IMG/VR virus record: IMGVR_UViG_3300037089_000251
Span: 32,001-96,000 of that record
Length of the DNA: 64,000 bases
Source: a virus
Strand: one strand, 5' to 3'
Shown here: positions 1 to 64,000 of the stretch, piece by piece
How positions within the stretch are numbered: the stretch's first letter is position 1
Layout of the letters: every line of letters starts with the position of its first letter
Program-made: the position numbers and the translations under genes
Notes under the pieces: generated by a model
Told to the model about the DNA's origin: nothing
What the model saw: only the letters and a program-made list of their open reading frames with translations
Databases searched by the model: none

Positions 1-1
1 C

Positions 2-3000
2 AATTGGGTGCCGCCTTTCGCTCCCCTTACGGGGGGCTTGCCCTATTCTGGATACAGCGGATGGGATATCAACCTTGCCCACCCTCCCGGAAACATCCCC
101 GTAACGAGCTTCACTGACGGTCTTGGCTCGGGCGGAACGGTAAGCAGCCGTGCCTTTGAACTGGTTCTGGCGGCTGGCGACTACACCATCGACATGCAGG
201 CCTTGTCGTCCGACTTCGCCCAGTACTCCAACAGCCCCCTCTGGGGAAGCCCCCTCCAGTTCCCCGAGGACCTTGCGGGAATGGTCACGCTCAGCCTCAC
301 CACCTTGGAGCTTGGTCAGGTATTGACCGTAACCCTCAGCAACCTCTACAACGGCACCGGGGTAAGCAACTGGCAGGTCACTGCCGCCCTGGTCAGCAAC
401 CCCCAGATTACCATATCCTCGGGACCGCTGCCCGTCACCAGCCGTACCTTCACCACCATCTTCACCACCCCAGGCTCATGGGTCATCACGGTCCAGACGC
501 TCAGCGACTTCAGCACATTTGAGCCGCCCGTGAAGCTGACCCGTTCCACCTCTGCATCGGTGTTCGTGGTCAACCAGCAGTTTAGCTCCGCCCCCCAGAC
601 CTCCATCACCGGAACGCTGGGAGTCGGCGGCGAGGCGGGCTTCGAGCTTGTTGACAACTCATCCGCCAACGCTACCCCTCAGCCCTACGAGGTCATCGCC
701 CGCAGCCTCGTCCGGGATACCATGACCAACGAGCTTAAGCTCCTCGTGGCGACCAGCCGGTACAGCAACGCAAGCTCCCTGCTCGGCACCATGGCACTGG
801 ACGTGTTCCCGTTCTCGGGACGGCCGCAGGCAAGGGAGCTTCTGGAGCCTCTCTCCGAGGTCTTCCCCGTCAGCGGGACGCTGTCCCCGGTAAAGATACA
901 GACGACCTCCTTGCCCAGCAACGCCTACATCGGGCAGTCGCAGGAGTACTTCAAGTTCATGGTCGCCACGGGCGGCAATGCCCCGTATACTTGGTTTGCC
1001 AACGGGCTTCCCCCTGGTCTGAACATGAGCCTCGACGGCACCATCAGCGGTACGCCCACACAGCTAGGCAACTTCACCGTGAACGTGTCGGTCATGGACA
1101 GCACCTCCCCGGCGTTCATCGCCGAGCAGACCTACACCTTCACCATCCCGACCAACTTGGTAATCTTCACCACCTCGCTGCCGGGTGCGACGGTGCTTAC
1201 TCCCTACTCCTTCACCCTCCTGAATAACGGCGGGCTGCTGCCCTTCACATGGTCGGTACAGGGAGGAACACTGCCTGTCGGCCTTGTCCTCAACCCCAGC
1301 ACCGGGATTATCTCCGGGGTGCCCTGCTCTTATGCGGCGACCGACTTCACCACTCCGTTCTCGGTTACCGTGCAGGTGCAGGATGCCGTGGGGGCACTCG
1401 CTTCTGCCACCTTCTCCCTTGTCTTGTCCCCGGCAGCCCTCCAGTTCGGAGCGCCGGACCAGCCCACCATCTTTGCGGGGCAGGACTTCAAGATTGCCAT
1501 CCCGGTGTTCGGCGGCGTCTCGCCCTACAGCCTGATATCCTCCAGCGACGACCTCAGCCTTGGCACCATCGTCTTGGAGAACGGAACCCTGCAATACACC
1601 GTCAATGCCCCTAACGACAAGCTGGGGGTCCACAGCCTCACAGCGACCGTGCAGGACAGCGCCCTCAACTCCGCCACCAAGACCATCTACTTCACCGTGG
1701 CCACCGAGGTCAGCAACATCCTCGTCGTGCAGGCGGCATTCGAGCATGACTGGGCAAACGGGGACACTACCTCCATAGCCGAGCCGATAGTCGGGGCGCT
1801 ACAGGGCTTCCTTATCAACCAGGGCAACCTCCTCACCGTGCCTGGGGGCGACTTCGTCAACCCCAACGGTCTGGTCGTGACGGTCAACCCGGATGCCTCG
1901 GTCATCACCTCGCCCCCGCTTTCCCCGCCCGTCGTCGGACCCGTGGTGGAGGTGGCTGGTCCGCCCACGACCTTCGGGAACACCGAGGTGCATGTACCCA
2001 TACCGCTCACCAACGGGACATCGACGGTGGCTACCCTCATCCGTGCGTTCTCCCTGCTCTCCCATGACGACACCGGGGAAGTGGCGGGGGATGCCGGGAT
2101 ATCTTCTGCCTTCACCCGGCCTTACTTGGTGAATGATGCAGTGGGACTCAACCCGCAGCGCCCATACTTCAACTCCCCCGAGGTCGTCAACCCCGAAACC
2201 CTCACGGTTCGCCTCAAGACCGGCAGCGTGCTGCCCACCGGGCTGTCGCTCGACCAAGTCAACGGGCTTGTCTATGGAAAGCTGCTCAGGACCTTCGGCT
2301 CCCTCTCGGGGGGAAGCAACACCAGCATCTTGGAGTATATCGACTCCAGCCAGGTCGTGCATGGAACCGTCACCGTTTACTGGGACACGCAGACCACCGC
2401 CCCGTTCTCGCTCAACGGTACTCTCCCCAATGGCACTCTCCAGACGCCCTACAACAATTCCCTGACGAGCAATTCCCCCTCTGCTCTGGCCACGGCTTCC
2501 GTCTATCGTGGGCACCTGCCTGCCGGGCTGACCCTCGGGGTATCGGGCACCAGTGTGACACTCATCGGCACCCCCATGGAGTCGGGGTACTTCGACCTCT
2601 GGATTCAGGCAACCAACGCCGGGGGCGATGTCTCCTATATCTACCAGCGTCTCTCCATAGTCTACATCACTCCCCTTACCATCCTGACAAGTGCATTGCC
2701 TGCCTGTGTCGAGACTGTTGCATACAGCCAAGCCTTGCAGGGATACGGCGGGGTTGTCCCCTACACGTGGACCAGCGATATCGCCACGAGCTTTGCCGGT
2801 CTGGCAGCCTATATCAGCCTCAACCCGTCAACCGGGATACTCTCAGGCACCGTCCCGATGGCCTCCGGGCTTAACGGGCAAAGCCACACCGTGACCTTCA
2901 CCCTCACGGACAGCAATGGAAACACCATCTCGAAGGGCATCACGATGAGCGTGAACAATGCTCTGTCCATCACCACTAACTCAGTCGCCCCAATGACCCT

Positions 3001-5992
3001 CAGCCAAGCCTACACCTTCCAGATGCAGGCTGTCGGGGGTATCCCCCCGTACATGTGGGCTACGACAGCAGGCACATTGCCCACTGGTTCTCCGGGTGTC
3101 ACCATTGACCCCTCGACGGGCATCCTCTCAGGGACCCCGACCCAAGTCGGTTATGGTACGCAGTCTGTCACTTTCCAAGTCACCGACTCTACATTCGTCT
3201 CTGCGGTCAAGGCTCTTCCTGTCACCGTGGGGGTGGTTTCGGGAATGATTATCAACTCCAGCGGCGTGGGCACCATCAACCGTGGGTCTTTCTATCTTGG
3301 CACCCTTGCCGTGAACGGAAGCTACACAACCCCTGTCTCTTGGGCGGTCACCGGGGATTCACCCAACCCCCTCCCGTCCGGTCTCAATCTTGCCGCCAGC
3401 GGCTCGGACAACGGGGCGACGGCGAAGATTACCGGCCTCTACACTGGGGCTGCCTTCACAGGGCTTCTGGTCAAGGTGCAGGCTGTTGACAATGCCGGTC
3501 ACCTTGCCACCGCCACCCTGAGCCTTTCGGCCTCCACTAACTTGGCAATCACCTCGACCTCTCCCCTGCCACAGGGGCTTATCAACATCGCCTACAGCCA
3601 GCAGCTTACCGCCAGCGGAGGAGGGTCGCCTACGGGTGCTGCGCCTGTCTACACATGGTCCCAGACGGGGCTTCCGGGGGGCTTCAGCCTCAGCGGCAGC
3701 GGTCTCCTCACCGGCACTTCCGCCACGGCCATCAACACGACGTTCAATGCCCAAGTGGTGGACTCACTGTCCCCGGCAGACTCGGTCAACAAGAACCTGC
3801 AACTCATCATCTCCGCCAGCACTCTCGCCATCACTACCTCCTCCCCCCTGCCGCAGGGCACGGCAGGTGTAGCCTATAACGTGACCTTGGCGGCGAGCGG
3901 CGGGACACCCCCGTACACATGGCAGCTAGTCGGCGGAGCCTTGCCCAGCGGGCTTAACCTTGGCTCCAACGGGGTCATCAGCGGCACGACATCCAGCGTC
4001 GGGACCTTCAACTTCACCATCCAGGTCACGGACAATGTTAGCTCGGTCTCCCAGAAGGCGTTTGTCCTCACCATCATCACGGGAATGACGCTGCATACCG
4101 GGATAGACTACACCCTCTCCGTTTCCACGGGTTCCATCGGGTATGCGGGCGACGGCAGCGTCGATACCATCAACCCCCGGCTGAACAACTCCTTCTATGT
4201 CGTGGCCACGGGGGTCATCGCCACTTCCCCTGCCCAGCTTAGCGCCACGGTTCCGTCCGGGTACACCTATGTGGTGCAGTCGGTGTCCAGCGGCATAGCA
4301 TTCATCAGGCTCAGCGGTCCGTTTGCGGCCGCCGGGGTGGGCACGCACAACTTCAACATCACCGTAACGGATGTCGGCGGCGTCAATGCCTCTGCCACCT
4401 TCACTTGGACAGTATACGCCAACGGCGCTCTCCGTGTAGCCCCCGGCAGCGGCAGCATCCCTGCCTATGGTGTGCCTCTCCTTGAGGGGACGGTGGCGAG
4501 CCTGCCGGTCTACAACGACCCCAGCAACCCGCTGTTCAACTTCCAGACCTACAACGGCACGGTCGTGCCCCCGGCAGCGGCAGCCACGGCGGACTTCACC
4601 CTCGCTGGAGACACGACCAACTTCCAGGGCATCATCAGCTTCGGGTATGTCAACCCCAACTTCCAGTTCACCTATGCTGGCGGGTCGTTCACCTCGGGGG
4701 TAGCCGCCAACATCCTCACCCTGACGGATGCCGACATCGCCTGGTACAGCACCGCCAAGCAGTTCGACACCTTCACGCCCGGCTCCGGGATTGGCGGAAA
4801 GACCCTCGCCCTGCCGTTCCTCTACATGGTCAAGCCCACCATCCCGTCCAGCGGTGTGGCCCCGCTTGCCCTTACCATCCCCTCCAGCAACGTGACCGTC
4901 GTCACGGTAGCCTCGGGTCCTCCCCAAACCGAGACGGAGGTTCCCAGCAGCTTCGTGGGATGGACATCCTTCGGAAACCTGAAGAACTCAGGTCAGGACA
5001 CCATCACCCTGTTCGGCTCCAACAACACTGTTGACACGTCCCAGACGCTCAACCTGACCAACTTCCTCCTCGGCCTACCATCCAATGCCACGATTTCCCA
5101 AGTCAGGGTCAACCTGACCCTGAACCAGAGCAGCGGGACGAGCGCCGTCTACGTCAACACCAACCTGGTAGGGGTATCGGGGACGAGCTTCCAGAGCCAG
5201 TTGCACTCCAACAGCGGCAACACCTTCTCCTTCATCGGGACTTGGACGGCGGCCCAGCTTAACAACATCGGCTTCGGGGCGGCCTTCTATGCCAACTGCA
5301 CCAACTCTCCGGGCACCGGGGCTGTAATCCAGTTGACCGCCTTCACCTTGCAGGTAACCTACTCGGTGCCGAACTATAACGCCATCACGGTCAACCTGAG
5401 CAAGCCCTTCAGCCCGCAGCAGCAGGGCACGGCGAGCAGCACGGGGGACAGCATCACGGCATCCGCCTCCTTGGACGCCGGGGTATCCCTCATCAGCATC
5501 ACCCCAACCTATGGCAGCGGGGCCACGGCAGGCTGGCTGACCGGATGGACCTTGCAGGTTGCCTTCCCGAGCGGGACGGGCAGCATCACCACGCACCTGA
5601 GCATGACGGTGCAGGGAACCCTGACCTACCTGAACGGGACAAGCATGGTGACGCAGAGCATCACCTACATAAGCGGGGTCATCGCCACCATCGTCGGCAC
5701 ATACTCGGGCGGTGGTGGAGGTGGCGGTTCACCACTGAGCATCACCACAGCTTTCCTGCCCAATGCCACCAGCGCAGAAGCCTATAGTTTCCAGATGCAG
5801 GCTACCGGTGGAACTCCTGGCTATGCTTGGTCCATGACCCCTGTCAGTGCTTCCGGCATAGACTGTGATACTACCGGGCTTTTGAGCGGATTTGCCAGGT
5901 CAGCGGGAAGTTTCAACCTGACATTCTCGGTGAGCGACTCTAGCACCCCGGTGCAGACGGTCACCAAGAACCTGACACTCACGGTGAACTAA
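2..5992 (+). CDS. Very large Ig-like (He_PIG-type) repeat virion protein / tail fibre, 5'-truncated by the window edge
   Basis: Frame is open from the window start. Roughly ten repeats of the type LxITTxxLPxxxxxxxYxxxLxAxGGxxPYTWxxxxGxLPxGLxLxxxTGxISGTP. Thr/Ser/Gly-rich and adjacent to baseplate genes. Confidence 0.75.
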   Translation, partial: NWVPPFAPLTGGLPYSGYSGWDINLAHPPGNIPVTSFTDGLGSGGTVSSRAFELVLAAGDYTIDMQALSSDFAQYSNSPLWGSPLQFPEDLAGMVTLSLTTLELGQVLTVTLSNLYNGTGVSNWQVTAALVSNPQITISSGPLPVTSRTFTTIFTTPGSWVITVQTLSDFSTFEPPVKLTRSTSASVFVVNQQFSSAPQTSITGTLGVGGEAGFELVDNSSANATPQPYEVIARSLVRDTMTNELKLLVATSRYSNASSLLGTMALDVFPFSGRPQARELLEPLSEVFPVSGTLSPVKIQTTSLPSNAYIGQSQEYFKFMVATGGNAPYTWFANGLPPGLNMSLDGTISGTPTQLGNFTVNVSVMDSTSPAFIAEQTYTFTIPTNLVIFTTSLPGATVLTPYSFTLLNNGGLLPFTWSVQGGTLPVGLVLNPSTGIISGVPCSYAATDFTTPFSVTVQVQDAVGALASATFSLVLSPAALQFGAPDQPTIFAGQDFKIAIPVFGGVSPYSLISSSDDLSLGTIVLENGTLQYTVNAPNDKLGVHSLTATVQDSALNSATKTIYFTVATEVSNILVVQAAFEHDWANGDTTSIAEPIVGALQGFLINQGNLLTVPGGDFVNPNGLVVTVNPDASVITSPPLSPPVVGPVVEVAGPPTTFGNTEVHVPIPLTNGTSTVATLIRAFSLLSHDDTGEVAGDAGISSAFTRPYLVNDAVGLNPQRPYFNSPEVVNPETLTVRLKTGSVLPTGLSLDQVNGLVYGKLLRTFGSLSGGSNTSILEYIDSSQVVHGTVTVYWDTQTTAPFSLNGTLPNGTLQTPYNNSLTSNSPSALATASVYRGHLPAGLTLGVSGTSVTLIGTPMESGYFDLWIQATNAGGDVSYIYQRLSIVYITPLTILTSALPACVETVAYSQALQGYGGVVPYTWTSDIATSFAGLAAYISLNPSTGILSGTVPMASGLNGQSHTVTFTLTDSNGNTISKGITMSVNNALSITTNSVAPMTLSQAYTFQMQAVGGIPPYMWATTAGTLPTGSPGVTIDPSTGILSGTPTQVGYGTQSVTFQVTDSTFVSAVKALPVTVGVVSGMIINSSGVGTINRGSFYLGTLAVNGSYTTPVSWAVTGDSPNPLPSGLNLAASGSDNGATAKITGLYTGAAFTGLLVKVQAVDNAGHLATATLSLSASTNLAITSTSPLPQGLINIAYSQQLTASGGGSPTGAAPVYTWSQTGLPGGFSLSGSGLLTGTSATAINTTFNAQVVDSLSPADSVNKNLQLIISASTLAITTSSPLPQGTAGVAYNVTLAASGGTPPYTWQLVGGALPSGLNLGSNGVISGTTSSVGTFNFTIQVTDNVSSVSQKAFVLTIITGMTLHTGIDYTLSVSTGSIGYAGDGSVDTINPRLNNSFYVVATGVIATSPAQLSATVPSGYTYVVQSVSSGIAFIRLSGPFAAAGVGTHNFNITVTDVGGVNASATFTWTVYANGALRVAPGSGSIPAYGVPLLEGTVASLPVYNDPSNPLFNFQTYNGTVVPPAAAATADFTLAGDTTNFQGIISFGYVNPNFQFTYAGGSFTSGVAANILTLTDADIAWYSTAKQFDTFTPGSGIGGKTLALPFLYMVKPTIPSSGVAPLALTIPSSNVTVVTVASGPPQTETEVPSSFVGWTSFGNLKNSGQDTITLFGSNNTVDTSQTLNLTNFLLGLPSNATISQVRVNLTLNQSSGTSAVYVNTNLVGVSGTSFQSQLHSNSGNTFSFIGTWTAAQLNNIGFGAAFYANCTNSPGTGAVIQLTAFTLQVTYSVPNYNAITVNLSKPFSPQQQGTASSTGDSITASASLDAGVSLISITPTYGSGATAGWLTGWTLQVAFPSGTGSITTHLSMTVQGTLTYLNGTSMVTQSITYISGVIATIVGTYSGGGGGGGSPLSITTAFLPNATSAEAYSFQMQATGGTPGYAWSMTPVSASGIDCDTTGLLSGFARSAGSFNLTFSVSDSSTPVQTVTKNLTLTVN

Positions 5993-6687
5993 TGGCATTC
6001 CAGTATGCTTATCCCGGACCGCCGTTTCACTGGCTTGGGAACGTCTCCAAGACCCAGTGGACGACCTTCAAGACATGGGCGAACCAACGACAGGAGGATG
6101 CCTCCTCCGTGTCGCTCCTCCATCGCATCAAGGCGGAGCAGCTAAGGAAGACCGCAGGACTGCTGGAGCAGTATTACTCCTCGGTGTATCCCAACGAGGC
6201 AGGAAGCTATGGGGAGACTCTCGCCCCTACTTTCCAGAAGGCTCCTTGGAAGCCGGGGACGAGCGGGCACTTCAACTACACCTATGGGGACGACCAGCTT
6301 CCCATGGTGATGGTCAGCCGGGTCAAGGGCAACATGAAGGAGATGGTTCAACGGCACGAGGATGCCGTCTACACGATGAACCAAATCCGGTGCATGATTG
6401 AGAAGCACGAGGACACGGCCCAGTATGTCAACGACTTCGTGCAGCCCACTTCGGCGGTGCCGAGCAACCCCACGACCCTGACGGAGCTTCTCGCCAAGGT
6501 TGACAGCTATTTCACGAAGCCTGAGTATCAGAATGTATTAGTGAACGACACGGCGCTCTACAAGGGTCAACCTTACTTCCGTGTCCACCCGGCGGACCTG
6601 CCGACCCAGTATGAACTGGAGCAGGCCAACCACAGCAACCCCTCGGTTCCCATCAGCATCGTGGACAGGGGCGTGGTGACAGCATGA
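5992..6687 (+). CDS. Hypothetical protein in baseplate cluster
   Basis: 231-aa ORF coupled to both neighbours (TAATG and ATGA overlaps). Confidence 0.7.
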   Translation: MAFQYAYPGPPFHWLGNVSKTQWTTFKTWANQRQEDASSVSLLHRIKAEQLRKTAGLLEQYYSSVYPNEAGSYGETLAPTFQKAPWKPGTSGHFNYTYGDDQLPMVMVSRVKGNMKEMVQRHEDAVYTMNQIRCMIEKHEDTAQYVNDFVQPTSAVPSNPTTLTELLAKVDSYFTKPEYQNVLVNDTALYKGQPYFRVHPADLPTQYELEQANHSNPSVPISIVDRGVVTA

Positions 6688-7475
6688 GCTATGACTTCAA
6701 CACGGGTATAGAGCCTTGCCCCCATGTAATCCTTGGGGAGAGGTATGTGGTTAATACCATTGATTTTAGGACTCTAAACCTGGCGGCGGACACCTCTATC
6801 AACATGCGTGCCCCCATCAATGGGCAGTCGGTGGTGACGGTGCGCATCAGCGGGGAGCTTGTGGAGTCGGACGACCCAACCTATGGGTACTCCATAGTGG
6901 CCGACCCCAACCGCCTGACAGAGCAGGGGATACAGTTCTACAAGATTGTGTTCAACAAGACTGTCCGGTGGTTCATCCCTCTCATCGAGGTAGGGTACAT
7001 CACCTTTCAGCCTTATTGCCTGCGATGCTCGGCGCAGGGGCAGTTCAATGACTTTGAGGAGTCCTCGACGGGGAGCTTCATCCGGGTGGTGGATACGGAC
7101 AAGCTGGTGCAGAGGGTGCTCAAGTTCGTGCTCACCTCCAAATGCACCTTCTACCCCCAGTTCACCTGCCCCATCAAGGACTACATCGGGCATAAGTTTG
7201 GAGGGGCTATCACGCAGGAGGACATAGCCTCGGCGGTCATGGCATCCTTGCAGGACCTCAAGACGGTGCAGCAGGCGCAAAGAACCGTGCAGCCCTTGAG
7301 CCAGAAGGAGATGCTGAAGGACATAACCGGGATATCCACGACCCAGCCCGACCCGACCTCGGTCTTCGTGCAGGCGTCGATTACCAGCTATGGGGTGCAG
7401 TCCAGCCCGGTACCGGTCAATTTCTCGATGTCCTCCACCAGGAACCTGGTAGGACCACAAGTGGGGAGTAACTAA
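6684..7475 (+). CDS. Putative baseplate wedge protein (gp25-like C-terminal half)
   Basis: KLVQRVLKFVLT...DYIGHK...EMLKDI...DPTSVFV pattern resembles gp25/W-type wedge proteins; lies directly upstream of the J-like gene. Confidence 0.55.
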   Translation: MSYDFNTGIEPCPHVILGERYVVNTIDFRTLNLAADTSINMRAPINGQSVVTVRISGELVESDDPTYGYSIVADPNRLTEQGIQFYKIVFNKTVRWFIPLIEVGYITFQPYCLRCSAQGQFNDFEESSTGSFIRVVDTDKLVQRVLKFVLTSKCTFYPQFTCPIKDYIGHKFGGAITQEDIASAVMASLQDLKTVQQAQRTVQPLSQKEMLKDITGISTTQPDPTSVFVQASITSYGVQSSPVPVNFSMSSTRNLVGPQVGSN

Positions 7476-10400
7476 TGCAGCCGCCCAGTGTAGGGAATAC
7501 GCTCTCGTTCGTGACGCCGACCATCTTGGTCGGTAGCCCCCCTGTGCAGATTAACGCCATGTCGGTGGACTCCAATGTCCTCCCGTATATCGTGCAGGGC
7601 AGCGAGGGTTATGTGCGCCTGGAGGTTTCCCTCTACGGCACCCTCACCGCCAACTCCTCCCCCGTCGTTTCCGGCACCATAGCCACCTTCACCGGGACGG
7701 CCGCCGTCAACCTCAATGCCGGGAATGCCGTCATCCAGTTCCTTGCTCGCAACTACGACCCTTCGCAGATTGGGTGGAACGCCAGCATCACAAGGGCGAT
7801 AGGCTACCGTTTCGTTGACGACAATGCCCATGTACAGATGGTGGTAGCCGCCACTGGTGCGACCGGGAGCGTCGAGCCTACCGTGTTCACCCTGGCAGGC
7901 CAGTTCCAAGACGTGTCGGCGACGGTCACGGGAGTCTCCATCAGCAGCAATGTCCTGACCGTGCAGGCAGAGAACAACTTCTCGGTGGGGATGACGGTAG
8001 GGTTCAACAACATCCAGCTTGCCACCTTCCTCAATGGCATGTCCGTGGTCATCACCTCGGTGACCTCCACCAGCTTTACGGCCATCTTCGCCGCCTCCGA
8101 CTACTCTTCCGTCCAGCAGGAATCGGGAACTGTCGGGGTCGTGACGGCTGACGGCGGGGTGACATGGCTCAATATCGGATTCTACCAGATAAGCCCCACG
8201 GTGCAGTTCACCATCATCCCCTTCGTCAGCGGCTCCAGTGCCGTCATCGGGCCGCCTTCCGCCGTGAACTCCTACAAGTCCCAGATTGCCTGCCGGGTTG
8301 AGTGGTTGCAACCGACCTTCGCCGGGACGGTGGGCACCAGAGTGGTGTTCTCCACCGACCCTGCCGGGGTCAATCCACCCTTCGTCCAGTACGGTGACAT
8401 CGTTCCGCCCAGCCAGGTAAGCCGGGTGGCTACCCAGATTACCGACAGCACGACCACCACCAGCCTCGACCCCACGACCGGGCTGCAAGTCATAACGACG
8501 ACCAACCAGACGCAGGAGTTCACCTTCAACTATGTGGACATCCCGCCCAGCGCCGTGGCCGGTGCCTCCCCGTTCTATGTCATGCTGAGCACCGTGGTTC
8601 AGGACCCGCTCACCAACGCCGAGTTTGAGTCGCAGCAGAACGGACCCATCACCTGCGGGTTCGTCAACCTGTCACTGGTAAGCCCCACGGACTTCCTCGC
8701 CCTCCAGCGCAAGGAGGACATCGCCGGGCGTCTCATCGCCTACATGACCCAGCTATACCCCAACCTCGACCTCTCGCCCCGGTCGGAGATGCGTGACCTG
8801 CTCATCGACCCCGTGGCCATCGAGCTTTCCAACATGAGCGTCCGGGAATGGTTCGCCCGTTGCAGCACCTCGGTGTCGGCGATGAGCCAGATAGACGATG
8901 CCAACGGTGACGGCATCAGCGACGATTTCAATTCCTCGCCCATCAAGCAGCAGATTGCCCGTGCCTTCGGCCTCAACGCCAACGACACGCAGACCCTCAT
9001 CGACAACCAGTTCAATATCCTCGGGGAGAATGCGGGGCTTACCCGTGCCGGGGCGGCAGCGTCCGTGGTAACCCTGACCTTCTACAACTACACCAAGCCG
9101 ACCCAGACGTTCTCCTTCCCGCTGGGGATTCTCTGCACCACCACGGCCGACTCCGTCACCCCGGCGCTGAGCTTCATCACCACCGGCTCGGCGTCCCTGA
9201 CCCCCAACTCGGCAGCCTCCTTCTACAACCCGGTCGCCGGGCGGTGGGAGGTCAGCATCCCGGCCAACTGCCAGAGCACCGGCAGCAGCACCAATGCCGG
9301 GGCAGGCACCATAAGCACGGTAAGCTCGGGCGGTCCGGGTGGATGGAGCGTGACCAACCTCGTGGCCGCCGCCTTCGGGCAGGACCAAGAGATAAACTCC
9401 CACTTCGCCTCCCGTATCGCCAACAAGCAGGTTACCGGGGTTGACTCCGGTACCCGCAACGGCTACTATACGGCAGCACAGGCGACTCCGGGAATCGTGG
9501 CCACGCAGGTCGTGGCGGCGGGGGACTTGGAGATGGTTCGTGACTGGGACCCCATCCGCCAGAAGCATGTCTTCGGATGCGTGGACATCTACTGCCAAGG
9601 AACCTCCTCCTCGGAGGAGGACGACATCGTGGCGTTCCAGTACCAGAACAACGGGACTCTCGGCCTGTACACGTCCTACATCCCCCTGACCATAGCCTCG
9701 GCCACCGGGACTCTCCTCAAGCTACAAGCTGGCAGCCTTGCCTTCCAAGCCCTCGACTGGCCGCTCTATCAAGGGGTGGAGATTATCGTCACTGGGAACA
9801 CCGGCTCCTTCTACCTTAATGTCACCAACGCCCAGTTCAACACGGCTACCGGGGCGATTATACTCGACCCTGCCGCCCTGTCGTACCAAGTGCCGGTTAC
9901 CGGCGTGGGGCAGGTGAGGATTCCCTACCTTTCCAACCTTGCCGCCGTGCAGGCGGCGGGCGGCAATGTCACCTACGGGCTGCTTGCCCGGCTCCAGTCC
10001 CCCTTGACCGATGTCCCCACGAACCAGCCGGTGGTGGGCGTCAATGATGTCATCGGGCAGCCGACCCAGACAGGAACCGTTCCTACAACGCTGCTGGAGC
10101 TTATCCACAACTCCGACTTCCTCCTGAACGGAGGCTCCAACCAAGCCGGGGACGAGGTTCAGGTAGCCTCCACGGTAAGCTCCCCCATCACCGTTACCTT
10201 GACGGCAAGCACCAGCGTGCCCGTGACCATCGGCACCGCCGTGGATATCCCCATCGACCTCAACGGCAACATCGGCAACATCCTCTCCGTGCGCTCCACC
10301 GACCTCTCCACCCTCTACACCTTCGGACCGGGTGGGGACTACGCTATCGTCGCCACCGGACCCTACCGTACCTATGGTCTTGCCTTGCAGCAGTCGTCGG

Positions 10401-11992
10401 CGACCATAACCAACATCTCCATCACGGGCGGCATCCTCACGGTTACGGGCAAGAACCGGTTTGGTACTGCCATCGGTGGCTCAACGCTGACCCTCAACGG
10501 CATCACTAATGCCACGTTCCTCAACGGCCAGCAGGTCTCGGTCATTGCCTCTACCGGGAATGCCTTCACCGCCTTCTTCCCCCATGCCGACTATGCATCC
10601 GCTGCCGACACCGGGACTGCCTCCGGGTTCGCTATCCAAGACGGGCAGCAGGTGGTTGTGTCCTTCAACCAGTTCATCCTGTACGAGCGCCTCAGCTTTG
10701 CCTCGAACGAGGTCCAGACGCTCAACGGAGGGGTTGCCAATACCCTCAACAACAACGGGTTTGTCCACAACACATGGCTCCCGGAGAGCTATGGGACATC
10801 ATATGGTCCCAGCCTCCTCAATGGCTTCTCCCTCACTCTGGATGGGGCGGTTCTCAACCCCGATGGCTCTGTCAACATCCCTGCCTCCACGGGATTGGTA
10901 GGGGCGGGCGTGCCGCATGACAGCCGCTACATCAAGGTGCTTTTCCAGACAGCCTCCAGCCCCCCCGTCTACGAGGTCATGCTGGAGAATGTGGACTTCG
11001 TGCTCAATGTGGATGCCGTCTCGGGGACTGCGGCCATCGCCCGCAACCTGGCGACCAATGCCACCAGCCGCATCCCGGACGGTGGTCAGGTGCTCGTGAG
11101 CTACTTCTACAACGAGGCATTCGATGTCTCGTCAGAGTTCCCCTCGTTCGTGCCCATCCTTGCCGCCCAGATAAACAAGACGAAGCATGCGGCGGCCGAT
11201 GTCCTCATCAAGGCGATGGTCGCCAACCCCATCGACATCACCCTCTCGGTCACGCTCAACCCAGGCGTCTCGGCGAACACCTTGGACTCGGACATCCGCA
11301 CCGCCATCGACCGGGTCTTGGATACCGCCACGACCACCCTCTACCAGTCGGAGGTCGTCTCCCAGATACAGAACATCACGGGGGTAAAGTCCGTATCCAT
11401 CCCGCTCATCAAGTGTGCCAAGTCGGACGGCAGCTATGACATCGGGTTCGTCATCCCCACGGGAACCCTCTGGACGCCTCTGGACAATGACCCTGCCTTC
11501 TCCTCGCTGGCGTTTGTCACGACCCCGACCGGGACCATAAGCTATATCCCCAAGAACAGCTTCATCACGACCAGTCCCATATTGCCGGACTCGACCGTGC
11601 CCTCGGGGGGACCTGCCAATGTGTTCGTCGGTCTCCTCTACGAGGGGCAGGCCTATTCCCGCACGTTCTCAGTGCAGAACTTCCTGACCAGTGCCGTCAC
11701 CCCCCCAGTGTCCTCCGGGAACGGCTCCTTCTACATCATCGGCTCGAACGATAAGATATTCATCCCGAACTATAACGGCAACAACCAAGACTACAGCGTG
11801 GTGCTCAATTCCACCTACCCGCAGCGGGTAATCCTCACCATTCCCTTGGACACACCGACGCCTTCCCTGAAGAGCTACTTCGTCACCTACCAGGTATTCG
11901 GGGAAAGCTCGGCAAAGGACATCACTTTGTCCGCTACCGAGTACTTCGTTCCAGGCAGGGTGACCATCAACTACATCACAACGGGGGCATAA
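7475..11992 (+). CDS. Baseplate J-like wedge protein with inserted beta domains
   Basis: DLSPRSEMRDLLIDP, G..R..A.ASVVTLTF, VTN..AA.FGQDQE.N, GT.NGY and C-terminal LYQSEVVSQIQNITGVKSV motifs typical of baseplate J / gp6; 1505 aa. Confidence 0.75.
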   Translation: MQPPSVGNTLSFVTPTILVGSPPVQINAMSVDSNVLPYIVQGSEGYVRLEVSLYGTLTANSSPVVSGTIATFTGTAAVNLNAGNAVIQFLARNYDPSQIGWNASITRAIGYRFVDDNAHVQMVVAATGATGSVEPTVFTLAGQFQDVSATVTGVSISSNVLTVQAENNFSVGMTVGFNNIQLATFLNGMSVVITSVTSTSFTAIFAASDYSSVQQESGTVGVVTADGGVTWLNIGFYQISPTVQFTIIPFVSGSSAVIGPPSAVNSYKSQIACRVEWLQPTFAGTVGTRVVFSTDPAGVNPPFVQYGDIVPPSQVSRVATQITDSTTTTSLDPTTGLQVITTTNQTQEFTFNYVDIPPSAVAGASPFYVMLSTVVQDPLTNAEFESQQNGPITCGFVNLSLVSPTDFLALQRKEDIAGRLIAYMTQLYPNLDLSPRSEMRDLLIDPVAIELSNMSVREWFARCSTSVSAMSQIDDANGDGISDDFNSSPIKQQIARAFGLNANDTQTLIDNQFNILGENAGLTRAGAAASVVTLTFYNYTKPTQTFSFPLGILCTTTADSVTPALSFITTGSASLTPNSAASFYNPVAGRWEVSIPANCQSTGSSTNAGAGTISTVSSGGPGGWSVTNLVAAAFGQDQEINSHFASRIANKQVTGVDSGTRNGYYTAAQATPGIVATQVVAAGDLEMVRDWDPIRQKHVFGCVDIYCQGTSSSEEDDIVAFQYQNNGTLGLYTSYIPLTIASATGTLLKLQAGSLAFQALDWPLYQGVEIIVTGNTGSFYLNVTNAQFNTATGAIILDPAALSYQVPVTGVGQVRIPYLSNLAAVQAAGGNVTYGLLARLQSPLTDVPTNQPVVGVNDVIGQPTQTGTVPTTLLELIHNSDFLLNGGSNQAGDEVQVASTVSSPITVTLTASTSVPVTIGTAVDIPIDLNGNIGNILSVRSTDLSTLYTFGPGGDYAIVATGPYRTYGLALQQSSATITNISITGGILTVTGKNRFGTAIGGSTLTLNGITNATFLNGQQVSVIASTGNAFTAFFPHADYASAADTGTASGFAIQDGQQVVVSFNQFILYERLSFASNEVQTLNGGVANTLNNNGFVHNTWLPESYGTSYGPSLLNGFSLTLDGAVLNPDGSVNIPASTGLVGAGVPHDSRYIKVLFQTASSPPVYEVMLENVDFVLNVDAVSGTAAIARNLATNATSRIPDGGQVLVSYFYNEAFDVSSEFPSFVPILAAQINKTKHAAADVLIKAMVANPIDITLSVTLNPGVSANTLDSDIRTAIDRVLDTATTTLYQSEVVSQIQNITGVKSVSIPLIKCAKSDGSYDIGFVIPTGTLWTPLDNDPAFSSLAFVTTPTGTISYIPKNSFITTSPILPDSTVPSGGPANVFVGLLYEGQAYSRTFSVQNFLTSAVTPPVSSGNGSFYIIGSNDKIFIPNYNGNNQDYSVVLNSTYPQRVILTIPLDTPTPSLKSYFVTYQVFGESSAKDITLSATEYFVPGRVTINYITTGA

Positions 11993-12282
11993 TGAGCTTA
12001 ACCAACAGCATCAGCAGTTTCATCGAGAAGATGGCTTATGATTACACCCACTTCCTCACGGCGACAACGGTCGTGAGTTGGGGGTATATCCTCGGGAAGG
12101 GGCACGGGTCTGCATGGGCCTCGGCGGGAGTCCTCGTCTTCGCTCTGGCGAAGGAGTTTTACTGGGACCTTCGCTATGAAACGCCTGCCCTCAGTGGAGG
12201 CTACCTTGGTGGACTGAGGGACTTCTCCGGGTATCTGGTCGGAGTTGCAAGCTCTCTGTCACTCCTGAAGCTTTTGAAATAA
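11992..12282 (+). CDS. Small membrane protein
   Basis: 96 aa with hydrophobic segments and a KEFYWD motif; coupled to the upstream stop. Confidence 0.6.
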   Translation: MSLTNSISSFIEKMAYDYTHFLTATTVVSWGYILGKGHGSAWASAGVLVFALAKEFYWDLRYETPALSGGYLGGLRDFSGYLVGVASSLSLLKLLK

Positions 12283-12283
12283 T

Positions 12284-13768
12284 ATGGCGACCAACAACAT
12301 CCCGGACCTTCTCTACCAGCAATCGAGGGAGTCGCTCCTCACCCTTGAGGACACCCGCCTGTTCTTCCTGCTGGCGGCGGTGGCCAACTACTACCTCCCC
12401 CGCAACGACCAGCCCCAGTGGGGCACGATGATGCGTGCCATCGCACAAGAGATGGCCCGGCTGGACTACGACTACCAGTATGACATCGCTGCCAAGGCTC
12501 CCCAGTACCTCACCCCACCCGACATCAAGCGGGAATATGCCGCCCCGCTGCACATCAAGAGCGCCTATCCCTATCCTGCCCAGTTCGACAAGGGGGACTT
12601 CACTGGACCCTTCAACTCCTCGGACAACCCCGTGGGCTACAGGGACATGCTCGTTGACCTATTGAAGGCATACAACGAGGGGGCGATACCGCAATCCATC
12701 ACTGATGTCATCTATGCCTATACGGGCAAGACCATCACCGTGGTGGAGCTTTACAAGCTCATCGGGCAGGGGGTGTATGACCAGAGCGACCGGAACGCCA
12801 TCCAGGTGTCCGTCAATGTCGGCGGCAACAACTCCCTCACGAACATCCAGAGCCTTACCCAGCTACAGGAGATTGTCCAGAACCTCTACGGGGCCATCGA
12901 CCTTGCCAAGCCCGCCCATGTGGGGCTGGAGTTCACGACGGTGTTCGCCGAGACGGAGAACGTCAGCCTCAGCATCAAGGACACGCTCCGCATCATCATC
13001 CGGCAGGTGGAGGCACCACCGCTCGACCCGATGCTGTGGATTGCCCCCATCTTCAACCTCAAGCACCCCAAGACCACGCTGGCGGCATGGGGCAGGCGTC
13101 TGGAGCCTACCATCTCATATGAGACTTGGTTCAACATGCAGCCGATAGCCCCGTCGCTGTCCCCCCCGGTCATCGTTCCGCCCTCCGCCGTCCCGCCTGT
13201 GTGGAATCCTGACCAGACCTACAGCCGTGGCAACCTTGTCGCCCCCTTCTCGGGCAGCTACCAGATGTACCGGGCGGTCAAGAAGAGCACGGGGCAGTCC
13301 CCGATAAGCACCAGCCCCCCGACCAGCCCCCCGACCGTGAACAGCGCCTACTGGAAGCTCCTCCCCTCCCCTGCCGCCTGGCAGGCATACTACCCCATCG
13401 CCTCCGGGATGTACACGGTGGGCATGGCCCCGTGGACGGCGGACACCGAGTTCTACACGGGACAGTTCATCGTTGACCCGAACGGAAACCTTGAGATTGC
13501 GGTGCAGGGCGGTACCTCCGGACCCTCCGTCGCCTTCAACACGGAGGTGGGCGGGAACACGGACGACGGCAGCGTGGTCTGGCTGAACCTCGGGGCAAAC
13601 TACCTTGTTGACCCGAGCCAGTGGATAATGGTCGTTGACCAGACGGGCATCCCCACGGGCGAGGTCGCAAACTGGAACGTCAACAACCCGATGGGTCTCG
13701 TCGCCCCGAGGGAGAGCACGGCGTGGGAGATAAAATCAGACTCATGGCAGATTTTGAATTACGATTGA
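12284..13768 (+). CDS. Putative baseplate protein (tail protein I / gp7-like) with C-terminal carbohydrate-binding-like modules
   Basis: YRDMLVDLL..Y.EGA....I and AKPAHV motifs follow the J-like gene; W-x4-Y-x2-G modules near the C-terminus. Confidence 0.55.
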   Translation: MATNNIPDLLYQQSRESLLTLEDTRLFFLLAAVANYYLPRNDQPQWGTMMRAIAQEMARLDYDYQYDIAAKAPQYLTPPDIKREYAAPLHIKSAYPYPAQFDKGDFTGPFNSSDNPVGYRDMLVDLLKAYNEGAIPQSITDVIYAYTGKTITVVELYKLIGQGVYDQSDRNAIQVSVNVGGNNSLTNIQSLTQLQEIVQNLYGAIDLAKPAHVGLEFTTVFAETENVSLSIKDTLRIIIRQVEAPPLDPMLWIAPIFNLKHPKTTLAAWGRRLEPTISYETWFNMQPIAPSLSPPVIVPPSAVPPVWNPDQTYSRGNLVAPFSGSYQMYRAVKKSTGQSPISTSPPTSPPTVNSAYWKLLPSPAAWQAYYPIASGMYTVGMAPWTADTEFYTGQFIVDPNGNLEIAVQGGTSGPSVAFNTEVGGNTDDGSVVWLNLGANYLVDPSQWIMVVDQTGIPTGEVANWNVNNPMGLVAPRESTAWEIKSDSWQILNYD

Positions 13769-13816
13769 CGACTGAACAAATGAACTTTCTAAAGTATTTA
13801 TATGAGGAAGTTGTCA

Positions 13817-14739
13817 TGTTCATCTATCTGATTGTCAACCACGAGACCGGGAAGTACTATGTTGGCCAGCACAAGGGAAACAACCTAAAGAAGTATCTTC
13901 AAAAAAAGCTTTCCAGTGCTAGACACCAGCACAGTGGTCAGTCTCATCTCTTCAATGCGATGCGGAAATACCCACAATCATCCATCTGGTCAATTCATGC
14001 TCTTCGGGATGACATCCAAACCCGTACAGAGCTTGACGAAACCGAACGAGACTTCATTAAGTTCCTGCGGTCACAAGACCCAGAGTACGGTTACAATATC
14101 TGCCAAGGTGGGGAGGGATTCACAGGACCGCATACAGAAGAAACTAGAGCCAACATAGCTGAAGCTACCCGTAAATATTTTGACCTCAACCCGGAAGTTA
14201 GCCGACTTCGGGGCTTAAAAATTAGTGAGACCAAGCAGAAAAACAAAAAGCCACTGATAATGAAGGGTTGCCCTATATGCAATAAGACCTTCTTTATGCC
14301 ATTTGGGCGGCGTGGTGTCATTTACTGTTCTCAGACATGTTATCAGCGTAGCCCAAGAAGAATAGAGGTGGAACAAACTCGGATAGAAAGCCACCGCATC
14401 GCTATGCAATCTCCCACAACTCGTCGTAATTTAGCTGTAGCCCAATCTGCACGGCGCATGGAAGAAAAAAGACTGGGCATCAAACCAACTATGCCCGTTC
14501 GTATTTGGACTAAACAGGCAAGGCAAGAACAAGCTGAACGGATGAGATTGCAACGAAGGGGGAAGCCGATGCCAGAAACTCAAAGACTTGCTATATCTAA
14601 TGCACTTAAAGGCTTGGTGTGCGACGACACAAGAAAGTTATCGCTTGATAGAGGCAGGCATACCCGATGGCACTCCTCGAAAGGAGTTGTTGCCGATACT
14701 TGTCGGTTTTGCCTAGAGGGACTTTCCAAGCCTAATTAG
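13817..14739 (+). CDS. GIY-YIG homing endonuclease with NUMOD3-like DNA-binding segments
   Basis: FIYLIVNHETGKYYVGQ, GYNICQGGEG and HTEETR motifs; lower GC; GAGG RBS before ATG 13817. Confidence 0.85.
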
Positions 14740-16848
14740 GTGAGTATGGTGACTATAAAGACGGCCTACCTTTCCCCCTCGACTGGGACGCTGGAGATAA
14801 CGGCGGTCCGGTCCTTGCAGCCGACTGCCTCCATCGTGCTTGACCTCGGCATACCAAATTTTACCGTCTTTTCAATCAAATTCCCCATCTCCTCCAGCGA
14901 CCCCATGGAGTTCAGGCAGGTGAGCAGCGAGGCTCTGGGGGTCATGCTGGACGAGATGACGGCGTTCATGATAAGCACCGGCTACAAGCAGAACGTCATC
15001 GCCGGAATATACGCCCTCGCCCTCGACTGCTACAAGGGCATGATTGCCAACGACAACCCCGCCAAGCGGGAGAAGGACCCCACCATTGGCAGCATTAGGG
15101 GAGCCTTCCGGCTGCCCCCGGAGTTCATCAACGAAACCCAGAAGTGCGTGGTTACGGCGGCAAAGACCGTCAAGCGGTCACCAAGGGAGCGCAAGCTGGA
15201 GTTCACCCCCTCCCGTCCCCTGACCCCCTCGAAGAACGATGTCCTCAAGGCCATCAAGCGGTACCGTTTCCAGAGCATCAAGAGCCAGCCCTACCCGCTC
15301 TACCTGGTGGTCTACGACAACATGGGTCGCCCCAAGGGGACGCTGTCCTTGGGACCGGGGTTCCACAACGAGCTTCTCAAGATGCAGTACAAGAAGAAGG
15401 GGTCCGAAAACCCACAGACTGAGCAGGCCAAGACGATAGTCGAGCAAGGCGGAGGGGTGTTCAAGGGCATGTCCGAGGGCATCAACCCCGGCGAGATGCT
15501 GGCGTGGTTCGACACACCTCATCGTTCTACTCTATTCATCCCACTCCAAGGACTTACGGTAGAGGCTGTGGAGCAAGCGATTGAACAGAGCGAGGCTCGG
15601 TATGCACAGGTGGTGAAGCGTGCAGGGCAGTGGGGGCTGCGCTCCTACGACGGGGACAGCGCCCACGACATCCTCGACCGCTACCGCCCGAAGGGCGAGG
15701 ACACACAGGGCTTCGACGAGCCGGTACCGGAGGACAGGCTCCCCGACCTTGTCGCCGAGCTTAACTCCATGGACCTCGGCACCCCGGACGCCAAGCAGGA
15801 CTACCTCGCCGTGGTGGTGTTCCTCGTCACCCACGGCTCCGACATCCCCGACGACCTCCGCCAGTGTGCCCTTGGCATCGCCCATGAGCTTCACGGCGAC
15901 ACCGAGGGCAGGAATCCGGGCGGGACCACCGACCGGGGCTACAAGCTCTGGAAGGACCCCTTGGGGCGCAAGAAGGAGCTTGAGAAGGAGATGGCCATAC
16001 TTGAGGGCGACAGTGCCAAGGTGGCCAGCCTGTGGGGGATAGAGAAGCAGGTGAAGGAGGACTTCGACCCGGATGTCCTCATCGACCCCCTGACCAACAT
16101 CTTCGGCAAGCTCCAGCCGGAATACCGCAACAAGCTCAAGCGGCTCCTCCTTAAGCCCAGCCACAAGACCTGGAACGACGCCTTCAGCATCATCGTGAGC
16201 GGCGGCGGGAAGTTCATGACCCTATGGCAGGCGGTCATCGCCGTGGACCCGTGGTTCCCGAGGACTGGCCCACGTGAGGACTTCAAGGGCAACCTGATAT
16301 CCGGCTGGGAGAAGATTCCCGACCGCAAGACCATCATCCAAGCGCTGCGCTATGCCAACCCGGTCAAGCACGAGAAGAAGTTCAACCCGGACGACCTCAA
16401 GTTCCTTGAGTCCATGGGCATCAAGACCAGCAGGTTCCTCCGCACCGAGGAGATGCGGGCATGGGGTCAGGGTAGGCAGGACGAGTATTACTCCCAGCAC
16501 CCCGAGCTTGGGAGTCCGGGAAAGAAGCTCAACCTGATGGTTACAGAGCCGGATGGCACCTCTGTGCCCTTGGCGAAGGCAGTCAGGGCAGACCACACCA
16601 ACGCCGAGGGCTACTGGGCGGGCGAGGGCAATGCGGCCAGCGGCATACTCCCCATATGTACAACCACCGGAAGGATTTGCCTTGCTTGGCGCAGTCCCTA
16701 TGTGAACGAGGGAAGCTGCTGGGGAACCATCGGTGGGGCGGTCAAGAGAGGGATGCAGCCCGGTCCCAGCGCCGAGGAGGAGCTTGCGGAGGAGACGGGG
16801 TATACGGGCGATATCAAGTTGTATCCAGCTTTTGTCTTTACTGCTTAA
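14740..16848 (+). CDS. Modular protein: DUF4259-like module plus N-terminal half of a Nudix hydrolase
   Basis: GQWGLRSYDGDSAHDILD (DUF4259-like start); ASGIL...GRICLAWRS...WGTIGG...AEEELAEETGY Nudix box; stops shortly after the Nudix box. Confidence 0.7.
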   Translation: MSMVTIKTAYLSPSTGTLEITAVRSLQPTASIVLDLGIPNFTVFSIKFPISSSDPMEFRQVSSEALGVMLDEMTAFMISTGYKQNVIAGIYALALDCYKGMIANDNPAKREKDPTIGSIRGAFRLPPEFINETQKCVVTAAKTVKRSPRERKLEFTPSRPLTPSKNDVLKAIKRYRFQSIKSQPYPLYLVVYDNMGRPKGTLSLGPGFHNELLKMQYKKKGSENPQTEQAKTIVEQGGGVFKGMSEGINPGEMLAWFDTPHRSTLFIPLQGLTVEAVEQAIEQSEARYAQVVKRAGQWGLRSYDGDSAHDILDRYRPKGEDTQGFDEPVPEDRLPDLVAELNSMDLGTPDAKQDYLAVVVFLVTHGSDIPDDLRQCALGIAHELHGDTEGRNPGGTTDRGYKLWKDPLGRKKELEKEMAILEGDSAKVASLWGIEKQVKEDFDPDVLIDPLTNIFGKLQPEYRNKLKRLLLKPSHKTWNDAFSIIVSGGGKFMTLWQAVIAVDPWFPRTGPREDFKGNLISGWEKIPDRKTIIQALRYANPVKHEKKFNPDDLKFLESMGIKTSRFLRTEEMRAWGQGRQDEYYSQHPELGSPGKKLNLMVTEPDGTSVPLAKAVRADHTNAEGYWAGEGNAASGILPICTTTGRICLAWRSPYVNEGSCWGTIGGAVKRGMQPGPSAEEELAEETGYTGDIKLYPAFVFTA

Positions 16849-16897
16849 ATGAACTATCACTTCTACTATTATAGGGGTATCTTTATAGGGGTGGTAG

Positions 16898-17659
16898 ATG
16901 AACAAAACATCAGGGTATGTTCAGGCTAAGCCGATTCCATACGAAGGGCTTGACCTTTGTTTCTACAAATGTGGCTCCGTGGCAAAGTATCGGCAGAAAA
17001 ATGGCAAGTTATGCTGTAGCCGACACTTTATGTTATGCCCGACCATGACGACCAAAAAAGCCAAGCCAGATATCGACTTGACGGGTCAGGAGGTGGGATA
17101 TTGGAGGGTGCTTGCCTATGCCTTCAACGGGAAATGGGCTTGCCGTTGCATATGTGGAGTGGAAAGACCTGTCAAGACTCAAGCCTTGGTCGAAAAGACC
17201 AGCAAGTCGTGTGGGTGTAGGAGGGAAGAATTTGTAAGTGCGGCTTTCACGAAAAGGCACGGGTTGAGGGCACGGTACTCCATTTTTAACAATTACAGGG
17301 GGGCTGCCCGCCGTCGAGGGTATGAGTGGGGATTGTCCTTTGAACAGTTTTGTGGTTTTTTAGAAAAGCCTTGTTTTTATTGCGGTATCAAGCCTAGCTC
17401 GCTGTGGAACGATTCCTACATGGACCGTGCGGGAAAGCATTTTGGTAAGCGCCAAGATTTCTACTATAACGGGGTAGACAGGCTTGACAACTCTGCTGGA
17501 TATGCTGAGGGAAATTGCGTTACAGCGTGTTGGCGTTGCAATTTTTCTAAGAATGATTTAAGCCGGGAGGAATGGTTGACTTGGGTTAAGCGGCTGTATG
17601 AGCATCAGGAATTGGACAAAGGAGTATTGGTGTGCCTTTCAAATATCACAACTTCATAG
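16898..17659 (+). CDS. HNH-type homing endonuclease, freestanding
   Basis: DLTGQ..GYWRV, WACRCICG, SKSCGC, CFYCG and NGVDRLDNSAGY...NCVTACWRCNFSK; lower GC. Confidence 0.85.
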   Translation: MNKTSGYVQAKPIPYEGLDLCFYKCGSVAKYRQKNGKLCCSRHFMLCPTMTTKKAKPDIDLTGQEVGYWRVLAYAFNGKWACRCICGVERPVKTQALVEKTSKSCGCRREEFVSAAFTKRHGLRARYSIFNNYRGAARRRGYEWGLSFEQFCGFLEKPCFYCGIKPSSLWNDSYMDRAGKHFGKRQDFYYNGVDRLDNSAGYAEGNCVTACWRCNFSKNDLSREEWLTWVKRLYEHQELDKGVLVCLSNITTS

Positions 17660-17925
17660 GCACCGTCTCGCATGAATTTGGTCTCCATCCTAATGAAGAG
17701 CATGGCTGGGAGACTGAGGCACTTGAGTGGTTCACTTTTGAGGAGGTCCAAGAGATGATGAGGACCGACCCCGGAAGTTTTCATCCCGGTCTTATAAAGC
17801 TGTTCAAGCAGTCCGGCAAGCTCATCCAGCAAATTTGTAACCGGGAAAGAAGAGGGAAGGGAAAAGGCAATGAGAAACCAGATACAGGCAACGCCGATGC
17901 CAGCACCACCGGCAACGCTGCTTAA
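17632..17925 (+). CDS. C-terminal half of the split Nudix hydrolase
   Basis: FKYHNFIG...WETEALEWF...FHPGL resembles the second half of phage Nudix domains; GTG start preceded by AAAGGAG inside the HNH gene. Confidence 0.65.
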   Translation: MPFKYHNFIGTVSHEFGLHPNEEHGWETEALEWFTFEEVQEMMRTDPGSFHPGLIKLFKQSGKLIQQICNRERRGKGKGNEKPDTGNADASTTGNAA

Positions 17926-18583
17926 GTTTGACGGGTCGGACAAGGTACCGAACCCCATCAGGAAGGGAGCGCTCCGCATCTACCGGAAGGACACCGGGGA
18001 AGTGCTCTTCGAGGACCACAACATCATCACGTCCATCAGCAGTTGGCTGTTCGCCCAGTTCATGGCGTGCGCCAGCCCGCTCAGCCTCTCCCCGCCGCAG
18101 GTACAGCCCGTCAGCATCCCTGCCACGGAGCCTGCCTGGGGCGTCTGGGGGCTTGCCCTCGGGGCGGGAAGCCCTACATGGGCACCAACCACCCAGCCGG
18201 TCGAGACAGCGGCTCAAATCGAGCTTATACAGCCCCTCGCCCGTGTCCAGCTTTCCCGTGTGAACTTCGTCACGCAAGACAACAGCGGCAACTGGAACGC
18301 CGTGGCCGTCCTCTCCCAGAATGTGGAGTTCCAGACCACGGTGAACAGCACCACCAACAACATCACGCAGGCAGTGAGGGAGATGGGGCTTATCGGCGGG
18401 GGCATTGCCGACATGGGTTCCTACACCATGCTCACGGCACCGTACTTCAACGGAAACCCGTCCAGCTACGCTACGGTCAAGGCATCGCAGCAGACGGTAG
18501 TGCTTTGTAACTACAAGACCCTACCCCCACTTTTATTACCTCCTGGGATTGATATAATTTTCAGTTGGATTTTTTCCTTTTAG
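17870..18583 (+). CDS. Putative tail-fibre attachment / baseplate protein
   Basis: HNIIT...LALGAG...L..R...VEFQTT...VREMGLIGG...NYKT pattern of tail-collar fibre N-terminal domains. Confidence 0.55.
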   Translation: MRNQIQATPMPAPPATLLKFDGSDKVPNPIRKGALRIYRKDTGEVLFEDHNIITSISSWLFAQFMACASPLSLSPPQVQPVSIPATEPAWGVWGLALGAGSPTWAPTTQPVETAAQIELIQPLARVQLSRVNFVTQDNSGNWNAVAVLSQNVEFQTTVNSTTNNITQAVREMGLIGGGIADMGSYTMLTAPYFNGNPSSYATVKASQQTVVLCNYKTLPPLLLPPGIDIIFSWIFSF

Positions 18584-18595
18584 CCCCTAAACTTT

Positions 18596-18805
18596 ATGAC
18601 TTTCAGACGGCTAACCGTAGAGAGTCCAGCCGGGGTAAACTATCGTGGCTTACGGCAATGGAATTGCCTGTGCAAGTGCGGTGGTCATAAGGTCGCAACA
18701 ACGACCTGCCTGCGCAGCGGCAATGTAAGGAGTTGCGGTTGCTTGGCACGGGAATCCTCGATAGCTAACCTACATAATTGGGTTTATCCCCTTTCGGTTC
18801 CTTAA
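18596..18805 (+). pseudogene. Remnant of an HNH/AP2-type homing endonuclease (N-terminal Zn module only)
   Basis: FRRLTV...WNCLCKCG...LRSGNVRSCGC, same module as the N-termini of the two intact HNH genes; no nuclease domain. Confidence 0.6.
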
Positions 18806-18819
18806 GCAGGAGACCTATA

Positions 18820-19320
18820 ATGGCTGGCAAGGTACTGGCAATCAAGCTCGGTCCGTGGCATGAGTTCGGCGACGGCATCGTCAGCACCGGCTATCGGGTA
18901 ATCCTGTCTGTTAGCCAAGTCCGCATCGACGTGCAGACCACCACCTTCTTTGGCCAGAACCTCTTCCAGATGACCTACTCCCCGTGGGGCGTGGGCATGG
19001 TGGATGTCGGCTCGCTCAACTCTACCAGCCTCTTCATGAACTTCCTTGCCCCCTACAAGAACCGGTGCTTGGAGTGGGCGCAATTCGTCAATCCCCCTTA
19101 TAATGCAGCCTTCTACCTTGGGCGCAGCTACACCCTGATTCCCCCTCCCCCGGAGCCTCCCGAGTCCACGGGCAACATGGTTCTCGACGAGGCAAGCTAC
19201 GATGCCGCAAAGGGTTGGTGGGTGAGGTTCAAGGGGAACTTCAACATCGCCATCCCCATATTCCACGACTTCCCCAACATCTTGGACTGCACTCCCAACT
19301 TCAGCATCAAGATTAAGTAG
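18820..19320 (+). CDS. Hypothetical protein
   Basis: AGGAG RBS before ATG 18820; phage-typical codon usage. Confidence 0.65.
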   Translation: MAGKVLAIKLGPWHEFGDGIVSTGYRVILSVSQVRIDVQTTTFFGQNLFQMTYSPWGVGMVDVGSLNSTSLFMNFLAPYKNRCLEWAQFVNPPYNAAFYLGRSYTLIPPPPEPPESTGNMVLDEASYDAAKGWWVRFKGNFNIAIPIFHDFPNILDCTPNFSIKIK

Positions 19321-19350
19321 GTTTTACCATAAAAACCGGTATTATCCGCC

Positions 19351-19497
19351 ATGGTCATGAGTTATGGAAAAGCATTCTCCTTGGGGATGATAACGCTGTC
19401 CGTTTTGGCCAGCCTGTCGTACTTCGCCGCCAAGGACTATCGCCGGGGAGTATACTGGGCGGCATCCGCCGTCCTCATCACCTCCGTGACCTTCTAG
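19351..19497 (+). CDS. Small membrane protein (48 aa)
   Basis: MVMSYGKAFSLGMITLSVLASLSYFAAKDYRRGVYWAASAVLITSVTF; two hydrophobic stretches, just after a promoter-like motif. Confidence 0.5.
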   Translation: MVMSYGKAFSLGMITLSVLASLSYFAAKDYRRGVYWAASAVLITSVTF

Positions 19498-19502
19498 GAA
19501 CG

Positions 19503-19721
19503 ATGCCTATGTGCCGGAACCCCGAGCAAGTCAAGATGGTGGACCGCCGAAAGGGTGCGATTAGGGCGGCGGTCGCCGCCTACCTCATCATCCTCATTCT
19601 CGTCATCATGGTCTCATGCTTGGTGATAGCCCTGACGGTGCAGAAGGCCAAGACCCTACAGCTTATGGTGAGACCACCCTGTTCTCTGGTCATAAAGGAG
19701 ACCCCATGCGCATATTCCTGA
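19503..19721 (+). CDS. Small membrane protein
   Basis: 72 aa with one long hydrophobic segment. Confidence 0.5.
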   Translation: MPMCRNPEQVKMVDRRKGAIRAAVAAYLIILILVIMVSCLVIALTVQKAKTLQLMVRPPCSLVIKETPCAYS

Positions 19722-20275
19722 TTTGCCCCGTCCGGTTCGCCAGCGAGGAGCAGACCCGAGCCATCGCCGACTGGGTTCGCTATCAAGAGAACGTGGAGGG
19801 AAATGCCGTCCATTGGCCTGCCCGAGATACCCGGCAAGGCCAGGACAGCCTCAAGATATGCGAGGACAACCGCTTCGCCATGGAGCACTCCGACGAGGTC
19901 CATGTCTGGTACGAGCCGACCAGCCAAGGCAGCGTGTTCGACATCGGCATGGCGTTCGTCATGCGCAAGCCGGTATTCCTCGTCAACCCCTCCGCCGTGG
20001 TGCCCACCGAGAGCAAGTCTTATAACAATCTTGTTATAATCCTCGACAAGCAGGCACGGGAGTGGAAGCAGACTATGGTAGATTTGACGAAGGTCAGCGC
20101 CGGGCAGGTGGGATTCTGCGAGTACGACGAGGACCACCGCATGCGGGTGCCGGTCAGCCGTAGGGAGTTCCAAAGGATGGTAGCGGGGATAAACCATAAC
20201 GAGTCTGAGATTGAGGGTGAGTTGGCGGGTATGCCCTATGACGAAGACCCCGCTCAGGAGGCGGCGAACCGATGA
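19706..20275 (+). CDS. Nucleoside 2-deoxyribosyltransferase-like protein
   Basis: IFLICPV...VHWPARD...SDEVHV...SQGSVFDIGMAF...KPV; AAGGAG RBS. Confidence 0.65.
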   Translation: MRIFLICPVRFASEEQTRAIADWVRYQENVEGNAVHWPARDTRQGQDSLKICEDNRFAMEHSDEVHVWYEPTSQGSVFDIGMAFVMRKPVFLVNPSAVVPTESKSYNNLVIILDKQAREWKQTMVDLTKVSAGQVGFCEYDEDHRMRVPVSRREFQRMVAGINHNESEIEGELAGMPYDEDPAQEAANR

Positions 20276-20805
20276 AGGCATGGACGCTGAGAGAGCCTTG
20301 GGCTAGCCTCGTGGTCATCGGAGAGAAGAAGTGGGAGACCCGCTCCCGGCCGAACTGGAAGCTCGTGGGCACGAGGGTCGCCATCCATGCCGCCAAGAAG
20401 TTTGACAAGGGCCTGCTGGACGAGGACAGCGGCATCTTCAAGAATGACTTCTTCAACACCGCACTGGCCAAGTACGACATCGACCCCGACATGTTCGCCC
20501 TCGGCAGCGTCATAGGGTTCGTCCGAGTGATGTCCTGCGACAGGGTTGAGTCTATCAGGGGGTTTCTTCGCTCTGACCAGTTGGCCTTCGGGGACTGGTC
20601 TGACGGGAGGTACTGCTTCCGCCTGGTGGACCCAGAGATGATTGAGCCTGTTCCCGCCAAGGGGGCGCTGTGCGTCTGGGAATGGGACATGAAAGGCTAC
20701 TACCCCGGCAGCGACCCGCTGGCAGGATATAGGAACCTAAGGGTGCCTGCGATGGGGCTGGAACCCAGTACATCCCTCCTAGATTTGGAATACCCACACC
20801 TTTAG
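20272..20805 (+). CDS. ASCH domain protein
   Basis: TLREPWASLVVIGEKKWETRS...VAIHAAK...GSVIG...PVPAKGALCVW. Confidence 0.85.
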   Translation: MKAWTLREPWASLVVIGEKKWETRSRPNWKLVGTRVAIHAAKKFDKGLLDEDSGIFKNDFFNTALAKYDIDPDMFALGSVIGFVRVMSCDRVESIRGFLRSDQLAFGDWSDGRYCFRLVDPEMIEPVPAKGALCVWEWDMKGYYPGSDPLAGYRNLRVPAMGLEPSTSLLDLEYPHL

Positions 20806-21813
20806 GTGAGGAGCACCGATATGGCCACACCCAGCCCGTTCAAGTCCGCCTTTCTCAAGAGCGCCGAGCCTCTTCTTTACGTCGTCAAGCGGGATGGGAA
20901 GCCCCTTACCGACCCGATGTCCCACAACGAGTGCTTCGAGTGGCTCCAGAAGGCACATCCTGCCTATTCCGTGTCCCATGCCACCCAGTACGAGGGGTTC
21001 TCCATAGACCCCGCCCAGCCCGGCGATGCCGCCGGACCCGAGGACCCGACGCTCGCCCCCAACTTCTTCAAGACCGACGACAAGGACTTCCTGAGGGAGA
21101 TGGGGATATCGTCATCGCTCAAGCGGCGTCCCGACTATGGGCTGGCCAGACCGATAGACCCCCTTGCCAAGAAGGCAGGGTTCAAGTTTGAAACCCCTGG
21201 ATTGGACAGGCAGCAGCTTACGAAGGATGTGGCCAAGTATAGGGAGCTTCTGGCAAAGACCAAGGACAACAAGGAGTCGGAAGACCTGGCATTCAAGCTC
21301 TCGCTGGCGGAAGCAAAGTTGAAGATGCTGAGCCAAAAGCAGGCTGCGGGCATATCCGCCGCCCCGAGGGACTACCCGGTCAAGAGGCAGAAGGACGGGT
21401 TCTGGTACATCATCGGCTTACAGGGAGAGGAGCTTAGCGAGAACGCCGAGGGTTCCCCCACGATAAAGACCCCGGACTCGTGGCTCAATGTCCACCAGAA
21501 CGCCAAGAACCTCGACCTTTCCGAGCAGATTTACCGGGAGCTTTATGCCGAGTTCCAGACCAACGACAACCTCAAGGACGGGGACACCTTCAGCACCCCC
21601 ATTGGCCAGTTCATATGCAAGGGGGTGGATGTCATCCCCGCCGACGATATGGCCAAGCAGGCGATAGCCGAGGTCGATGAGAGCTACCGGTGCGCTAACT
21701 GCGGGTGTGACCAAGGGATGCACCGCAAGGGCTATGACGACAACGGCTATCAAGTGTATGGCCAGTGCTCAGACCATCCCGAGTGCAAGGAATATGTACG
21801 CCGTGGTGAGTGA
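20806..21813 (+). CDS. Modular protein with DKDFLxxMGI motif and C-terminal Cys/His Zn module
   Basis: 335-aa ORF containing DDKDFLREMGI and CANCGC..MH...C...C. Confidence 0.6.
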   Translation: MRSTDMATPSPFKSAFLKSAEPLLYVVKRDGKPLTDPMSHNECFEWLQKAHPAYSVSHATQYEGFSIDPAQPGDAAGPEDPTLAPNFFKTDDKDFLREMGISSSLKRRPDYGLARPIDPLAKKAGFKFETPGLDRQQLTKDVAKYRELLAKTKDNKESEDLAFKLSLAEAKLKMLSQKQAAGISAAPRDYPVKRQKDGFWYIIGLQGEELSENAEGSPTIKTPDSWLNVHQNAKNLDLSEQIYRELYAEFQTNDNLKDGDTFSTPIGQFICKGVDVIPADDMAKQAIAEVDESYRCANCGCDQGMHRKGYDDNGYQVYGQCSDHPECKEYVRRGE

Positions 21814-21843
21814 AATTTCCCATAAAACCTAGTATTTTCTGGT

Positions 21844-22215
21844 ATGGCCAGAAAGCATTACACCCAGATGTCCGTGCCCGAGTTGGTGGAGGTGCGGAAC
21901 TATGTAAATGACCTGCGCCTGAGGACTACTCAGCCCCATTACTACAACCGGAAGCAGGAGCGGTCGTTCTCTCAGGGTCAGGTCTACGCTGCCGTCAAGA
22001 TGGGGAAGCTCATCGAGGTCCATAACGACAGGGAGCCGGATATCCGGGCGCTTTTCCGGGACGATACGGGAACTTGCGTGGTCATCGACTTGGGCAGCGG
22101 GGACATCATCACGGTCTACTACAATGACCCCGAGGACAAGCACTTCACCCTCAACAAGGGGTTGTACCGGTGGCAGGTAGACCTGTGCTCGATAGTCATC
22201 GGGCTTAGAAAGTAG
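21844..22215 (+). CDS. Hypothetical protein (DUF4258-like)
   Basis: H...R..ER...VV.D....IITVY pattern. Confidence 0.45.
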   Translation: MARKHYTQMSVPELVEVRNYVNDLRLRTTQPHYYNRKQERSFSQGQVYAAVKMGKLIEVHNDREPDIRALFRDDTGTCVVIDLGSGDIITVYYNDPEDKHFTLNKGLYRWQVDLCSIVIGLRK

Positions 22216-22221
22216 GCAACC

Positions 22222-22548
22222 ATGGGAGCAAAAGCAGCAGTAGCGCCGATAGCGCCGATAGTTATGGAACAGGTCACCTACGACCGCTGGGACCCCGTCT
22301 ACGAGCTTGACATGCGGGGCAAGAAGCCCCCCATCCTTGTCTGGAAGTACGAGGATGCCCCCGAGGAGATAAAGGCGAGGATTATCGCCGAGAACTTCTG
22401 GTTCACCCCCGACTGGGTGGCGCTAAGGCCACCGCAGATAAAGAGCGGGGACATCCCCTGCATGCTGGAGGAAGGCTCCTTCCTCTTCATATCCTCGGGC
22501 ATCGTTGACCTTGAGGACGGCGGGGCCATCTTGGTGGGGAACAAGTAA
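22222..22548 (+). CDS. Hypothetical protein
   Basis: 108-aa ORF in a co-directional run. Confidence 0.55.
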   Translation: MGAKAAVAPIAPIVMEQVTYDRWDPVYELDMRGKKPPILVWKYEDAPEEIKARIIAENFWFTPDWVALRPPQIKSGDIPCMLEEGSFLFISSGIVDLEDGGAILVGNK

Positions 22549-22680
22549 GGAATCTATGAGCATGCTTGCCGACATCCTGCTGTCTCGTATCCTTTGCCTT
22601 GGGGCAAGCATCTAATGTTGGAACTCAGTATTATCGCTTAGACTGGCTTGGCCAGAATCAAACTACATGGAATGGTTAAT

Positions 22681-23268
22681 ATGAGCACCACCTACTACAA
22701 GTCCAAACGGGCATTTGACGTATCCCTCACTCTTTTGGCGATGCTGGCTGGCCTCCCCCTTTTCCTGGTAATCGCTGCCTCCATCTGGATGACCTCCAAG
22801 GGTCCCATCATCTTCCGGCAGAAGCGGGTGGGGTGGAAGGGCAGGGATTTCATGATGTACAAGTTTCGTACCATGAGGCCCGGAACGAGCAGGCGTCTTG
22901 ACCTCGTCACCAAGAACGACCCACGGGTTACGTGGGTGGGAAGGTTCCTCCGGGCGACCCACCTGGACGAGCTTCCTCAGCTTTTCAACGTCCTCAAGGG
23001 GGACATGAGCTTGGTTGGTCCCCGCCCCGAGGAGTACAATCTGGCACAGCACCTCTCCGAGAACATCCCCGGCTATACCGAGGCTCTCGACATGATGCCG
23101 GGTCTGACGGGTCTTTCGCAGCTTTGCGGCCGGGAAAAGGTAAATGCGCTGGGACGTAGGTTCGAGGTGAGGCTCCACAGGTGGTACAGGCGCAATAGAA
23201 GCTTCGCTTATGACGCCCTTTTGGTTCTGGCCACCGTCCCGCACGTGATTTTGCGCCGGGGCGTGTAA
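22681..23268 (+). CDS. Bacterial sugar transferase (monotopic phosphoglycosyl transferase, WcaJ/PglC-like)
   Basis: KRAFD, GPIIFRQKRVG, F.MYKFRTM, DPRVT.VGRFLR, LDELPQLFNVLKGDMSLVGPRP and PGLTGLSQ motifs. Confidence 0.9.
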   Translation: MSTTYYKSKRAFDVSLTLLAMLAGLPLFLVIAASIWMTSKGPIIFRQKRVGWKGRDFMMYKFRTMRPGTSRRLDLVTKNDPRVTWVGRFLRATHLDELPQLFNVLKGDMSLVGPRPEEYNLAQHLSENIPGYTEALDMMPGLTGLSQLCGREKVNALGRRFEVRLHRWYRRNRSFAYDALLVLATVPHVILRRGV

Positions 23269-23457
23269 AATAATTCCGAAAAACACGACTACCGGGAGTA
23301 TTATATGAGTGGAGGGAATCACGGGACACCGAGACACCCTCCATATTATAGCCCACGACTCCTACATTCCCCGGCAAGACCGTGGATGGCACCAAGGGGG
23401 GTCGGAAATTCTGAGGGGGCGGACGCCCGGCGACTGCCCCCTCTTAGAGATTGCACC

Positions 23458-23535
23458 ATGCTGATGAACGTCACCATGCCGCACACACAAACGCAGACCC
23501 AAATTAGGGCTGGCGGCGGAGCCTGCTCGGGATAA
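23458..23535 (+). CDS. Candidate attenuator leader peptide (MLMNVTMPHTQTQTQIRAGGGACSG)
   Basis: Short ORF with tandem Thr/Gln/Ile codons at 23485-23505, overlapping an antiterminator strand; alternative starts at 23464 and 23476. Confidence 0.65.
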   Translation: MLMNVTMPHTQTQTQIRAGGGACSG

Positions 23536-23558
23536 TAAAATCCGAGCCGAGACTCTTC

Positions 23559-23588
23559 AGCCGCCCAAAAGGCGGCTTTCGTGTTTTT
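23559..23588 (+). terminator. Intrinsic terminator of the candidate attenuator
   Basis: AGCCGCC-CAAAA-GGCGGCT followed by TTCGTGTTTTT; its 5' arm can alternatively pair with GGCGGCGGAG at 23512-23521. Confidence 0.75.
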
Positions 23589-23754
23589 AGGGGGGTTATG
23601 GGCAGCGTGAGCTTGACCGAGGTTGACAGGAACGACCCTTGGGATGTATTCTTGGACAAGCACCTTCCCGAGAAGGAAGATACTCAGGAGGCAGGTGCTC
23701 CAAGGCGGGGCGGTATCCGCTTGGTAAAAAGCGGCGGCACCGGGATGCGGAGGC

Positions 23755-24123
23755 ATGATGGCCAAGTTCGAGCAGCATTGCTTCGATTGCAAGGCTATCC
23801 TCGGCAATAGGCATGAGGAAGTCAATCGGTGGATGGACGGGCTGTTCTGGAAGAAGGGACCCGCCCACAGGCGCTTCCGGCACCACATGCACGGGGTCAG
23901 GAAGGCACAGGAGCTTTTCGGTCCCGAGGGAGCCAAGGCAGCCATCGTCCACATCGTCAGGGACATGGGTGCGGTGCCGAGGGAGAGGGACTACGACGAG
24001 GTACCGGAGGGGGTCACGATTTTCCCCACTTTCTGTGCCCCGCCGCTAGGCTTCGACCAGCACTTTGACATGTTTCAAGAGAAGACCGAGGAAGAGATTA
24101 AGAGGATTCTGGGGGAGACGTAA
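23755..24123 (+). CDS. His-rich protein (DUF6915-like)
   Basis: H...VNRWMD...HRRFRHH..G....E.FG...HIVRD pattern; GGAGG RBS. Confidence 0.55.
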   Translation: MMAKFEQHCFDCKAILGNRHEEVNRWMDGLFWKKGPAHRRFRHHMHGVRKAQELFGPEGAKAAIVHIVRDMGAVPRERDYDEVPEGVTIFPTFCAPPLGFDQHFDMFQEKTEEEIKRILGET

Positions 24124-24205
24124 GGGATAGACCATGGGGTTTCCGGGCAGTATTGAGCCGTGCAATGAGGCTCCATAGCCCCCTTTTCCTCCCCCATCAG
24201 GTTTT

Positions 24206-24281
24206 TGGCGGGTAGCTCATCTGGCAGAGCGCAGTCCTGATAAGACTGAGGTGATGGGTTCAACTCCCATACCGCCAACCA
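24206..24281 (+). tRNA. tRNA-Ile(GAT)
   Basis: Cloverleaf; anticodon arm CAGTC-CTGATAA-GACTG; T-loop TTCAACT; encoded CCA; G7:A66 mismatch. Confidence 0.9.
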
Positions 24282-24285
24282 TATT

Positions 24286-24618
24286 ATGGAAAAACGGCTC
24301 CTGTTCTCGCTCACGAAGAGCGATTTCGACTTCGAGACGTTCTGTACGGGAGGCAAGGGAGGACAGCACCGCAATGCCAAGCAGAACGGGGTGCGCTGCA
24401 TCCATCCTCCGTCCGGGGCACGGGCGGAGCACCGTGACGGGCGGGACCAGTACCGTAACAAGCAGGAGGCTTTCCGCAAGTGCGTCGGGTCCCCGGAGTT
24501 CAAGGCATGGCACCGGCTGGAAGTGGCCAGAAGGCTGGGGCAGCTTGGTGACATCGAGCGCAGGGTAGATGAGATGATGCGCTCGGAGAACCTGAAGTTT
24601 GAGTTAGTGGAAGCATAG
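24286..24618 (+). CDS. Stand-alone peptidyl-tRNA hydrolase / release-factor GGQ domain (ArfB/PrfH-like)
   Basis: GGKGGQHRN...GVRCIHPPSG...RDQYRNK.EAF. Confidence 0.85.
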   Translation: MEKRLLFSLTKSDFDFETFCTGGKGGQHRNAKQNGVRCIHPPSGARAEHRDGRDQYRNKQEAFRKCVGSPEFKAWHRLEVARRLGQLGDIERRVDEMMRSENLKFELVEA

Positions 24619-24624
24619 TTTTGT

Positions 24625-24699
24625 GGCACCGTCGTCCAGCGGCTAGGACCTCCGCCCGATTAGCGGAAGACCTCGGTTCGAGTCCGAGCGGGGCTACCA
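24625..24699 (+). tRNA. Atypical tRNA with GAT (Ile) anticodon
   Basis: Anticodon arm TCCGC-CCGATTA-GCGGA (C33, T37); T arm CTCGG-TTCGAGT-CCGAG; A4:G69 mismatch; CCA end. Confidence 0.7.
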
Positions 24700-24702
24700 A
24701 GT

Positions 24703-24812
24703 TTGTGGGGCGGTAGGACTCCGCTTAATCGAGCGAGCCGAGGGAGTGACCCCGGCAGTGTCGTACCTTAAAGTGGCGTACACACGCAAGAATTCAATAG
24801 ACTCGCCCACAA
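24703..24812 (+). ncRNA. Candidate structured ncRNA within the tRNA cassette
   Basis: Closing stem TTGTGG(G)GCG/CGCCCACAA enclosing three internal hairpins; no ORF. Confidence 0.4.
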
Positions 24813-24868
24813 GGTTTAGCTCGCCTGCCATGCGCAGGAGGAGTTGAGGTCGCCTTAGGCGTCCTTTG

Positions 24869-24944
24869 GCCGGTGTAGTTCAGTTGGCAGAACGCACGCC
24901 TCGTAAGCGTGAAGTCGCAGGTTCGATGCCTGTCACCGGCTCCA
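24869..24944 (+). tRNA. tRNA-Thr(CGT)
   Basis: Acceptor GCCGGTG/CACCGGC; anticodon arm CACGC-CTCGTAA-GCGTG; CCA. Confidence 0.92.
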
Positions 24945-24950
24945 TTTTCT

Positions 24951-25025
24951 GCTGCCGTATCACAGTGGTAGTGAGCCTGCTTGGTAAGCAGGAGGTCGCT
25001 GGTTCGAGTCCAGCCGGTAGCTCCA
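24951..25025 (+). tRNA. tRNA-Thr(GGT)
   Basis: Acceptor GCTGCCG/CGGTAGC; anticodon arm CCTGC-TTGGTAA-GCAGG; CCA. Confidence 0.92.
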
Positions 25026-25031
25026 TTTTAA

Positions 25032-25106
25032 GCCTTCGTAGCTCAGTGGCAGAGCGCTTCCTTGGTAAGGAAGAGGTCGTGGGTTCGATTCCCACCTTCG
25101 GCTCCA
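25032..25106 (+). tRNA. tRNA-Thr(GGT) with three acceptor-stem mismatches
   Basis: Anticodon arm CTTCC-TTGGTAA-GGAAG; acceptor GCCTTCG vs CTTCGGC; CCA. Confidence 0.8.
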
Positions 25107-25110
25107 TTTG

Positions 25111-25185
25111 GTCGGTGTAGCTCAGTTGCAGAGCGCCGGTCCCGTAAACCGGAGGTCGGGGGTTCAAAACCCCTCATCGGCTCCA
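25111..25185 (+). tRNA. tRNA-Thr(CGT), atypical (C33)
   Basis: Anticodon arm CCGGT-CCCGTAA-ACCGG; T-loop TTCAAAA; CCA. Confidence 0.8.
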
Positions 25186-25198
25186 TCTTGAGGTTATC

Positions 25199-25408
25199 AT
25201 GTGGCGTCAGGGAAGATTTCGGAAGACGAACGATGGCCAAGCCCCACGCTTCACCTATATGATATGCTGGGTGGAGGACAGGGCAGCCCTGAAGGTCGGG
25301 AAGTTCGTTAACTTCAAGGATGTCGAGGGTCTGTGGGAGGTCACTTGGCTATCGACCATAACCAGCAAGACCCGCCCCCGTCAGACCTGGCATGTCGGGG
25401 GACTATAA
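25199..25408 (+). CDS. Small hypothetical protein inside the tRNA cassette
   Basis: GAGG RBS; 69 aa that fill the gap between two tRNAs. Confidence 0.55.
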   Translation: MWRQGRFRKTNDGQAPRFTYMICWVEDRAALKVGKFVNFKDVEGLWEVTWLSTITSKTRPRQTWHVGGL

Positions 25409-25412
25409 GTTT

Positions 25413-25497
25413 GCTACCGTGGCTCAGCGGCGACAGCACCGGTTTTGTAAACCGGCAGAGAAATCTCACAGCGGTTCGAGTCCGCTCGGTAGCTCCA
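25413..25497 (+). tRNA. tRNA-Thr(TGT) with long variable arm
   Basis: Acceptor GCTACCG/CGGTAGC; anticodon arm CCGGT-TTTGTAA-ACCGG; extra arm GAGA-AA-TCTC; CCA. Confidence 0.8.
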
Positions 25498-25553
25498 GTT
25501 TGTGGTTGCCATCTGCATGGTTTATGATGCGTCTGGCAACCAAGTAAGGTTGT

Positions 25554-25629
25554 TCCGGGGTCACTTCTAACGGTAGGAAACTGGGCTTTGAACCCAGGAA
25601 TGGGGGTTCGACTCCCTCCCCCGGAACCA
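25554..25629 (+). tRNA. tRNA-Gln(TTG)
   Basis: Acceptor TCCGGGG/CCCCGGA; anticodon arm CTGGG-CTTTGAA-CCCAG; CCA. Confidence 0.9.
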
Positions 25630-25636
25630 AGATTGT

Positions 25637-25710
25637 TCCAGAGTCGTCTAACGTAGGATGCCGCTCTTTGAAAGCGTGCGATGGGGGTTCGATTCCACCC
25701 TCTGGAACCA
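25637..25710 (+). tRNA. tRNA-Gln(TTG)
   Basis: Acceptor TCCAGAG/CTCTGGA; anticodon loop CTTTGAA; CCA. Confidence 0.85.
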
Positions 25711-25785
25711 AAGTTAAAGTCCATTATACGACACCTTAAGTTTTCCCGAAAAATCAGTTCTGGCCACGGTATTATGACTTGCAGT

Positions 25786-25856
25786 GCTGAGGCTATGGGG
25801 GCGCTTCCTTCTAAATTGACTCATACTCAAACCCTAGCTCCCCCGGTTTCCTCAGC
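25786..25856 (+). ncRNA. Repeated small structured RNA, copy 1
   Basis: Outer stem GCTGAGG/CCTCAGC; inner stem GGGGG-c-GCT/AGC-t-CCCCC; conserved TCCTTCTA loop. Confidence 0.65.
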
Positions 25857-25892
25857 GTAATTTTTGGATTTACCCGGTATTCTATAAGTGGT

Positions 25893-25955
25893 GGCTGGCT
25901 ATGGGGGCGCTTCCTTCTATTCCTTTGGCGAAAATAGCTCTCCTGATTTCCAGCC
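25893..25955 (+). ncRNA. Repeated small structured RNA, copy 2
   Basis: Outer stem GGCTGG/CCAGCC; same CTAT and GATTT internal loop and TCCTTCTA loop. Confidence 0.65.
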
Positions 25956-26045
25956 CCGTTCTCATCCCAGTTCCTAGTGATTAGTCCGCATCAAGGTCAC
26001 GGTTGCTACAGCCGAGGCATAGCCTCGTGCCCGAGGAGGCTGAAA

Positions 26046-28238
26046 ATGGAGAACAAGAAGCTGAACACCATACTGATTCGCCGCAAGGGACTCGTGTTGG
26101 TCCCGGATGCGACTACGCCGTTCCCCACTGGGGCTGATGCCGTCGTTCATCGTGACCGCATGAAGACCCTTCTCGCCACCTTCAACCGGAACCTTCAGGA
26201 CATCGGCTACACCCTGTCGGCGAAGCTCATCAAGGCACTCTGCCTTGCGGACGAGCGCTATGCCCTCAACACCATGAAGTCCATCCTTGAAATCGTCAAG
26301 GAACTCGGCGGCGTCAAGCACTATTACCCGATGTACCCGAACTTCCCCGAGCAGGTCATCCAGATGGAGGAGGCGGAGCTTTACCTGAACGCCGTCTTCC
26401 ACTACTTCTCCGACTGGCTCGCCGATATCTCGGGCGACCGGGACTACATCTGGATGCCCCGCTACCACAAGGACCACCGGGAGCCGCTGCACGAGAAGGT
26501 CAAGCTGCGTGTGCTCGACCTCGGCACCGAAGATTATGTGAACACCCTGGCGACCCAGCTTGCCACCGCCAATACCTCCCTGTCGCCGACCGACAAGGCA
26601 GACCTGGCAGTCCTCATCGCCGATTTCAGGAAGCTGCCGGAAGGCATCCCCAACAAGGAGAACCTTGCCTTCGTGGCTTCCGTCCTGTTCCAGAGGGTGG
26701 AGGACCTGACCCCGTACTTCAAGACCGCCACCGATGTCCTTCGGCTCGCCACGGCGCTGAGCGAGGGGGACGTGTCCCTTGCCGCCCCGTCGAAGTTCCG
26801 CAAGTTCAAGAGGGTCGAACGGCGCAGGCTGCTTGACCTGATTGACCACTGCGGCAACCTTCAGGAGGACATGCTGCGCTTCGAGGGACGGTGGGTGAAG
26901 CTCTCCGAGCGCCTGCACCCCGGCGACTACTGGGACAAGTACCAGAAGGCGTTCTCGGCGATTCAGGCCATCCGCAACGGGCACACCGACCAGACCTTCC
27001 GCTCCAAGGTGGAGGAGGCTGTCCGGGGCGGGAAGGTTAAGGCTGCCGTCGAGCTTCTGGGGGACCGCCCCGGCGAGTTCGGCCGCCGTCTCGACCACTT
27101 GGTTCGGAAGGCCCGCACCAAGGATGCCAAGGTTGCGGCCATCCAGGGATTCCTTGACGTTGCGTCCGTCGCCTCGACCCCCGTGCTGCTCCAGATGATG
27201 GCGCACTTCGACCACCGTCAGGACGGAACGGACAGGACCATCTTCCCCAAGGGGAACGTGGCCAAGGTCATGAGCATCGACCCTCTCCCGGAGATGGACG
27301 GGGAGCTTTCCAAGCTGGTGTCCCGTGGCATCCGCCGTGTCCTCCGCAAGCGGTTCAGCGAGCTACCGGAGCTTGGGAACGTATACCTCGACCCGGCGCT
27401 CAAGGACTACCTGCTCCCTTTCAGCCAGAGGAGCGCCTCGAAGGCATTGAGGACGCTCGTCCGGGGCAGCCACATCCCGTTCGGATTTTCGGACAAGAAC
27501 ACCATCCGCCTGTTCATCTGGTGGAAGGAGCCGAAGGGGGGGTTGCAGGGGGAGTGGTCCGACCGTGTGGACCTCGACCTGTCGGCGGTCGCCTATGCCG
27601 ATGGCTGGAGGAACTTGGGTGCGGTCGCCTACTACGACTTGCGGAACGACTATGCCCGGCACTCCGGGGACATCACGTCCGCCCCGAAGGGAGCGAGCGA
27701 GTTCATTGACATCGACATCAACAAGGCGCTTGCGGCCGGTGTCCGCTACATCGTCATGAGCGTCAACAGCTACACCGAGCAGAACCTCTGTGACCTTCCT
27801 GAGTGCTATGCCGGTTGGATGCTCCGGGAGAAGCCGCAGTCCGGGGAGGTCTATGACCCTCGTACCCTTGAGGACAAGGTTGACCTCGCCATGCAGGCGA
27901 CGGCGGGAATCCCGCTCATCGCCGACCTGGTGGAGCGCAAGCTCATCTGGTGCGATGCCGCCATGTCGGTAAACCGCTACCGCTGGAACAATGTCGAGAG
28001 CAACAAGGGGACCATCGAGCTTCTCGGCAAGGCTCTGGAGAATGTCACCAAGCCGAGCATCTACGACCTGCTCTACCTGCACGCCAAGGCCCGTGGGACG
28101 CTCGTGGAAGACCGTAAGAAGGCGGATGTGGAGTTCTCCGTCGCCAAGGGCACCCAGTATGACCTTGAGAGGCTTGCCTCCGAGTTCATGGCGGATGCCC
28201 CCAAGGCGATGCCGAAGGCACACACCGCAGCGGCGTAA
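26046..28238 (+). CDS. ROT/TROVE-like repeat protein with C-terminal TerD domain
   Basis: PMYPNFPEQV, TATDVLRLA.ALS.GDVSL, ERLHPG and RPGEFGRRLDHL motifs; TerD-like VDLDLSA...HSGDITSAP.GASEFIDI; GAGGAGG RBS. Confidence 0.75.
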   Translation: MENKKLNTILIRRKGLVLVPDATTPFPTGADAVVHRDRMKTLLATFNRNLQDIGYTLSAKLIKALCLADERYALNTMKSILEIVKELGGVKHYYPMYPNFPEQVIQMEEAELYLNAVFHYFSDWLADISGDRDYIWMPRYHKDHREPLHEKVKLRVLDLGTEDYVNTLATQLATANTSLSPTDKADLAVLIADFRKLPEGIPNKENLAFVASVLFQRVEDLTPYFKTATDVLRLATALSEGDVSLAAPSKFRKFKRVERRRLLDLIDHCGNLQEDMLRFEGRWVKLSERLHPGDYWDKYQKAFSAIQAIRNGHTDQTFRSKVEEAVRGGKVKAAVELLGDRPGEFGRRLDHLVRKARTKDAKVAAIQGFLDVASVASTPVLLQMMAHFDHRQDGTDRTIFPKGNVAKVMSIDPLPEMDGELSKLVSRGIRRVLRKRFSELPELGNVYLDPALKDYLLPFSQRSASKALRTLVRGSHIPFGFSDKNTIRLFIWWKEPKGGLQGEWSDRVDLDLSAVAYADGWRNLGAVAYYDLRNDYARHSGDITSAPKGASEFIDIDINKALAAGVRYIVMSVNSYTEQNLCDLPECYAGWMLREKPQSGEVYDPRTLEDKVDLAMQATAGIPLIADLVERKLIWCDAAMSVNRYRWNNVESNKGTIELLGKALENVTKPSIYDLLYLHAKARGTLVEDRKKADVEFSVAKGTQYDLERLASEFMADAPKAMPKAHTAAA

Positions 28239-28244
28239 AGCTTA

Positions 28245-28321
28245 GCTGGCTAATCTGGACCCTTCCTTCTATACTTTGAGAGCCGAAAGGCTCCCGCCAA
28301 ACAGGTTCCGGGGTTTCCAGC
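28245..28321 (+). ncRNA. Repeated small structured RNA, copy 3 (covaried, with extra GAAA hairpin)
   Basis: Outer stem GCTGG/CCAGC; inner stem TCTGGA-c-CCT/AGG-t-TCCGGG; TCCTTCTA; GAGCC-GAAA-GGCTC insert. Confidence 0.65.
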
Positions 28322-28329
28322 GGATACTA

Positions 28330-28389
28330 GAGGGTGGCTCAAGGGGTATCATTAAATTGAAAACCCCATCGGCTGCCCTCTTTTATTTT
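28330..28389 (+). terminator. Probable terminator after the TROVE-TerD unit
   Basis: GAGGGTGGC...GCTGCCCTC stem followed by TTTTATTTT. Confidence 0.5.
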
Positions 28390-28428
28390 ACAACACCCGT
28401 ATGAATACAAAATATTTAATTCGTCTAT

Positions 28429-29037
28429 ATGACTAAGGAAGTCTTCCTCTATCGGTATCTGCATCCCTTCTTCTCAGAATCTTGGATTTATGTGGGTCAA
28501 ACAACAAATCCAGACTACAGGGACTCTTCCCATCGTCGGGGGACTAGGGCGTTCGGTCATCGTTTTAATGAGCGGTTTCCTGGTACTCCACTACCTAAGC
28601 CCGAAATTTTTGGAAATTCCTTCTCTACCAAAGCCAATGCTGATTGGGCTGAGATAGAGGCGATGTTCCGATTCCACACTTGGCATGGCTATCCAGGCGG
28701 GATGAACCTAACCCTTCCTGGCTCTCAGGATTATACTAATATCGGTCGTATCGGTGGTTTAAGTGTCTCTACTGAGGCGGCTATTTTGCGTGGCAAGAAG
28801 GGAAACAAAGGACTATCCCGTGAAGACAAAGTCAAGGGGGGAAGAATGGGAGCCAGAAACCAGCCCTTGGAAGCTCGGTCCCGTGGTGGGAAAAACCAAC
28901 CGTGGGAAACAAAGGTTCGTATCGGTCGTATTGGCGGTCTGCTGGGCGGACCGATTGGGGGGAAAATTACGGCTTGCCTCCGCTGGAACGTCAACCGTGG
29001 CAAGCCCTGCACCTGCGGGAAGCATGTGACTCCTTAA
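28429..29037 (+). CDS. Divergent GIY-YIG-like homing endonuclease with GRIGG repeats
   Basis: FLYRY...IYVGQT, G.NLT.PG and repeated G(R/K)xGG motifs; lower GC. Confidence 0.6.
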   Translation: MTKEVFLYRYLHPFFSESWIYVGQTTNPDYRDSSHRRGTRAFGHRFNERFPGTPLPKPEIFGNSFSTKANADWAEIEAMFRFHTWHGYPGGMNLTLPGSQDYTNIGRIGGLSVSTEAAILRGKKGNKGLSREDKVKGGRMGARNQPLEARSRGGKNQPWETKVRIGRIGGLLGGPIGGKITACLRWNVNRGKPCTCGKHVTP

Positions 29038-29092
29038 AAATCCCCCGTAAAACTCGGTTATGCTGTGTATACTATGGGTGGAGGCAATCACC

Positions 29093-29308
29093 ATGGCTTT
29101 TGATTCCTTGCTAAACTTCGAGCCTGACCCTCCCGACCATATGGCCACCCAGAAGGAGGCCGACCAGGAGTATGCCCGCAATGTGGGGCATGAGCGCCGT
29201 GGCCAAGCTTGGATTCTGGCGGATACCGACGTGTGGTACCGCAACCCCTACTACAGCGGGCCTCCTGTCCCCCACCCGGAGGAAGAACCGGAAGGAGCCT
29301 ATGCCTAA
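29093..29308 (+). CDS. Hypothetical protein
   Basis: GGAGG RBS after a TGTATACT promoter motif; AWIL...DVW..NPYY.GPP.PHPE. Confidence 0.6.
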   Translation: MAFDSLLNFEPDPPDHMATQKEADQEYARNVGHERRGQAWILADTDVWYRNPYYSGPPVPHPEEEPEGAYA

Positions 29309-29492
29309 AATCATCAAGGTCAGCGACCTCAGGGTCGGGGACATCCTGCACCACCGGAACATCGGGCTGGTCCAGTATACGGACGATGCGGCCGAGTTAC
29401 AAAGAACCAACCCCGACCCTACCTCCATCTTCGTGCAGTACCGGGGGGCGGTCATCGAGGTCAGCGTCCATCTGGTGGACAAGTCCGCCTGA
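29301..29492 (+). CDS. Hypothetical protein
   Basis: AAGGAG RBS; begins MPKIIKVSDLRVGD. Confidence 0.55.
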   Translation: MPKIIKVSDLRVGDILHHRNIGLVQYTDDAAELQRTNPDPTSIFVQYRGAVIEVSVHLVDKSA

Positions 29493-29991
29493 GGGGTGTG
29501 AGTGGAATTAGCCTGTATCGTCCCCAACTGACTCGTTCGAGCCATTTCTTCCGCCGTAGAGATTCGATTACATTGTCGGCGGCTTTTTTACTGGAGCCTA
29601 GCAGGGCGATGATTTCGGTTCTGTTTACCTTTGTCCTTTTCTGCTCCTCCATCGTGAGCACGACCTTGGCTTCTTGTCGTGACAAAGTCCGTGGAAGGGC
29701 AGGTTTAATGGGCTTTACGGGAGGAAAATGGACTCCGATGCTTCTGATGTCATCAGGAGATAGGCGGAACCACTCATAGTGGACATGTTTTTCAGAGAAT
29801 TGCTGATGTAACCGTTTCTCTCCTGCTGGAGCGTTGTCTGAGTATGCTGTGGCTGCTATCCTTAGGATAACCGGTGAGCCTACCTGCAAGTGATGGAGCC
29901 TGTTTTCCTGAGGGTGGCGACGAGAATACCCAATTTTATAGACGCCAAGCTCGTCATTGCCGATGACATACACATAGCCTTTAAGTCGCAT
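29461..29991 (-). CDS. GIY-YIG (T5orf172/MUG113-like) nuclease with C-terminal winged-HTH-like segment
   Basis: GYVYVIG....YKIGYS...RL..LQVGSP...EKRLH.......EWFRL; GGAG RBS; inverted relative to neighbours. Confidence 0.75.
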   Translation of the reverse strand: MRLKGYVYVIGNDELGVYKIGYSRRHPQENRLHHLQVGSPVILRIAATAYSDNAPAGEKRLHQQFSEKHVHYEWFRLSPDDIRSIGVHFPPVKPIKPALPRTLSRQEAKVVLTMEEQKRTKVNRTEIIALLGSSKKAADNVIESLRRKKWLERVSWGRYRLIPLTPLRRTCPPDGR

Positions 29992-30047
29992 TTTTATCTC
30001 CATTAGATAATAATGGAAGTCAATTATTTTCAATACTCTGTGCAAAT

Positions 30048-30070
30048 AACCCCCCTTTGTAGGGGTTTTT
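30048..30070 (+). terminator. Hairpin with T-tract between divergent genes
   Basis: AACCCC(CC)T-TTGT-AGGGGTT-TTT. Confidence 0.45.
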
Positions 30071-30085
30071 GATGAAAGGAATAAC

Positions 30086-30457
30086 ATGAAGAAACCCATC
30101 GACGACACCTGCAAGGACTATCCCATCCAGCCCAAGGACATCAATACCTCGGAGCACTTCTGGTCGGCGTTCGGAGAGCACGACACGGAGGTATCCGCCG
30201 CCTACATCGTCATGCTCTGCCAGAATAACAAGGGATGGAAGCCCTTCACCTTCGAGGAAATCAACCGGTTGTACAAGTGCAACAAGGACCCGGAGACGCT
30301 GGACTATGACTTCAACAACCTCAGGGCGTGGAATATCCCCCTCAACCAAGAACAATACCAGTACATTCAGCATGGCGAGGACGGCAAGTTCCGGGTCACG
30401 CACGAGTTCGTCACCGCCTGCTTCGGGTCGTCCCCCAGTAAGGACAGGCTGAGATAG
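30086..30457 (+). CDS. Hypothetical protein
   Basis: AAGGA RBS; 123 aa. Confidence 0.65.
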   Translation: MKKPIDDTCKDYPIQPKDINTSEHFWSAFGEHDTEVSAAYIVMLCQNNKGWKPFTFEEINRLYKCNKDPETLDYDFNNLRAWNIPLNQEQYQYIQHGEDGKFRVTHEFVTACFGSSPSKDRLR

Positions 30458-30512
30458 GCGGAATCCTCTAAGATTAGGGTTTTCCCGGTGTATACTGTAC
30501 TTGGGAGAATAC

Positions 30513-31334
30513 ATGGCAAAGAGTGTTCGACAACCAAAATACGTTGCGCCCACGACCTATGAGGGGTGGCTGGCGGAGGCGCACGCCGAGTGGGCCAGCC
30601 GCAACCGGCACTTCCATCCGTCCCCCGACCCCACCTACCAGTATGTCGTGGGGGAAGAGGTTGAGTTCCACGGGTACAAGGATGTCCGGGTCGAGGAAAT
30701 ACTGGACGGCGGGATGCGCCTGCACCTGAGCTATCAGGACATCAGCAAGACCTCCGATGGCTTCTTCGACCGTGGCCGCAAGCCCAAGCTGGCTTGGTGG
30801 TTCGATGTCATCCCCAAGAAGCATATCGAGCCGACCGCCTTCTCCCGTGAGCGCATCCGTGCGCAGTATATCGGGACATCCTTGGACAGCCTTATCCACA
30901 CCTGCTACTTCCGGGGTCTGCTTGACAACCCCGACTACCAGCGGGACTACGTGTGGACGCTGGAGGACAAGCAGCGGCTAGTCCGCAGCATCTTCAACCG
31001 CTGCGACATCGGCAAGTTCGTGCTCATATCCTTCCCCGAAACCGAGGAACTGGAGGTCGTGGACGGCAAGCAGCGGCTCCGGGCGATACTCGACTTCATC
31101 GAGGGGCGCTACCCGTTCGAGGGGAAGTACTGGAATCAGCTTTCTTGGAAGGACCGCCACTCCTTCAACGACATCATGGTGCAGTACTGCGAACTGGATA
31201 GTACTATGGTGAAGAAGTCCGATATCCTGTGGCTCTTCCTGAGCATCAATGCCGGGGGCGTGCCGCAGACCGAGGAGCACATCGCCAAGGCTAAGAGGAT
31301 GTACGAGGCAGAACTGGCGAAGGAGAATAGCTAA
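30513..31334 (+). CDS. DUF262 (ParB/Srx-like) domain protein
   Basis: PDYQRDYVWT..K..L..SI and EVVDGKQRL.AI...F..IN.GG. Confidence 0.8.
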   Translation: MAKSVRQPKYVAPTTYEGWLAEAHAEWASRNRHFHPSPDPTYQYVVGEEVEFHGYKDVRVEEILDGGMRLHLSYQDISKTSDGFFDRGRKPKLAWWFDVIPKKHIEPTAFSRERIRAQYIGTSLDSLIHTCYFRGLLDNPDYQRDYVWTLEDKQRLVRSIFNRCDIGKFVLISFPETEELEVVDGKQRLRAILDFIEGRYPFEGKYWNQLSWKDRHSFNDIMVQYCELDSTMVKKSDILWLFLSINAGGVPQTEEHIAKAKRMYEAELAKENS

Positions 31335-31528
31335 TGGCAATCAGGGTCATCAGGAAGCCTCCCGAGGAGAAGCCACAGGAAATCGAATGCCCCGAGTGCC
31401 ATGCAGCCTTGGAGTACCTGCCCTCGGATGTCAAGCACCAGAGCGACTACGGGGAGAGTTGGGACGAGATTACATGCCCCAATTGCAGCAAGAGAGTCTA
31501 CATGAACAGCGATAGCAACTGGAGGTAG
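31334..31528 (+). CDS. Small zinc-ribbon protein
   Basis: CPEC...CPNC. Confidence 0.65.
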   Translation: MAIRVIRKPPEEKPQEIECPECHAALEYLPSDVKHQSDYGESWDEITCPNCSKRVYMNSDSNWR

Positions 31529-31530
31529 CC

Positions 31531-31848
31531 ATGGCAAAGAAACGGCAAGCCAGACCCATGAAACCGGATGAGGTGGGGGCAAAGAAAAGAGGGCTGTTCC
31601 CTTCCGAGGTCTTCCACGCCTTCGACGAGCTTATCGCCAAGGACTTCCAGGACGGTCAGGCGGTGGTCGGCCAGTGGAAGGTCATCGACCTCATGGTCAA
31701 GAAGGGGCTTAAACGGGATAAGATATTCAGCGAGGGGTGGCTCAACATCGAGAGCGTCTACGAGGACGCCGGGTGGGACGTGTACTACGACAAGCCGGGG
31801 TTCAATGAGGACTACGAGCCGAGCTTCCACTTCACCAAGAAGGAGTAA
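31531..31848 (+). CDS. Hypothetical protein
   Basis: GGAGG RBS; WLNIE..Y..AGWDV.YDKP. Confidence 0.65.
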   Translation: MAKKRQARPMKPDEVGAKKRGLFPSEVFHAFDELIAKDFQDGQAVVGQWKVIDLMVKKGLKRDKIFSEGWLNIESVYEDAGWDVYYDKPGFNEDYEPSFHFTKKE

Positions 31849-31850
31849 CC

Positions 31851-32114
31851 ATGTTCTCGACCAAGACGAAGAGGCAGATTGCCGACGCCGTGCAGAGAAT
31901 CCTCCGGGACACCAAGGACTGGGAGCTACCGCAGGGCGAGATTACCTTCCACCTGCATGTGGACGGGGATGACCCGAACATGTCGTGGGCGGACATCCGC
32001 AACAACGGGGCTGTTGCCTTTACCCCGGAGGAGCAGGAAGCTCTGCCGGAAGCCCCGGCGTTCGCCGGGGACATGCGGGTATTCTATGCGCTTGTGCCCA
32101 AAAAGGGGGGATAG
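31851..32114 (+). CDS. Hypothetical protein
   Basis: AAGGAG RBS; 87 aa. Confidence 0.6.
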   Translation: MFSTKTKRQIADAVQRILRDTKDWELPQGEITFHLHVDGDDPNMSWADIRNNGAVAFTPEEQEALPEAPAFAGDMRVFYALVPKKGG

Positions 32115-32115
32115 G

Positions 32116-32310
32116 ATGGTCATCAAGTTCAAATCAGGTGAAGACTTTGAGGAAGTCACCATCCCGGCAATCGACGGGAAACTCGTGGACGGCATCCTCA
32201 GGCAGCTCAGGCTCACCCTGAAGGCACAGGAGGACGCAGCCCGTGCGCAGGAGAGGCTCGCCGACGAGCAGGCTAAGGCCACCAAGGCCGGTATCGACGC
32301 CCTGGCGTAG
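32116..32310 (+). CDS. Hypothetical protein
   Basis: ATG just after the upstream stop; coiled-coil-like C-terminus. Confidence 0.5.
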   Translation: MVIKFKSGEDFEEVTIPAIDGKLVDGILRQLRLTLKAQEDAARAQERLADEQAKATKAGIDALA

Positions 32311-32537
32311 ATTTCTGCCCTCAATAAGGAACTGTCCAAGCCATAATGTGGACCCCTTTTGCTGCCCGTACTGCCTCAGCCCGCTGACCGAGGAGTGTCG
32401 GGATGACCGAGCCAAGACTGTGTTCTGGTTCGGCTATCCCGATGGGGTTCAATATGCCCACTCAAAGTGCTGGGGAGACGACCAGCTTAATCCCATTCCC
32501 CGTACAGATTTTCCCCAAAAAAACGGTATTCTTAAGC

Positions 32538-32936
32538 ATGAGAACCGAGACTGGCCTCTTGCTTGAACGCCTCTTCCACGACCTCCCCCGGAGATACATG
32601 CTGTGCTGGGCGGGGCAGGGGGAGGAGGAGGTCTACGACTGTGCTTGCTGCATGGTGGGGGTGGACGACCCGAACGTGAAGGATTGCCCCTGTGTCTGCC
32701 ACTTCCGCATCGAGAAGATGGCCAGAGACCCGGAGATTGCCCTTTGGCTTACCGCCATGAAGGCGATGGACCGGATGCCGGAAGAGGCGGAGAAGATTTG
32801 CAACCTGCCCCCCGAGCCTGCGGGACCCCGGAATACAAAATTACCCGGAGCCAAGGATGCCTGGAACAAGATGTGGGCAGTGCTCATCGTGTTCGCCGCC
32901 GCCATCATGTTCGCAGCGGCGGTAATGTACAAGTGA
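32538..32936 (+). CDS. Cys-rich protein with C-terminal membrane anchor
   Basis: CACC...CPCVCH; hydrophobic tail; follows a promoter motif. Confidence 0.55.
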   Translation: MRTETGLLLERLFHDLPRRYMLCWAGQGEEEVYDCACCMVGVDDPNVKDCPCVCHFRIEKMARDPEIALWLTAMKAMDRMPEEAEKICNLPPEPAGPRNTKLPGAKDAWNKMWAVLIVFAAAIMFAAAVMYK

Positions 32937-32942
32937 GGAAAC

Positions 32943-33299
32943 ATGAACCACGACATCAGCAGTGCGAGCAGACCTTGCCTTACGGCGGTACACAACAAGC
33001 TATGGGGCGAGGTAATGCTGGAGCGGGAGCGCCAAGAGTATAAGACTTGGGGCTTCACCTTCGACAAGGCCAACACCATAAACGACTGGGCGGCATACGC
33101 CAACATCTACCTCGGGAAGGCAACCTCCATCAAGGCCACCCCCGTGGAGCAGAGGGTCAACATCCTCAAGGCGGCCACCCTGCTCATCGGGGCGCTGGAG
33201 ACCTTTGACCTCAACGGGGGATTTGCCCCCCGGCACTACGACCCGGAGCACGCCAACCCCACCATCCCGATTGACCAGACGAGGGTGAGAACCGTATGA
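32943..33299 (+). CDS. Hypothetical protein (MazG-like helical pattern)
   Basis: EV..ER.RQ..K.WG...DW..Y....LGKA. Confidence 0.5.
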   Translation: MNHDISSASRPCLTAVHNKLWGEVMLERERQEYKTWGFTFDKANTINDWAAYANIYLGKATSIKATPVEQRVNILKAATLLIGALETFDLNGGFAPRHYDPEHANPTIPIDQTRVRTV

Positions 33300-34051
33300 C
33301 GGAAGACCAGTATGTTGACAAGCACCTTGCCACTCTCGGTTTCAAGCCAGTGGAGAAGTCCGGCTGGTGCCCTGTCCGTGACAACTGGGGAATCCCCCCA
33401 TTGTGGATGGCGAAGCTCGGAATAGGATGGTGGTGGGTCGGTCTTAAAAGGTATATCAAGGGGCTTTTCGTTCCCCTTCCCCAGTGGGCTAGCAGGATAA
33501 CCTACCATGAGGACGTGGGGTTCGGCGGAACCCCGAGAACCATCCTCGCCGAGTATGACGGCGGCGGGGCGTGGCGCTACACCGTGACCAACCGGGACGG
33601 CACCGTGGTCGTGGTCAAGGAGAACGACTACGAGTCGATAAACCACTACATCAGGACAGGCAAGGCGACCTACATCCCACAGAAGTGCAAGGGGCCAGAG
33701 GTAACCTTCGACGGTAATAAGCTGGATAATGGATGGCGGGCTATCTCCCTTGGCGGCAGCGAGGTTCCCGAGGCTCTCCCGAAAGACAAGAACGCCGAAG
33801 AAAAGGGGGCATACTTGGTCAAGACCCCTACCCGACCGGGGTGGGTAAGGGAATACATCCATTCCCATATGTCCAAGGTTCCCCAAGAAAGCCTTGACCA
33901 ACTGGATGCCGAGATTGCGAAGATTCTCATCCTCGCCCCGGACGAGGATATCCCCCTGTCCTCCTTCATGGAAGGTCTTGACGAGGGCTACAAGAGGATT
34001 GTAGACGAGGCTGAGGAAGCGTACAAGAAAGCCGCAGGCATCGAAGAATGA
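33296..34051 (+). CDS. Hypothetical protein
   Basis: 251-aa ORF with ATGA coupling. Confidence 0.6.
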   Translation: MTEDQYVDKHLATLGFKPVEKSGWCPVRDNWGIPPLWMAKLGIGWWWVGLKRYIKGLFVPLPQWASRITYHEDVGFGGTPRTILAEYDGGGAWRYTVTNRDGTVVVVKENDYESINHYIRTGKATYIPQKCKGPEVTFDGNKLDNGWRAISLGGSEVPEALPKDKNAEEKGAYLVKTPTRPGWVREYIHSHMSKVPQESLDQLDAEIAKILILAPDEDIPLSSFMEGLDEGYKRIVDEAEEAYKKAAGIEE

Positions 34052-34067
34052 GGGAAGCGGGTTAGCC

Positions 34068-34619
34068 ATGGCAAAAGTCAGGGTGAAGAAAGTCCATCCC
34101 CCCGAGAGCGAGTCATGGGGGGCGGGAGACAGCGTCTACTGGAAAGCTAAAGGCGGACCCAAGGCGACAGAAAATCTGAGAAAAAAGCGCCTTAAGATTT
34201 CCGGCATCTCCACCCCCCGCCCGTCCCGTGGTCAGCTTGCTTGGCTCTCAAGGGAGATAGCCAAAGGTTATTCCCCTAAGAAGGACGCAAAAGAGGAGTC
34301 TTCTTCCAGCAAGTGGTTATGGAACCACGGCTGGATATACATGGGAATACACGGTCGTGGCGGAGGTATGGGTTACGGCGTATGGCATGAGTTTGAACAT
34401 CCCAAGTATGGAACCTTGGCATTTGAAGCCAGTGCTTACTGGGCAGACAAGCTGGTGGTAGCGAAGGAAGAAAAGGCATACTGCTACCGAAACTTCTATG
34501 ATTGGTACCTCCTGCCGCACAACTCGGACTTTTTCCTTGATATAAAATTCTCAGGGCAGGGGTTCGAGGAACTGGAGGAGGTCTTGAGGGAGATAGACCT
34601 CGGGTACTACGCAGCTTAG
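34068..34619 (+). CDS. Hypothetical protein
   Basis: 183-aa ORF in a co-directional run. Confidence 0.55.
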   Translation: MAKVRVKKVHPPESESWGAGDSVYWKAKGGPKATENLRKKRLKISGISTPRPSRGQLAWLSREIAKGYSPKKDAKEESSSSKWLWNHGWIYMGIHGRGGGMGYGVWHEFEHPKYGTLAFEASAYWADKLVVAKEEKAYCYRNFYDWYLLPHNSDFFLDIKFSGQGFEELEEVLREIDLGYYAA

Positions 34620-34628
34620 GCTAACGAT

Positions 34629-35231
34629 ATGAAACCAGGAACAAAGAACCTGCTGTTCGGCGAGCACCAGATAATCATCCACTCGCTCTTCGTCGCCCGT
34701 GCGTGGTGGCGGCTGTTTGGGTTCCCTAAGCAACTAGCCTTGTGGGCATGCTTCTTCCTGCACGACATCGGGTACTGGGGAAAGAACGACATCGACGGCG
34801 AGGATGGCCGGAACCACCCGGAGCTTGGGGCACAGATAATCCACTGGCTATTCGACAAGAAGGGGAAGTCGGAATACTGGTTCATCCAGCCGCCCGTATG
34901 GTATGAGTTCTGCCTCTACCACTCCCGATATTACGCCAAGAAGGAAGACCACCCGATATCCTCCCTTGCGCTGGCCGACAAGATGGCATTCGTCATCACC
35001 CCATGGTGGATTTTCCTCCCTCTGGCCAAGCTATCGGGGGGACTCAAGGAGTACCTCAAGCTCTATGAGCACAACACCACCAGCCTGCGGGAGTGGCACA
35101 GGAAGGCAAAAGAATCCTGCTGGGATTGGATATACCGGACGATGGAACAACCGCATCCGATGAAGGGGTATTATACTTCGTGGGAAAGGCAGAAGGGCGA
35201 TGCCCAAGTACCCCCTGTCGAAGAAGGCTAG
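34629..35231 (+). CDS. HD-domain-like protein
   Basis: HS...LHDIG...HPELGA...YHS...LADK. Confidence 0.6.
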   Translation: MKPGTKNLLFGEHQIIIHSLFVARAWWRLFGFPKQLALWACFFLHDIGYWGKNDIDGEDGRNHPELGAQIIHWLFDKKGKSEYWFIQPPVWYEFCLYHSRYYAKKEDHPISSLALADKMAFVITPWWIFLPLAKLSGGLKEYLKLYEHNTTSLREWHRKAKESCWDWIYRTMEQPHPMKGYYTSWERQKGDAQVPPVEEG

Positions 35232-35339
35232 GAAGTGGCTGTGGGAGGAGTTCCTTAAAGAACTGGAGCGCCTACGGCATATCGGTCAGAAGCCGCCAAT
35301 CAAGCGGCGGTGGCACTCTAAGTGGCGCTAGGAGGGCAT

Positions 35340-35575
35340 ATGGAGCTTTCAGATATCGAAGTCATGCAGACCCCCGAGGAGTGGCCACATCGGGTCGTGC
35401 TGCCTCTAAAGAGGTACTCCAAGACTCCGGGTTCATCACCAACAAGACCGGATGCAGGGTTTTCCTTGAGAATATATTCAGTATCTCCTTGGGAGAGACG
35501 CCGCTTGAGTTGGTGAAGTCCAAGCAGTACGACTCGTTCGAGGCCATCTTGGCGGATGGCTGGATGGTGGATTGA
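35340..35575 (+). pseudogene. Small gene apparently split by a -1 frameshift
   Basis: GGAGG-RBS start MELSDIEVMQTPEEWPHRVVLPLKR in one frame; coherent C-terminus ...YDSFEAILADGWMVD in the -1 frame. Confidence 0.4.
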
Positions 35576-35623
35576 CGATTATCGGGGAAGCCTGCATCAA
35601 ATAGCACTGACGAGGAGGAGCAT

Positions 35624-35800
35624 ATGAAGGTATGGGAAGTGGAGTCCAGGTGGAGCAAGCAATTGGTAAAGGCCAGTTGCCTTTTGGTAGCCTGCAACAA
35701 GTATGTCAGGCAGGCGAAGAAGGAGCTTAACGCCGTGCGGCGTTCGCTCAGGTGCAGCCCGGAGCCGACTGCCGTCAGGCTCGTCGGCGAGGCCATCTAA
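35624..35800 (+). CDS. Small hypothetical protein
   Basis: Strong GAGGAGGAG RBS; 58 aa. Confidence 0.5.
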   Translation: MKVWEVESRWSKQLVKASCLLVACNKYVRQAKKELNAVRRSLRCSPEPTAVRLVGEAI

Positions 35801-35810
35801 CAGAAACCCT

Positions 35811-38618
35811 ATGCTCAAACTCAACGAGGAACAACTACGGGCGGTAGCCCACCCCTTGGGGCGACCCGCCTGCCTCATCGCCGGGGCAGGCTCGGGCAAG
35901 ACCAGCACCATCACCGAGAGGGTCCGCTGGCTCATGACGGAAAAGGTTCTGCCCTTCCGCATCTGCTGCATCACCTTCACCAACAAGGCCGCCCAAGAGA
36001 TAAAGAACCGGCTCAACATACCCTTTGAGCCGGACTTCCATAGGGAGCAGACCGAGCCGCATGTGAGCACCATCCATAGCCTCGCCCTCAATGCCATCCG
36101 CAAGAACCCCGAGGGCTTCGGGTTCACCGGCAAGGTCACGCCCATGGACGACTACGACCAGTCGCAGATGATAAAGAAGCTCATCGAGCGCAGCGCCCCG
36201 GAGCCGGGCGTGGAGAAGAACCCCTACCGGTTCCTGGAGAAGCTCGGGTACCACCGTGCCCGTGGCGTAGGATTCGCCGTGGACTATACTGATGAGGTTC
36301 ATGAGGATGCCTTGGAGCGCCACGGTGGGTACCACGCCCTAGAAGACTGGGAGAAGACCATCTGGGCGCAGTTTGAGACCGAGAAGAACAAGTGCGGGTC
36401 GGTGGACTTCGACGACATGATTCACCTGGTGGTGCGCCGGGGGGAGTCGCAGGACGACTGGCGGGCAGCCCTCCAACGGCGTTTCCATCACGTATTGCAG
36501 GACGAGTCGCAGGACACCAGCCCCATCCAGTGGCGCTTCGTCAACCTCCTCCTCGGGGATGACAACCCCAATCTTTATTGCGTGGGGGATTTGGCCCAAT
36601 GTCAACCTCCGGGCACAAAAGTTAAGGTAACCCAAAGTCCTCCTATTGGTTCAAGGAAAGCAATATGCAAAGAGTGGAACATTGAAGACCTAAACGATGG
36701 GTTTCTCGTTCCGTTTTGGCGTCAGGATGACCAGAGAACTTATTGTTCAGGGAAGCCGATTAAGGTTGCATCCCGATTCTACATCGGAGACCTTATCAAG
36801 ATTAAGACTGGAATAGGGAGTACAGAAGTCACTCCAAGTCATTGGAATTGGGTGCGTTTCAACAAGAATGTGCGGGGCAAATACTTGGTCTACCTTATGT
36901 ATCGCCACGACTTGGGATTTCGGGTAGGAACCAGCGTGTTCAAGCGCAGCACGGCGCAGACAGGCGAGAGGGGTGCTTATGGTCTTTCATATCGTATGAA
37001 CCAAGAGAAGGCGGAAGCTGGATGGATTCTACGCATTTGTGACTTCAAAGCTGAGGCTGAGGCGTGGGAGGAAATTTATTCTGTCAGGTACGGCATCCCC
37101 GAATCTCTTTTTGAAAGTGGACCTTGTCGCAGTAAGTCTGACGAACTAATTAGACTGGTCTTTAGCCATGTCAACCCACAAGGGGGGAGGGCGTGTTTGG
37201 CAGCCCTCGGTTTGCTAGAAAGCCATCCGATAATTACAAATCAACGGCACGGACGTGGGAATAGCTGGAGGGGATTCTTCAAGACTGCGGCGGTTAATAT
37301 ATTTCCTGAATATATGGATATTCCTATTGAGGGAAGGAACAAAAGCACCCCGATACTGGGTATATCGAAACGGCATTATCAGGGGCTAGTATACTCCTTA
37401 GAAGTCGAACAGCACCATACCTACATTGCTGACGGTTTGGTGGTTGGGAACTCTATCTATGCCTTCCAAGGGGCGGAGCCACGCCTGCTCAAGGAGTACA
37501 GCGAGGGGTGGCGTGGGTTCGTTCCCGACCTCTACAAGATATCCCGGAACCATAGGAGCCTCCCGAACATCATCCGGCTCTCCAACAAGATTAACGCCAC
37601 GATGACGGAGGTAATCCCCCTCAAGATGCAGACCTTCCGGGGAGTTCTGCCGGACGGTAAGGAGACGGAAACCGGGGCTACCCGGCTCATCCGTTCCTCC
37701 ACGCCGGGCGACGTGGCCGTCATCATCGCACAGGAGATAAAGCACGACAGCCAGCTTAAGGGAATCGGCAACATCGCCTACAAGGACAACGCCATACTCG
37801 TGCGCTCCGCCATGCAGGTCCGTGACTTGGAGGGAGCGCTAGTGCGGTTCCGCATCCCCTATGTCGTCCGGGGCGGCAAGGGCTTGCTCCAGACCGAGGA
37901 GATAAAGGACATCCTAAGCTACTTCCGGCTGGCGGTCAACAACAAGGACTTCACGGCGTTCGTCCGGGCGGCTGCCGTACCCAAGCGGGGAGTCGGGGAT
38001 GTCGCCATGGAGCGGATAAGGAAGAAGGCCGACCAAGAGGAGGAGGGAGACCTCGTTGCCGCCTGCGAGGGCGACAAGAAGCTCGAACTCTTCGTCTATG
38101 GGATGAAGACCGTCATCGGCAGGCTGGGAACCCCTGCGGCCGCCATGGAGGAAATCGTCACCTCCTTCAACTACAAGGACTACATCAACGCCAAGTACCA
38201 CAAGGAGCCGGGCAAGGCAAGAACCAAGTGCGAGAACATCGACCGCTTCCTGTTGCTGATAAACAACCTGGTGAGCGACGGGCTTTCGGCGGAGGACCTT
38301 GTCTTTCAATTGGCCCTTGAACACCCGACCGACAATGACGAGGAGACTGGCAAGGTCACCATCTCGACCATCCACAGCGCCAAGGGACTAGAATGGAAAA
38401 AAGTTTTTCTTACTAATTGCACAGAAGGCTCAATTCCTCATAGGTTTAGCATGGGGTCAGAGACAGAAATTGAGGAAGAACGCAGGTTGCTATACGTTGC
38501 CTGCACGAGGGCTAGGGACCAATTGGCGATATGCGTCCATGGGTTGGAGCCACGGGGACCAAATACTGTGTCCGTGGCACCGAGTCGGTTCCTTAAAGAA
38601 CTCAATATAGTTTCGTGA
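35811..38618 (+). CDS. uvrD: UvrD/PcrA-family SF1 helicase, intein-containing
   Basis: AGAGSGKT, ITFTNKAA, STIHS, DESQD, VGD..Q/SIY.F.GA, TIHSAKGLEW and EERRLLYVACTRARD motifs. Confidence 0.92.
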   Translation: MLKLNEEQLRAVAHPLGRPACLIAGAGSGKTSTITERVRWLMTEKVLPFRICCITFTNKAAQEIKNRLNIPFEPDFHREQTEPHVSTIHSLALNAIRKNPEGFGFTGKVTPMDDYDQSQMIKKLIERSAPEPGVEKNPYRFLEKLGYHRARGVGFAVDYTDEVHEDALERHGGYHALEDWEKTIWAQFETEKNKCGSVDFDDMIHLVVRRGESQDDWRAALQRRFHHVLQDESQDTSPIQWRFVNLLLGDDNPNLYCVGDLAQCQPPGTKVKVTQSPPIGSRKAICKEWNIEDLNDGFLVPFWRQDDQRTYCSGKPIKVASRFYIGDLIKIKTGIGSTEVTPSHWNWVRFNKNVRGKYLVYLMYRHDLGFRVGTSVFKRSTAQTGERGAYGLSYRMNQEKAEAGWILRICDFKAEAEAWEEIYSVRYGIPESLFESGPCRSKSDELIRLVFSHVNPQGGRACLAALGLLESHPIITNQRHGRGNSWRGFFKTAAVNIFPEYMDIPIEGRNKSTPILGISKRHYQGLVYSLEVEQHHTYIADGLVVGNSIYAFQGAEPRLLKEYSEGWRGFVPDLYKISRNHRSLPNIIRLSNKINATMTEVIPLKMQTFRGVLPDGKETETGATRLIRSSTPGDVAVIIAQEIKHDSQLKGIGNIAYKDNAILVRSAMQVRDLEGALVRFRIPYVVRGGKGLLQTEEIKDILSYFRLAVNNKDFTAFVRAAAVPKRGVGDVAMERIRKKADQEEEGDLVAACEGDKKLELFVYGMKTVIGRLGTPAAAMEEIVTSFNYKDYINAKYHKEPGKARTKCENIDRFLLLINNLVSDGLSAEDLVFQLALEHPTDNDEETGKVTISTIHSAKGLEWKKVFLTNCTEGSIPHRFSMGSETEIEEERRLLYVACTRARDQLAICVHGLEPRGPNTVSVAPSRFLKELNIVS
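36600..37451 (+). mobile_element. Intein (284 aa) in UvrD motif III
   Basis: Starts CQPPGT after VGDLAQ; ends VYSLEV..HHTYIADGLVVGN before Ser (SIYAFQGA); lower GC. Confidence 0.9.
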
Positions 38619-38647
38619 TTCGCTGTATATTAAATTAAGGAGGACAG

Positions 38648-38992
38648 ATGTCAACATTCTCAAAGCGTTTTCCGGGGCTTAAGCCCGGAGAGTACATGGA
38701 AATCGGCACCCCGGAGCACATCACGAGGCAGTTGCCGGGATGCGTCTCCGTCAGGACCTTCGCCACGCCGTCGCAGACCGTTCCCGACGAGGGATACCTC
38801 CTGCAAGCCGTCAAGACGACCAAGGCGGGCTGGGGCAACGGCTCGGCGGCCATCGTATGCGGCTGCATGGACTGCACCCTCAAGGCAGGACTGGTGCTCA
38901 CGGGCATCAAGACCCCGTGCAAGCACGCCAAGGGTCTGCGGGTTCTCCTGCGTGGGCGTCGTCGGGCGTGGATGAAGATTGACGACAAGTAA
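38648..38992 (+). CDS. SWIM-type zinc-finger-like protein
   Basis: CGCMD...PCKH; AAGGAGG RBS. Confidence 0.55.
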   Translation: MSTFSKRFPGLKPGEYMEIGTPEHITRQLPGCVSVRTFATPSQTVPDEGYLLQAVKTTKAGWGNGSAAIVCGCMDCTLKAGLVLTGIKTPCKHAKGLRVLLRGRRRAWMKIDDK

Positions 38993-39018
38993 GATTCCCC
39001 CTGTTTTTCATCCGCCTC

Positions 39019-39028
39019 GGTGTATACT
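39019..39028 (+). promoter_or_regulatory. Candidate early/middle promoter, extended -10 GGTGTATACT (representative copy)
   Basis: Exact copies at 30487 and 40235; GTGTATACT at 29065; related CGGTATT(A/C)T at 19337, 25767, 25875 and 32524, all upstream of genes or RNAs. Confidence 0.55.
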
Positions 39029-39090
39029 ATAGGTGTAGGAACAGAGCCTCCGCTTAGGCGTAGAGGCAAAAAGTATTCGAGGAGTTTGAC

Positions 39091-39432
39091 ATGAAAGAAT
39101 TGGACCAGAAGAGGGCGGAAGCCCTTGCGTGGGGGTATTTCCGTGTGATTCTGCCGGTAAGCCGGGAGAAGCTCAAGGACAAGTACAAGGAAGCTTCGGA
39201 CCGGATGGACCCCAAGGCACGGCCGAGCAACACCAAGGGTGAGTTCATGGAGATGCGTAACTTCTACCATGACTTGCTTGAGGCCAACCCCTCGTGGGCG
39301 TTCACTGCCTATGAGGCTCCCCGTACCCGGCGACCGAACCGTGGTTCCAACCGGGTAGGGTTCAAGCCGGGGCGCAACTCACAGACCTCCGAGCCGCTCA
39401 TGAAGGCATTCTCCGTTTTGCTACCGAGGTAA
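39091..39432 (+). CDS. Hypothetical protein (degenerate J-domain-like)
   Basis: LKDKYKEAS..MDP......F.EM...Y..L; lacks HPD. Confidence 0.4.
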   Translation: MKELDQKRAEALAWGYFRVILPVSREKLKDKYKEASDRMDPKARPSNTKGEFMEMRNFYHDLLEANPSWAFTAYEAPRTRRPNRGSNRVGFKPGRNSQTSEPLMKAFSVLLPR

Positions 39433-39435
39433 GGC

Positions 39436-40221
39436 ATGGAAAGCGCACGCTTTGACATCAGCATCCCCCGTGACGACAAGGGGAATGTCCAAGGGGTCAT
39501 CCTTGGGCATGACTTCTGCGCCGAGCATGAGTGGGGCATCGACGACATGCTCGACCGGTTTGGCATCCCCGGAAAGCCCCGTGCCATAGGCGTCAACAAG
39601 CGCCGGGTCACCGTCATCCCCGAGGGTCTGACGTGGGTCAAGATGGGCGTCCGGGAGGGCATCCTCCTGCCCACTGCGTTCGATGTCTGGTATGCCGGTA
39701 ACCAGAAGGCTGATATCGGCATGATTTATTGGAAATCCCTCTATCTTGCCGAAGCCAAACCTGGACTTGCGGCCGCTTGGGACAAAGATTCTTTTTTGGT
39801 TACCTCCACGAGCCACAAGGACATAAAAGCCCTTAAAGAGGTCTACCACGCCTTCATGGCGATGGATGCCGCCGTCACCCTGCTCTCACCCACGGTCTAT
39901 GTCGGCAACAACCTGAGCCTCATCATCATCAGCCGGATGTCCAAGGATACCATCGACCTGTGGAAGAGCTATGACCTTGAGGAACGGTCGCTTAACAGCT
40001 ACATGCGGCGTTCCCGTATAGAAAAGCTCCTCCTGAGGCACAAGAAGGCGTACTTCTCCCTGCGCCCCCGGCGCAAGAAGGACGGCTCCGTGGAGTTCTG
40101 GCTAAACCCCTTTCAGCAGAGCCTCTACGGCAGCGGCTACTACACCCTGCAAGACCTGCGGGCGTGGGCGAGGGACAAGGGGAAGGTCATCAAGAAGCCG
40201 GAAACAAAAAATTCCCGCTAA
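39436..40221 (+). CDS. Hypothetical protein
   Basis: 261 aa; DFCAEHEWGI and FWLNP motifs. Confidence 0.65.
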   Translation: MESARFDISIPRDDKGNVQGVILGHDFCAEHEWGIDDMLDRFGIPGKPRAIGVNKRRVTVIPEGLTWVKMGVREGILLPTAFDVWYAGNQKADIGMIYWKSLYLAEAKPGLAAAWDKDSFLVTSTSHKDIKALKEVYHAFMAMDAAVTLLSPTVYVGNNLSLIIISRMSKDTIDLWKSYDLEERSLNSYMRRSRIEKLLLRHKKAYFSLRPRRKKDGSVEFWLNPFQQSLYGSGYYTLQDLRAWARDKGKVIKKPETKNSR

Positions 40222-40361
40222 AAGCCATGCGGCGGGTGTATACTACGACTGAGTAACCTGTGCAGTCCACCGTGTCGAAGCTGAGCTAGATGCGGCTAAC
40301 CGAGGTCTAACGACTTCGTTCGTCCCAAACTGGGGCAGGACCGGCAGGAAGAAGGAATCAT

Positions 40362-40580
40362 ATGTCTGAACTCGGTTACGGTTCGTATTACACCACCAAG
40401 GAACACCGGGTGGAGATTGACAGGGCTGGCGGCGGTTACCCTCGCATGACCTGCTATACATGCGAGGGAGCCACGCTCGTCAAGCAGCCCTACATGACCA
40501 CCGAAATCTGGCTGGCCAAGACCACGGAGTTCCAAGAGAACCATGGTCAGCTTGACCTCAGCACCTATGTGAAATTCTAG
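40362..40580 (+). CDS. Small hypothetical protein
   Basis: AAGGA RBS; CxxC. Confidence 0.55.
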   Translation: MSELGYGSYYTTKEHRVEIDRAGGGYPRMTCYTCEGATLVKQPYMTTEIWLAKTTEFQENHGQLDLSTYVKF

Positions 40581-40589
40581 GGGGAGTCC

Positions 40590-41228
40590 ATGTACCTTGC
40601 CCTGCTCTTATTGCTGCCGTTTCTCCTTGCCCTTCTGGCGTGGTATATCCTCAAGGCACGGGGAGAGACTTTCTTTGGTCCCCTTCAAGTCGGCATCGCC
40701 TTGGGCATCTGCCTCCTCATCGCCGGGGCGGGGCTTGGCTTGGAGTTCTACGGGGTCACGAGCGATACCGAGATTTGGAGCGGCTCCATCACCCAAAAAC
40801 AACGGGAGGAAGTCTCCTGCCGCCATTCCTACCAGTGCAACTGCCATGAAGTCTGCACAGGCTCGGGCAAAGACGAGACATGCTCAGAGCATTGCGACAC
40901 CTGCTATGAACACAGCTTTGACGTGGATTGGGACGTGTTCTCCTCCACCGGAAAGCAAATCAGCATCGACACCATTGACCGGCAGGGACTCTCCATGCCG
41001 CCCCGGTGGGGAGCCGCCTATGTGGGCGAACCCACGGCGGAGGCACATGAGTTCACTAATTACTTCCTCGCCGCACCCGACGACATTATGCTGCGCCATG
41101 ACGCCCCCAAGGGCTTCGAGGGGCTGGTACCGGAGTATCCGAAATCCATCACCGACTATTACCATTGCAACCGGTTCCTCCTCGGCGGCGGTGTCGGTAT
41201 CAGACCATATCTGGATGCTCGGGCGTGA
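40590..41228 (+). CDS. Cys-rich membrane protein, possibly truncated
   Basis: Two N-terminal hydrophobic helices; DTEIWSG...CRHSYQCNC...CDTCYEH. Confidence 0.6.
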   Translation: MYLALLLLLPFLLALLAWYILKARGETFFGPLQVGIALGICLLIAGAGLGLEFYGVTSDTEIWSGSITQKQREEVSCRHSYQCNCHEVCTGSGKDETCSEHCDTCYEHSFDVDWDVFSSTGKQISIDTIDRQGLSMPPRWGAAYVGEPTAEAHEFTNYFLAAPDDIMLRHDAPKGFEGLVPEYPKSITDYYHCNRFLLGGGVGIRPYLDARA

Positions 41229-41400
41229 GCGTGGACCTGACGGTAAGCCCGTCCCCGGTGCCAAGATTGTCCACACATATGACCTTATCGAGGCGGGGCT
41301 GTGCTGGGAGCAGTGGAACCCCCGCAACGCCACACGTCCCGCTATATCCGAGTTCGTGCGCCAGTTGAAGGAAGACTTCTATAACCTGTGAGGAGACTCT

Positions 41401-42354
41401 ATGAACAAGCCAAGTTTCGGCGTGATAGTCGGGCGATTCCAAGTCCATGAGCTTCACGACGGGCACATGGAGCTTTTCCGCATCGTCAAGGGACGGCATA
41501 ACCGCATCATCGTGTTCCTCGGATGCAACAAGGTCGGCCCCACCCGGCACGACCCGCTGGACTTCGAGACCAGGAAAAAGATGGTGCAGGCGAAGTTCCC
41601 CGAGTTCACCGTCCTGCCGCTCAAGGACAAGAAGACGGACGAGGAGTGGTCCAAGGACTTGGACGAGCGCATATCCGACGCCGTGGGGGAGATTCCCTCC
41701 GAGGTCATCCTGTATGGCAGCCGGGAGAGCTTTGCCCCCCATTACCACGGCAGGCACAAGGTCAGGGAACTGGAAATCGAGGTTCCTCCGTCCCTTACCA
41801 GCACGGACATACGTGCCAAGCTGACCAATCAAGTCATGGAGTCGCCGGACTTCCGTGCTGGCATCATCTATGCCATGAACCAGCTATGGCCACGGCTCAT
41901 CCCCGTGGTGGATATCGCCATCGTCCACAAGGCGGAGAAGGGGCTGATGCTCCTGCTCGGAAAGAAGAAGGACGACACCAACTGGCGCTTTCCCGGTGGT
42001 CACGCCATAAAAAAGAACAGCACCTTCGAGGCGGACGCCAAGATGGAGGTATTCGAGGAGACGGGCTTGGATGTCCATGACCTTGAGTACATCGGCTCAG
42101 GTCTGGTGGATAGCTGGCGCTGGAGGTCGGAGCCGTCCGAGGGGTTCAAGACCATCTTCTACCTCGCCCACAGCATGACCATGGGCGGCAAGGGGGCGGA
42201 CGACCTGGCGGAGTCCCGGTGGTTCGAGTTCAGCAAGCTCACCGTGTACGACATCGAGAAGGAGCACAAGCCGCTCTTCGAGATGCTGCAACAACACCTT
42301 ACTACCAAAAAGGAGAACACCCATGCCGGAAAAGATGGTTCCAGTATTCGCTAA
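41401..42354 (+). CDS. nadM: Bifunctional NMN adenylyltransferase / Nudix (ADP-ribose pyrophosphatase), NadM-Nudix/NatV-like
   Basis: VGRFQ...LHDGH, PLDFETR..M and S.TDIR; C-terminal FPGG...EVFEETG and GADDL Nudix motifs. Confidence 0.88.
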   Translation: MNKPSFGVIVGRFQVHELHDGHMELFRIVKGRHNRIIVFLGCNKVGPTRHDPLDFETRKKMVQAKFPEFTVLPLKDKKTDEEWSKDLDERISDAVGEIPSEVILYGSRESFAPHYHGRHKVRELEIEVPPSLTSTDIRAKLTNQVMESPDFRAGIIYAMNQLWPRLIPVVDIAIVHKAEKGLMLLLGKKKDDTNWRFPGGHAIKKNSTFEADAKMEVFEETGLDVHDLEYIGSGLVDSWRWRSEPSEGFKTIFYLAHSMTMGGKGADDLAESRWFEFSKLTVYDIEKEHKPLFEMLQQHLTTKKENTHAGKDGSSIR

Positions 42355-42745
42355 CCGGGCACCGTGGAATGACCTCGTACTTGACGGAAAACGCCATGTT
42401 AAAACACTTTCCTTTAACTGGAAACACCGGGGACCCATCCTCCTTTACACGTCCTCCAACCGGGTGGATTGGTGGGGGTTCGACCAGTACGACATGACCA
42501 AGCAGGACATCCCAAAGGGTGTAATCGTAGGCTCTGCAATGGTGGTTGATGTGGTCCCCACGGACACACTTCCACAGATTTTCTACGACAAGGACCCCAA
42601 TCTGGAGGGCACTATGGGGCAGGCGTTCGTGGTCATCGTGGAGAACCCACGGCGCTTCAAACGTCCCATCCCGTTCAAGCCGCCACAGGGGACAGTCAGG
42701 ATTAGTTCAGCGCCCGCACGCTATTTGCGACGAGCAGTGCTCTAA
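42323..42745 (+). CDS. ASCH domain protein
   Basis: PW..LVLDGK...HRGPILLY...PKGVIVG...PIPFK..QG. Confidence 0.7.
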   Translation: MPEKMVPVFANRAPWNDLVLDGKRHVKTLSFNWKHRGPILLYTSSNRVDWWGFDQYDMTKQDIPKGVIVGSAMVVDVVPTDTLPQIFYDKDPNLEGTMGQAFVVIVENPRRFKRPIPFKPPQGTVRISSAPARYLRRAVL

Positions 42746-42786
42746 TTTCAGGACTATGACAATCATTATAGGAGGTATTGCATATT

Positions 42787-43419
42787 ATGGTTGTCTACAA
42801 GGGTGAGGACTTATCAGGAAAGTTTTTTGGATATTGGGAAGTTATTAAACCCATACGGGAGGAATATCCGTATAAAGGGGGAAGCAAGTCTCGGTGGGTA
42901 TGGGTGTGCCGTTGTAAGTGTGGAAAAGAAAGACCACAGCGTAGGGAATCTCTTATAAAGGGGTTTACCAAGTCTTGTGGATGCATGGCACTCCTGTTTA
43001 TGCACGAAGCCCGCATAAAGCCTGACCAGCACCGGTTGAAGTGGGCTGCTTACAGGAATTATAAGTCTGCTGCCAAGCGGCGTGGCTATGGTTTTTCTCT
43101 ATCGTTTGATGAGTTCAAGGTTCTGATGGCTTCAGACTGTCATTACTGCGGAATGCCCCCGTCACTAGTCTACAAGGATGATTATCTGGAAAAGGCTTCA
43201 AGTTTTTACAAGGCTCAGGCGAGGGATTTCTTGTACAACGGAGTAGACCGTGTTGATAATCGACTCGGATATACATCGGAAAACTGTGTTGCAGCCTGTG
43301 GTCCCTGCAACCGTTCCAAGCACGCAATGACATTGGAAAATTGGCTGAAGTGGATAAGCAGACTATATGAGTACCAATTTTCAAAAGGAGATAGAAATGC
43401 CCCAAAAGCTCAAGATTAA
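42787..43419 (+). CDS. HNH-type homing endonuclease, paralogue of 16898-17659
   Basis: DLSGK..GYWEV, WVCRCKCG, TKSCGC, CHYCG and NGVDRVDN..GY...NCVAAC..CN.SK; GGAGG upstream. Confidence 0.85.
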   Translation: MVVYKGEDLSGKFFGYWEVIKPIREEYPYKGGSKSRWVWVCRCKCGKERPQRRESLIKGFTKSCGCMALLFMHEARIKPDQHRLKWAAYRNYKSAAKRRGYGFSLSFDEFKVLMASDCHYCGMPPSLVYKDDYLEKASSFYKAQARDFLYNGVDRVDNRLGYTSENCVAACGPCNRSKHAMTLENWLKWISRLYEYQFSKGDRNAPKAQD

Positions 43420-44833
43420 CCCTATTCTCGATACTGATTCCTATAAGCTCTCACACTGGGTTCAGTACCCCCCGGATACGGAGTATGTCTACTCTTATCT
43501 GATGAGTCGGGGTGGATTCTGGAAGAACACCCTGTTCTTTGGGCTTCAGTATACTCTGAAAGCTTATTTTGAGGGCAAGGTTTTTGATAAAAAAGACGTG
43601 GAGCAGGCCGCCGCCGAGTCCTTCAAGCATTTCGGCAATGGCGACGTGTTCAATTACAAGGGCTGGATGCGGCTCCTCAAAAAGCACGGAGGGATACTGC
43701 CCCTGCATGTCCGGGCGGTCCCGGAGGGCATGGTTGTCCCCGTCAAGCACCCCATCATGACTATTCAGAACACTGACAAGGAGTTCCCGTGGCTGACCAA
43801 CTGGGCGGAGACCCGACTACTGAGCGGCACTTGGTACCCCATCACGGTCGGGACGCTCTCTTTTGAAATCAAGCAGGCCATCGGGGCGGACCTCGTGCGC
43901 ACGGGCGACCCCTCGCTCCTGCCCTTCAAGCTGCACGACTTCGGATACCGGGGCGTCTCCTCGCAGGAGACGGCAGCCATCGGCGGGGCTGCCCACCTTG
44001 TCAACTTCATGGGCACCGACACCATGGCTGCCTTGGCGCTCTTGGAGCAGTACTACGATGCCGACATGGCGGGGTTCAGCATCCCGGCTATGGAGCACAG
44101 CACCGTTACCTCGTGGGGCGAGGAGAACGAGGCTGACGCCTACGAGAACATGATTGACAGGTTCCCGAACGGTCTCGTGGCGTGCGTCATCGACTCCTAT
44201 GACCCGCACCGGGCGGTAGCGGAGATATTCGGCGGCAAGCTGCGGGAGAAGATTCTCCGCAGGGGCGGGACGGTCGTCCTGCGCCCCGACTCCGGGGACC
44301 CCTGCGTCGTCATTGAGGACATCTTCAACATCGCCGCCGACAAGTTCGGGTTCGAGACGAACAACAAGGGCTGGAAGGTGCTTCCAAGGCAGATTCGCCT
44401 GATACAGGGTGACGGCGTCAACTACCAGAACATCCTCCGCATCAACTCGCACCTTACCCGTGCGGGCTGGTCGATGGACAACTGGGGCTATGGCATGGGC
44501 GGGGCGCTGCTCCAGCAGCAGAACCGGGACACCATGCGCTTCGCCATCAAGTGCTCCGCCATTAGGCGTGACGGTACTTGGGAGGAGGTCCACAAGACCA
44601 CCATCACCGACCCCTCCAAGGCGAGCATCGGCGGGCGCTTCAACCTGATGCTCACCCCTGACGGGGAGTTCGAGACCTCGCAGGTGGACGACTTCGACGA
44701 CCGCACGTCCATCGGCTGCACCAACCTGCTGGAGACGGTGTTCGAGGACGGAAAGGTCACCCGCCACCAGACGCTCGAACAGATTCGTGCCATCGCCAAG
44801 GAGTACGACCGTTACGACAAAGAGGAGTACTAG
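43397..44833 (+). CDS. nadV: Nicotinamide phosphoribosyltransferase
   Basis: TDSYKLSHW.QYP, LHDFGYRGVSS, SIPA.EHS, DSYD, LRPDSGDP, IQGDG, G.GGALLQ and RDT..FA.KC motifs. Confidence 0.93.
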   Translation: MPQKLKINPILDTDSYKLSHWVQYPPDTEYVYSYLMSRGGFWKNTLFFGLQYTLKAYFEGKVFDKKDVEQAAAESFKHFGNGDVFNYKGWMRLLKKHGGILPLHVRAVPEGMVVPVKHPIMTIQNTDKEFPWLTNWAETRLLSGTWYPITVGTLSFEIKQAIGADLVRTGDPSLLPFKLHDFGYRGVSSQETAAIGGAAHLVNFMGTDTMAALALLEQYYDADMAGFSIPAMEHSTVTSWGEENEADAYENMIDRFPNGLVACVIDSYDPHRAVAEIFGGKLREKILRRGGTVVLRPDSGDPCVVIEDIFNIAADKFGFETNNKGWKVLPRQIRLIQGDGVNYQNILRINSHLTRAGWSMDNWGYGMGGALLQQQNRDTMRFAIKCSAIRRDGTWEEVHKTTITDPSKASIGGRFNLMLTPDGEFETSQVDDFDDRTSIGCTNLLETVFEDGKVTRHQTLEQIRAIAKEYDRYDKEEY

Positions 44834-45103
44834 ATGTTCGAGGGCTACTTCAACAACCGGCTGACGGACCTAACCCTCGTCAGCCGTAGGATTCTTGGGC
44901 GCTGGTTCCTGTGGGAGGTCCATACGGACGCCTGCACCTGCACCTACTGCACGGGCTACTGGGACTTCGACAAGTCCCAAAACGGCAAGGGGTGGCGTGG
45001 GTGCAGGTTCAAGATTATCCTCCCCGAAAGCTGGCGTCACGGCTGGAAGATACTTACCTTCCGAACCAACAACGCATACCAGCACTACCTGAGACTGGCA
45101 TGA
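44834..45103 (+). CDS. Hypothetical protein
   Basis: GAGGAG RBS; 89 aa. Confidence 0.55.
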   Translation: MFEGYFNNRLTDLTLVSRRILGRWFLWEVHTDACTCTYCTGYWDFDKSQNGKGWRGCRFKIILPESWRHGWKILTFRTNNAYQHYLRLA

Positions 45104-45699
45104 GACAATATCCCGAGATACCCGGAAGCTCCAAGGCACCCCTTGGAAAGCCTTGCATAGCCTTCTACAAATATGACGGCTCCAACCTGCGGTGGGAGTG
45201 GTCACCCAAGCGTGGGTGGTACAAGTTCGGGACCCGGACACAGCTTTTCGACCACACCGACCCCCTCTACGGTCAGGCCATTCCCATCTTCCTCGACACC
45301 ATGGGGGACGAGATTGCCCGGCGCTGCCGGAAGCTTGAGCGGGGCGTCCAGCGCATCATTGTCTTCACCGAGTTCTTCGGTCCCTCCAGCTTCGCCGGTC
45401 AGCACGTCGAGGCTGAGCCTAAAGAGCTTCGCCTCATCGACGCCAACCTCTTCAAGCGGGGCATCATGAAGCCCCGAATATTCTCCGACACCTTCGGTGA
45501 CCTTCCATACTGCGCACAGGTCGTCTACGAGGGGAACCTCAACCAGCCGTTCATAGAGGACGTGCGGGCGGGAAAGTATCCCGTGTGGGAGGGGGTCGTG
45601 GCCAAGGGCGACGACTTCATGGTGAAGATAAAGACCAAGGCGTACTTCGACAAGCTCATCGAGGTCTACAAAACCGAATATCGGCGGTATTGGGAATAG
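45100..45699 (+). CDS. RNA-ligase-like nucleotidyltransferase
   Basis: YPEI, KYDGSN (motif I), EFFG, EGVV.K and VKIK motifs. Confidence 0.7.
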   Translation: MRQYPEIPGSSKAPLGKPCIAFYKYDGSNLRWEWSPKRGWYKFGTRTQLFDHTDPLYGQAIPIFLDTMGDEIARRCRKLERGVQRIIVFTEFFGPSSFAGQHVEAEPKELRLIDANLFKRGIMKPRIFSDTFGDLPYCAQVVYEGNLNQPFIEDVRAGKYPVWEGVVAKGDDFMVKIKTKAYFDKLIEVYKTEYRRYWE

Positions 45700-45709
45700 A
45701 GAGGTCATC

Positions 45710-46105
45710 ATGGAAAAGCACTTCGTCACGTTCTATAGCCCCGGCACCTTCGTGGCCGAGGAAAGCTCTACTCCCATGGATAGCTGGGATGTGGATGCCG
45801 CCAAGAAGGCGGCGACCAAAATCAAGGAGCGGCACGGTGCCGTGCCCTATGGTTTCAGGTTCACTACCCGGAGCCGGGGGGAAGAAGACCTTGACTCCAA
45901 GGTCACCAAGACGAGTCCGTTCTATTTCCTCGGCGGAAGGGTCGAGACTCTCGCCCAGGTCAAGGCACGGGCGACCTCCAACGACAGCATCCTCGTCAGC
46001 AACATGGAATGCAACAAGTTCAAGAGAATAATCACCAACAGCAACTCGGGATGGTCATGGACCCAGCCCTTGGAGGACACGGATATCGTGCTGGACTGGC
46101 CATGA
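45710..46105 (+). CDS. Hypothetical protein
   Basis: GAGG RBS; FYSPGTFVAE...ERHGA.PYGFRF. Confidence 0.65.
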   Translation: MEKHFVTFYSPGTFVAEESSTPMDSWDVDAAKKAATKIKERHGAVPYGFRFTTRSRGEEDLDSKVTKTSPFYFLGGRVETLAQVKARATSNDSILVSNMECNKFKRIITNSNSGWSWTQPLEDTDIVLDWP

Positions 46106-46115
46106 GGGAGGCTTG

Positions 46116-46451
46116 ATGGGTTGGATAGGCGTTGATTTAGATGGCACACTGGCGGACATGAGCAAGCCGCCGATTCCTGGAACCAATATTGGTCCACCGA
46201 TTGAAAAAATGGTACAGCGTATCCGCAAGTGGATTGCGGAGGGCAAAGAGGTTCGTATCGTCACGGCTCGGGTGGGGTGGAACCGGGACCAAGTCCCGAT
46301 GATTCAGTGGTACATACGGGCTTGCGGGGTCACGGACAAGGAACTTGCCATAACCGCATCCAAGGACTACGACATGGAGTATCTCTGGGACGACCGGGCA
46401 ATCCAGATAGTAACCAACACCGGAGACAGGGCGGACGGGCTGGAGGACTAG
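46116..46451 (+). CDS. HAD-family phosphatase (PNK 3'-phosphatase-like)
   Basis: VDLDGTLA...IVTAR...K......DDRA. Confidence 0.75.
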   Translation: MGWIGVDLDGTLADMSKPPIPGTNIGPPIEKMVQRIRKWIAEGKEVRIVTARVGWNRDQVPMIQWYIRACGVTDKELAITASKDYDMEYLWDDRAIQIVTNTGDRADGLED

Positions 46452-46676
46452 ATGAGGATAGCCATGCGTGCCCCCGAGGGGCATTTCATACAGGACAGGC
46501 TCAAGAGGGTGACCTTGGAGGCAGAGAACCCCGCCGATGAGGAGACCCTCGTGTCCATCATGAGGATGATTCAGGCATTCCCTATCGGCAAGCTCAACAA
46601 GGCTGCCAAGAAAAACACAGAAGACCTGCCTGTAGTCGAATCTGATATCATGGAATGGGCTAACAAGGAAGGCTAG
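46452..46676 (+). CDS. Hypothetical protein
   Basis: GGAGG RBS; last gene of the + strand run. Confidence 0.55.
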   Translation: MRIAMRAPEGHFIQDRLKRVTLEAENPADEETLVSIMRMIQAFPIGKLNKAAKKNTEDLPVVESDIMEWANKEG

Positions 46677-48337
46677 GTATAAGACTCAAGGAACCCAGTG
46701 GCCCCGAAGGCTCTCACCCTCGGGGTCATCGTTATTTTGGGGGCCGTGACGGTTGCGGTCTCGATTATCTCAAGGTTCACCAGCCGGGTGACCAGCGGGA
46801 CAAACACCTTCCAGTCAGCCATCGCCGATATGCTCAGGGTATAGACGAACTGCGGGGCGGTGCCGGACTGGTCACGCTGCGCTCCGATGTAAGAGCGGCT
46901 CGCCTCAAACAGGGTTATCCCGTCCGCCTCCATGTTCGTCCGCCTCATGATGAGAAGCTGCTGGCGTAGCATCTCGCTGAGGTCCGAGGCGGTCTGGAGG
47001 TCGTTCGCCCGGCAGTCAACAGTGAAGTTCAGGTTCTCCTTGCTCCCGTACACCTCGTAGGTTTCGCACACCGTAGGAGACACGATGATGGCCACTTGGT
47101 CGTCCTTGAACACGTTGTCCCCGATGGCAAGCCTGAGACCAGGAATGATGTTCTGGTTAAGGTTGTACTTCTTGGCCACAGCCTTCGCTACACCGGCATC
47201 CACCCGCATTTCCCACCGCAGCCATTGCCCCGGCATGAGCAGGGTCGGGAGCGTCACTGTCCCGTCGCTGCTTACAATAGCCGTCGTGGAGCTTCCCGAC
47301 GAGGTCTGGATGAAGACTTGGTTGGGGGCGAGGGTCTCCCCCGGAGCCACCCCCACCTGTAGGATGTCCTCGGGGTTGGTGCCTATCGCTGCCGTGGGGT
47401 CAACCTTCACGACGAGGTGCGCCGTCAAGGTCTGCCCGGCAGGCGTCCACTCGGAAAGCTCCAGCCAGTCGTTCGAGGCATACCATGTGAAGTCCTTTCC
47501 GGGGACAAGCTGGTAGCCTGTGTCGTCCGTCAGGGTGAACGATATCATGGTCTGGATGGTCTGTGGCGGGCTGGTGGGCACTACCGTGCGCCCCACCGGT
47601 ATGCCGACTATCTCCCTTCCCCCCACCGTGCTCGGGCACACCACCTCTTCAACCGTCTGCTGATACCAATAATCCACCAGGGGAACCAAGGGCGTGGGCG
47701 GCGACCCGGACAGCAGTATCAGTCCGGCCGGTGTAGGGGTGAGGAGGTATATCTGCTCCGGGGACAAAAGCATGTCTATGGGGATGGGGGGGCTGCTGCC
47801 TACGGTCGTGGGGTATGTCCCGTCGTTTACGAAGGTCACCAGGTCAACGGGAGGGCTGTTCTCCCCCTCGATATAGCCGGACAGCGCAGTGCCGTCTATA
47901 CCTGGAGCGAGATACACCACCGAACCCTTGGCATTGGATACCTTGCCTTCCTTCCACCGGAAGGTCTGGATGGTCAGGGCTACATCCCTTGTCTGCTCGT
48001 CCACGGAGTCCACATTGAGGTAGTACACGCCGGATACGGGCGTTTTCCGAGTGGCGTCAACCTCCTGCACCCACTCGATGAACTGCCCCTCCTTGCTCTG
48101 AATCTTGGCGAGGATGGCACGACCATAGTCCTTGCAGATGAAGTAGTCGGGGGAGAGGCGGTTGCCCGAGGAGGTCACGTTCTTGATGTTGACCTGGGCG
48201 TCCTTCCACTGGATAAGGTTGTTGAATTGGGAGGATACTTCGCCCAAGGTACTGCGGAACCGTGGGCTGCGGCTGACGGCGTCTTCGATAACCCTGCGGA
48301 TATAGGCAATGAGATTCCCGCCCGTGAGGTCAAGCAT
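46673..48337 (-). CDS. Putative virion structural protein (tail completion-like)
   Basis: 554 aa, beta-rich; GGGAG RBS; in the neck cluster. Confidence 0.5.
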   Translation of the reverse strand: MLDLTGGNLIAYIRRVIEDAVSRSPRFRSTLGEVSSQFNNLIQWKDAQVNIKNVTSSGNRLSPDYFICKDYGRAILAKIQSKEGQFIEWVQEVDATRKTPVSGVYYLNVDSVDEQTRDVALTIQTFRWKEGKVSNAKGSVVYLAPGIDGTALSGYIEGENSPPVDLVTFVNDGTYPTTVGSSPPIPIDMLLSPEQIYLLTPTPAGLILLSGSPPTPLVPLVDYWYQQTVEEVVCPSTVGGREIVGIPVGRTVVPTSPPQTIQTMISFTLTDDTGYQLVPGKDFTWYASNDWLELSEWTPAGQTLTAHLVVKVDPTAAIGTNPEDILQVGVAPGETLAPNQVFIQTSSGSSTTAIVSSDGTVTLPTLLMPGQWLRWEMRVDAGVAKAVAKKYNLNQNIIPGLRLAIGDNVFKDDQVAIIVSPTVCETYEVYGSKENLNFTVDCRANDLQTASDLSEMLRQQLLIMRRTNMEADGITLFEASRSYIGAQRDQSGTAPQFVYTLSISAMADWKVFVPLVTRLVNLEIIETATVTAPKITMTPRVRAFGATGFLESYT

Positions 48338-48421
48338 CGTGTCTCCCTATGAGTTTCGGCTACCAAGCCGCCGAACAGGCTCTATAATCCAATCCCATAG
48401 GCGGGAACCTGCGAGTTTAGC

Positions 48422-48646
48422 TTACAGCTTCGCTTTGATGGCGGCGATGACCTTCTTGGCGTCCGTCTCGGCGGCGGTCTCAAGCTTGGTGACCTCGGCT
48501 TTGACCTCGGCGAGAACCTTCTCCGCCTCGGGCTTTACCTTGGCTGCTTCAGTGGAGGCAAAAAGCTTTGCCTTCGCCCACCACCCGGTCAGGATGGCCA
48601 CGAGATGGCTGATGGTCAGCCCCGCTACGATGGTTGATACTACCAT
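48422..48646 (-). CDS. Small membrane-anchored protein
   Basis: N-terminal hydrophobic helix with Ala/Lys/Glu tail; AAGGAG RBS. Confidence 0.6.
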   Translation of the reverse strand: MVVSTIVAGLTISHLVAILTGWWAKAKLFASTEAAKVKPEAEKVLAEVKAEVTKLETAAETDAKKVIAAIKAKL

Positions 48647-48681
48647 GGTGTTTCTCCTTTTGACTCTTCTCTGCCGAACTC

Positions 48682-49203
48682 TTACCAGCTACTTCCCCGA
48701 CTGACCTCGTTGTCGTCGGTAAGCTTGTCGATGTCCCCCTTGTTGCTGTCCTTGTCCATTATCTTGACGGGCAGGGCGGCATAATCGACACCGGGCGGCG
48801 GGGGCGGAACAGTCTGGGTGACAGGCTCAATCCACTGGTGGATGGAGCGCCGGATGTCCCCGATGGACACATAGGCGTGTATCCTCGGGTACCAGCGGTT
48901 CTCGATTTCAATCTGGTCTGGGGAACTGTACTCAAGGATATTCCACTCGGAGCCGTCGTTTGCCTGGAAGGTTGCCCAAGGCATCAGGTAGGCAAAGAAA
49001 ATCTCGTCCCCCTCAATCGGCGACAGGGGGTTGGGCATCTGCATGGTTCCGGGATTGGGCTTGAACTGGGCGAAGGTGGAGGTACGCACATCCAAGGGGT
49101 CGCCCACGATGGCCTGAAGCTCCTGGTCATCGTTCGGATGGTCTGCCTCGCACAGGACCCCGGCAGTCTTTGCCAATGCATCGGTAAGCTCGGTTACGTT
49201 CAT
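48682..49203 (-). CDS. Hypothetical protein
   Basis: GAGG RBS; 173 aa. Confidence 0.6.
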   Translation of the reverse strand: MNVTELTDALAKTAGVLCEADHPNDDQELQAIVGDPLDVRTSTFAQFKPNPGTMQMPNPLSPIEGDEIFFAYLMPWATFQANDGSEWNILEYSSPDQIEIENRWYPRIHAYVSIGDIRRSIHQWIEPVTQTVPPPPPGVDYAALPVKIMDKDSNKGDIDKLTDDNEVSRGSSW

Positions 49204-49260
49204 AGCGGTTCCTCTCTTAAGGCTTGAATAGTTCTGTTTCGGGGTTGTTTCCCCGCTTTG

Positions 49261-50604
49261 CTACTGCGGCCTCTTCACCAAGTCGAGGGGCGACCCCAGT
49301 ATGCGCCCGAAGGACACGGTGCGCCCGATGGGAACTACCGACTTGTTCTCCCATGGCTCCTTGTTCGGCTCTTCCCTCACGTCCACCAGAGGCTCCCCGT
49401 CTCCCTTGAGGTGATGCGGGTCGATGCCTTGGTCGGGGTTGTTCCTGATAATAGGGTCGAAGAGCGTGGGCAGCCCCGTCTGGATGGGGATGAGGTAACG
49501 GGTATCCCCTTCCTTGAGAAGCTCCACCCCGAAGTCCTGCTGGAGGAGGACGCCACGGGGGTTCTTGTAGGTGACCCCATGGATGACCAAGCGCTCCCCG
49601 TTCCTGCGGATGAGAAGGTCCCCGTCCTGCACGATGGGCGTGTTGGTGAGGAAGCTGCGGCTCTCCCGTGAGGTCTTGATGCCCCCGCCCTCGTCAATCT
49701 CACGCACCAAGGCGGTGTCGGGGGGGATGTAGAGGAGGTCGTAGGGACCATAGTAACCGCCCACCACGCCAGTCTCGTAGCAGGATGGGCATCCGTGCCT
49801 CGGCGTCCCGAGACCCGCCTCCGGGCGGATACACCCGCAAGGCTCCCCTCTCGTCCTGCGGAACATGATGTAGGCAGGCTCGCCGGTCTGCTCAAATATC
49901 CACTGGTTGCGGTTCACCATCTCGGCGAACTCCCAAGTGAGGTTGTCCACCTCCTGCGTGTTGACTATCTTGCTGCGGTCGGCACCCGGCTTGTGCAGTT
50001 CCCCATGCTCCCCCACGCCCACGACGGTATAGAACTGCCTCGCCATGGAGGTGTAGATGTCCACGAAGTTGGCCAGCCGCTTGAACTTCACCCTGACCTC
50101 CACGACGGCGGCGTAGTTGGCTTGGCTGACATTGCCGCTGGAAACCTGGGCCGTGTCCGAAACCGCCCCGCCCTGTGCTAGGCTGTTGTCGGCGGGGAGC
50201 CAGACGGTCTGGTCCAAGGCAATGACCGATATCGGCCGGAGGTCCACGATGTTGTTGCCGATGTCAACCATGGATATCCTGACATCGTCCGGGCTGGTGG
50301 CCACCTTGGGGCGGAAGTGGACAACGTCGGAGTAGGGGATGTCCGGGAGCTTGAAGCCCCACCTGCCCAACTCACCCCTCTCCACCCAGTCAACATCCTT
50401 GACGATGTACTCCACCTCTTCCAAGGCTGCCTGGTCTCTCCAGAAGTGCCCCCTCCACAGGAAGTTGTTTAATTTCTTCCAGTTGCTAGGGTGGTCATAG
50501 GCACGGTAGATATTGTACCCCTTGGTCGCCTCCGGGTCGTCAACCCACCAGAGGTCCCGGGACCCGACATAGCTCGAATTGAGAACGAGAAGCTCATTTA
50601 CCAT
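49261..50604 (-). CDS. Putative neck / head-completion protein
   Basis: GE......R...G..C.C...C..CY.TG..GGY motif; position next to the sheath. Confidence 0.5.
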   Translation of the reverse strand: MVNELLVLNSSYVGSRDLWWVDDPEATKGYNIYRAYDHPSNWKKLNNFLWRGHFWRDQAALEEVEYIVKDVDWVERGELGRWGFKLPDIPYSDVVHFRPKVATSPDDVRISMVDIGNNIVDLRPISVIALDQTVWLPADNSLAQGGAVSDTAQVSSGNVSQANYAAVVEVRVKFKRLANFVDIYTSMARQFYTVVGVGEHGELHKPGADRSKIVNTQEVDNLTWEFAEMVNRNQWIFEQTGEPAYIMFRRTRGEPCGCIRPEAGLGTPRHGCPSCYETGVVGGYYGPYDLLYIPPDTALVREIDEGGGIKTSRESRSFLTNTPIVQDGDLLIRRNGERLVIHGVTYKNPRGVLLQQDFGVELLKEGDTRYLIPIQTGLPTLFDPIIRNNPDQGIDPHHLKGDGEPLVDVREEPNKEPWENKSVVPIGRTVSFGRILGSPLDLVKRPQ

Positions 50605-50605
50605 A

Positions 50606-50875
50606 TTATACCTGAGGGAAACGCAGCTTTAACTGGGGACTCTTGGATACAAATTCCCAGATAGCCTGCCTGCTTATGCCCAGTCTTTTAGATGCTTCGC
50701 TGTAGTTGTCCCCTGAAGCCTCCAAGGCATCCCATATGAGGGCGTTTTTGACCTTCTTCAGGAACTCCAAGAGGTTGAAGCCCGGCTCTGGAATAGGCAA
50801 TGCCCCAAGGAAAGATTCCATGTTGAAGTTTGCCCGCTTGGATAAGGGGGCATGGAGAAATTCGCTGGAAAACAT
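50606..50875 (-). CDS. Fis-type HTH DNA-binding protein
   Basis: LI.DALEASGDNYSEASKRLGISRQAI. Confidence 0.75.
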   Translation of the reverse strand: MFSSEFLHAPLSKRANFNMESFLGALPIPEPGFNLLEFLKKVKNALIWDALEASGDNYSEASKRLGISRQAIWEFVSKSPQLKLRFPQV

Positions 50876-50889
50876 GTAACCTCCTCCTT

Positions 50890-51813
50890 TTAACCCAACA
50901 GCCAGCGCTGCTGCCTGAGACCGGCGCTATACGGACGGATGGCCGTAACCAAGGGTGCCATCTCCGTGAACTCCTGCCCGTAGCTCTGAGCCAACGACAA
51001 GTAAAGGGACGACTTATTGATATCCAAGCTGACCCCGTTCAGGCTGTAGCTGAACTCGTCGGCCGCCCACCGGGCGCTCTCCCCGGTCAGGCAAGAGGAC
51101 GCTGCACCGATGGCGGCAATCCTCCCCCAGTCCACCGGGATGGTGTCGAGGGTGTAGTTGGTGATGTTCTTGGGATTGTACCAGTTGAGCTTGGAGATGT
51201 TAATGTCCAGCATCCTCAGAACGGTGGGGTCGAGCCAGATGTACCCAACCCGGCTGGTATACCCTGCGACCACCTTGCCCGGCGTGGGGGGGCGGAAATG
51301 GTAGTTGCGGTCGGGATTGGTGTCGGAGAGTAGCTCCCGGACATACATGATGGCTGGGGCGTACTTGTTGGTGGTTATTGGGCGCTGGGCGATGATGGTG
51401 CTGGGTGCCTCGAACGCCGAGTCGGCCGGGTCGATGGTCTGGACGACGAAGTCCTCGTAAACTCGGTTCTCGGGCTGCCCGGAATACTGCACGATATACC
51501 ACACGAGCCTGTAAACGCCCTTCCAGAGCGTCGGAACCGTCATGTTGACCCAGTATGCCCCGGCGCTCGACCGGCAGGGCACCAGCTTCGGCTGGCTCAC
51601 GAGGACAAGGTCGCTCTCGGGGAGCATCCGCATATGGTTCGGCTGCTCCAGGTCAAAGTCGTATGCCCGCTGCCCTGCGGTGGGCACCTTCTCGCTAATC
51701 TGGAAGATTGAGTAGCAGATGATGGCGGGGTCAATCAATGCCCCGTTGGCGTCCCGGATGAGGATGCTAAGGTCCCCCGGTCCCAGCTTTTTCCCCTGTG
51801 TCAGCGTAATCAT
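50890..51813 (-). CDS. Putative head-tail adaptor / neck protein
   Basis: VRELLSD.NPDRNYHFRPP...DEFSYS..GVSLDI.KS..Y; position in the neck cluster. Confidence 0.5.
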   Translation of the reverse strand: MITLTQGKKLGPGDLSILIRDANGALIDPAIICYSIFQISEKVPTAGQRAYDFDLEQPNHMRMLPESDLVLVSQPKLVPCRSSAGAYWVNMTVPTLWKGVYRLVWYIVQYSGQPENRVYEDFVVQTIDPADSAFEAPSTIIAQRPITTNKYAPAIMYVRELLSDTNPDRNYHFRPPTPGKVVAGYTSRVGYIWLDPTVLRMLDINISKLNWYNPKNITNYTLDTIPVDWGRIAAIGAASSCLTGESARWAADEFSYSLNGVSLDINKSSLYLSLAQSYGQEFTEMAPLVTAIRPYSAGLRQQRWLLG

Positions 51814-51868
51814 GGCTTCTCCTGCCTAAAGAAACAGGTAGTCGTTCCTCCAGCCCAAAGCACAAAAT

Positions 51869-51892
51869 GACTATGACTTCTACTTTATAGGG
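51869..51892 (+). promoter_or_regulatory. Candidate late-promoter motif RACTW-N(9-13)-TA (representative copy)
   Basis: GACTATGACTTCTACTTTATAGGG; near-identical to 16852 and similar to 42752, 13783, 14720, 52363, 58542 and minus-strand copies near 30020, 49237 and 51843. Confidence 0.5.
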
Positions 51893-51939
51893 ACTCGGCA
51901 GAGCCAATAACCCGCCTGAGAGGCGGATGAAGGGAAGTC

Positions 51940-52329
51940 ATGGCAATCTATGCGTTCAAGTGCCCCGTATGCGGGGCGGTTTTGGAAGAGCTAATGCCGA
52001 TGGACAAGGCCACCTTCGAGGACCGCCCTTGTCCGCATCCCAAATGCCTCGGATATTGCGTCTACCAGCTAAAAGGCGCACCCGCCGTTGCCACCGCCAA
52101 CATGTCCAACCCTACCTTTGATGTGGTCGTGGGTGTGGACGCAGAGAAGCGCTGGAAGCAAATCAAGGAACGTCAAGCAGTTAGGGATAAGATTCGGAAG
52201 GAGACAGGCCAGAAGGCTCTCATCGCAACCAGCCACGAGGCCTATCGAGTCCTGCCGGGAACGAAGCTCCGGGAAGTGGTAATCCCGGAAAAAGTACAGG
52301 AGCCGGTTTTGTCCGGTTTGGCAAAATAG
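51940..52329 (+). CDS. FmdB-family zinc-ribbon protein
   Basis: MAIYAFKCPVCG...E......CP..C. Confidence 0.7.
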   Translation: MAIYAFKCPVCGAVLEELMPMDKATFEDRPCPHPKCLGYCVYQLKGAPAVATANMSNPTFDVVVGVDAEKRWKQIKERQAVRDKIRKETGQKALIATSHEAYRVLPGTKLREVVIPEKVQEPVLSGLAK

Positions 52330-52428
52330 GCTACGTTGGGAGCATAAAGGGGGTAGCAAATTGACTTCCATCCCCCTAAATGAGAGGAACTAAACGAGCG
52401 GCGACTCGCCGTCAGAGGAGACAAGAAC

Positions 52429-55400
52429 ATGGCACTATTTGGGTCATACGCACCTCCAGGGGTTTACACCACGGTACAGATTGCAGGAGCAGGGCAGCCC
52501 CTTTTCGGGAACGCTCGTATTCCGGTAATCATCGGCGAGGGTCAGGAGTTTTTCGAGCAGGACAACGTCGAACTCTTCCGTGGCTCGACCGCCAACTCTG
52601 ACGAGCAGGTGGTGAACGAGAACATCTCCGACCAGGTGGTCGCCATCACCAACGAGTTCCACACCACTTACTTCCCCGTGACCGATGGGTCCGGCAAGGG
52701 CGTGGTTTCCAACGACCCGAGCAAGGTGCAGATTGTCGTGGACGGTATCCCCGGCACGGTCATCTCCTTGGATGGAGCGACCGGAGACTTTACCACGCAG
52801 GAGCTTGTCACTCCGGGACAGAACGTGGAAATCAGCTACTTCTTCCAGCGGATTGACACGCTCGTCACCAACGAGGATGTCTCCGACCAAGTCCCCAGCT
52901 TTGCCACCCTCAAGATTTTTGACACGGACGGCAACTGGAGCGTCATCAGTACCTCGCTTCCCGGCATCACTGGCAATGCCGTAACCATCTCCATCACGGA
53001 CGCCAGCCTCCTCTCGCCTCCGGGACCCGGCGTGCTCGACACGCAGGCGGTCAGCGGAGTGGGCACGGACCATATCTCCATCGAAATCCTTAAGACCACC
53101 TCTTCCGGCTCGCCCCCGACTCAGGACAAGCGCACCCTTGAGGATATCTTCAATCTCGTGGCGGCAGGCATCCCCACCCTTGATGCCGGGTATCTGACGG
53201 CGACCACCCCCGGTGGCGGCTCCCCTCCGACCCTGACTCCCGCAGTGCCCATCGTGGCGACCAACCTGTTCGGCGGCCTCGGACCCAACACCAACAAGGT
53301 GTTCAAGGTAGAACGGGTGCCCATCGTGGACGGAACCAACGGCGGCGTCGTTACCACCGACCCGACCAAGGTGACTGTACTGGTCAACGGGAACAAGGTT
53401 TCGGTATCGGCCGTTGACGGTCAGACCGGCTACATCACCCTGACCAACCCGGTTGCGTTCCCCTCGACCGTGACCATCACCTACTGGACCAACACCTACC
53501 AGAACACCTTTGACCTCATCCCGGCGCAGAACGTGTCGGAAATCGTCAGGGTGGGTCTCGGCCCCAACCGCTCGGACTTCGTCCAGGACACGGACTATGT
53601 CCTCGGTAAGGACTCCTACGGGAACAGCATCATCAACTGGGGTGCCAGCACCACGACCGCAGTCGGGCTGGCCTCGTCCGGCTTCACGCCGTTCGGACCG
53701 ACCCAGATTCTCACCACGCTCGTTGACGAGCATGTCTACCTGCGCTCCTGCACGGGCGTGTCGAACGGTAAGAACCTTGTGTTCTCCGCCCCCGACGCCG
53801 TCACGGACGGAAGCGGGCTGAGCATCAACACCGACGACCCGACCAAGATTTCGGTCTATGTCGGCGTCAATCCCGTGGAAGCCTTGGCAGACGGGGCAGT
53901 CCGGGTCATCTCCCTCGCTGGAGACACCGGTAAGTTCACCCTGTACAATGCCCCCCTGACGGGCACCAACGTGTACGCCAGCTACTACCGCAACGCCCTC
54001 AACGACCACACCTACACGGCCACGGTTGTCAACCCCGGAATCTCCGGGCAAGGCACCTATACCCTGAAGGACGAGGTCGGACGGGTCCTGCCGGTAGTCA
54101 GCTTTGACCCCGCCCACAGCGTGGTAACCCAGTCCGGCGAGTTCGCCCAGACTGGCATCGTGTGGCCATTCGCCTTCCCCGACCTCTATGACTCGCCGGG
54201 TGAGGTGGACGAAACCGTGACCCTCACCTTCCAAGATGACGGGCTTACCAAGGATGTCAACCCCGGTGCGCAGGCCTACCTGAACACTCAGGGTCTCCTG
54301 TTCTTCGTCACCACCCCCGGTGTCGGCGGAGATGCCATCACGGTCGCCTTCAACAACACCGGAACCTTCGGGGTTGTCGTCACCGGAAACGCCATCGTCT
54401 TCAACGGCGTCACCACGACCAACCAAGTTGTCACCCTTGTCGGAGCGGGTCTCACGACCACCTTCGGCACGGTTCTTGTGCAACTCCTGACCGCTGGCTC
54501 CGTCTCCACCGCCGCCCCGCTCAACTTGGCGGGAGGCGTGGACCCCACTACCCCCGAGCCTTATGCCATCCGCTACCTCGTGACCTCCAGCAGCCCCAAG
54601 GGGTCCTCGGGACAGGGCTACCTCGACCAGACCTACATCGACCAGGACACGGGGTTGAAGTTCACCATCGTGGCCCCGGCCGACGCCCTGAGCTACGGCT
54701 ACCAGTCCCTCCCCACCCCGCAGTACACGTTCCAGCCGGGAGACACTCTGGTGTTTGTGGTCAGCAGCGAGCAGGCTCGCTTCACCGGGGCAACCTATGT
54801 CCCCTTCAGTGAGGCTCAGCAGAACAACCTCATCGCCATCGCCGGTCTCCACACCGAGGTCGTGACGACCTACGGTGCCAACGCCGGGGACACTGCGCTC
54901 ATCCAGACCTTCAACAAGTCCGGGAACGAGCCGCTGGTCGGGGAGTACTACTACATCTCCTTCCAGACCACCAAGCAGCCCTCCGACTTCGCCATCAAGA
55001 TGTACACCAAGGCGACGGATGCCTACAACGCCTACGGGCAGCCCAGCACCATCAACCGTGTATCTCTGGGTATCCAACTCATGACCCAGAACGGGGCGCA
55101 GCAGTTCGGCGTCGTGCAGGTGCCGAAGCAGCCTGGGCTTAACACCGCCACGGATGCCAGCTTCATCGCCGCCATCCAGACGCTCACCACGGCTCTGCCG
55201 GGGCTTAACACGAAGGCGAATGTCATCGTCCCCCTGAGCACCAGCACCACGGTGCAGCAGTTCCTCAGCCGCCAGTTGATTACGCAGGCGGGTCCGAGAA
55301 ACAAGGGCGAGGCAATCGGTTTCGTCGGCTACAGCACCTTCACGGGCTTCCAGCAGGCGATAGCCAATGCCCAGAGCCTCAAGAGTTCCCGCATGATTGC

Positions 55401-55992
55401 CATCGGCATGCCTGCCGCTGGCATTCTCATAACCAACACCCAGACGGGACAGCAGCAGGAGTACTCCGTGGACGGCAGCTTCATCGCCGCCGCCATGGCT
55501 GGCCTCAACATCAACCCGTCCAACGACGTGGCCACCACGCTGACCAACCAGAACCTCACCGGGTTCTCCCGCCTGCTCGTCCAGTACGACGACACGGTCA
55601 TGGACCAGATGGCGGCGGCAGGACTGGTGGCTCTGACCAACAACAACGGGGCGCTCAACATCCGGCACTACAAGAGCACCGACCCGAGCAACCCCATCAC
55701 CTCCGAGCCGACCTGCACGACCATCACGGATTACGTCTGCCAGCAGTTCCGGGCCGACTTCAAGCAGTTCATCGGTCGCAAGCTGGTAACCGGTCTGCTC
55801 AACGACATCACCATTGTCGGGAACTCCCGGCTTACGTCGTTGTCGAACAACCAAATCATCGCCGGGTACAATCCGCCGAACGTGGCGCAGGACCCGACCG
55901 ACCCGACCACGGTGGATGTGACCATCACCTTCAAGCCGATGTTCTCGTTGCTCTATATTTCGGTCACTTTCACGGTGACCACGACTCTGTAA
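52429..55992 (+). CDS. Contractile tail sheath protein
   Basis: YAPPGVYT N-terminus; C-terminal AAA.AG, IRH...TD and F...FIG.K...DPT.V.V.I.FKP.F.L.YI.V.F. Confidence 0.88.
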   Translation: MALFGSYAPPGVYTTVQIAGAGQPLFGNARIPVIIGEGQEFFEQDNVELFRGSTANSDEQVVNENISDQVVAITNEFHTTYFPVTDGSGKGVVSNDPSKVQIVVDGIPGTVISLDGATGDFTTQELVTPGQNVEISYFFQRIDTLVTNEDVSDQVPSFATLKIFDTDGNWSVISTSLPGITGNAVTISITDASLLSPPGPGVLDTQAVSGVGTDHISIEILKTTSSGSPPTQDKRTLEDIFNLVAAGIPTLDAGYLTATTPGGGSPPTLTPAVPIVATNLFGGLGPNTNKVFKVERVPIVDGTNGGVVTTDPTKVTVLVNGNKVSVSAVDGQTGYITLTNPVAFPSTVTITYWTNTYQNTFDLIPAQNVSEIVRVGLGPNRSDFVQDTDYVLGKDSYGNSIINWGASTTTAVGLASSGFTPFGPTQILTTLVDEHVYLRSCTGVSNGKNLVFSAPDAVTDGSGLSINTDDPTKISVYVGVNPVEALADGAVRVISLAGDTGKFTLYNAPLTGTNVYASYYRNALNDHTYTATVVNPGISGQGTYTLKDEVGRVLPVVSFDPAHSVVTQSGEFAQTGIVWPFAFPDLYDSPGEVDETVTLTFQDDGLTKDVNPGAQAYLNTQGLLFFVTTPGVGGDAITVAFNNTGTFGVVVTGNAIVFNGVTTTNQVVTLVGAGLTTTFGTVLVQLLTAGSVSTAAPLNLAGGVDPTTPEPYAIRYLVTSSSPKGSSGQGYLDQTYIDQDTGLKFTIVAPADALSYGYQSLPTPQYTFQPGDTLVFVVSSEQARFTGATYVPFSEAQQNNLIAIAGLHTEVVTTYGANAGDTALIQTFNKSGNEPLVGEYYYISFQTTKQPSDFAIKMYTKATDAYNAYGQPSTINRVSLGIQLMTQNGAQQFGVVQVPKQPGLNTATDASFIAAIQTLTTALPGLNTKANVIVPLSTSTTVQQFLSRQLITQAGPRNKGEAIGFVGYSTFTGFQQAIANAQSLKSSRMIAIGMPAAGILITNTQTGQQQEYSVDGSFIAAAMAGLNINPSNDVATTLTNQNLTGFSRLLVQYDDTVMDQMAAAGLVALTNNNGALNIRHYKSTDPSNPITSEPTCTTITDYVCQQFRADFKQFIGRKLVTGLLNDITIVGNSRLTSLSNNQIIAGYNPPNVAQDPTDPTTVDVTITFKPMFSLLYISVTFTVTTTL

Positions 55993-55997
55993 AAACG

Positions 55998-56027
55998 TGG
56001 GGGGAAAGGTGGGTACCTTTTCCCCCA
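55998..56027 (+). terminator. Stem-loop after the sheath gene
   Basis: TGGGGGGAAAGGT-GGGT-ACCTTTTCCCCCA; no strong T-tract. Confidence 0.4.
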
Positions 56028-56044
56028 TAAGCTAAGGTGGGAGA

Positions 56045-56509
56045 ATGCAAATCACTCCGGTAACCACGCAGGCGAACGGCGTCATCAGCATACGCCTACA
56101 GGCCTTGTTTGTCGGCGACCCTGATGATGCACAGGACAAGGCGCTGATTGCGGCATACGGCGACCCCCAGATTTCTCTCGTGGGCAACGGCACCTTCACG
56201 GCTCCCCTGCCGGGGTCCAGCCCCCCTGCCAGTTTCAGCTTCACCTTCCCGACCACCGAGTATTTCGTCGGGATAACAACCCAGATGTCGGGGAAGACGA
56301 TAAAGTTCATGCAGTCGTTGCCGAGCACCCCGCCGCTGTGCAACCCCAACGCCTCGGCACCGGTACAGGGTCCTCTGGATTGCATTACCGTGTATCCGGC
56401 ATACGCATTGGAAGCTTGGTACACAGCGATGGTCAGTGCCATCACCGCAGCCTTGACAGCGCTCAGGAACCTTTCCTTGGTTCCGCCGCTCACGCCTGTG
56501 GATGTTTAG
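56045..56509 (+). CDS. Hypothetical virion protein
   Basis: 154 aa between sheath and tube genes. Confidence 0.55.
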   Translation: MQITPVTTQANGVISIRLQALFVGDPDDAQDKALIAAYGDPQISLVGNGTFTAPLPGSSPPASFSFTFPTTEYFVGITTQMSGKTIKFMQSLPSTPPLCNPNASAPVQGPLDCITVYPAYALEAWYTAMVSAITAALTALRNLSLVPPLTPVDV

Positions 56510-56518
56510 GAGAAGGGG

Positions 56519-58525
56519 ATGAAATCTAAGCTCATCAACCGCCGCAAGAAGGCCACCACATTGGTCAGTCCCGAGACTCTCCAGATGGCGGTCAAGAAGG
56601 GTCAGGAGATTATCCCGATTCTCCAGTCCAAGAACGACCCTCGGCTGGCGAAGCTCCAGAAGGCTGTCCAGTGGCTAAGCAGGGTGGCCAAGTCGCCCAT
56701 GGGGCAGACCAACCTTGACGACCAAGCCTACCCGCAGTATGCCCAGACCGTCAGGCAGTATGTGGAGTGGGTGAGCCAGCTTGCGGGCACTTTCCGTGAC
56801 AGCAACGCCATGGAGCAGACGGAAATTCCTGAGACTGTTTCCCAAGTAGCCTCGGCAGGTGCCGACCCGTGGGTGACAGACAGAGATGAGAAGTCGGAGG
56901 CTAAGATGCCTGTAAAGGCAGAAGTACCTCGTTTGGCAGCACAGAAGAAGACAGCCCAGCCGGGAGTACCTCCCGGTGCCCCGCCCCCTCCCGCAGGAGC
57001 AGGCGGAGGAGCGGCCGCAGCACCCGCCCCAGCCCCGGCCGCAGCGGCAGGAGCAGCGCCAGCACCCGTCAAGCAGGCTCCCCCTATCACGCAGGCAGGC
57101 AATGGGGACATCAACGCCGACATCCACCAGATGTCCAGCGAGACGCTTGCCAACATCATCTCCGCCATCTCCAAGAACGTGGAAATCAACGACAAGGCAG
57201 GTCTGGACTTTATGGAGTCACTAGCCAAGCAACTCAAGGGACGCCCCGTGGAGACACAGGCTCCCGCAGGCAGGGCAGCTTCCGTCAAGGACACATTGAG
57301 CCTCTACGACGGCAACAGAACCGCCACGGGCGAGATGACGCAGTCGGAGGCGGATAGCCCCGAGGAGTGGCCTATTCACCATGCCATCGCCCAAGCCCTC
57401 GGCGGCAAGGTCAAGGCGTTCGACGTATACCAGGGACCCTACATCCTCATCGGCTCGGAGATTCGTGGCGAGGGCGTCTATGCCCCGGCGTTCCCACAGG
57501 CAGGCACCGTCCGCCTCTGGGTGCAGTCAGAGGGTGACGGCGGGCTGCTCACCGTCTACAACGAGGAAAACGAGAAGCAGAGCGAGCCATTTGCGTGGGA
57601 CGACACGATAGCGGCAGTCGAGGCTGCCCGGAGCGTCCTCGGGGAAGGTGGTGGAGAGGCGGAGATGGAGAACCTATGTATGGCCAGCCTGAGGCTTGCC
57701 GGTATAGAGGGCGAGCCGGTGGGAAAGGTAGCCGTGACCCCTCCTGACATCAGCGAGGAGACGGCGCACGAAATCAAGGATGAGTATCCGGGCGAGAAGG
57801 ACAAGGCCTATGCCACGATGTGGGCTATCCACAACAAGAAAAAGAAGAAGGGGACCCTCCGTGAGGTCCTTGCCGACCTTCACAAGGAGATTGACGCCTA
57901 TGTCCTGAAGACCGCAGCCGGGTCGGAGGGAAGCTCTTGGTTCGTCGAGGACCAAGACACCATGGATATCAAGGAAGGCGACAAGAACGTGAAGGAGATT
58001 GCCGAGGCGCACGGTCTGGAGGACGAGGGTCCTGCCAAGCTGGAGCGCCACGAGACCACCCTTCCCATCACCCTCAACGGCAGCAAGAACGCCGCCGAGG
58101 AGATGAAGGCGACCAAGGCGCTCAAGGAGGTCGAGAAGCTGTCCGACCGCCTCAAGGAGATGTACCTGGACGCCAAGGAGATTACCAACGCCAATGATTC
58201 CCGCCCTGTCAGGGAGGCGGTGGAGGCAATCTACCGGGCGTATGACCAGCTTGGTCAGGCTGCCAAGGTACTCGGCAAGCAGCAGATGCAGGAAGAGGCC
58301 GAGGAAGACGCAGTCAAGGTCAAGGAGAAGGCCAGCAAGAAGAAGGGCAACTGGATGGACAGCTTGGTCTTAGCGGCAGAGGACGACGACGATGAGGTCA
58401 AGTGCGAGGGTTGCGGGAAGCCCCACAACAACCAGAACGGAGGCTACTTGTCCGAGCTTTGCAGGAAGTGCGAGAAGGAGACCGAGGCGGAGAAGAAGCG
58501 GACAAAGTTCAAGGACAAGCAGTAG
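56519..58525 (+). CDS. Modular hypothetical protein with Pro/Ala linker (possible head-internal protein)
   Basis: 668 aa; PGAPPPPAGAGGGAAAAPAPAP linker; KxA junction-like motifs. Confidence 0.6.
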   Translation: MKSKLINRRKKATTLVSPETLQMAVKKGQEIIPILQSKNDPRLAKLQKAVQWLSRVAKSPMGQTNLDDQAYPQYAQTVRQYVEWVSQLAGTFRDSNAMEQTEIPETVSQVASAGADPWVTDRDEKSEAKMPVKAEVPRLAAQKKTAQPGVPPGAPPPPAGAGGGAAAAPAPAPAAAAGAAPAPVKQAPPITQAGNGDINADIHQMSSETLANIISAISKNVEINDKAGLDFMESLAKQLKGRPVETQAPAGRAASVKDTLSLYDGNRTATGEMTQSEADSPEEWPIHHAIAQALGGKVKAFDVYQGPYILIGSEIRGEGVYAPAFPQAGTVRLWVQSEGDGGLLTVYNEENEKQSEPFAWDDTIAAVEAARSVLGEGGGEAEMENLCMASLRLAGIEGEPVGKVAVTPPDISEETAHEIKDEYPGEKDKAYATMWAIHNKKKKKGTLREVLADLHKEIDAYVLKTAAGSEGSSWFVEDQDTMDIKEGDKNVKEIAEAHGLEDEGPAKLERHETTLPITLNGSKNAAEEMKATKALKEVEKLSDRLKEMYLDAKEITNANDSRPVREAVEAIYRAYDQLGQAAKVLGKQQMQEEAEEDAVKVKEKASKKKGNWMDSLVLAAEDDDDEVKCEGCGKPHNNQNGGYLSELCRKCEKETEAEKKRTKFKDKQ

Positions 58526-58595
58526 CGTTTGCAAGGAAAAGGACTTTTGAGGTTTTGAATAGAACGCCGCCTCGGGCGGCTTCAGGAGGAAGACC

Positions 58596-59288
58596 ATGGC
58601 GCAAGGCGGTTACATCTATCAGCAAGGAGCAAGCCCCCAGACGGAATCCGTAATCTCGTCTCGCTTCAAGATTTTTACGGATGTCGTGGGTGTGGGCAAG
58701 TTTGTGAAGCTGGGCGTCACGTCCTCCTTCCAAATCTCTGAAACCCGCACGGTCGAGGCAATCCGTGGGTTGGGCTATGGCGACCAAGTCGCTGAGCTTG
58801 TGCCCGGCGTCACGGAACCGCTGAGCATCACCATCCAGCGCACCTGCCTCTACCTTGCCAACATCATGCAGGTTCTCGGCTACAAGGCTGGCGTATCAGG
58901 CGGCGTCCGTTCCATCCGTCATCACCGCTGGCCGTTCGACATCAAGACCGAGATTGTCTTCTCCCAGCTTGCCTCGGAAGACCCGAGCAACGCCTCCGGT
59001 TTCGGCGGCGGAACCCCGGACCTCACCCCTGCGGACATCCCGAACGAGGGTGGGTTCAACAACCTCGGCAACCCCGGACTACAGGCGGTTGCGACGGTGT
59101 ACGAGGGCTGCTGGATTTCCAACTACACCACTGGCTATGCCATTGAAACGGCCGCCGTGAACGAGAACGTAACCGTCTCCGTCACCGACATCTTCGATGT
59201 CAGCGGCACGGTGTACGGTGAGTTCCTCGACAGCGGTCTGAACTCCGGTGATGCGACCGGCAGGAGCTTGCTCTACTCGATTTCTTAA
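58596..59288 (+). CDS. Tail tube protein
   Basis: G...SF.ISETR.VE.IRGLG.GD..AELVPG...T.YEGCWI..Y...Y......V.E; downstream of the sheath. Confidence 0.75.
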   Translation: MAQGGYIYQQGASPQTESVISSRFKIFTDVVGVGKFVKLGVTSSFQISETRTVEAIRGLGYGDQVAELVPGVTEPLSITIQRTCLYLANIMQVLGYKAGVSGGVRSIRHHRWPFDIKTEIVFSQLASEDPSNASGFGGGTPDLTPADIPNEGGFNNLGNPGLQAVATVYEGCWISNYTTGYAIETAAVNENVTVSVTDIFDVSGTVYGEFLDSGLNSGDATGRSLLYSIS

Positions 59289-59327
59289 TTCGGCGGTATT
59301 AAATCGCTAGGGGGTGAGACGGTATAC

Positions 59328-59615
59328 GTGGCGAGCATCGTTACCCAAAAGCAAGTCACGGCCAACGTCTCCCCTGCCCGCAAGTGCTGGCGGCTAGTCT
59401 GGAATACCCTGTCCAAGCGGGTCTTCATCCTCTACGAGAATGAGGGCCACACCATGACAATGCAATCCATGTTCTGCTCGTCCCCCACGGACGGGGGTCC
59501 TGATTCTGTGCCCAGCATCGAGGGAAAGAAGGAATGCCTGGAGGAGATGAAGAGGCTGGGACTGGTCTACTCCCCACCGCCAGCAGAGATGGTTAAAGGT
59601 GAGATTGGTCCCTAA
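59328..59615 (+). CDS. Hypothetical protein
   Basis: 95-aa ORF after the tube gene. Confidence 0.5.
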   Translation: MASIVTQKQVTANVSPARKCWRLVWNTLSKRVFILYENEGHTMTMQSMFCSSPTDGGPDSVPSIEGKKECLEEMKRLGLVYSPPPAEMVKGEIGP

Positions 59616-59685
59616 GGTATTTCCCTCCTTGTTCAAAACCCCATTTTAACAGAATACCCGAAGCCTAAGTAGGGGAATTGTCTCT

Positions 59686-62600
59686 ATGCTTACCAAGCCT
59701 CACTCGTCGCTGCTCCAGAAGAAAGCCTCCATGCTGCCCATCCCCGGAACAGGGGGGGTCGGTGGGATTGACGTTGCCGATATGGATAGCCTTGCCAGTC
59801 ATGGCTTGGACAGCCCGGCAGACCCCGCCAACAACTATACCCCTCTCTATGGCAAGGGGTCGGAGACGGATAGCCTCAAGCAGGCATGGTGGAGGGGTCG
59901 CAGTAAGAACTACAAGCCTTGGAATCCCAAGGGCTGGTCCACGCAGCAACTCGCCGAGGGGATGGAGTCCAGAAAGAAAAGGATTGCTGAGGCAAATATA
60001 GAACGGGACGAGGAGTTCACCAAGTACGTCCCTATTACCGACCGCCCCAGCGACTACTGGGAGCAGATGGACTATGACAGCGCCAACCGCATGGGACGGG
60101 GAATCCTCCATGACGATGTCCGGGGACGGCGCTTCCGGGACCTTGACAAAGAGATTGCCCGCCTCAAGCGGGAGATGCGGTCCATAGAGATTGAGCAGGG
60201 GCGGCAAGCCAAGTCCCCTCTCCAGCAGCCTACCACCGCCAGCCTGAAGCTTGCCGACAACTCCATATGCCGTTGTGGTCATCAGTGGCACGAGCATTGG
60301 AGCCTCGGTAATTTTGGCTGCAAGGACACCTCGTGCGAGTGCAAAGGGTTCAAGGCAAAGACCGGCTCCGTAAACTCATTGCTCCACCCCAAGCGGGCCG
60401 ACCTGAGCGACATCTGGGCAACCGGGAGCGAGGGACTGGGGGACAAGGAGGACTTCCGGGCAGGACTTAAGCAGGAATGGGACGACCCGGACGGCTACCT
60501 GTACCGCTCCGAGGTCTACTGCCCCCGCTGCGGTCGGGAGCTTATCGACGAGCTTATCGACACCAAGCAAATAGGTCCGTCTGCACCGGATGAAAACGAC
60601 GAGTGGACCAAGGACTCGGACATAGTCCCCCAGCCCATACTCTCCTTGGAGCCTGGCATGGAGAGATGCGGGAAGTGCGGCGACGACGCCCGCCCGGAGA
60701 CGAGGGAGCCGGGCGAGCTTAACGACCAAGACAAGGACTTCCTCAAGGACATGAAAATCTCCCTCGCTTCCCTCAAGGGGCTTTCCAAGCGGGTAGCCTC
60801 GGACAGTCCGCTACTTCAGCCGCCCGACCCAAGCAGCGCCACCTTCTTCAAGGAGAGCGAGAACGACGGCTGGGAGGACCCCGAGTACAACAAGGAGTGG
60901 CTAAAGGGGGTAAGGGCAAAGAAGAAGCCCCGCTGCCCGCATTGCGGCTCAGATGATTATGCCCTGATGCCTACCGACTTCGAGACTGCCAAGTGCAACA
61001 AGTGCGAGAAGACCTGGGACCACGGCATCGTGCCGGGGATAAACGACCCCAGTGAAGGCAAGACGGCGGCGAACCCCAACCACACCGTGCGGGACTTCAA
61101 CCGCAAGAACCCTAATAGGTGGAAAGAACTCAGAGAGAGTCAAGGGGTGCCTGAACGACCCTTGCAGCCCTTCACCCAGTGGCTCATCGAAGAGGCTGGG
61201 AAGGGAAAGCGTTACAATACCATTGAAGAGGCACGGGCTGTCTATGACACCTTGCCTGCCGAGGGCAAGACTGCCTCCGACTGGAATACCGAAGACCCCT
61301 CCAAGATGGACCCGGCTCTCGCCGCCCATCTCAGGAGCAAGGGGATGAACCCATGGATGGCCCCCACTACCAGGCTCCCTGATGCGGAGATGAAGAAGTT
61401 CCCGATAACCAAGGAGATTCTGGCTTGGGAGAAGGAGACAGGACGCCGGATGGACTCCGGGCAGGCATCCCTGCTCCTCCCCCGGACGGCCGCCGATGCG
61501 GGTCCCGAGGGCTTCCCCCCGCCCCAGCGTGAGCTTGACTACGATGGGTGGTCCACCATCGGCACCCTGCGCAAGCGCATGACGGAACTCTACAATGCCT
61601 GGCGCAACAAGGAAATCACCCGTGAGGAGTACGAGGTCGAGAACTACCTCCTGAATGTAGCCAGAGAGGCTGCCAAGAAGGCTTGGACAGACGACCCCAA
61701 GTACCGGGAACTGACCAAGGCCATAGACTCATCGGAAGGCAGGAATGACACGGACTTCCTGAAGTCAATGGGAGTCACATCTGCCAAGAACGCCAGCGAG
61801 AAGTCCTACGGCATGGGCACACCGCTCGGCGGGGCATCCAGCGTGCCCGCCCCGAACAACACGCAGGAGAAGTCACAAGACCCACTCCAGACCCCACAGA
61901 GTCCATGGCAACCGCCCGACACCGCCAAGGCCAACACCGCCCCGGAGCAGGCGACCGACCAGATGGCGGACGAGGTGGTGAAGAAGCTCCAGGACAAGAT
62001 GGGCAATGTGGAACTCTCCCAAATCGTCCGGACCGACGAGGGCGAGGAGAAGCCGGGCAGGTCGGACATCAAGCGGCACATCGACAAGAGCTTGCTTGAC
62101 AAGGACTATTCCCCTCCCCGCCCGCTGAGCAAGGGTGCGGGTATAGCAGATGAGGCAGAGTATGACGAGGAGCCGTATGACCCAGAAGCTTACAATGCGA
62201 ATGCCTTCCTCAGAGCAGACGAGAGTGTTGAAGACCTACCCACCATTAGACAGATAGAGGAAACCAACAAAGCCCCTGCTGAGTTGGAGTGCAATACCTG
62301 CAAGCTGAAAAGCAGCCAGATGAATGATGGAAAAGCCACCAACTATGAGTTGGCTATATGGCTGATGAGGCAGCATCTCCACGATAAACACCAAGCGAAG
62401 TTTGGTCCCCATTCATTCACTAATCTCACTTCTGTCGAAAGGAATCTTACGCCGAGCAGCGAAGACAAGGACTTCCTCAAGGGGATGGGCATCAAGGAAG
62501 CTGGGCGCTACCACGGATACGGTGAGGACGAGGGCGACGACGAGGAAGTCACCGACCTCGGAACCAAGTATGGGCAGCCCATCGGGGGTAAGCCCAAGCC

Positions 62601-63816
62601 AGAGTACCGTTGCCCCATATGCGGATGGAGCGGCGAGGGGTCCATGCTGAACCACATGCAGGCATACCATCCCGGAAGCACCCCATCCATCGACATCGAC
62701 GAGACGCTCTCCGATGTCAAGATGGGACCGGAGGACCATTGCCCGATATGCGGACTCAACTGGGTGGGATGGGGACAGAGCTACAAGGACGACCACACCG
62801 AGGGTCACCTTGCCAAGAAGGAAGCACCGCCGTCCTCCAAGCCCCCTCGATTCCGCCCGACCAAGGACGACAAGGACTTCCTCAAGGGGATGGGCATCAA
62901 GGGGTCGAAGACCGCCGCCGACGCCGAGGCGTGGTGGAGGAGCACCGTCAATACCAAGCGCCGGGAGCTTGCGGGCGCATTGGGCATCGACAAGTACTGG
63001 AGCCATTTCGTCTGGGAGTCCCTGCCCCCGGAGATACAGGAGAAGGTCAAGGCAAGCCTGCCGCAGGCGACAGAGCCACAGCTTGAGCTTAACCCCGAGG
63101 ACAGGGAACTCCTCGGCGGCATGAAGATACAGGCTGCGGGCAAGAAATGGAACCCCATATTGGCCAAGGAATTCTATGACAAGGGGCTGGCATCGGCCAT
63201 GGACGGCAACTGGAACGAGGCGGCCAACGCCCTGAGCCAGTCACTCAACCACAACCCCTATAACGGACCTGCTCATTTCATGCTGGGTATTGTCTTCGCC
63301 CAAGACGGGGACACGGCAGCAGCACTCTCGCAGTTCAAGGACTCCCTCCGCACCAGCCCCAAGGAGGACTACCCCTACCATGGGATTATCACCGAGCTTT
63401 CCCGCAAGGGCGAGCTAGACGGGCTTCCGCAGGACGTGAAGAACTATCTCCTCGACAACATGGTGGCCAAGACGGCGGCGGGCAGCAAGGTAGCCAAGGG
63501 TTTGGGTGCCCCGATAAAGGAGCGCACGGCCGCTGAGGGAGAGACGTGGTGGAGGAGTTGCAAGACCTGCGGAAAGCCCGCCTTGGAGTTGAAGAAGGGG
63601 GAGAACGTCCGGGGACCAGTGTGGTGCGAGGAATGCTCCCCAAGTGGTCTCAAGGAACCCCGTACCCTCCCGAAAGCAGCGGTGCAGGTGGAGGATGGTG
63701 TCAACCTCGTGTGCCCAAACTGCAAGGGGACGGAAACCAAACCCGTGGACGACCCTGATACCGAGGATGGAAATCTAGTCGAATGTGTAACATGTGGGGC
63801 GTTCTTTGCCAAATAA
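59686..63816 (+). CDS. Large modular protein with many Zn-ribbons, a TPR module and five DKDFLxxMxI-like motifs
   Basis: Multiple CxxC pairs; TPR AKEFYDKG...NPYNGPAHFMLGIVFAQDGD; repeated KTAA/KTAS. Confidence 0.7.
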   Translation: MLTKPHSSLLQKKASMLPIPGTGGVGGIDVADMDSLASHGLDSPADPANNYTPLYGKGSETDSLKQAWWRGRSKNYKPWNPKGWSTQQLAEGMESRKKRIAEANIERDEEFTKYVPITDRPSDYWEQMDYDSANRMGRGILHDDVRGRRFRDLDKEIARLKREMRSIEIEQGRQAKSPLQQPTTASLKLADNSICRCGHQWHEHWSLGNFGCKDTSCECKGFKAKTGSVNSLLHPKRADLSDIWATGSEGLGDKEDFRAGLKQEWDDPDGYLYRSEVYCPRCGRELIDELIDTKQIGPSAPDENDEWTKDSDIVPQPILSLEPGMERCGKCGDDARPETREPGELNDQDKDFLKDMKISLASLKGLSKRVASDSPLLQPPDPSSATFFKESENDGWEDPEYNKEWLKGVRAKKKPRCPHCGSDDYALMPTDFETAKCNKCEKTWDHGIVPGINDPSEGKTAANPNHTVRDFNRKNPNRWKELRESQGVPERPLQPFTQWLIEEAGKGKRYNTIEEARAVYDTLPAEGKTASDWNTEDPSKMDPALAAHLRSKGMNPWMAPTTRLPDAEMKKFPITKEILAWEKETGRRMDSGQASLLLPRTAADAGPEGFPPPQRELDYDGWSTIGTLRKRMTELYNAWRNKEITREEYEVENYLLNVAREAAKKAWTDDPKYRELTKAIDSSEGRNDTDFLKSMGVTSAKNASEKSYGMGTPLGGASSVPAPNNTQEKSQDPLQTPQSPWQPPDTAKANTAPEQATDQMADEVVKKLQDKMGNVELSQIVRTDEGEEKPGRSDIKRHIDKSLLDKDYSPPRPLSKGAGIADEAEYDEEPYDPEAYNANAFLRADESVEDLPTIRQIEETNKAPAELECNTCKLKSSQMNDGKATNYELAIWLMRQHLHDKHQAKFGPHSFTNLTSVERNLTPSSEDKDFLKGMGIKEAGRYHGYGEDEGDDEEVTDLGTKYGQPIGGKPKPEYRCPICGWSGEGSMLNHMQAYHPGSTPSIDIDETLSDVKMGPEDHCPICGLNWVGWGQSYKDDHTEGHLAKKEAPPSSKPPRFRPTKDDKDFLKGMGIKGSKTAADAEAWWRSTVNTKRRELAGALGIDKYWSHFVWESLPPEIQEKVKASLPQATEPQLELNPEDRELLGGMKIQAAGKKWNPILAKEFYDKGLASAMDGNWNEAANALSQSLNHNPYNGPAHFMLGIVFAQDGDTAAALSQFKDSLRTSPKEDYPYHGIITELSRKGELDGLPQDVKNYLLDNMVAKTAAGSKVAKGLGAPIKERTAAEGETWWRSCKTCGKPALELKKGENVRGPVWCEECSPSGLKEPRTLPKAAVQVEDGVNLVCPNCKGTETKPVDDPDTEDGNLVECVTCGAFFAK

Positions 63817-63847
63817 CGAATAGGGAACACCTTATTAGGTGGTGTAG

Positions 63848-64000
63848 ATGTCTTTTGAGAAGGTCGCCAGTGCGGTAGTCAGGGAGCCGGTGCTCACCCC
63901 CCAAGCTTGGGAGCAGGAATGGGGCGGTAGGGCGTTTCATATCCCTCTGTCCACGCCCGCCAAGACGTTCTGGAAGACCGCCTCGTCCAACAAGACCAAG
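63848..64000 (+). CDS. 5' end of a gene running off the window
   Basis: GGTGG before ATG; open to the window end (MSFEKVASAVVREPVLTPQAW...). Confidence 0.55.
   Translation, partial: MSFEKVASAVVREPVLTPQAWEQEWGGRAFHIPLSTPAKTFWKTASSNKTK

Follow-up and report, generated by a model that had tools for sequence, protein, structure and literature searches.

A candidate leader-peptide attenuator that would tie a phage tRNA array to the decoding of its own codons

Leader-peptide attenuation is the textbook mode of control for several enterobacterial operons, among them those with the trp, his, leu and phe leaders and those with the multivalent leaders of thr (Thr and Ile codons) and ilvGMEDA (Ile, Leu and Val). 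The locus described here, which lies in a 64,000-nucleotide stretch of DNA from a large phage (the window), resembles these systems in several respects: a run of regulatory codons lies in a short, putatively translated leader, an intrinsic terminator follows, the transcript could form the 1:2, 2:3 and 3:4 pairings with region 2 in the last part of the leader ORF, and a single leader would sense several amino acids, as the multivalent attenuators do. The differences concern what is controlled and what is sampled. Enterobacterial attenuators control biosynthetic enzymes and, in their classical scope, genes that make or charge the sensed amino acid, whereas the genes behind the phage element are tRNA genes and genes of two small proteins, which places it outside that scope. 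Because the controlled genes are tRNA genes, the phage loop would feed back on the sensor's own ligand. Enterobacterial leaders repeat one or three amino acids; in contrast, the codons of a phage leader may represent as many as 16 anticodon species and nine amino acids, with at least one for each isoacceptor. Also unlike the enterobacterial attenuators, the phage-borne element comes in sets of two to four parallel cassettes that have the same type of promoter.

What the pheST attenuator (leader pheM) controls belongs to the translation apparatus of the sensed amino acid, and in this the phage element is similar, but the pheST target is a synthetase for one amino acid in a bacterial chromosomal operon and here it is a phage tRNA array. 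In T-box riboswitches, too, transcription read-through depends on what state one particular tRNA is in; they bind uncharged tRNA directly and independently of translation, whereas the proposed sensor of the phage element is the translating ribosome. A T-box riboswitch was rejected for this locus, since an Rfam search of 22000-27000 with E up to 1 gave no T-box match; beyond tRNAs, the search returned only two weak, sub-threshold tRNA-like families overlapping the tRNA genes. To our knowledge the regulation of phage tRNA genes is largely unknown, and such arrays are usually taken as constitutive cargo. We found no published account of trp-operon-style attenuation controlling tRNA genes. The long tRNA array of the Anabaena sp. 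PCC 7120 trn operon, which is induced under translational stress, resembles the arrangement proposed here in that a silent accessory array is switched on by impaired translation (PMC8421152). Its control is exerted at the promoter, where direct repeats are bound by the RHH repressor TrcR (PMC8421152, PMC10272220), and, unlike that expected of the phage leader, is not codon-specific; the words attenuation, leader peptide and terminator are never used in the text of PMC8421152.

The leader, its codon run and the operon

The elements upstream of the operon, all on the plus strand, are the following.

23276-23306, plus strand: promoter-like element (-35-like CCGAAA at 23276-23281, 17-nt spacer, -10-like TATTAT at 23299-23304)
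23312-23457, plus strand: 5' untranslated region, structured, ~145 nt long, SD-like AGAGA near its 3' end
23458-23538, plus strand: leader ORF (ATG at 23458, 25 sense codons, double stop TAATAA at 23533-23538)
23478-23482, plus strand: region 1, GCCGC, the same in all seven aligned variants; its partner in the full-length minimum-energy fold is region 2
23485-23505, plus strand: regulatory codon run Thr-Gln-Thr-Gln-Thr-Gln-Ile (ACA CAA ACG CAG ACC CAA ATT)
23512-23521, plus strand: region 2, antiterminator 5' arm, GGCGGCGGAG, within the 3' part of the leader ORF
23525-23547, plus strand: nested hairpin (23525-23530 paired with 23542-23547), with both stop codons in the loop
23553-23565, plus strand: region 3, antiterminator 3' arm, overlapping the terminator 5' arm
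23559-23588, plus strand: intrinsic terminator (stem 23559-23577, 7 bp of which 6 are G-C, 5-nt loop; T-rich tail to 23588)

The 29-nt core of the promoter-like element differs by one mismatch from an element upstream of the second tRNA array of the genome, where the copy scores as sigma-70-like (CTGAAA-17-TATTAT). These two were the only close copies in 104.5 kb, and the element was kept upstream of the leaders in related phages. A putative transcription start was placed from the -10-like element.

The sequence-only reading had described a 25-codon leader carrying a TQTQTQI run, and all of its elements were found where it had put them. Its statement that the three Thr codons are all different also held: each has its own Watson-Crick anticodon in the array, each Thr isoacceptor being represented by one codon. 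The codons CAA and ACA, both used in the leader, make up 18% of the Gln and 6% of the Thr codons in the long ORFs of the phage. Seven consecutive Ile/Thr/Gln codons, in any frame, were found in 25 of 20000 random 276-nt stretches of the genome, the leader itself counted (p ~1e-3). The leader frame extends open upstream to 23305; in two of eight leader variants from relatives it is closed three codons 5' of the conserved ATG, so that the 24-25-codon ORF is the conserved unit. An SD-like AGAGA lies 10-14 nt 5' of the ATG, and GAGA is 3.4-fold enriched 5' of the ORF starts of this phage. The leader at 23458-23538 is presumably translated.

Downstream of the terminator the following genes and ORFs were found.

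23598-23810, plus strand: small ORF in a 160-nt insert present only here and in one relative, with a sigma-70-like hexamer pair (23623-23652) inside
23755-24123, plus strand: DUF6915-like protein, the first conserved gene after the attenuator (Pfam PF21866, E 1.8e-4, below the curated cut-off)
24206-24281, plus strand: tRNA-Ile (GAT), ARAGORN and Rfam
24286-24618, plus strand: RF-1-domain (GGQ) protein of 110 aa (Pfam PF00472, E 2.5e-10; PHROG 3122)
24625-24699, plus strand: tRNA-Ile (GAT), ARAGORN and Rfam
24869-25185, plus strand: four tRNA-Thr (CGT, GGT, GGT at 25032-25103, CGT), the third from Rfam only
25413-25497, plus strand: tRNA-Thr (TGT), ARAGORN and Rfam
25554-25710, plus strand: two tRNA-Gln (TTG), ARAGORN and Rfam

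The array thus comprises nine tRNA genes at 24206-25710 (Ile GAT twice, Thr CGT twice, Thr GGT twice, Thr TGT, Gln TTG twice). ARAGORN identified eight of them, and for the ninth (25032-25103), detected by Rfam only, GGT was read from the anticodon loop sequence. The claim that these are the sole tRNAs downstream is correct within the window, but a second array is present elsewhere in the genome (genome 121-581, minus strand). The atlas clusters of the DUF6915-like protein are DUF6915 and mostly viral, and in relatives about 10 nt separate the terminator tail from the start of its gene. NCBIfam release-factor models cover only the GGQ domain of the 110-aa protein, which by its sequence may be small release-factor-like or peptidyl-tRNA-hydrolase-like.

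An independent promoter 3' of 23588 had been named as an observation that would speak against attenuation. One sigma-70-like match (TTGACA-18-TATTCT, 23623-23652) does lie between the terminator and the operon and, if active, would make expression of the operon independent of the attenuator, but it falls within a conserved coding frame. Across 23598-23810 this phage and the relative differ by synonymous changes, a pattern more suggestive of coding sequence than of a promoter.

Folding of the leader transcript

The antiterminator and the terminator were mutually exclusive in the fold check, as had been proposed: they share the terminator 5' arm, and when the terminator 3' arm was left out the minimum-energy fold was the antiterminator (23512-23521 with 23553-23565). 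The duplex of regions 2 and 3 has an energy of about -28 kcal/mol, and region 2 belongs to a 16-nt stretch invariant across all variants. For the 2:3 pairing 92% of cells were paired across variants, versus 27-42% with the partner slid by 1-3 columns. The nested hairpin said to cover the stop codons was likewise present, and one of its pairs changes from C-G to U-A in two variants. The terminator was 100% paired over the seven aligned variants, two pairs showing compensatory changes. The key arms of leader 1 are invariant and so offer little covariation, and the folding z of the leader region alone (-1.7) was unremarkable.

The full-length minimum-energy fold contained a 5-bp 1:2 helix (23478-23482 with 23513-23517) and an inner helix, and the 1:2 helix together with the terminator was found in the full-length minimum-energy folds of five of six leaders. 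Region 1 is thus a candidate anti-antiterminator or pause helix. In the absence of a ribosome the truncated transcript preferred the antiterminator at equilibrium; therefore, termination without translation would need the weak 1:2 helix to form first.

A ribosome footprint was placed in silico on each codon of six leaders and the remaining RNA was folded. With the ribosome absent, on the cognate run or before it, the terminator 5' arm was sequestered with a probability of 0.83-1.0 in all six leaders, and with the modelled ribosome beyond the run this value dropped to about 0.2-0.6. With the footprint used, a ribosome positioned exactly on the stop codon no longer masked region 2, and the model therefore leans on timing or steric effects that are outside the scope of the folding program. 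In a wider set of 16 leader sequences (12 contigs), the terminator 5' arm had a predicted alternative partner in every case. This partner lies upstream of it, towards the 3' end of the ORF and immediately after the codon run, a position that matches the one in trp-type attenuators; the antiterminator duplexes had energies of -14 to -29 kcal/mol versus -13 to -21 kcal/mol for the terminators.

Related phages and parallel cassettes

The comparison comprised eight leader variants found on contigs of related phages; seven of them were aligned for invariance and terminator pairing. The three-way pairing was kept in all eight. All eight had a 24-25-codon ORF, the invariant 16-nt region 2 and a terminator, as well as an SD-like motif of the GAGA or AGG type 8-14 nt 5' of the start codon, which was ATG except for GTG in one variant. 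The runs consisted almost entirely of Thr and Gln codons with Ile last, in permuted order, and two variants contained one Ser. Although each exchange between Thr and Gln codons costs at least two base changes, ACA, ACG and ACY were all kept in every run, that is, one codon per Thr isoacceptor. An Ile/Thr/Gln(TTG) array followed seven of the eight variants; the eighth array was without Ile, the leader of this relative (G005, contig estimated to be 41% complete) having Ile codons and its array no Ile tRNA. The codon permutations stayed within the cognate set, apart from the Ser codon of the two variants.

The genome to which the window belongs contains a second promoter-leader-terminator cassette (L045:594-761, minus strand), whose terminator was confirmed by a prediction tool and whose leader, rich in Val, Ala, Gly, Asp, Glu and Cys codons, lies about 20 nt 5' of Val TAC, Val CAC, Gly GCC and Ala TGC tRNAs. 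A relative of 317 kb, estimated to be 99% complete, has four cassettes and 62 tRNAs for all 20 amino acids. The cassettes of this relative, with the share of the array's own anticodon species covered by the leader (one or more cognate codons present) and the null probability determined with real ORF windows, were:

Ile/Thr/Gln(TTG): 5 of 5 covered, null probability 0.07
Val/Gly/Ala/Asp/Glu/Cys: 12 of 12 covered, null probability 0.002
Tyr/Leu/Ser: 9 of 9 covered, null probability 0.006
His/Arg/Asn/Lys/Phe/Met/Pro/Gln(CTG)/Trp: 16 of 16 covered, null probability <1e-5

The same leaders cover 0-80% of the anticodons in the other three arrays. The longest in-set codon runs were 7, 11, 13 and 17 codons (empirical p ~1e-3, 1.5e-2, <5e-5 and <5e-5). 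The Gln codon was CAA in the leader of the Gln(TTG) array and CAG in that of the Gln(CTG) array. A codon-anticodon match was found in five further leader/array pairs with other amino-acid sets, and terminators were identified in other cassettes too. For three of the four cassette types the distance from the terminator tail to the first tRNA is 8-25 nt, and because this leaves no space for another promoter, read-through is the only way to reach these arrays. In the leader-2 family the distal part of the terminator stem differs wholly among relatives with pairing retained; conservation is seen in the proximal part, the one that doubles as a pairing partner of region 2. The design is not general: among the other phage tRNA arrays compared, a blind scan gave no further clean case.

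Alternative readings and biological meaning

The proposal of a leader-peptide attenuator in which stalling favours the antiterminator and read-through is supported by the conservation among variants, the further cassettes and the ribosome modelling. We consider it likely, from these comparisons and folds, that ribosome-mediated attenuation of the trp type ties transcription of the array to its own charged-tRNA supply, and that the operon so controlled consists of the nine tRNA genes, the DUF6915-like protein and the small GGQ release-factor-like protein; the tRNAs would probably be made only when the codons of the leader are decoded slowly. Transcription would begin at the promoter-like element near 23299-23304 and a ribosome would translate the 25-codon leader. 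If the Thr/Gln/Ile run is decoded fast, the ribosome would move onto region 2 while the polymerase makes regions 3 and 4; with region 2 covered, the terminator at 23559-23588 would form and the transcript would stop before the operon. If any of the sensed aminoacyl-tRNAs is scarce, the ribosome would lag on the run, region 2 would be free to pair with region 3, the terminator would be blocked and the polymerase would read into the tRNAs that decode those same codons. The net effect would be a negative feedback by which each tRNA block is made according to demand. How large this response is, in which direction it goes and what triggers it physiologically are matters of inference.

It is scarcely credible that the match between short ORF and tRNAs is a coincidence, 23559-23588 being a constitutive leaky terminator or a processing signal. 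The low folding z and the chance of a 7-codon match, which at ~1e-3 per single window is not negligible when 64 kb are scanned, would fit a coincidence, but it is already contradicted by the comparative data: ORF, length and codon class are kept in eight variants while the order is permuted, the five further pairs show the same match for different amino-acid sets, and the product of the four null probabilities in the 317-kb relative is <1e-11. The leader could also sense decoding speed and have an output other than read-through of the trp logic (opposite polarity, translational coupling to the DUF6915-like gene, RNA processing or stability, or a functional peptide). The preference of the truncated RNA for the antiterminator without a ribosome makes the default state uncertain, and the protein gene about 10 nt past the terminator of the Ile/Thr/Gln cassette in relatives would suit coupling. 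Against such outputs, which we regard as quite improbable, three of the four cassette types lead straight to a tRNA with no protein gene to be coupled, the peptides of different cassettes have no common sequence and share only the rule that their residues are the amino acids of the array, and in each of the six leaders modelled, region 2 begins immediately after the cognate run. A lagging ribosome spares region 2 and an advancing one covers it; therefore, the geometry predicts that stalling leads to read-through.

Leader-peptide attenuators such as those of trp, his and thr sense aminoacyl-tRNA and do not distinguish low tRNA from low charging. The phage leader could accordingly report amino-acid supply, as a starvation or stringent-type input placed before tRNA genes, but this is improbable given that the match extends to the level of isoacceptors and rare codons (CAA versus CAG; ACA, ACG and ACY each present). 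Since extra tRNA cannot relieve amino-acid starvation, feedback on the amount of tRNA is the only one that closes the loop. It is rather unlikely, though conceivable, that the natural trigger of the same attenuator is host defence by anticodon nucleases or tRNA-modifying effectors, answered by replacement tRNAs and a GGQ rescue factor. That phage tRNAs counter tRNA-cleaving defences (retron effectors, PARIS, Septu, Schlafen-type nucleases) is documented (for example PMC11555353 and PMC11464382), the operon encodes an RF-1-domain protein, and leaders that sample every isoacceptor of an array would report the loss of any one species. On the other hand, the sequence holds no pointer to defence over ordinary supply and demand, 62 tRNAs for 20 amino acids in four cassettes look like general self-supply and not like cover for a few targets, and no defence or anti-defence gene adjoining the cassette was identified. 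The defence trigger was the fuller version put forward in the sequence-only reading, and is a special case of attenuation by charged-tRNA supply.

Returning to attenuation by charged-tRNA supply, a textbook bacterial mechanism has apparently been reused to place tRNA genes under control of the decoding speed of their own codons. If true, this would explain why the arrays are sorted into blocks by amino acid, and it would connect phage gene expression to tRNA supply, or to tRNA-targeting immunity, in a direct and testable way. The leaders would be compact natural sensors of the availability of individual isoacceptors, usable as reporters, and further cases may be recognized by a simple genomic signature, a short ORF of the same composition as the anticodon set downstream of it, with a terminator after it. 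Large phages may, we tentatively suggest, regulate their tRNA pool by a closed-loop homeostat that works block by block, in which each array is gated by a 'test-strip' leader with one or more codons per isoacceptor of that array, and the loss of any single species switches on precisely the block replacing it. Host shut-off, a mismatch in codon usage or an anticodon nuclease are possible causes of such a loss. If true, the homeostat would be the first attenuator with its own sensed ligand as output, and an inducible counter-defence as well.

Organization of the tRNA locus

The source virus record is a single contig of 104.5 kb, of which the window is bases 32001-96000. Other gene content of the window includes tail and baseplate genes, a UvrD-type helicase gene and a gene for nicotinamide phosphoribosyltransferase (NAMPT) for NAD salvage (43367-44833, plus strand; Pfam matches NAPRTase and NAMPT_N). 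The elements of the leader-1 cassette and its surroundings are:

up to 23268: sugar-transferase gene, directly upstream of the cassette elements
23276-23304: promoter-like element (CCGAAA, 17 nt, TATTAT)
between promoter-like element and leader ORF: structured 5' region, ~145 nt
23458-23532: leader ORF of 25 codons, then two stop codons
codons 10-16 of the leader ORF: codon run Thr-Gln-Thr-Gln-Thr-Gln-Ile, with Thr codons ACA, ACG and ACC
23559-23577: stem of the intrinsic terminator, T-rich tail to 23588
3' of the terminator: DUF6915-like gene, 110-aa RF-1-domain (GGQ) gene, 69-codon ORF, nine tRNA genes
tRNA set in the window: Ile GAT x2, Thr CGT x2, Thr GGT x2, Thr TGT, Gln TTG x2

The account of leader, codon run, terminator and tRNA set given by the sequence-only reading was accurate. 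Its statement that these are the only downstream tRNAs holds within the window, but the genome has a second tRNA array outside it. The 25-codon leader ORF is likewise present, although its frame is open further upstream here and closed upstream in the relatives. From its sequence, we infer that the 23276-23304 element is the leader-1 promoter and that transcription starts a few bases 3' of it. At this putative transcript start lies an inverted repeat (23311-23345, plus strand; GGAGGG ... CCCTCC with TATTATA-like flanking arms), which relatives keep in part and which may serve as an operator or form a 5' stem.

Two further features were noted within and behind the array. The tRNA-Ile and tRNA-Thr genes are separated by a 169-nt spacer (24700-24868, plus strand), whose predicted fold (-64.5 kcal/mol, z = -2.1) is a closed multi-branch structure that has a long terminal helix. 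Rfam gave no match for the spacer, which may represent a degenerate tRNA-like RNA or else a small RNA freed by tRNA processing. Directly 3' of the array, with a promoter-like GGTATTAT motif at ~25745-25775, a 753-aa protein is encoded (25977-28238, plus strand). Its NCBIfam match is to the MXAN_6230/SCO0854 RING-domain family (E 1.9e-131, not reaching the curated cut-off) and its PHROG match is 33734, and Pfam and PDB sequence searches gave no match; a TROVE/TerD identity of this ORF is thus unsupported.

Matched leaders in the same genome and in relatives

The second array of the genome (Val TAC, Val CAC, Gly GCC, Ala TGC) is cut off by the contig end. The promoter element before it differs from the first at 1 of 29 positions, and these two are the only close copies in the genome; a tool-confirmed terminator lies ~20 nt before the first tRNA. 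Four cassettes were found in the 317-kb relative (IMGVR_UViG_3300041809_000571; estimated 99% complete, 62 tRNAs). The cassettes and leaders, with L-numbers denoting retrieved loci, are:

L045:594-830 (genome 594-830, outside the window), minus strand: second cassette, before the Val/Val/Gly/Ala tRNA array
L045:651-761, minus strand: second leader, 36 codons, 17 of 19 consecutive codons being Gly/Asp/Glu/Ala/Val/Cys
L039:3863-3937: Ile/Thr/Gln(TTG) leader, 317-kb relative
L047:1475-1630, minus strand: Val/Gly/Ala/Asp/Glu/Cys leader, 317-kb relative
L056:2078-2170: Tyr/Leu/Ser leader, 317-kb relative
L057:1556-1645: His/Arg/Asn/Lys/Phe/Met/Pro/Gln(CTG)/Trp leader, 317-kb relative

The second leader further holds Asp, Glu, Cys, GGA, GCC and GTC codons, and these extra codons predict that the array part beyond the contig end would contain tRNAs for Asp, Glu, Cys, Gly TCC, Ala GGC and Val GAC, as in relatives. 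In the 317-kb relative the 62 tRNA genes (L056, L057, L058, L059) are sorted into four main blocks, each with a matched leader, and the four arrays jointly cover all 20 amino acids. Gln is the only amino acid split between arrays, and the split is by anticodon: CAG occurs in the Gln(CTG) leader and CAA in the Gln(TTG) leader. More copies of the leader types were found in L046, L157, L143, L146 and L142, with runs that carry insertions, deletions and reshuffling at unchanged composition. In L146 (1040-1590, relative G010) an insertion of ~350 nt separates the His/Arg/Asn... attenuator from tRNA-His; the leader is undisturbed, and a second terminator tail remnant adjoins tRNA-His.

To obtain relatives of leader-1, IMG/VR and JGI metagenomes were searched with the DUF6915-like protein and with DNA patterns, yielding eight distinct variants, the window included. 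The contigs come from peat and soil samples, and the host is uncultured. All eight variants have a start codon opening a 24-25-codon ORF, a purine motif of GAGA or AGG type that precedes it by 8-14 nt (the phage's own ORF starts are enriched in such motifs), an invariant 16-nt stretch containing the antiterminator 5' arm, and a terminator. Terminator positions pair in all variants aligned, with two compensatory pairs; for the antiterminator, 92% of alignment cells are paired, versus 27-42% with the partners slid. The codon run is unconserved as a sequence, Thr and Gln codons being swapped at a cost of at least two substitutions per swap. Its composition is kept: apart from a single Ser codon in two variants, it consists of Thr and Gln codons up to a final Ile. 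Each variant has at least one ACA, at least one ACG and at least one ACC or ACT, and so samples all three Thr isoacceptors. An Ile/Thr/Gln(TTG) array stands behind 7 of the 8 variants. In the eighth, relative G005 (L060, L043; contig estimated 41% complete), the leader keeps its Ile codons and no tRNA-Ile was detected in the array. The leader also favours codons that are rare in phage genes, CAA making up 18% of Gln codons and ACA 6% of Thr codons.

Could the match between leaders and arrays have arisen by chance? The longest in-set codon runs of the four leader types are 7, 11, 13 and 17, and equally long runs occurred in 20000 random genome segments at frequencies of ~1e-3, 1.5e-2, <5e-5 and <5e-5, respectively. 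With cognate codons assigned under standard wobble rules, the leaders of the 317-kb relative contain a codon for 5/5, 12/12, 9/9 and 16/16 anticodon species of their own arrays, and for 0-80% per leader of those of the other three arrays. Full coverage by same-length windows of real ORFs had probabilities of 0.07, 0.002, 0.006 and <1e-5. Because of these run-length and coverage statistics, chance is excluded as the source of the match.

Alternative RNA structures and entry into the arrays

Folding of full-length and truncated leader-1 RNA gave two incompatible states, in agreement with the suggestion that antiterminator and terminator are mutually exclusive. The full-length RNA forms the terminator, a short helix (23478-23482 with 23513-23517) and a nested hairpin whose loop holds the stop codons. 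Before the terminator 3' arm is transcribed, the nested hairpin is enclosed in the minimum-energy fold by pairing of 23512-23521 to 23553-23565, and the terminator 5' arm is sequestered with a probability of 0.84. This truncated RNA favours the antiterminator without any ribosome, and the stability of the region alone is unexceptional (z = -1.7). A duplex of the same type, between a segment in the 3' part of the ORF and the terminator 5' arm, is possible in 16 leader sequences from 12 contigs, with energies of -14 to -29 kcal/mol versus -13 to -21 for the terminators.

A ribosome was then modelled on each codon of six leaders, with a footprint reaching 15 nt to the 5' side and 12 nt to the 3' side of the A-site codon; the model leaves out folding kinetics and steric effects. 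Sequestration of the arm was 0.83-1.0 with the ribosome absent, on or before the cognate run, and fell to ~0.2-0.6 once it was beyond the run, the switch occurring within a few codons of the run's end in all six. With this footprint, a ribosome exactly on the stop codon leaves the antiterminator 5' arm unmasked. In the model, the geometry is as expected if a lagging ribosome leads to read-through and a fast one to termination.

For three of the four cassette types, the distance from the terminator tail to the first tRNA is 8-25 nt, which leaves read-through as the sole way into the array. In the window a 160-nt insert separates the terminator from the DUF6915-like gene, and a sigma-70-like hexamer pair in it (23623-23652) makes an internal promoter possible. 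However, the sole relative with the insert has only synonymous differences in the 23598-23810 frame, which suggests that this segment is coding sequence rather than promoter.

Distribution and relation to known systems

An Rfam search of 22000-27000 returned no known cis-regulatory RNA, which rules out a T-box; the weak YrlA and Tymo tRNA-like matches are the tRNA genes themselves. A DNA search against a collection of phage isolates matched nothing beyond tRNAs and, in an Acidobacteriota phage, one RF-1-domain gene, hence the phage has no annotated relative there. The leader-1 core pattern, scanned against metagenome contigs and 185,579 species genomes, was confined to the same small phage clade, and no bacterial genome match had leader context. 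A promoter-motif scan of viral contigs added one new cassette, its other matches being mostly chance, in AT-rich phages, and a blind scan of ~40 other phage tRNA-array loci gave no further clean cassette. The design is therefore not universal among phage tRNA arrays.

One candidate in G009 (L011, reverse complement 1565-1720) has a 21-codon ORF and a strong terminator ahead of a Lys/Arg/Val/Gly array, together with a match to a TTGACA-type promoter. No more than about half of the codons in this ORF fit the array, so the candidate was not counted; the cassette is degenerate or else unrelated. The Cys codons of the Tyr/Leu/Ser-type leader in G009 and the tRNA-Cys of its array were dropped as a case of covariation, both codons lying inside the antiterminator 5' arm region. 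Related loci with the RF-1 gene (L002 and L003, at ~6295) and another large phage (L148:973-1048) have a CTA-anticodon tRNA (ARAGORN 'Pyl') within their tRNA arrays, which is a candidate amber suppressor.

Taking the comparative, statistical and structural evidence together, the leader-1 cassette is probably a leader-peptide attenuator, a reading that this evidence supports well. Triggering by host defence, as the sequence-only reading proposed, is plausible, if rather unlikely. Among published systems, the closest functional analogue found is the trn tRNA operon of Anabaena, which is induced by translational stress via the promoter-bound repressor TrcR (PMC8421152, PMC10272220), that is, by control at the promoter and not by attenuation. 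A full-text literature search, mostly without subscription journals, found no tRNA genes, of phages or of bacteria, described as being under attenuation or leader-peptide control. Structurally, the phage element fits the family of the multivalent thr and ilvGMEDA leader-peptide attenuators, and it probably works as they do, but they control biosynthetic genes, whereas the phage element would control tRNA genes. We therefore class it as a variant of a known attenuation mechanism that is set apart by its target, the tRNA genes.
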